Shown piece by piece: positions 1-20,000 of a stretch of DNA of 20,000 nucleotides (the stretch's first letter is position 1; every line of letters starts with the position of its first letter). The DNA lies in sequence record SRR31156797_10522. One strand, written 5' to 3'. Below the pieces are notes generated by a model. It did no database searches. It worked only from the letters and a program-made list of their open reading frames with translations, and was not told the DNA's origin. Position numbers and translations under genes: made by a program.

Positions 1-1
1 A

Positions 2-679
2 AATAAGAGTGAGCTTAAGAAAAATAATAGAAAAATTATACCCTATTGGTTGCTTTCCGGAGCAGGTATAGCTGCTTCTTTATTGCTATTAATTTCTGTT
101 TGGAATTCTTCGAGCGAAAATGAACACATTCAGATGCCATCACAGAAAATGGTTCAAAAAGAAAATCAGGATTTAAAAACTGACCAAGAATCGGAGGATC
201 AAAAAGAACAAATTGCTGTTAATGATGATTCTAAGAAAAATCAAATTGAAGAGTTGATAGAAAAAAAAGAAGGTATTATTTCAAAAAATCATTTAAAAGA
301 AACTAGTTCAGGATTGATTTTGTCTGAAGAAAAGACTGAAAAAGAGGAAGTTGTAAGAATTAGTTTGCCAATTGTGACTTCATCAGCTAAATTAGAATTG
401 ATTGCTAATGCAGATATTGCTAATTCAAACATTTCAGTTGTGAAGAAATCCATATCAAATAGTGGATTGTCAAAACTAGGAATGTCATGGAAATCAAGTA
501 TTCCAGATAAGAAAAAATCAAATTCATTACTATATGCGGTGGCAAAGATGGGGGTGAATAAACTTGGAGAAATAGCAGGAAAGAAGATACAATTGGAAAA
601 AAAATACGATTCAAAAACTGAAAAAACACGATTGAATTTTAATTCTGCAGGATTAGGATTCTCAACTACAGTAAAATAA
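2..679 (+). CDS. 5'-truncated single-pass membrane protein, probable anti-sigma-like partner of an ECF sigma factor lying left of the window
   Basis: The frame is open from base 2 (NKSELKKNNRKIIPYWLLSGAGIAASLLLLISVW...), so the TTG at 50 is not the real start. A basic patch, a TM helix with AAS-LLL and a charged low-complexity tail resemble proteins encoded after Bacteroidota ECF sigmas. Function is inferred. Confidence 0.6.
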   Translation, partial: NKSELKKNNRKIIPYWLLSGAGIAASLLLLISVWNSSSENEHIQMPSQKMVQKENQDLKTDQESEDQKEQIAVNDDSKKNQIEELIEKKEGIISKNHLKETSSGLILSEEKTEKEEVVRISLPIVTSSAKLELIANADIANSNISVVKKSISNSGLSKLGMSWKSSIPDKKKSNSLLYAVAKMGVNKLGEIAGKKIQLEKKYDSKTEKTRLNFNSAGLGFSTTVK

Positions 680-688
680 TTGGTAAGC

Positions 689-715
689 TGTAACTATTCT
701 GCAACAGCTTCGTCT
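689..715 (+). promoter_or_regulatory. ECF sigma-type promoter (TGTAAC-N16-CGTCT)
   Basis: TGTAAC at 689-694, a 16-nt spacer, then CGTC at 711-714, about 30 nt upstream of the ATG at 745. Matches the generic ECF -35 AAC / -10 CGT architecture. Confidence 0.65.
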
Positions 716-744
716 TACTCTTAGAAATCAGAAAATTTAACACT

Positions 745-1809
745 ATGAAAAGAATATTACTTATATTCCTGGCTTGCACAGTATGCTTGGGAACTTACGC
801 ACAGAATACTATTGATACTTTAAAAACTGATACAGTTAAGAAAAAGATCATAATTAAAGACAATTGGTCGAATAAAAAGGAGAAGGTAAAACCTGAGAAA
901 AAGAATGTTTATTATCATTCAACCAATTCAGATACAACTAAGGTTGAGTTTATGAATAAAGACCTTGTTAAGGTTGTAGAACTTGAAAATGGAGGAAAAG
1001 TAAAAGTTGGTAAGATTGGAAAATTTGCGTATCAGCAGGGGAGAGATACCACTAAAATCCGAATTGGAGGAAAACAGATTAACATTATTGATGGCTGGCA
1101 TGGAACAAGAGTAAGAATCGAAAAAGTACATCCTTGGGATCCAAATCAGGATAAATTCTTTTTAGATAAAGAACCTGAATTTAGAGGTCATTGGGCAGGT
1201 TTCGAAATGGGAGTTAATGGTTTTGCCGATGAAGATTATACTGGTTATGCTTATGATTTTATGGAATTGGATATGGCAAAATCAATAGCGGTAAATCTTA
1301 ATTTTTTGCAATATGATATAAGCTTACAAAAAGAAAGAAATACTATAGGTTTAGTAACCGGTTTAGGTTTAGAATGGAACAATTATCGTTTTGATAATGA
1401 TATTACTTTGGTTAAGGATGCTAATAGAAAAATTCAACCATTAGATTTGAATACAACCTATCCAGATTGGGATGTAAAGAAGACCAAGCTTACATCTTTG
1501 TATTTAACAGTTCCTTTACTTTTGGAGTTTCAGATTCCTGTAAAATATAAAAAGAGACGAGTTCATATGTCGGCTGGTGTTGTTGGTGGCTTAAGAATAG
1601 GTTCGCATACCAAAGTAAAACACAATGGTAAAAAGGATAAGGATCATGATGATTTTAATTTAAAAACACTTCGTTATTCTGCGCAAGCAAGAATAGGTTA
1701 TCGATCGTTGAATTTCTTTGCTACTTATGGATTAACAGAATTGTTTGATAAAAATGATGGCCCTAAATTAACTCCTTATACGGTAGGGATTACATTAATT
1801 ACATTTTAA
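745..1809 (+). CDS. Outer-membrane beta-barrel protein (porin/PorT-like family) with N-terminal extension
   Basis: Signal peptide MKRILLIFLACTVCLGTYA; amphipathic beta-strands (FRGHWAGFEMGVN, YLTVPLLLEFQ, SAGVVGGLRIGSH); C-terminal aromatic residue (LITF). Confidence 0.8.
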   Translation: MKRILLIFLACTVCLGTYAQNTIDTLKTDTVKKKIIIKDNWSNKKEKVKPEKKNVYYHSTNSDTTKVEFMNKDLVKVVELENGGKVKVGKIGKFAYQQGRDTTKIRIGGKQINIIDGWHGTRVRIEKVHPWDPNQDKFFLDKEPEFRGHWAGFEMGVNGFADEDYTGYAYDFMELDMAKSIAVNLNFLQYDISLQKERNTIGLVTGLGLEWNNYRFDNDITLVKDANRKIQPLDLNTTYPDWDVKKTKLTSLYLTVPLLLEFQIPVKYKKRRVHMSAGVVGGLRIGSHTKVKHNGKKDKDHDDFNLKTLRYSAQARIGYRSLNFFATYGLTELFDKNDGPKLTPYTVGITLITF

Positions 1810-1831
1810 TTCAGTACATAAAGTTATTTTT

Positions 1832-1874
1832 AAAGCTGCTTGAGGGATCTTTTCTTTGGGCAGCTTTTCTTTTC
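1832..1874 (+). terminator. Rho-independent terminator
   Basis: AAAGCTGCTTGAGGGA / TCTTTGGGCAGCTTT stem with G-U pairs, followed by a T-rich tail, just after the porin stop. Confidence 0.75.
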
Positions 1875-1934
1875 TATGTGTTTACAACTATTTGTCTAGT
1901 TGTTACATCTAGCATAAAATTGTATATTAGAGGC

Positions 1935-3941
1935 ATGAATAAAATGCCCCTAATATTATTAATTTTTATTTGTTCATTTATTATTTTGCCAGGAATTGCG
2001 CAGAATAAAACAAGTTTAGATAGTCTAAATGAAAGGTTTGAACGAACTGCAGGAAGAGAGAAATTAGAAACTCTTCTTGAACTTAGTAAGGAATATTGGA
2101 ATATTGATCCTGTTGAAGGTATTAAGCTTGCAAAACACGCATTAGGTACTGCACAAACTCTGGAAAGTGAAGAAGAAATTGTAAAGGCTATGTACTATTT
2201 AGGTACTGCTTATTACATCGATAATCAGTTGGATAATTCCCTTGATTATTTATTACAAGCTCACCAATTTGCTCAAACTCATAATTACGATACTAATACT
2301 GCAAATATTAGTCGTCAGCTTGCTATAGTGTACTTTGAATCAGGTAAGCTTGATAGAATGTATACTTATACAATTCAGGCATTGGACATTTATAATTCAG
2401 GTAAAGATGAATTAGGAATTGCCAGATGTCAGAATTTACTTGGCTTGTATTATAAGGGAGTTAACGAGTACGAAAAAGCAATTGAATACTTCGAGAGCAG
2501 TTTAAATCTTGGAAAAAAAATTGAAAAGACATCTTTAGTTGGATCCATTTTAAATGATGTAGGAAGTATGTATGCCGAAATGGGAGACACGATTAAGGCA
2601 ATACAAATTTACAACGAAGCAGTTCCTTATCATAAATCTAATGGTAGAAATTTTAAGAGTGGAACTTTTGAACTTACTTTAGCTGATTTGTATGTGCAAA
2701 ATGGAAAGTTGCAAAAGGCATCTCTACATTTAAAACAAGGATTTGATATCGCGAGTGATTTAAATTCTAAAAGATTGTTGAGAGATTATTATAGAATATT
2801 GGCTGATTATGAGATTAAAAAGAATAATAAATCCAATGCCTTAATTGCATATCAAAAACTTCAGGCATATGTTGATTCGGTATCTTTAGGACAGTTAAAT
2901 AATAAAATTGAAGAACTCGATTCTCGTCATGCAATAAGTATTTCGAATCAGGAAAACCAGAGGTTACGAGATAAGAATCAAACACAGGAGTTAAAAATTA
3001 CTCAACAATACATAGTCGGATTGTTAATATTTATCGTACTTCTTATTGCAATATTTATTCTTACAATTCGATATCGAAATAACTTGAAAGATAATGAATT
3101 ACTATATCTGAAAAATAGTTTGGTGAATCAACATCAGGAAGAGTTAATTGATGCAATGAAACGCATAAAAATTAGTGAAGATAAGCTCCGTTTAGCAAAC
3201 GATACAAAAGATAAGATGTTCTCTTTAATTGCTCATGATTTGCGAGGTGCAATAGGTAATATCAGCAATGGATTAAGAATGTATCTTGGTGAGGAAGATT
3301 TAAATCTATCAGAAGAAGACAAAGAGGAGTTCTTACAGGCTTTGTTTCATTCATCGGATAGTGCATACGAATTGTTAGAAAATCTTTTGTTTTGGGCTAA
3401 AAATCAAGCCTTAACTTTAACAGCGAATAAGCAAATGGTTGATGCAAGTTCTATTATCAATTCTAATATTGGTTTATTGGGCGATTTGGCTAAAATTAAA
3501 TCCATAAATCTGTTTACATCCATTAACCCGAATGTTGAAGTATTTGTTGATTGGAACATGATTAATACGGTTCTTCGCAATCTGATTTCGAATGCAATTA
3601 AATTCACGAATAAAGATGGCTCAGTTGAGATTAAGTCAGAAATAGGGCAATATTTTGTGAAAATTTCGGTGATTGATAATGGAATTGGCATGCTTCCTGA
3701 ACAAATTGAAAATATCTACGATGGAAAAACTACCGATGGAACTGCAGCTGAGAAAGGAACCGGTTTGGGCTTGACTTTATGTCGTGATTTTTTAATTAAG
3801 AATCATGGCAAAATGTTGGTCACAAGTAAGGTGGATCATGGAAGTACATTTGCATTCATTATTCCACGTAGACCGATGAATGATGAAAAATATTCTGAAT
3901 TAGTAGAAAAAGAACCACTTACTTTCTTAGTAAATAATTAA
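1935..3941 (+). CDS. TPR-repeat membrane sensor histidine kinase
   Basis: Likely start is ATG 1935 (or 1944), not GTG 1878. Signal/TM segment, several TPR helices (YYLGTAYY, NLLGLYY, NDVGSMY), TM YIVGLLIFIVLLIAIFILTI, H-box IAHDLR, N-box RNLISNAIKF, G1 DNGIGM, G2 GTGLGL. Confidence 0.9.
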   Translation: MNKMPLILLIFICSFIILPGIAQNKTSLDSLNERFERTAGREKLETLLELSKEYWNIDPVEGIKLAKHALGTAQTLESEEEIVKAMYYLGTAYYIDNQLDNSLDYLLQAHQFAQTHNYDTNTANISRQLAIVYFESGKLDRMYTYTIQALDIYNSGKDELGIARCQNLLGLYYKGVNEYEKAIEYFESSLNLGKKIEKTSLVGSILNDVGSMYAEMGDTIKAIQIYNEAVPYHKSNGRNFKSGTFELTLADLYVQNGKLQKASLHLKQGFDIASDLNSKRLLRDYYRILADYEIKKNNKSNALIAYQKLQAYVDSVSLGQLNNKIEELDSRHAISISNQENQRLRDKNQTQELKITQQYIVGLLIFIVLLIAIFILTIRYRNNLKDNELLYLKNSLVNQHQEELIDAMKRIKISEDKLRLANDTKDKMFSLIAHDLRGAIGNISNGLRMYLGEEDLNLSEEDKEEFLQALFHSSDSAYELLENLLFWAKNQALTLTANKQMVDASSIINSNIGLLGDLAKIKSINLFTSINPNVEVFVDWNMINTVLRNLISNAIKFTNKDGSVEIKSEIGQYFVKISVIDNGIGMLPEQIENIYDGKTTDGTAAEKGTGLGLTLCRDFLIKNHGKMLVTSKVDHGSTFAFIIPRRPMNDEKYSELVEKEPLTFLVNN

Positions 3942-3988
3942 ATTTAGAGCTGATAATTCACATCAGCTTAAACTAAAATTAGATACTA

Positions 3989-4699
3989 ATGAGATTATTA
4001 CTTATCAGTAATTCAACAAACCCAGGTGAAGAGTACCTGGATTATCCGAAAAATAACATCAAAGAATTCTTAGGTGAAGAACCTGTAAAGGCATTATTTA
4101 TTCCTTATGCAGGAGTAACCGTTTCTTTTGACGATTACGAAGCTAAAGTTAAGGAACGTTTCAATGAAGTAGGGCACAATGTTGTTTCTATTCATCATTT
4201 CGAAAATCCTGTAAAAGCAGTAGAAGAGGCGGAAGCAATTGTTGTTGGTGGTGGTAGCACATGGAATTTATTGCATTTAATTCACAAATACAATCTTACT
4301 GAGCCTATCCGCAACAAGGTAATTAATGAAAAAGCACCATATATTGGTTGGAGTGCAGGTTCAAATTTAACTTGCCCGACTATTAAAACAACCAACGATA
4401 TGCCAATTATTGATCCAATGGGATTCGATGCTTTAAACTTGATTCCTTTCCAAATCAATCCACATTATTTGGATAAAAATCCTGCTGGGCATGGTGGTGA
4501 AACTCGCGAGGATAGAATCAACGAGTTCATGGTTTTGAATCCTGATATGTATATTGCAGGATTGCGTGAAGCAACCATGTTTTTGGTTGAAGATGACAAT
4601 ATCAAGTTAATTGGAGATAGAAATTGTCGGATCTTTAAAAATGGTATTGAAGCCTACGAATTAAGTGCTAAAGATGATTTTAATTTTCTTTTGAAATAA
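3989..4699 (+). CDS. pepE: Dipeptidase E (peptidase S51, alpha-aspartyl dipeptidase)
   Basis: LLLISNST start, FIPYA, VGGG, catalytic GWSAG, PTIKTTNDMPI, QINPHY, GETREDRI. Confidence 0.95.
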   Translation: MRLLLISNSTNPGEEYLDYPKNNIKEFLGEEPVKALFIPYAGVTVSFDDYEAKVKERFNEVGHNVVSIHHFENPVKAVEEAEAIVVGGGSTWNLLHLIHKYNLTEPIRNKVINEKAPYIGWSAGSNLTCPTIKTTNDMPIIDPMGFDALNLIPFQINPHYLDKNPAGHGGETREDRINEFMVLNPDMYIAGLREATMFLVEDDNIKLIGDRNCRIFKNGIEAYELSAKDDFNFLLK

Positions 4700-4717
4700 A
4701 GATTTAAGAATAGCAGG

Positions 4718-4750
4718 AAGCGGTTGATTTAATTTTCAACCGCTTTTTTT
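4718..4750 (+). terminator. Rho-independent terminator after pepE
   Basis: AAGCGGTTGA / TCAACCGCTT perfect stem plus T run. Confidence 0.9.
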
Positions 4751-4762
4751 ATTTGGAATTTC

Positions 4763-4770
4763 TACCTTTG
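4763..4770 (+). promoter_or_regulatory. Bacteroidota housekeeping promoter -7 element
   Basis: TACCTTTG fits TAnnTTTG and lies 55 nt before the transporter ATG. Confidence 0.65.
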
Positions 4771-4825
4771 TCGGCTGAAAAGAACATTTCTTTTCTACAA
4801 TTTCTACTAAATCAATACATTTCTA

Positions 4826-6412
4826 ATGGATTTACTTTCGTCCACATATTTTGTTCTTTTTCTGATTGTTGCAATCGGATTTGTTGTTGGTAATATTAAA
4901 ATAAAAGGCATTTCACTTGATGTTTCGGCTGTGATATTTGTGGCTCTTGTTTTTGGACACTTTGGGGTTAGTATTCCTACCGATATTCAGAAAATTGGAC
5001 TTACTCTTTTTATCTTTACCATAGGAATTCAGGCAGGTCCAGGATTTTTCGAATCCTTTAAAAAGAATGGGAGAGAGTTGGTTGTTTTGGCATTTGTTTT
5101 AGTGGGAAGTGCATCTTTAGTGACACTAGTTTTGGCATTGGCTTTCAAAGTTGATACTGATATCGCAATTGGTTTGCTAACCGGATCCTTGACAAGTACA
5201 CCTGGTTTGGCAGCAGCAATTGAATCTACTCAATCTTCTATGGCTTCTATTGGTTACGGTATTGCTTATCCTTTTGGTGTAATTGGCGTGATTCTTTTTG
5301 TGAGAATGTACCCTAAATTAACTAAAGTGGATATCAATAAGGAAGCGAAAAAATTGGATGACGAGACTCAGCAGAATTTTCCGGAACTTTTTAATAAGAA
5401 CTTCATTGTTGAGAATGAAAATATTGTTGGCAAGAGCATACGTGAATTAAAGATCAGATCAATGACTCAAGCCAATGTTTCCAGAATAATGCATCGCGGT
5501 GAAACCATAGTTCCATTGCCTGAAACCATATTGGAAAAAGGAGATATAGTAAAACTGATTGGAACTGAGCAGGCAATTGAACAAGCTAGAATGTTGATTG
5601 GGGAACAAACCGATGAGAAAATCCCGTTAAGTCGCGATTATGTGGTTGAATCGGTATTGGTAACCAATAAACAAGTGGTAAATAAGACCATTGGACAATT
5701 GAATGTATTAGCCAATTACAATGCCAGAATTACCAGAATTCGTAGAGCGGGAATTGATATGGTTGCAAGCTCAAAATCAGAAATTCGTTTTGGCGATAAG
5801 CTAGTTGTGGCTTGTGGTACAGGTAACATTAAAAATGTTCGACATTTATTTGGTAACGATAGTAAAAAACTTTCGGATACTGATTTCTTTCCTATCGCAA
5901 CAGGAATTGTATTGGGTGTTTTAGTAGGGAAACTGAAAATTTCTTTTTCAGATGATTTTACCTTTAGTTTGGGGTTAACCGGAGGAGTATTGATGGTTGC
6001 CCTGATTTTAAGTAGAATCGGAAAAACCGGACCTATTTTGTGGACCATGTCCGGATCATCTAATCAATTACTTCGTCAGCTTGGTTTATTAATGTTTTTA
6101 GCTGTAGTAGGGACCAGTGCAGGAGCTCACTTGGTTGAGACTTTTAAAGAATCAGGCATGGCATTATTTGGCATCGGTATTGGAATCACCCTGTTGCCAA
6201 TGATTATCACTACGCTAATTGGGCATTTTGTTTTAAAAATGAATGTCTTGAATTTATTAGGTGCTTTAACAGGAAGTATGACGAGCACTCCTGGTTTGGC
6301 CGCGGTAGATGGTATGGCCGACTCAAGTGCACAATCAATAGCTTACGCAACGGTTTATCCGATTGCAATGGTGTTTTTAATTATTTGTGTGCAGATATTA
6401 AGCCTGTTGTAG
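4826..6412 (+). CDS. YidE/YbjL (AspT aspartate:alanine exchanger) family transporter with two TrkA-C domains
   Basis: Duplicated membrane domain with GSLTSTPGLAAA / GSMTSTPGLAAV and YGIAYPFG / YATVYP motifs, flanking two RCK-C domains (LEKGDIVKLIG, IRFGDKLVV). Confidence 0.92.
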   Translation: MDLLSSTYFVLFLIVAIGFVVGNIKIKGISLDVSAVIFVALVFGHFGVSIPTDIQKIGLTLFIFTIGIQAGPGFFESFKKNGRELVVLAFVLVGSASLVTLVLALAFKVDTDIAIGLLTGSLTSTPGLAAAIESTQSSMASIGYGIAYPFGVIGVILFVRMYPKLTKVDINKEAKKLDDETQQNFPELFNKNFIVENENIVGKSIRELKIRSMTQANVSRIMHRGETIVPLPETILEKGDIVKLIGTEQAIEQARMLIGEQTDEKIPLSRDYVVESVLVTNKQVVNKTIGQLNVLANYNARITRIRRAGIDMVASSKSEIRFGDKLVVACGTGNIKNVRHLFGNDSKKLSDTDFFPIATGIVLGVLVGKLKISFSDDFTFSLGLTGGVLMVALILSRIGKTGPILWTMSGSSNQLLRQLGLLMFLAVVGTSAGAHLVETFKESGMALFGIGIGITLLPMIITTLIGHFVLKMNVLNLLGALTGSMTSTPGLAAVDGMADSSAQSIAYATVYPIAMVFLIICVQILSLL

Positions 6413-6488
6413 TTTTAGTGTGCTAAATAAAAAGAAAGGTATGTCCATAAGTTGCTTGCAGAATAATCAAGTTATCTTAGGAAATTAC

Positions 6489-6762
6489 ATGCAATTACTT
6501 TAAAGGATGCAGCAAACCAATACGGACTGTCTCCAAGCTAAAATTGAAGTGTTCCAAACCCTAAGCAACACTCTTCAAGACAAAAGTGAAGCACTCCAAG
6601 CTGCTGGGCGCAAGCTGCAAGATGAGTTGAAGATCTTCCAAGAGCTGAGGAAAACCTTCCAAGACAACAGGAAAGTGTTCCAATACACCAAGGAGCTTTC
6701 TTCAAGACAGGAGGGAAGCATTCCAACCCATAGTTTTCAATCTCCAAGACAGGAAACAGGTA
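6489..6762. repeat. Degenerate 21-bp-period tandem array (11 clear units 6531-6762, plus 2 weaker upstream units); core YTYCAAG + 14 variable nt
   Basis: Unit starts at 6531, 6552, 6573, 6594, 6615, 6636, 6657, 6678, 6700, 6721, 6742; one unit is 22 nt. CAA is invariant at unit positions 4-6 and also in register in units at 6489 and 6510. Confidence 0.85.
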
Positions 6763-6801
6763 CTTATTTCATGTTTGTTAATGGTAGAGTTATTAATTAA
6801 T

Positions 6802-6833
6802 AAAAACCCCTTAAAGAAAACTTCCTTAAGGGA
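6802..6833 (-). terminator. Rho-independent terminator of xth
   Basis: The minus strand reads CCCTTAAGGAA-GTT-TTCTTTAAGGG followed by GTTTTTATT. Confidence 0.7.
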
Positions 6834-6891
6834 TATATAAATGGTTAATTGTTTTGATTAAGAGTGAGTAAGGATAAGTAACAAGAATTAT

Positions 6892-7659
6892 TTAAAAATC
6901 CATCTCAACAACAATTGGGCAATGGTCAGAATGAACTACATCGGCTAAAATAGAAGCGCCATTCAATTTATTCTCCAAACTTTCAGTAACCATGTGGTAA
7001 TCGATTCTCCAGCCTAAGTTTTTGCCACGAGAGCCTGCTCTGTAACTCCACCAACTGTATTTGTCAGGTGATTGATCGAAAACGCGGAAGGTATCAATAA
7101 AACCACTTTCAATAAATTGACTCACCCATTCTCGCTCTTCAGGAAGAAAACCAGAAACATTTTTCTTTTTCTCAGGTCTGCTAATATCAATAGGTTTATG
7201 GCAGATGTTATAATCGCCACCAATTACCAAATTAGGTCGTTCAATTTTCAGTTTATTGATGTACTCCTGAAAATAAGCAAGCCACTCCATTTTATAATCC
7301 TGTCTTGGACCTCCGGTTGTCCCCGATGGATGATAGGTACTAAAAACCGAAATGTCTCCAAAATCGGCTCTTATTGCTCTTCCTTCAACATCATATTTTG
7401 GATTGTCAACTCCAGTAACAACAGCATCTGGTTTTTCCTTGCTAAGGATTCCAACGCCACTGTAGCCTTTTTTCTCTGCAGAAAACCAATAGCAGTGATA
7501 TCCCAATTCTTCGAATAGATGAGATTCAATTTGCTCTGGTTGAGCTTTGGTTTCCTGAATTAATAGTATATCCGGATCTTCCTTCTTTAGCCAGCCAATT
7601 AAGTCTTTGCCCAAAGCAGCTCTGATACCGTTAACATTATAGCTTATTATTTTTCGCAT
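6892..7659 (-). CDS. xth: Exodeoxyribonuclease III (AP endonuclease)
   Basis: Start at ATG 7659 (MRKIISYNVNGIRA); motifs QETK, GYSGV, GDYN, YSWWSYR, GWRIDY, SDHCP. Confidence 0.96.
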   Translation of the reverse strand: MRKIISYNVNGIRAALGKDLIGWLKKEDPDILLIQETKAQPEQIESHLFEELGYHCYWFSAEKKGYSGVGILSKEKPDAVVTGVDNPKYDVEGRAIRADFGDISVFSTYHPSGTTGGPRQDYKMEWLAYFQEYINKLKIERPNLVIGGDYNICHKPIDISRPEKKKNVSGFLPEEREWVSQFIESGFIDTFRVFDQSPDKYSWWSYRAGSRGKNLGWRIDYHMVTESLENKLNGASILADVVHSDHCPIVVEMDF

Positions 7660-7782
7660 AATTGTATTTTTTAGAAAGATTAAAGATAATAATCTATTGG
7701 GAAAAGCCCTGAAATTGGAAGAAGTCTGAAACTTACACAAATCTTTAAGGCTTTAGACGGTAGATAATTGCTTGGAATCAAC

Positions 7783-7790
7783 TATTTTTG
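7783..7790 (+). promoter_or_regulatory. Bacteroidota -7 promoter element for rsgA
   Basis: TATTTTTG 19 nt before TTG 7810, supporting that start over 7768. A divergent TATCTTTA variant for xth sits at 7681-7688 on the minus strand. Confidence 0.55.
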
Positions 7791-7809
7791 TAAAAAAAAC
7801 GGAGCTACA

Positions 7810-8736
7810 TTGAAAGAAGGACTGGTAATAAAATCGACAGGAAGTTGGTATACGGTAAAAACCGATGATGGTGAAATTCACAATTGCCGAATAAAAGGGC
7901 GATTTAGAATGGATGGAATTCGAACAACGAATCCTGTTTCGGTTGGCGATAAAGTAGAATTTGAAGAAGATAAGGAATCGAAAGTGATTGTAAAGATTCG
8001 GGATCGAAAGAATTACATCATTCGAAAATCCTCGAATCTATCGAAACACAGTCAGATTATAGCTTCGAATGTTGATCAGGCATTTTTAATTGTTACCGTT
8101 AATTATCCATTAACAACAACAACTTTTATCGATCGATTTTTGGCTGCTGCCGAAGCTTATAGAATTCCGGTTCGATTGATTTTTAATAAGATTGATAGAT
8201 ATCGTCCAAATGACATGGATCGTCTTGATGAATTAAAAGGCATTTATGAAAAAATTGGATACAAATGTTTTGAGATATCTGCAAAGAATGGAACACATTT
8301 GGATATCATTCGCGAAACATTGAAGGATCAGATCAACCTGCTTTCAGGTCATTCTGGTGTAGGAAAATCAACTTTAATTAATGCAATTCAGCCAGGATTA
8401 GATCTGAAAACAGGCGAAATTTCTGAAGCTCATTCGCAAGGAAAACATACTACCACTTTTTCAGAGATGTTTGAACTCGATTTTGGCGGATACATTATTG
8501 ATACACCAGGGATTAGAGGCTTTGGAACAATTGATATGGCAAAAGAGGAAATGTCACATTTCTTTCCAGAAATATTCAAAGCTTCAGAGAATTGTCAGTT
8601 CAACAATTGCAGCCATATTCACGAACCAAAGTGCGCCGTTAAAAAAGATGTTGAATCAGGAGAAATTAGCATCACCCGTTACGAAAGTTATCTGGGAATG
8701 GTAATGGAGGATGAGGATAGCAAATACAGAATCTAA
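7810..8736 (+). CDS. rsgA: Ribosome small subunit-dependent GTPase A
   Basis: OB-fold start ([11 protein letters not shown]); circularly permuted GTPase motifs [23 protein letters not shown]; Zn motif [14 protein letters not shown]. Likely TTG start at 7810. Confidence 0.96.
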
Positions 8737-8810
8737 AATTATGAATTATTAGTTATGAATGATAAATTTATACCTCAGAATTCTTAATATATCATTGATA
8801 ATTTATAATT
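8737..8810 (+). repeat. Inverted heptamer-repeat hairpin: (AATTATG-like)x5, 4-nt loop, (CATAATT-like)x5
   Basis: Left units aattatg, aattatt, agttatg, aatgata, aatttat; right units cagaatt, cttaata, tatcatt, gataatt, tataatt. The outer 17 bp pair contiguously with 3 G-U pairs. Confidence 0.75.
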
Positions 8811-8816
8811 AACAAG

Positions 8817-9584
8817 ATGAGATCACACGAAGTAGATTATAAAATTCACGGGAACGATATTCAGTTAGTTGAAGTAGAGTTAGATCCTAACGAAACAGTT
8901 ATTGCGGAAGCCGGTGCCATGTCTTACATGGAAGAAGGTATCGATTTTGAAACCAAAATGGGCGATGGATCGGAACCAGAACAAGGTTTATTCGGAAAAA
9001 TATTATCTGCTGGTTCCCGATTAATAACAGGTGAATCGGTATTTTTAACACACTTTACTCATCGTGGTTATGGAAAGGCTAAAGTTGCATTTGCAGCTCC
9101 TTATCCGGGAACTATTATGCCTATTGATTTGCAAAAATCAGGTGGTTCGTTAATTGTTCAGAAAGATGGATTTTTGTGTGCTGCCTTGGGAACAAAAGTG
9201 AGTATTACCTTCAATCAGAAAATTGGCTCAGCATTGTTTGGGGGTGAGGGTTTTATCTTGCAAAAATTGGAAGGCGATGGAATGGCTTTTGTTCATGCAG
9301 GAGGAACTGTTATCGAAAAAGAGTTGAATAATCAGACCTTAAGAGTTGATACCGGTTGTGTGGTTGCTTTCGAAGAAGGAATAGAATTTTCGGTACAAAA
9401 AGCCGGAGGATTAAAATCCATGTTTTTTGGTGGAGAGGGACTGTTTTTAGCCACTCTAAAAGGCACTGGAAAAGTTTGGTTACAATCTATGCCAATTCGA
9501 AAATTGGTTAAAGCAATAGCTCCTCATGGCGAAAACAGAGGAAAAGGATCAAGTTCGATACTTGGAGAATTTCTTGAAGATTAA
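8817..9584 (+). CDS. TIGR00266 / AIM24 family protein
   Basis: [28 protein letters not shown], repeated [32 protein letters not shown]. Confidence 0.92.
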
Positions 9585-9609
9585 ATAAAAGATCAGAATT
9601 AAAACACAT

Positions 9610-9635
9610 AGCACGTAACAATTACGTGCTTTTTT
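9610..9635 (+). terminator. Rho-independent terminator
   Basis: AGCACGTAA-CAA-TTACGTGCT plus T run. Confidence 0.85.
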
Positions 9636-9692
9636 CATACTATCAGTGAACTGTAATTGTTAAAAATTACATTCATTTAATTTCTTAATACA

Positions 9693-10724
9693 ATGGCAAA
9701 AGTACTTGAACCGAAAGAATTTCTTGAATTGGGAAAAACCATTCCAATGGTTGATGTTAGAACTTCAGCAGAATTCGAAAACGGTCATATTCCAGGCGCA
9801 TCTAACTTACCAATTTTCACAAACGATGAAAGGGCTGTAGTTGGAACCAAATACAAGAGAGCTGGTAAAGATTCTGCTGTTTTATTAGGATTGGAATTGG
9901 TAGGACCCAAATTGGCAAGGTTTGTTAGAATGGCTAAGAAAATATCACCTCAAAAAGAGATATTGATTCATTGCTGGCGAGGTGGTATGCGAAGTGGTAG
10001 CATGGCTTGGTTATTCGAGACTGCTGGTTTTAAGGTGTTTTTATTGAAAGGTGGTTATAAGGCATATCGTTCATACATTAGAGAGCAATTTGCACAAAAA
10101 TCGAAGGTACTTATTTTAGGAGGAATGACCGGTAGTGGAAAAACAGAAGTTTTGCATGAAATGCAAAAACAAGGTGCTCAGGTTTTGGATTTGGAAGGTG
10201 TTGCCAATCATAAAGGATCTGTATTTGGCGCTTTAGGTCAGGAAAATCAGCCAAGTAACGAAAGTTTTGAAAACGAACTGGCTAAACATTGGTTAGATTT
10301 TGATAATGACAAACCTGTTTGGCTGGAAGATGAAAGCAAATCAATTGGTTCTGTATGGATTAATGATGCATTATTTGAAAGAATGCGATCGGCTGAGGTA
10401 ATTAAGATGGAATTGCCCAAAAAGGAACGAATCAATAGATTGGTAAAAGAATATGCCTGCTTTGAAAGAGAAGTTTTGGCTCACATGATATCAAAAATTG
10501 AAAAGCGATTAGGCGGATTAAATGTAAAAAAATCATACGAGAGTTTGGAGATAAATGATTTTGCTACCGTTGCTGATATTACCTTAAGTTATTACGACAA
10601 AGCCTATAATCATGGGTTGGAAAAGAGAGAAGGTCAAACCATTCACAGTTTAGAGCTTGAGAAGGACAATCCAGTTGAAAATGCCCGATTAATTTTAGAG
10701 TTTTACAAGAATTTAGAAAAATAG
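9693..10724 (+). CDS. mnmH: tRNA 2-selenouridine(34) synthase / geranyltransferase (MnmH/SelU)
   Basis: Rhodanese domain (DVRT..EF..GHIPGA, HCWRGGMRS, GGYKAYR) plus P-loop GMTGSGKT, DLEGVANHKGSVFG, LEDES..IG, YYDKAY. Confidence 0.95.
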   Translation: MAKVLEPKEFLELGKTIPMVDVRTSAEFENGHIPGASNLPIFTNDERAVVGTKYKRAGKDSAVLLGLELVGPKLARFVRMAKKISPQKEILIHCWRGGMRSGSMAWLFETAGFKVFLLKGGYKAYRSYIREQFAQKSKVLILGGMTGSGKTEVLHEMQKQGAQVLDLEGVANHKGSVFGALGQENQPSNESFENELAKHWLDFDNDKPVWLEDESKSIGSVWINDALFERMRSAEVIKMELPKKERINRLVKEYACFEREVLAHMISKIEKRLGGLNVKKSYESLEINDFATVADITLSYYDKAYNHGLEKREGQTIHSLELEKDNPVENARLILEFYKNLEK

Positions 10725-10725
10725 C

Positions 10726-11250
10726 TTAGTTAACAACACAAACAATAGTTATTTCCACCTCTTTCCCTACAAGAATTCCACTTTTGGGACCAATTTTATA
10801 ATCAAGCCGGTTAACTTTTAGTTTTCCGGTATAGGTGTTTCGTGAGTAGTTGAAAACTATTTCAACATTTTTACTTTCACCGTGCATGTTTAAAACACCT
10901 TTGGCAATATAGCTCATTCCTGCATTAACAACTAAATTAGACGAAAAACAGATTTCTGGATAATTTTCAACATCGAAGTATTCAATTTTTTTTAAATGTT
11001 CGTCTCTTTTTTTCATTTTGGTATTGATAGTTGACGCGTCAATACAGACCTTGAAGAAAGATTCTGATATATTTCCTGGCTCAAACTTGAAAGATCCTTG
11101 CATGCCTTTAAAAGTACCTTTAACCTTATTTGCACCAAGGTTCGATACCTTAAAATTTACAACAGATTGTTCAGGATTGATATTTTGAGAAGAGCATAAA
11201 AATGGAATACAACTAATGATTACAATTAAGATAATAAGTTTTCCTTTCAT
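10726..11250 (-). CDS. YceI family periplasmic polyisoprenoid/lipid-binding protein
   Basis: Signal peptide; S.VNFKV, VKGTF, IDASTINT, RDEHLK..EYFDVENYPEI.F, GVLNMHG, NRLDYKIG. Confidence 0.92.
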   Translation of the reverse strand: MKGKLIILIVIISCIPFLCSSQNINPEQSVVNFKVSNLGANKVKGTFKGMQGSFKFEPGNISESFFKVCIDASTINTKMKKRDEHLKKIEYFDVENYPEICFSSNLVVNAGMSYIAKGVLNMHGESKNVEIVFNYSRNTYTGKLKVNRLDYKIGPKSGILVGKEVEITIVCVVN

Positions 11251-11282
11251 GATATGTCCTTTCCATTTGATGCGACTATAAA

Positions 11283-11315
11283 CAAATATAAGCCATAATG
11301 TGTGATCAGTACAAA
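11283..11315 (-). promoter_or_regulatory. Bacteroidota promoter for the YceI gene (TTTG-N21-TATATTTG)
   Basis: On the plus strand, CAAATATA at 11283-11290 and CAAA at 11312-11315 give consensus -7/-33 elements on the minus strand. Confidence 0.7.
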
Positions 11316-11442
11316 CCTATTGCTCTATTTAAGAGCGTGTTTTGTGTAATATAAAGGATTCTTTCGCACTTTTTTATTTGTATGAATAAGAATTAAATCG
11401 ATTTGTCGTTACCTTTATCAGAAACCTTTTAATTGGAACTAT

Positions 11443-12588
11443 TTGGACTCTTATCTTAAAAACCGGAATTGGAAATACCATTTTTTAATAGTGGCTGTAA
11501 TTATTATCCTTGGCTCAATTTTGTATACCAATAATTTGGTTGAAAAGCTGGCAAGAGAAGAAGCTAAAAAAGTGGAACTGTGGGCTGTAGGAATTCGTGA
11601 GCTGGATACAAATCCAAATCAGGATGTTACTTTAATCCATAATATAATGGAACAAAATGAGACCATTCCTGTTATTTTGGCTGATGAGAATGATTATATT
11701 ATTGCTCATCGAAATATTAATTTTCCAGAAAATCAGGAAGAAAAATTTTTAAGAGCGAAACTTTCTAAAATGAAAGAAGAGAATCACTCTATTGAAATTC
11801 AGCTGGTGAATAGCAAAAACTTTATTTACTACGACGATTCAAATATTCTAAAACGATTGGCTTGGTATCCGTTTATTCAGTTAGGAGCAATCGTTACGTT
11901 TATTTTGATAGCATTTTTAGCTTTTTCGTATTCTAAATCGGCAGAACAGAACAGAGTTTGGGTTGGTATGTCAAAAGAAACAGCACATCAATTGGGTACT
12001 CCAATTAGCTCTTTAATGGCTTGGATGGAATTGATAAAATCAGGACATGTAGATTTAGGTTTAGCCGAAGAAATGAGTAAAGATGTTACTCGATTACAGG
12101 TTATTGCTGAGCGATTCTCCAAAATTGGATCTAAACCTGTACTAAAATCAGTTAATATTCGCGAAAGCATAGGAACAAGTATCGAATATTTGAAAAAAAG
12201 AACTTCGGGAAAGGTGGAATTTATTTTTACGGTGGTAAATGTGAACAAAGAAATCATTTCTTTGAACAAGGAGTTGTTTTCATGGGTGATTGAAAATTTG
12301 ACTAGAAATGCTGTCGATGCTATGGAAGGAAAAGGGATATTGAGGTTTTCATTGACAGAGAAAAATAACGATATCGTGCTGGATATAAGCGATACAGGAA
12401 GAGGAATATCAAAAAAAATGTTTAAATCAATATTTAAACCTGGCTATACTTCAAAGAAAAGAGGATGGGGCTTAGGTTTGTCTTTAGCAAAGAGAATTAT
12501 TGAAAATTATCATCAGGGGAAAATATTTGTTTTGAGCTCTGAATTGGGCAAGGGAACGGTTTTCAGGATTATTTTGCCAATAAAGTGA
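11443..12588 (+). CDS. Two-TM sensor histidine kinase (HisKA + HATPase_c)
   Basis: Two TM helices, H-box ETAHQLGTP, N-box ENLTRNAVDAM, DTGRGI, IFKPGYTSKKRGWGLGLSL. TTG start, with a TACCTTTA -7 variant at 11410-11417. Confidence 0.9.
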   Translation: MDSYLKNRNWKYHFLIVAVIIILGSILYTNNLVEKLAREEAKKVELWAVGIRELDTNPNQDVTLIHNIMEQNETIPVILADENDYIIAHRNINFPENQEEKFLRAKLSKMKEENHSIEIQLVNSKNFIYYDDSNILKRLAWYPFIQLGAIVTFILIAFLAFSYSKSAEQNRVWVGMSKETAHQLGTPISSLMAWMELIKSGHVDLGLAEEMSKDVTRLQVIAERFSKIGSKPVLKSVNIRESIGTSIEYLKKRTSGKVEFIFTVVNVNKEIISLNKELFSWVIENLTRNAVDAMEGKGILRFSLTEKNNDIVLDISDTGRGISKKMFKSIFKPGYTSKKRGWGLGLSLAKRIIENYHQGKIFVLSSELGKGTVFRIILPIK

Positions 12589-12618
12589 ACCAATTGGTTT
12601 TCAAATAGTGGAAATTGT

Positions 12619-12649
12619 TTTGAAAGCAAAAAAGAACTGCTTACTTTTG
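12619..12649 (+). promoter_or_regulatory. Consensus Bacteroidota promoter P1 of yceD-rpmF-fabH
   Basis: TTTG at 12619-12622, a 19-nt spacer, TACTTTTG at 12642-12649. Confidence 0.8.
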
Positions 12650-12758
12650 CAGCCCGTTTTTCACGGAATTAGTTATTGAAACTGTATTTCAGTTCAGTAA
12701 TTGCTTGAAATTGACAAAAAAGATGTATTTTTTTGTGAATTCGTAAGATTAATTTTTA

Positions 12759-12766
12759 TACTTTTG
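12759..12766 (+). promoter_or_regulatory. Second -7 element (P2) directly before yceD
   Basis: TACTTTTG followed by CA. Confidence 0.6.
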
Positions 12767-12777
12767 CAAAGTTTTAT

Positions 12778-13314
12778 TTGAATATTTTGGAAAATATCAC
12801 AAAATATACGATTCCTTTTAAAGGATTAAAAGATGGAAAGCACGAATTCAATTTCGATGTTGACCATGAGTTTTTTAAAAACTTTCAGACGGAAGATGTT
12901 TACGAGGCTGAAGCAAAAGTAAAAATAGCTTTTGAGAAAAAAACCTTAGTAACAACTTTGGCATTTGACTTAAAGGGAAAATTGAAAATAGCCTGTGACA
13001 GGTGTTTGGAAGAATTAAGTTTAGATGTGGAAGGTGAAAACTTTTTGTATTTAAAATTTGGAGAAGAACACGAAGAATTGGCTGAAGATGTAATTGTGTT
13101 AGCAGAATCTGATAACGAGATTAACGTTGCACAGTACATATATGAGTTGTTTTCACTAAGCTTACCGTTGAGCTTTGTTCATCCCGAAGATGAAGATGGA
13201 AACAGCACTTGTAATGAGGAAATGATTCAAAAATTGAATGACCTCTCGGTGAATGAGGAAGAGAAGATTGACCCGAGATGGAATGATTTAAGAAAATTGA
13301 TTGATAATAACTAG
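12778..13314 (+). CDS. yceD: DUF177 / YceD family protein (23S rRNA accumulation)
   Basis: IPFKGLKDGKHEF, CDRCL, IDPRW..L and position just before rpmF. Start is TTG 12778 or 12787. Confidence 0.9.
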   Translation: MNILENITKYTIPFKGLKDGKHEFNFDVDHEFFKNFQTEDVYEAEAKVKIAFEKKTLVTTLAFDLKGKLKIACDRCLEELSLDVEGENFLYLKFGEEHEELAEDVIVLAESDNEINVAQYIYELFSLSLPLSFVHPEDEDGNSTCNEEMIQKLNDLSVNEEEKIDPRWNDLRKLIDNN

Positions 13315-13331
13315 TTAAATAGGTTTGAAAA

Positions 13332-13517
13332 ATGGCACATCCAAAACACAGAACGTCGAAGCAGAGAAGAAATAAGAGAAGATCTCATCTTAAAACAACT
13401 CCTGCAACTTTAGCATCTTGCTCAAATTGTGGAGCAACTGTTAAATATCACACTGTTTGCCCTGAGTGCGGTTATTACAGAGGCAAATTGGCTATCGAAA
13501 AAGAAGTTACAGCATAA
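13332..13517 (+). CDS. rpmF: 50S ribosomal protein L32 (zinc-ribbon form)
   Basis: MAHPKHRTSKQRRNKRRSH; CSNC...CPECGYYRGK. Confidence 0.98.
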   Translation: MAHPKHRTSKQRRNKRRSHLKTTPATLASCSNCGATVKYHTVCPECGYYRGKLAIEKEVTA

Positions 13518-13739
13518 TCTGAGTAAAATAATTCAGATTTGAAGCTATATGTAAATTTGCTCCTCGGATATTTCTCAGGGGCAAATTTGCGTTATACATT
13601 ATTGAATTAATGCCCTATTATATTGGTGTAAACCAATGGGCTTGTAAAGGTTAAAATTACCCAAACAAGTGGTGATATAGGGATAAATTCTGTATAATTG
13701 TGAGCCTATTATCTGATAAAAACTAAGTAAGCTTAAACA

Positions 13740-14738
13740 ATGTCAAAAATTAATGCAGTTATAACAGGAGTTGGGGCTTATCTACCCGACTACATTCTTA
13801 CCAATGATGAACTAAGTACAATGGTCGATACATCCGATGAATGGATCATGACCCGTATTGGTATCAAAGAAAGAAGAATTCTAAAAGGAGAAGGTAAAGG
13901 ATCTTCGGATCTTGGACAAAAAGCAGTTGAAGAGCTATTGCGAAAGACTGGAACTTCACCTGAAGAGGTTGATTTGTTGATTTGTGCAACTGTAACTCCC
14001 GACATGCAATTTCCGGCTACAGCAAATATCATTAGTGATAAAGTGGGGATTAATAACGCATTCAGTTTTGACTTAAATGCAGGCTGTTCGGGATTTTTGT
14101 TTGCATTAGCAACAGGTTCAAAATATATTACTTCTGGTTTGTACAAGAAAGTAATAATTGTAGGTTCAGAAAAAATGTCTTCAATTGTAGATTATTCTGA
14201 TCGTCAGACTTGTCCTATTTTTGGTGATGGAGCAGCGGCAGTTATGCTAGAGCCTACTACTGAAAATGTTGGTATTGTAGATGAGATGTTGCATACTCAA
14301 GGATTTGGTCGCAAGCATTTACATCAAAAAGCTGGTGGATCATGCAAGCCGGCAAGTCACGAAACGGTTGATGCAAGAGAGCATTTCATTTATCAGGAAG
14401 GAAATCATGTATTCAAACATGCAGTTTCTAACATGGCAGATGTTTCTGTTGAAATGATGGAAAAACACAACATGACTGCTGATGATTTAGCTTGGTTGGT
14501 TCCACATCAGGCAAACAATCGTATTATCGAAGCTACAGCTAAACGAATGGGCTTAGCTAAAGAAAAAGTGATGATTAACATCGAGAAATACGGAAACACG
14601 ACTTCAGCTACAATTCCATTGTGTTTGTGGGAGTGGGAAAATCAATTGAAAAAAGGAGATAATATTATTCTTTCAGGATTTGGAGCAGGTTTTACCTGGG
14701 GATCTATCTTGTTGAAATGGGGTTACGATCCTAAATAA
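13740..14738 (+). CDS. fabH: 3-oxoacyl-ACP synthase III
   Basis: DTSDEWI.TR.GI, catalytic [33 protein letters not shown]. Confidence 0.97.
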
Positions 14739-14763
14739 GATCAATATTATTAAAAGATATAGT

Positions 14764-14792
14764 AAAGGCTTCCAATTTGGGAGCCTTTTTTT
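14764..14792 (+). terminator. Rho-independent terminator after fabH
   Basis: AAAGGCTTCCA / TGGGAGCCTTT stem plus T7. Confidence 0.9.
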
Positions 14793-14836
14793 GTTTTCAA
14801 TCATTCACTTTAAGTGGGATTTATGCTTCAAATTTT

Positions 14837-14844
14837 TATATTTG
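14837..14844 (+). promoter_or_regulatory. -7 element, probable promoter of the bactofilin-atp operon
   Basis: TATATTTG just downstream of the fabH terminator, about 200 nt before the next ATG. Confidence 0.55.
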
Positions 14845-15046
14845 TAGGTGCCACGAACTTAAGTAAAGGAGATTTAGAAATTAGATGCAAAGTTCGTATA
14901 CTTTTTTATAAATTTTTGAGTTGATTAATAGAGTCAATTCTAGATGAATCCGACAATTTTAGCAGAATAATATCCAAGAACTATCATTTTATTACTGCTA
15001 TCATTATTTAAAAATCGGTTTTGTCACCATCAATACGATTTCAAAC

Positions 15047-15439
15047 ATGTTTAGTAAAAAAGATAAAATGAGCAGAAACAACGAAGTACAACCAACAGCT
15101 GTAAACCTTATTTGCGATGGAACATCTATTAAAGGAGATGTACAGGCATCAAGAGATATCCGTATTGATGGATATTTGAACGGAAAAATGCAAGTTAATG
15201 GTAAAGTTGTAGTTGGAAATACTGGAAAAATTGAAGGAGATGTGAATTGTAAAACAATTGATGTATCTGGAAGAGTTGAAGGAAATATTATTGCTTCAGA
15301 AATGGTGAATCTGAAATCAACGGCATTAATATTGGGAAATATTGCAACTGATAAAATTTCGGTAGAGCCGGGAGCTAAGTTTACTGGATCTTGTAAAATG
15401 GGTGAAGTAGCACCTAAGCAGGATGAAAAGAAAAAATAA
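15047..15439 (+). CDS. Bactofilin (polymer-forming cytoskeletal protein)
   Basis: Beta-helix repeats GTSIKGDV, IRIDG, GKVVVG..GKIEGDV, VSGRVEGNI, VEPGAKFTGSCKM. Confidence 0.93.
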   Translation: MFSKKDKMSRNNEVQPTAVNLICDGTSIKGDVQASRDIRIDGYLNGKMQVNGKVVVGNTGKIEGDVNCKTIDVSGRVEGNIIASEMVNLKSTALILGNIATDKISVEPGAKFTGSCKMGEVAPKQDEKKK

Positions 15440-15662
15440 ATCCGATAAGGAAGATAGTAAGAAAAAGCAATTTACCGGAGTATTAAAATATTCCGGTTTG
15501 GCTTTTCAAATGATAGTCATCATTTTACTTGTATTATATGCCGGTATGAAATTGGATGGCTATCTTAAGAATGACTTTCCCCTGTTTACCGTTATTGGTG
15601 CTTTTTTAGGTGTGATTTTGTCACTTTATTTTGCACTAAAAGATTTATTAAAAATGAAATAA
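15423..15662 (+). CDS. AtpZ/AtpI family (two-TM ATP synthase accessory) protein
   Basis: KYSGLAFQM...G.KLD...P.FT..G..LGV..SLY pattern; overlaps the bactofilin gene by 17 nt. Confidence 0.88.
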   Translation: MKRKNKSDKEDSKKKQFTGVLKYSGLAFQMIVIILLVLYAGMKLDGYLKNDFPLFTVIGAFLGVILSLYFALKDLLKMK

Positions 15663-15676
15663 GGCAGATTAAGGTT

Positions 15677-16069
15677 ATGGAAAAAAAATACAGAAACTAT
15701 ATTTATAAATTAGGATTGATATCAGTAATTCTTCTGACCATATCTGTAGGGCTTTTTTTAACGGTTCTAAAACCGTGGTTCAACTATATTTTTCCTTTTA
15801 TTATTTTGTATTTCTTCCTTTTTAACTCCTTTCAACATTTCAAATTGTTAAAATCTGCTAAAGGAGACCCCCGGGTTTTCCATACAAATTACATGGCTTG
15901 GTTCGGAATTAAATTATTTCTTAACCTAAGTTTTGTGATTGTTTACGTATTGCTAAACAAGGCACAGGCGTTGAGTTTTGTGCTGTTTTTTGCAGTTTGT
16001 TATATGGTGTATACCACTTTTGAAGTGATAGCATTAACTAAGACTTTAAGATCGGGAAATGTTAAATGA
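15677..16069 (+). CDS. Four-TM membrane protein, AtpI-like
   Basis: Four hydrophobic helices with F...YM....IKLF and Y..YT.FEV; sits directly before atpB. Function inferred from position. Confidence 0.7.
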   Translation: MEKKYRNYIYKLGLISVILLTISVGLFLTVLKPWFNYIFPFIILYFFLFNSFQHFKLLKSAKGDPRVFHTNYMAWFGIKLFLNLSFVIVYVLLNKAQALSFVLFFAVCYMVYTTFEVIALTKTLRSGNVK

Positions 16070-16073
16070 TTAT

Positions 16074-16099
16074 AAAAAGTTCGTTGAAGAACTTTTTTT
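16074..16099 (+). terminator. Weak terminator-like hairpin inside the operon
   Basis: AAAAAGTTC-GTTGAA-GAACTTTTTTT; the stem is AT-rich. Confidence 0.45.
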
Positions 16100-16282
16100 A
16101 TTAAATTTGGGAGACTAAATCAGGAGGGGATATTTTATAAGGAATATTCAAAAATGATTAGATTGAAGTCGAAAGACTAAATTAATAGAACCGATATAAA
16201 CAATTTAGTCGGTTTAAAAGATAAACAGATCGAATAGACCAAATGAAAGTTTGGGCTACTTATAAAAGCAAGTGATTTACGT

Positions 16283-17362
16283 ATGAAAAACATTCATCGA
16301 TTACTGTTAGTTTTCTTCTTAATGGCAGCCGTAACACCGGCGATTGCTTCTGATGAACATGATAAACATGCTCACGATACTCATAAGCAGGAAAAATTTG
16401 AACCAGGAAACTTTATCATGGACCATATTGCCGATGCTTACGATTGGCACATTTTATCTTATAAGGATAAACATATTTCTGTTCCACTTCCTGTAATTGT
16501 GATATCAGAGCAAACTGGTTTTCACATGTTCATGTCTTCAAAATTTCACCACGGACATTCTTCCTATAAAGGGTTCTCTATTGCTCAAGAAGGAGATTAT
16601 AGAGGAAAAGTTGTTGAAATGGTAGATGGACATCAAGTTCGTCCGTTTGATATTTCCATGACGAAGAATGTGGTAGCAATGCTAATAAGTATGTTTTTTC
16701 TACTTTGGATTTTCATCTCAGTAGCAAAAGCTTATACTAAAAGAAAAGGTCAGGCTCCAAAAGGTATACAATCTTTGATGGAACCTTTAATCATTTTTGT
16801 ACGTGACGAGATTGCCAAACCTGCAATTGGAGAAAAGAAATACGAAAAATACATGCCATTCCTTTTAACCATCTTTTTCTTTATTTGGTTGAACAATTTA
16901 ATGGGATTGGTACCATTAATTCCTGGAGGAGCGAATGTCACGGGTAATATCACTATAACAATGGTATTGGCTCTGTTTACATTTATTATCACCACAGTAA
17001 ATGCAAATAAGAATTATTGGGCACATATTTTTAATACACCTGGTGTACCATGGTGGCTAAAGTATCCAATTCCATTGATGCCTTTGGTTGAGTTAATGGG
17101 AGTATTTACGAAGCCTTTCGTTTTGATGGTTCGTTTGTTTGCGAACATCACAGCAGGACACATGATTGTGTTGGCATTTGTAAGTCTGATATTTATTTTC
17201 GGACAAATTAGTCCAATGTTGGGGTACGGAACCTCTGTAATTTCAGTTCTTTTCGTAATTTTCATGGACATGCTTGAACTTTTGGTAGCATTAATTCAGG
17301 CTTATGTATTTACACTTCTTTCGGCGCTTTACTTTGGTATGGCTACGGAAGAACATCACTAG
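16283..17362 (+). CDS. atpB: F0F1 ATP synthase subunit a
   Basis: APKGIQSLMEP, PFLLTIFFFI, NVTGNI, essential Arg in VRLFANITAGH, ELLVALIQAYVFTLLS. Confidence 0.98.
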   Translation: MKNIHRLLLVFFLMAAVTPAIASDEHDKHAHDTHKQEKFEPGNFIMDHIADAYDWHILSYKDKHISVPLPVIVISEQTGFHMFMSSKFHHGHSSYKGFSIAQEGDYRGKVVEMVDGHQVRPFDISMTKNVVAMLISMFFLLWIFISVAKAYTKRKGQAPKGIQSLMEPLIIFVRDEIAKPAIGEKKYEKYMPFLLTIFFFIWLNNLMGLVPLIPGGANVTGNITITMVLALFTFIITTVNANKNYWAHIFNTPGVPWWLKYPIPLMPLVELMGVFTKPFVLMVRLFANITAGHMIVLAFVSLIFIFGQISPMLGYGTSVISVLFVIFMDMLELLVALIQAYVFTLLSALYFGMATEEHH

Positions 17363-17402
17363 AATTTATTTACTCCTATTAGGGAGCTATAATAGTTTTT
17401 AA

Positions 17403-17678
<276 letters not shown>

Positions 17679-17782
17679 GAATACAATCCGCAGTTTGCCA
17701 TAAGAGATTGTCTGAGGCAAATTGCGGAAATTGTTTTGATTGTTTAAACACACCCTTGCGGTGAAATTAAAATAAGAATAGT

Positions 17783-18277
17783 ATGGGCTTGGTAACACCT
17801 GAATTAGGAACTTTTATATGGATGTTCTTGGCATTTGCCATTGTTTTGTTCATCCTGAAGAAATTTGCCTGGAAACCAATATTAAATGCCTTAAAGGAAC
17901 GTGAGGATTCTATTGAAGATGCACTTCGTTCTGCTGATCGTGCTAAAGAAGAAATGGCTGAATTACAAGCCGACAACGAAAGAATTCTTCAGGAGGCTAG
18001 AAAAGAACGTGAAGCAATGCTTAAAGAGGCAAAGGAAATGAGTAATACAATTGTACGTGATGCCAAACAAAAAGCAACTCAGGAAGCTGATAAAGTAATT
18101 GAATCAGCTCGATTGAATATTGAGGGCGAAAAGGCGGCAGCATTAAACGAAATTAAGGCTCAGGTTGCAAATCTTTCTGTAGAGATTGCAGAGAAGGTTC
18201 TTCGTCAGCAATTTGCAGATGATCAGCAACAAAAAGATTACTTCAAAAAGTTAATGGACGAAGTAAAACTAAACTAA
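17783..18277 (+). CDS. atpF: F0F1 ATP synthase subunit b
   Basis: N-terminal TM, KKFAWKPIL..LKERE..I, long coiled coil, IAEKVL. Confidence 0.97.
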   Translation: MGLVTPELGTFIWMFLAFAIVLFILKKFAWKPILNALKEREDSIEDALRSADRAKEEMAELQADNERILQEARKEREAMLKEAKEMSNTIVRDAKQKATQEADKVIESARLNIEGEKAAALNEIKAQVANLSVEIAEKVLRQQFADDQQQKDYFKKLMDEVKLN

Positions 18278-18323
18278 GAACAGAATGTGAGCCTTGTCTC
18301 GCAACAAGATAAAACTTCGATTT

Positions 18324-18872
18324 ATGAACGAAAGTAAAATCTCGGTTCGATATGCCAAAGCTCTTTTCGAATTAGGAAAGGAGAAGGATTTATTAGATGC
18401 TTTTGTTACAGATATCAATTTAATTGATAGTATTTGTAAAGAAAGCGCTGATTTTGTATTGATGCTCGATAGTCCGGTTGTTAAAACCTCACAGAAGAGA
18501 AGTGCAGTAAAAGGTATTTTTACTGATAAAATCAACGCAAATACATTAAATTTCCTTGATTTGGTAGTTCAAAACCGTAGGGAAATGTATCTGAAAGATA
18601 TCTCAAGAAACTTTTTAGCTCTTTGTCGCAAGAACAAAGGAATTCTTTCTGCAACACTCACAACAGCTTCGGCTATTGAGGAGGCTGGCAAAAAGAAATT
18701 GTCTGATGTTTTAGCTAAAGCATTTGATTCTAAAATTGAATTAAACGAAGTTATTGATGAGGATATCATTGGAGGATTTGTAATTCGTGTCGAAGATCAG
18801 CAATTGGATGCTAGTGTTAGCAATCAATTGTCTCAAATAAAGCGTGAATTGCTTTCAAATCATATTAAATAG
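18324..18872 (+). CDS. atpH: F0F1 ATP synthase subunit delta
   Basis: Start ATG 18324 (MNESKISVRYAKALF); NFL.LVV.NRR; IIGGFVIRV.DQQLDASV. Confidence 0.96.
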   Translation: MNESKISVRYAKALFELGKEKDLLDAFVTDINLIDSICKESADFVLMLDSPVVKTSQKRSAVKGIFTDKINANTLNFLDLVVQNRREMYLKDISRNFLALCRKNKGILSATLTTASAIEEAGKKKLSDVLAKAFDSKIELNEVIDEDIIGGFVIRVEDQQLDASVSNQLSQIKRELLSNHIK

Positions 18873-18914
18873 AATTTCAAATCGGATTAAACTCTGACTA
18901 AATAACAATTAAAT

Positions 18915-20000
18915 ATGGCTAGTATTAAACCTGCAGAAGTTTCGGAAATCCTAAAGCAGCAATTAGAAGGATTAAAGACCGAAGCAGAACTGGAAGAAGT
19001 CGGAACCGTATTGCAAGTAGGGGATGGTATTGCCCGAATTTACGGTTTATCGCACGTTGAATCCAACGAGCTAATCGAATTTCAAAATGGTGTTTTAGGA
19101 ATCGTATTGAATCTTGAAGAAGACAATGTCGGTGCCGTACTATTAGGAGAATCGCAAGGTATTAAAGAAGGTGATGTTGTTAAACGTACCAAACGTATTG
19201 CTTCCATTAATGTTGGTGAAGGAATGTTGGGGCGTGTAATCAATACCATTGGAGAACCTATTGATGGTAAAGGTGAAATAACAGGTGTTACATACGAAAT
19301 GCCATTGGAACGTAAAGCTCCAGGGGTAATTTATCGTCAGCCTGTTAATGAGCCATTGCAAACCGGTTTAAAATCGGTTGATGCGATGATTCCAATTGGT
19401 CGTGGACAGCGTGAGTTAATCATTGGTGACCGTCAGACCGGAAAAACTGCAATTGCAATTGATACCATCATCAATCAAAAAGAATTTTACGACAAGGGGG
19501 AACCTGTTTACTGTATCTATGTTGCAATAGGACAAAAGGGATCTACCGTTGCGAATATCGCCAGAACTCTTGAAGAACATGGAGCAATGGCTTATACCAC
19601 AATTGTATCTGCAACCGCATCAGATCCGGCTGCTTTGCAATTTTACGCACCATTTGCAGGTGCATCAATTGGCGAGTTCTTCCGAGATACAGGACGTCCT
19701 GCCTTGATCATTTATGATGATTTGTCGAAGCAGGCGGTATCTTACCGTGAGGTTTCTCTACTTCTTCGTCGTCCTCCAGGGCGTGAGGCATATCCAGGTG
19801 ATGTATTCTATTTGCACTCAAGATTATTAGAGCGTGCAGCTAAGGTGATTAACTCTGATGAAATTGCTCGTCAGATGAATGACTTGCCAGAAAGCTTGAA
19901 GAATGCTAAGGATGAAAATGGAGAATCAATTATTAAAGGTGGTGGTTCATTAACTGCACTTCCAATTATTGAAACTCAGGCAGGTGATGTTTCTGCATAT
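18915..20000 (+). CDS. atpA: F0F1 ATP synthase subunit alpha, 3'-truncated by the window edge (missing from the ORF track)
   Basis: Hand translation from ATG 18915: [13 protein letters not shown]...[10 protein letters not shown]; Walker [56 protein letters not shown]. Confidence 0.98.

What the first reader, a model, noticed from the sequence alone, without database searches (positions are those of the whole stretch)
6489..6762. Unexplained 21-bp-period array: short conserved core (YTYCAAG) alternating with unique 14-nt segments
Seen: between the convergent transporter and xth genes lie 11 phased units: CTCCAAGctaaaattgaagtg, TTCCAAAccctaagcaacact, CTTCAAGacaaaagtgaagca, CTCCAAGctgctgggcgcaag, CTGCAAGatgagttgaagatc, TTCCAAGagctgaggaaaacc, TTCCAAGacaacaggaaagtg, TTCCAATacaccaaggagcttt, CTTCAAGacaggagggaagca, TTCCAACccatagttttcaat, CTCCAAGacaggaaacaggta. 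CAA also stays in register in two upstream units. CAA is never replaced by synonymous CAG, the period survives a frame-breaking 1-nt insertion, and a hand count gives 104/232 G+C (about 45%) against AT-rich flanks. Inference: the constraint may act on DNA or RNA rather than protein. Options are a miniature repeat-spacer array (processed small RNAs or guides) or phased protein-binding sites, since 21 bp is about two helical turns. It is not CRISPR, and no partner gene is visible in the window.
Basis: partly seen in the sequence, partly recalled or inferred. Interest (0 to 1): 0.75.

Follow-up and report, generated by a model that had tools for sequence, protein, structure and literature searches.

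The report
Orphan 21-bp phased repeat array
This non-coding string of thirteen 21/22-base repeats is a stray copy of the repeat block that, in this bacterial family, normally follows an uncharacterised helical-protein gene, and the gene-plus-repeat pair looks like an undescribed DNA-protein recognition system.

Summary
The array is real. It has 13 units at 6489-6762, each 21 nt except one of 22 nt, with T-CAA invariant in the 11 main units.

It is not a gene. The ORF over it uses a different frame in a paralogue. All five codon differences to the nearest relative change the amino acid. Whole units come and go.

It is not a spacer-acquiring array either. It aligns unit by unit (73%) with an array in marine metagenome contigs that lies just downstream of a ~250-aa all-helical gene. 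That gene family (here "A1") is a distant sister of NCBIfam "PQLLE family". It carries a 20-22-bp-period array downstream in 32 of 48 loci, against 0 of 49 upstream and 0 of 48 at control periods. Each paralogue has its own core.

The window copy is an orphan, with no A1 gene in the window. Core positions were kept better (42/44) than spacers (104/151) since the two arrays split.

Best reading: helically phased DNA sites read in trans by the cognate protein. Binding is inferred, not shown.

The repeat class is in print as an enigma (Subirana and Messeguer). I found no printed gene link. This scan met the PQLLE pairing four times before on other DNA.

The parts
6489..6530 (+). Two degenerate leading units (CAA kept in register)
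   Evidence: The paralogous arrays also begin with two degenerate units.
6531..6762 (+). Eleven main units, consensus cTCCAAGaca plus an 11-12-nt variable segment
   Evidence: Collinear with the gene-linked array of L223 at 213/290 identity.
6678..6699 (+).
   Evidence: The homologous unit of L223 is also 22 nt. Across the family, spacings are 21 (132 cases) or 22 (45 cases).
6763..6805 (+). Tail between the array and the hairpin. It aligns with the stretch between terminator and array in L223.
   Evidence: (alignment), read directly.
6806..6834 (-). Terminator-like hairpin followed by a T run, downstream of the exonuclease III gene
6507..6800 (+). 97-aa ORF that reads the units as (L/F)Q heptads. 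Judged spurious.
   Evidence: No Pfam hit above cut-off. Only 3 tiny look-alike clusters. All 5 codon differences to L012 are non-synonymous. The paralogue's ORF uses another frame.
4826..6412 (+). Flanking Asp-Al_Ex/TrkA_C transporter gene (not part of the element)
6892..7740 (-). Flanking exonuclease III-type gene (not part of the element). It occupies the place the A1 gene has at gene-linked arrays.

Best explanation
The array is a non-coding DNA element. It is an orphan paralogue of the 21/22-bp-period core array that, in Marinifilaceae, sits just downstream of a stand-alone ~250-aa all-helical gene (family 'A1', a distant sister of NCBIfam NF052641 'PQLLE family').

Shown: the array belongs to a multi-copy family. 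It is collinear with a gene-linked array. The A1 gene family is tied to such arrays, each paralogue with its own core. The core positions were preferentially kept.

Inferred: the cores, placed every two turns of the helix and therefore on one face of the DNA, are recognition sites on which the cognate A1 protein assembles. The orphan copy is read in trans. What the protein-DNA complex does is not known; candidates are locus marking or tethering, or a barrier to transcription or replication.
For: (1) The array is non-coding. At the same transporter/xth slot, three other Marinifilum species have arrays of TCCAAGACA cores with mixed 21/22 spacing and no through-ORF. Against the nearest relative, L012, there are 6 substitutions in 5 codons, all non-synonymous, plus a 21-nt unit indel. 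The paralogue's ORF runs in a different frame.

(2) It belongs to a multi-copy family. AAG-, CGG- and GTG-centred TCCNNGAC arrays occur at 2-4 or more loci per genome in 15 of 96 genomes of the family. Spacing is 21 in 132 cases, 22 in 45 and other in 1.

(3) There is a gene link. Of 48 A1 loci, 32 have a chain of at least 4 copies of an exact 6-mer at 20-22 spacing within 700 nt downstream. The count is 0 of 49 upstream and 0 of 48 at control spacings of 16-18 or 24-26. Cores differ between paralogues. A1 has no other conserved neighbour.

(4) The window array aligns unit by unit with the gene-linked array of L223: 213/290 identity, score 219 against a shuffled maximum of 13. The two arrays have the same core profile, CTCCAAgaca.

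(5) There is constraint. Identity between window and L223 is 42/44 at the invariant core positions against 104/151 at spacer positions (Fisher p = 1.3e-4). The gene-linked array is 91.8-97.3% identical among four species whose flanking genes are 88.6-92.6% identical.

(6) The evidence points to DNA rather than RNA. In 22 of 32 arrays, exact inverted copies of the core flank the direct block, often 21 nt apart. The terminator lies before the array in some paralogues and after it in others. RNA folding z-scores are +0.74 and +0.12. There is no Rfam match.

(7) 13 of the 15 genomes with TCCNNGAC arrays have A1 genes, against 17 of the other 81.
Against: Binding was not tested. The A1 model (pLDDT 92, all-helical) matches no known DNA-binding fold, only generic helical bundles.

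One genome assembled as a single 4.8-Mb contig (G055) has GTG-type arrays but no A1 gene.

CGG-type orphan arrays in G002 and G005 have no CGG-type A1 gene among the paralogues examined.

Recent divergence of the window array from L012 (6/232 = 2.6%) is no lower than that of the neighbouring genes (16/1587 and 18/849), so no constraint is visible over that short time.

Contigs from RNA libraries cover parts of the array, so transcription is not excluded.

The partner gene could not be looked for in the window's own genome, because none is held.

Co-inheritance of adjacent DNA would give protein-core co-variation without any binding.
Confidence: 0.55

Rival explanations
1. Functionless relic. 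The window copy is a duplicated array that lost, or never had, its gene and is decaying neutrally. Its regularity is inherited, not maintained.
For: No A1 gene in the window. G-A-C of the family core is degenerate here. Unit number varies among close relatives: 13 units here, 12 in L012, and about 7 in P0003 and an RNA-library contig. Divergence from L012 is about the same as in neighbouring genes. G055 keeps arrays without any A1 gene. Locus 3 of G004 carries an array plus only the last ~25 codons of the gene.
Against: The same 'degenerate' core profile is found in the gene-linked L223 array, so it is the lineage's core and not decay. Core positions are kept at 42/44 against 104/151 for spacers since the two arrays split. 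The 21/22 register is intact over 13 units.
Confidence: 0.2
2. RNA-level element. The array is transcribed, as a 3' UTR of the upstream gene or as its own RNA, and the repeated single-stranded motif acts as a multivalent sponge or scaffold for a protein or RNA.
For: RNA-library contigs cover 6321-6574, 6396-6537 and 6524-6594 joined to 6722-6794. The strand is purine-rich and poor in stops, and the predicted RNA is unstructured, as sponge RNAs are. In passages I read, Subirana and Messeguer report transcription of Bacillus coagulans tandem repeats, there of 52 nt (PMC8625621).
Against: Contigs cannot show strand, ends or level, and DNA carry-over is possible. Inverted core copies facing the direct block are frequent, 22 of 32. 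The position relative to the terminator is not conserved. There is no Rfam family. In relatives, no room for a promoter lies between the upstream stop codon and the first unit.
Confidence: 0.12
3. Mobile-element end. The phased repeats are subterminal transposase or recombinase binding sites of a MITE-like or Tn7-like element.
For: In G054, array plus ~500 nt is present in several copies of 88-97% identity. The same intergenic slot holds different array types in opposite orientations in different species. IS fragments lie near two copies.
Against: No transposase or integrase is consistently adjacent. There is no second end and no cargo. Locus 2 is stably inherited in four species. The consistent neighbour is the A1 gene.
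Confidence: 0.05
4. A real coiled-coil micro-protein gene (97 aa, (L/F)Q heptads) with a frameshift.
For: An open frame at 6507-6800. NCBI annotates the L012 version as a hypothetical protein. Weak sub-threshold coiled-coil-like Pfam hits.
Against: 5 of 5 codon differences are non-synonymous. CAA is never CAG. Paralogous arrays are open in other frames or not at all. The family mixes 21- and 22-nt units. Only 3 tiny look-alike clusters were found in 5.8 billion proteins.
Confidence: 0.02

Closest known systems
Constant-size (20-21 nt), variable-sequence tandem repeats of bacteria (Subirana and Messeguer, Int J Mol Sci 2021, PMC8161180; abstract and passages read)
   Same: Repeat length is fixed at about two helical turns. 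Sequence differs between families within one genome. The repeats are non-coding. The authors also suggest a protein that polymerises on the DNA.
   Different: In the passages I read, that work gives no associated gene and deals with Bacillus. Here the arrays are tied to a specific gene family, have a short conserved core plus variable segments, and include orphan copies.
PQLLE-family gene (NCBIfam NF052641) with a 21-bp array, as noted four times earlier by this scan (e1-4853128, e1-4532530, e1-2600741, e1-2573747; unpublished AI notes)
   Same: A stand-alone helical protein gene of 210-250 aa beside a ~21-bp-period array whose core differs from paralogue to paralogue, sometimes with inverted copies facing the direct block. 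11 of 17 A1 proteins hit NF052641 weakly.
   Different: A1 proteins score below the family cut-off (best E 3.5e-8; cut-off 80 bits). Their arrays lie downstream of the gene. At 10 of 12 PQLLE-profile loci the arrays lie upstream; 10 of these 12 loci score above the cut-off and 2 (L173, L178) score below it. The window copy has no gene at all.
ParR-parC type II plasmid partition centromeres (recalled, not tested)
   Same: Tandem, helically phased short repeats bound cooperatively by a small protein encoded next to them; two blocks may face each other.
   Different: No ParM/ParA-type NTPase is adjacent. The modules are chromosomal, with up to 11 per genome. The protein is not a ribbon-helix-helix by the fold searches. 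The arrays lie downstream of the gene, not in its promoter.
Iterons with Rep initiators of theta plasmids (recalled, not tested)
   Same: Direct repeats of about 19-22 bp in phase, specific to the adjacent protein.
   Different: There are many modules per chromosome, no replicon context, and a protein unlike Rep by sequence or fold search.
CRISPR arrays
   Same: A conserved part alternates with a variable part at fixed period.
   Different: The conserved part is only 7-10 nt and the unit only 21-22 nt. The variable parts are inherited between paralogous arrays. No cas gene lies among the window's ORFs.

Membership tests
Constant-size 20-21-nt variable-sequence bacterial tandem repeats (Subirana and Messeguer) | Repeat length fixed at 20-21 (to 23) nt over at least 4 units | tested here: met
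   13 units of 21 nt, one of them 22 nt. Family spacings are 21 in 132 cases and 22 in 45.
Constant-size 20-21-nt variable-sequence bacterial tandem repeats (Subirana and Messeguer) | Several families of the same length but different sequence within one genome; non-coding | tested here: met
   Different cores at 9 A1 loci of G002 and G005. Non-coding status.
PQLLE-family gene + array module (NF052641) | Adjacent gene scoring above the NF052641 cut-off (80 bits) | tested here: not met
   There is no such gene in the window. The related A1 proteins reach at best E 3.5e-8, below the cut-off.
PQLLE-family gene + array module (NF052641) | Array of ~21-bp period immediately upstream of the gene | tested here: not met
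   A1 arrays are downstream in 32/48 loci and upstream in 0/49. At 10 of 12 PQLLE-profile loci the arrays are upstream; 2 of the 12 loci score below the cut-off.
A1 gene + downstream array module (defined here) | Collinear homology of the array to a gene-linked array | tested here: met
   213/290 identity, score 219 against a shuffled maximum of 13.
A1 gene + downstream array module (defined here) | A1 gene within ~400 nt of the array | tested here: not met
   tblastn of the 254-aa protein against the window gives no hit. Hence 'orphan'.
CRISPR | Repeats of at least ~23 nt, unique acquired spacers, cas genes nearby | tested here: not met
   The core is 7-10 nt. Spacers are homologous between paralogues. 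No cas domains in the window ORFs.
Type II partition (ParR-parC) | Adjacent actin-like or Walker NTPase gene | tested here: not met
   No recurrent neighbour of A1 genes in 34 loci.
Type II partition (ParR-parC) | Ribbon-helix-helix adaptor protein binding the repeats | tested here: inconclusive
   Fold searches give only generic helical bundles. Binding cannot be tested here.
Coiled-coil protein gene | One reading frame kept across homologues, with synonymous variation | tested here: not met
Known RNA families (Rfam 15) | Match at or near the gathering score | tested here: not met
   Only chance-level hits outside the array. None over arrays in L081, L093, L140 or L147.

The most novel reading that the evidence does not exclude
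A1/PQLLE-like proteins and their private 21-bp arrays form a widespread, undescribed chromosomal system of orthogonal protein-DNA 'address' pairs, with up to 11 pairs per genome. In this reading, orphan arrays such as this one are extra docking sites. Through them one protein bridges or marks distant loci, or blocks polymerases at gene ends. That would make it a new kind of bacterial chromosome-organising or insulating element.
Probability: 0.25. Interest if true: 0.85.

Novelty: new variant of a known kind. Interest (0 to 1): 0.62.

Why it matters
Tandem repeats of exactly two helical turns with free sequence have been reported across bacteria as an unexplained curiosity. Tying them to a specific, large and wholly uncharacterised protein family gives that puzzle a testable handle: express one protein and ask whether it binds its own array. 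The family has 2142 representative clusters at E <= 0.001.

This window adds three things:
- a sister family whose arrays lie downstream of the gene, not upstream;
- proof that arrays can be copied away from their gene while keeping their cores;
- a case where the conserved part of the core has shifted together with the protein.

It also flags a spurious 'hypothetical protein' annotation.

Tried and rejected
- Whole-genome searches for the window itself: no genome is held.
- Tandem Repeats Finder: the array is not reported.
- Promoter scan of 6300-7000: nothing inside the element.
- Rfam: nothing relevant.
- Dispersed single cores: TCCAAGACA is not enriched outside arrays. G002 has 25 hits against 62 for the reversed control, so there is no regulon-like scatter.
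- Fold and sequence searches for the A1 protein gave nothing informative. Foldseek/PDB found no hit at E <= 0.001. VIA wide found only generic helical bundles, Z <= 8.8. PDB sequences gave 0 hits. Pfam, PADLOC and PHROGs gave nothing meaningful. The protein atlas found only 'hypothetical protein' clusters.
- Homodimer prediction: no verdict.
- RNA-library contigs: only partial cover of the array, with no information on strand, ends or level; parts without cover mean nothing.
- Conserved neighbours of A1: none.
- Earlier scan notes searched by sequence and by place: none.
- Literature: searching 'PQLLE' gave 5 unrelated papers. Searches for 21-bp repeats in Bacteroidota and for two-helical-turn repeats with uncharacterised proteins found nothing relevant.
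- A LytTR-type site geometry (9 bp + 12/13) was considered from memory only and not tested.
- In one search the L149 row was given in the wrong orientation and is disregarded.

Full report
**1. The observation**

The region 6489-6762 holds 13 head-to-tail units. Eleven are clear (6531-6762) and two degenerate ones lead them. All are 21 nt except the unit at 6678, which is 22 nt. Within the eleven units, T at position 2 and C-A-A at positions 4-6 never vary. The following G-A-C is only partly kept, and the remaining 11-12 positions are close to random. G+C is 44.8%, against 25-29% in the adjacent non-coding DNA. A chain of six YTYCAA words at 21/22 spacing is never approached in shuffles, where the maximum is 2 in 200. 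The flanks are a convergent Asp-Al_Ex/TrkA_C transporter gene and an exonuclease III-type gene. The rest of the window is ordinary housekeeping DNA of a Marinifilum (Bacteroidota) chromosome.

**2. It is not a protein gene**

A 97-aa ORF (6507-6800) reads the units as (L/F)Q heptads until the 22-nt unit throws the repeat out of frame. It has no family above cut-off and only three tiny look-alike clusters in 5.8 billion proteins.

The nearest relative is L012, whose transporter protein is 100% identical. Against it, the ORF shows 6 substitutions in 5 codons, all changing the amino acid, plus loss of one whole 21-nt unit. Another variant lacks about six units: P0003 and a 127-nt skip in an RNA-library contig.

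In three other Marinifilum species the same slot holds an array of TCCAAGACA cores with mixed 21- and 22-nt units and no ORF through it. In the closest paralogous array the open frame is a different one, reading S-K rather than L-Q. The frames stay open simply because the strand is purine-rich.

**3. It belongs to a multi-copy family of arrays**

Of 20 related transporter loci printed, 6 carry an array in this slot. One is of the window's type (L012), three are the AAG type, and two are a CGG type (TCCCGGACA) in the opposite orientation. Of the other 14, 13 go straight from terminator to the next gene and one (L001) holds an unrelated insertion instead.

The same genomes hold further arrays at other loci. 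Across 96 genomes of the family, 15 have arrays matching TCCNNGAC three times at 12-15-nt gaps. The reversed-pattern control matches in only 6 of the 96 genomes, mostly 1-3 times. Adjacent cores are 21 nt apart in 132 cases, 22 nt in 45 and otherwise in 1. The single core is not enriched outside arrays.

**4. The partner gene**

At 'locus 2' of four Marinifilum species, the AAG-type array lies between an M23 peptidase gene and the 3' end of a 254-aa ORF. That ORF has 9 paralogues in each of two Marinifilum genomes, and almost every paralogue is followed by its own ~21-bp-period array with its own core.

Counted blind over 48 loci with enough flanking DNA, 32 have a chain of at least four copies of an exact 6-mer at 20-22 spacing (or twice that) within 700 nt downstream. 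The count is 0 of 49 upstream and 0 of 48 at spacings of 16-18 or 24-26. No other gene recurs beside them.

The family, 'A1' (alignment A1), is found in 30 of 96 genomes of the family and in 3 of 301 sampled across the phylum. It has 2142 representative clusters at E <= 0.001 in 1.84 billion proteins. Every cluster that carries a name is called 'hypothetical protein'.

Pfam has nothing for it. 11 of 17 members hit NCBIfam NF052641 'PQLLE family' weakly, with best E 3.5e-8, below the 80-bit cut-off. The AlphaFold model is confident (pLDDT 92) and all-helical. It resembles nothing informative.

I examined 12 loci matching the PQLLE profile in the same genomes, 10 above the family cut-off and 2 below it. 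They carry their arrays upstream: 10 of 12 have a chain, two of these only on an A/T-only word. A1 is therefore a sister family with the array on the other side of the gene.

**5. The window's array is an orphan copy of a gene-linked array**

A 74%-identical version of the 254-aa protein (P0006) was found on three marine metagenome contigs with the same synteny: gene, terminator, array, convergent M23 peptidase.

Its array, read on the opposite strand, aligns collinearly with the window's array over all 13 units. Identity is 213/290 (73%) and the score is 219 against at most 13 for shuffles. The match is better than to the AAG-type arrays of M. flexuosum, which score 55-73. The 22-nt unit is shared.

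The two arrays also share the same core profile: CTCCAA strongly kept and G-A-C weakly. The arrays linked to the M. flexuosum-type protein keep A-A-G-A-C instead. So what looked like a decayed core is the normal core of this lineage.

The window has no A1 gene. The exonuclease gene sits where the A1 gene would be.

Orphan copies are common. In G054, array plus ~500 nt occurs in several copies of 88-97% identity. In G004 an orphan still carries the last ~25 codons of the gene.

**6. Constraint**

Since the window's array and the L223 array diverged, identity is 42/44 at the four invariant core positions, 24/31 at G-A-C and 104/151 elsewhere (core against the rest, Fisher p = 1.3e-4). The core positions were chosen from the window's own units, but their identity to L223 is an independent observation.

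At locus 2 the whole non-coding array is 91.8-97.3% identical among four species. Their flanking peptidase and transporter genes are 88.6-92.6% identical, and the A1 gene itself is 96.6-97.4% identical.

Over the very short distance to L012, the array has changed about as fast as its neighbours: 6/232 against 16/1587 and 18/849. That comparison says nothing either way.

**7. DNA or RNA**

Four things favour double-stranded DNA as the level of action.
- The period is exactly two helical turns.
- Exact inverted copies of the core lie beside the direct block in 22 of 32 arrays, often themselves 21 nt apart, and up to 7 face 7.
- The intrinsic terminator of the A1 gene lies before the array in some paralogues and after it in others.
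- There is no RNA-structure signal and no Rfam family.

Transcription is not excluded. Contigs from three RNA libraries cover parts of the array together with the end of the transporter gene. Contigs, however, show neither strand nor level.

**8. What argues against the main reading**

Nothing here shows binding. The protein has no recognisable DNA-binding fold. G055, a single 4.8-Mb contig, has GTG-type arrays and no A1 gene. CGG-type orphans in G002 and G005 have no CGG-type gene among the paralogues I examined, although one array mixes CGG and AAG cores. I could not check the window's own genome for the partner gene.

**9. Known and new**

Subirana and Messeguer described bacterial tandem repeats of constant 20-21-nt size and variable sequence as enigmatic. 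They guessed at a protein polymerising on DNA or at RNA roles. In the passages I read, no gene is linked to them (PMC8161180; PMC8625621).

Searches for 'PQLLE' and for 21-bp or two-turn repeats with an uncharacterised protein found nothing relevant. Supplements were not read.

Four earlier notes of this scan, on other genomes, report PQLLE genes with upstream 21-bp arrays. They gave me the lead, which I then tested.

The closest mechanistic analogues, ParR-parC centromeres and Rep-iteron pairs, are recalled from general knowledge. They fail on context: there is no NTPase, no replicon, and there are many modules per chromosome.

**10. Verdict**

The element is a non-coding, orphan member of an A1-gene-associated class of 21/22-bp phased arrays. 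It most likely acts as a set of protein-binding sites on DNA (confidence 0.55), and its biological role is unknown.

Noticed in passing
L001:3850-4550 (Marinifilum MAG, same transporter slot): Instead of an array, the slot holds a ~600-nt reverse-strand coding-looking stretch flanked by copies of a ~35-nt palindrome. It looks like a REP/RAYT-type insertion. This was read by eye only.
   Followed up: no
G041:C55:10206-10466, C77:8251-8412, C105:7-157: A 2-Mb genome of the family has long arrays of a near-perfect 22-nt unit containing a palindrome (TCCGGGACATGTCCCCGA...), several at contig ends, and no A1 gene. This is a different repeat class that merely matched my pattern.
   Followed up: no
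L143 (G054:C10:2000-18000), read on the locus's + strand: ORF 3346-7515 on the - strand: A 1389-aa Cas9-like ORF (N-terminus typical of Cas9, judged by eye) starts ~550 nt from a GTG-type array that is itself followed by an A1 gene. Probably coincidence.
   Followed up: no
L140:4395-4570 and 13001-14593: A group II intron domain (RF02001, 104 bits) and a reverse-transcriptase ORF lie in a region of G054 crowded with partial copies of the array-adjacent repeat.
   Followed up: partly
G055 (single 4.8-Mb contig): C1:2304107-2304327 and C1:3532933-3533158: GTG-type arrays, one with two alternating spacer types giving a 43-bp higher-order period, in a genome with no A1 gene at E <= 1e-10.
   Followed up: partly
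A1 loci in draft genomes (table): Many A1 genes lie within 0.3-1 kb of a contig end (for example G068:C360, G008:C10, G014:C14, G064:C134, G006:C87), as if the arrays break short-read assemblies. Arrays may therefore be under-counted in drafts.
   Followed up: no
L081/L075/L083/L065 (locus 2 of four Marinifilum species): The A1 gene is 96.6-97.4% identical in DNA and 98.4-98.8% in protein among species whose neighbouring genes are 88.6-92.6% identical. This means either unusually strong constraint, also on synonymous sites, or recent exchange of the gene-array module.
   Followed up: partly
L163:2197-2720 (G005:C2, downstream of an A1 paralogue): One A1 paralogue is followed by a composite block in which at least three different cores (CTCCCAAC, GCAGATCA and their inverted forms) are nested symmetrically.
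   Followed up: no
G064:C203:17693-17806: A single array mixes a CGG core with AAG cores. This hints that the two core types can interconvert or are read by one protein.
   Followed up: no
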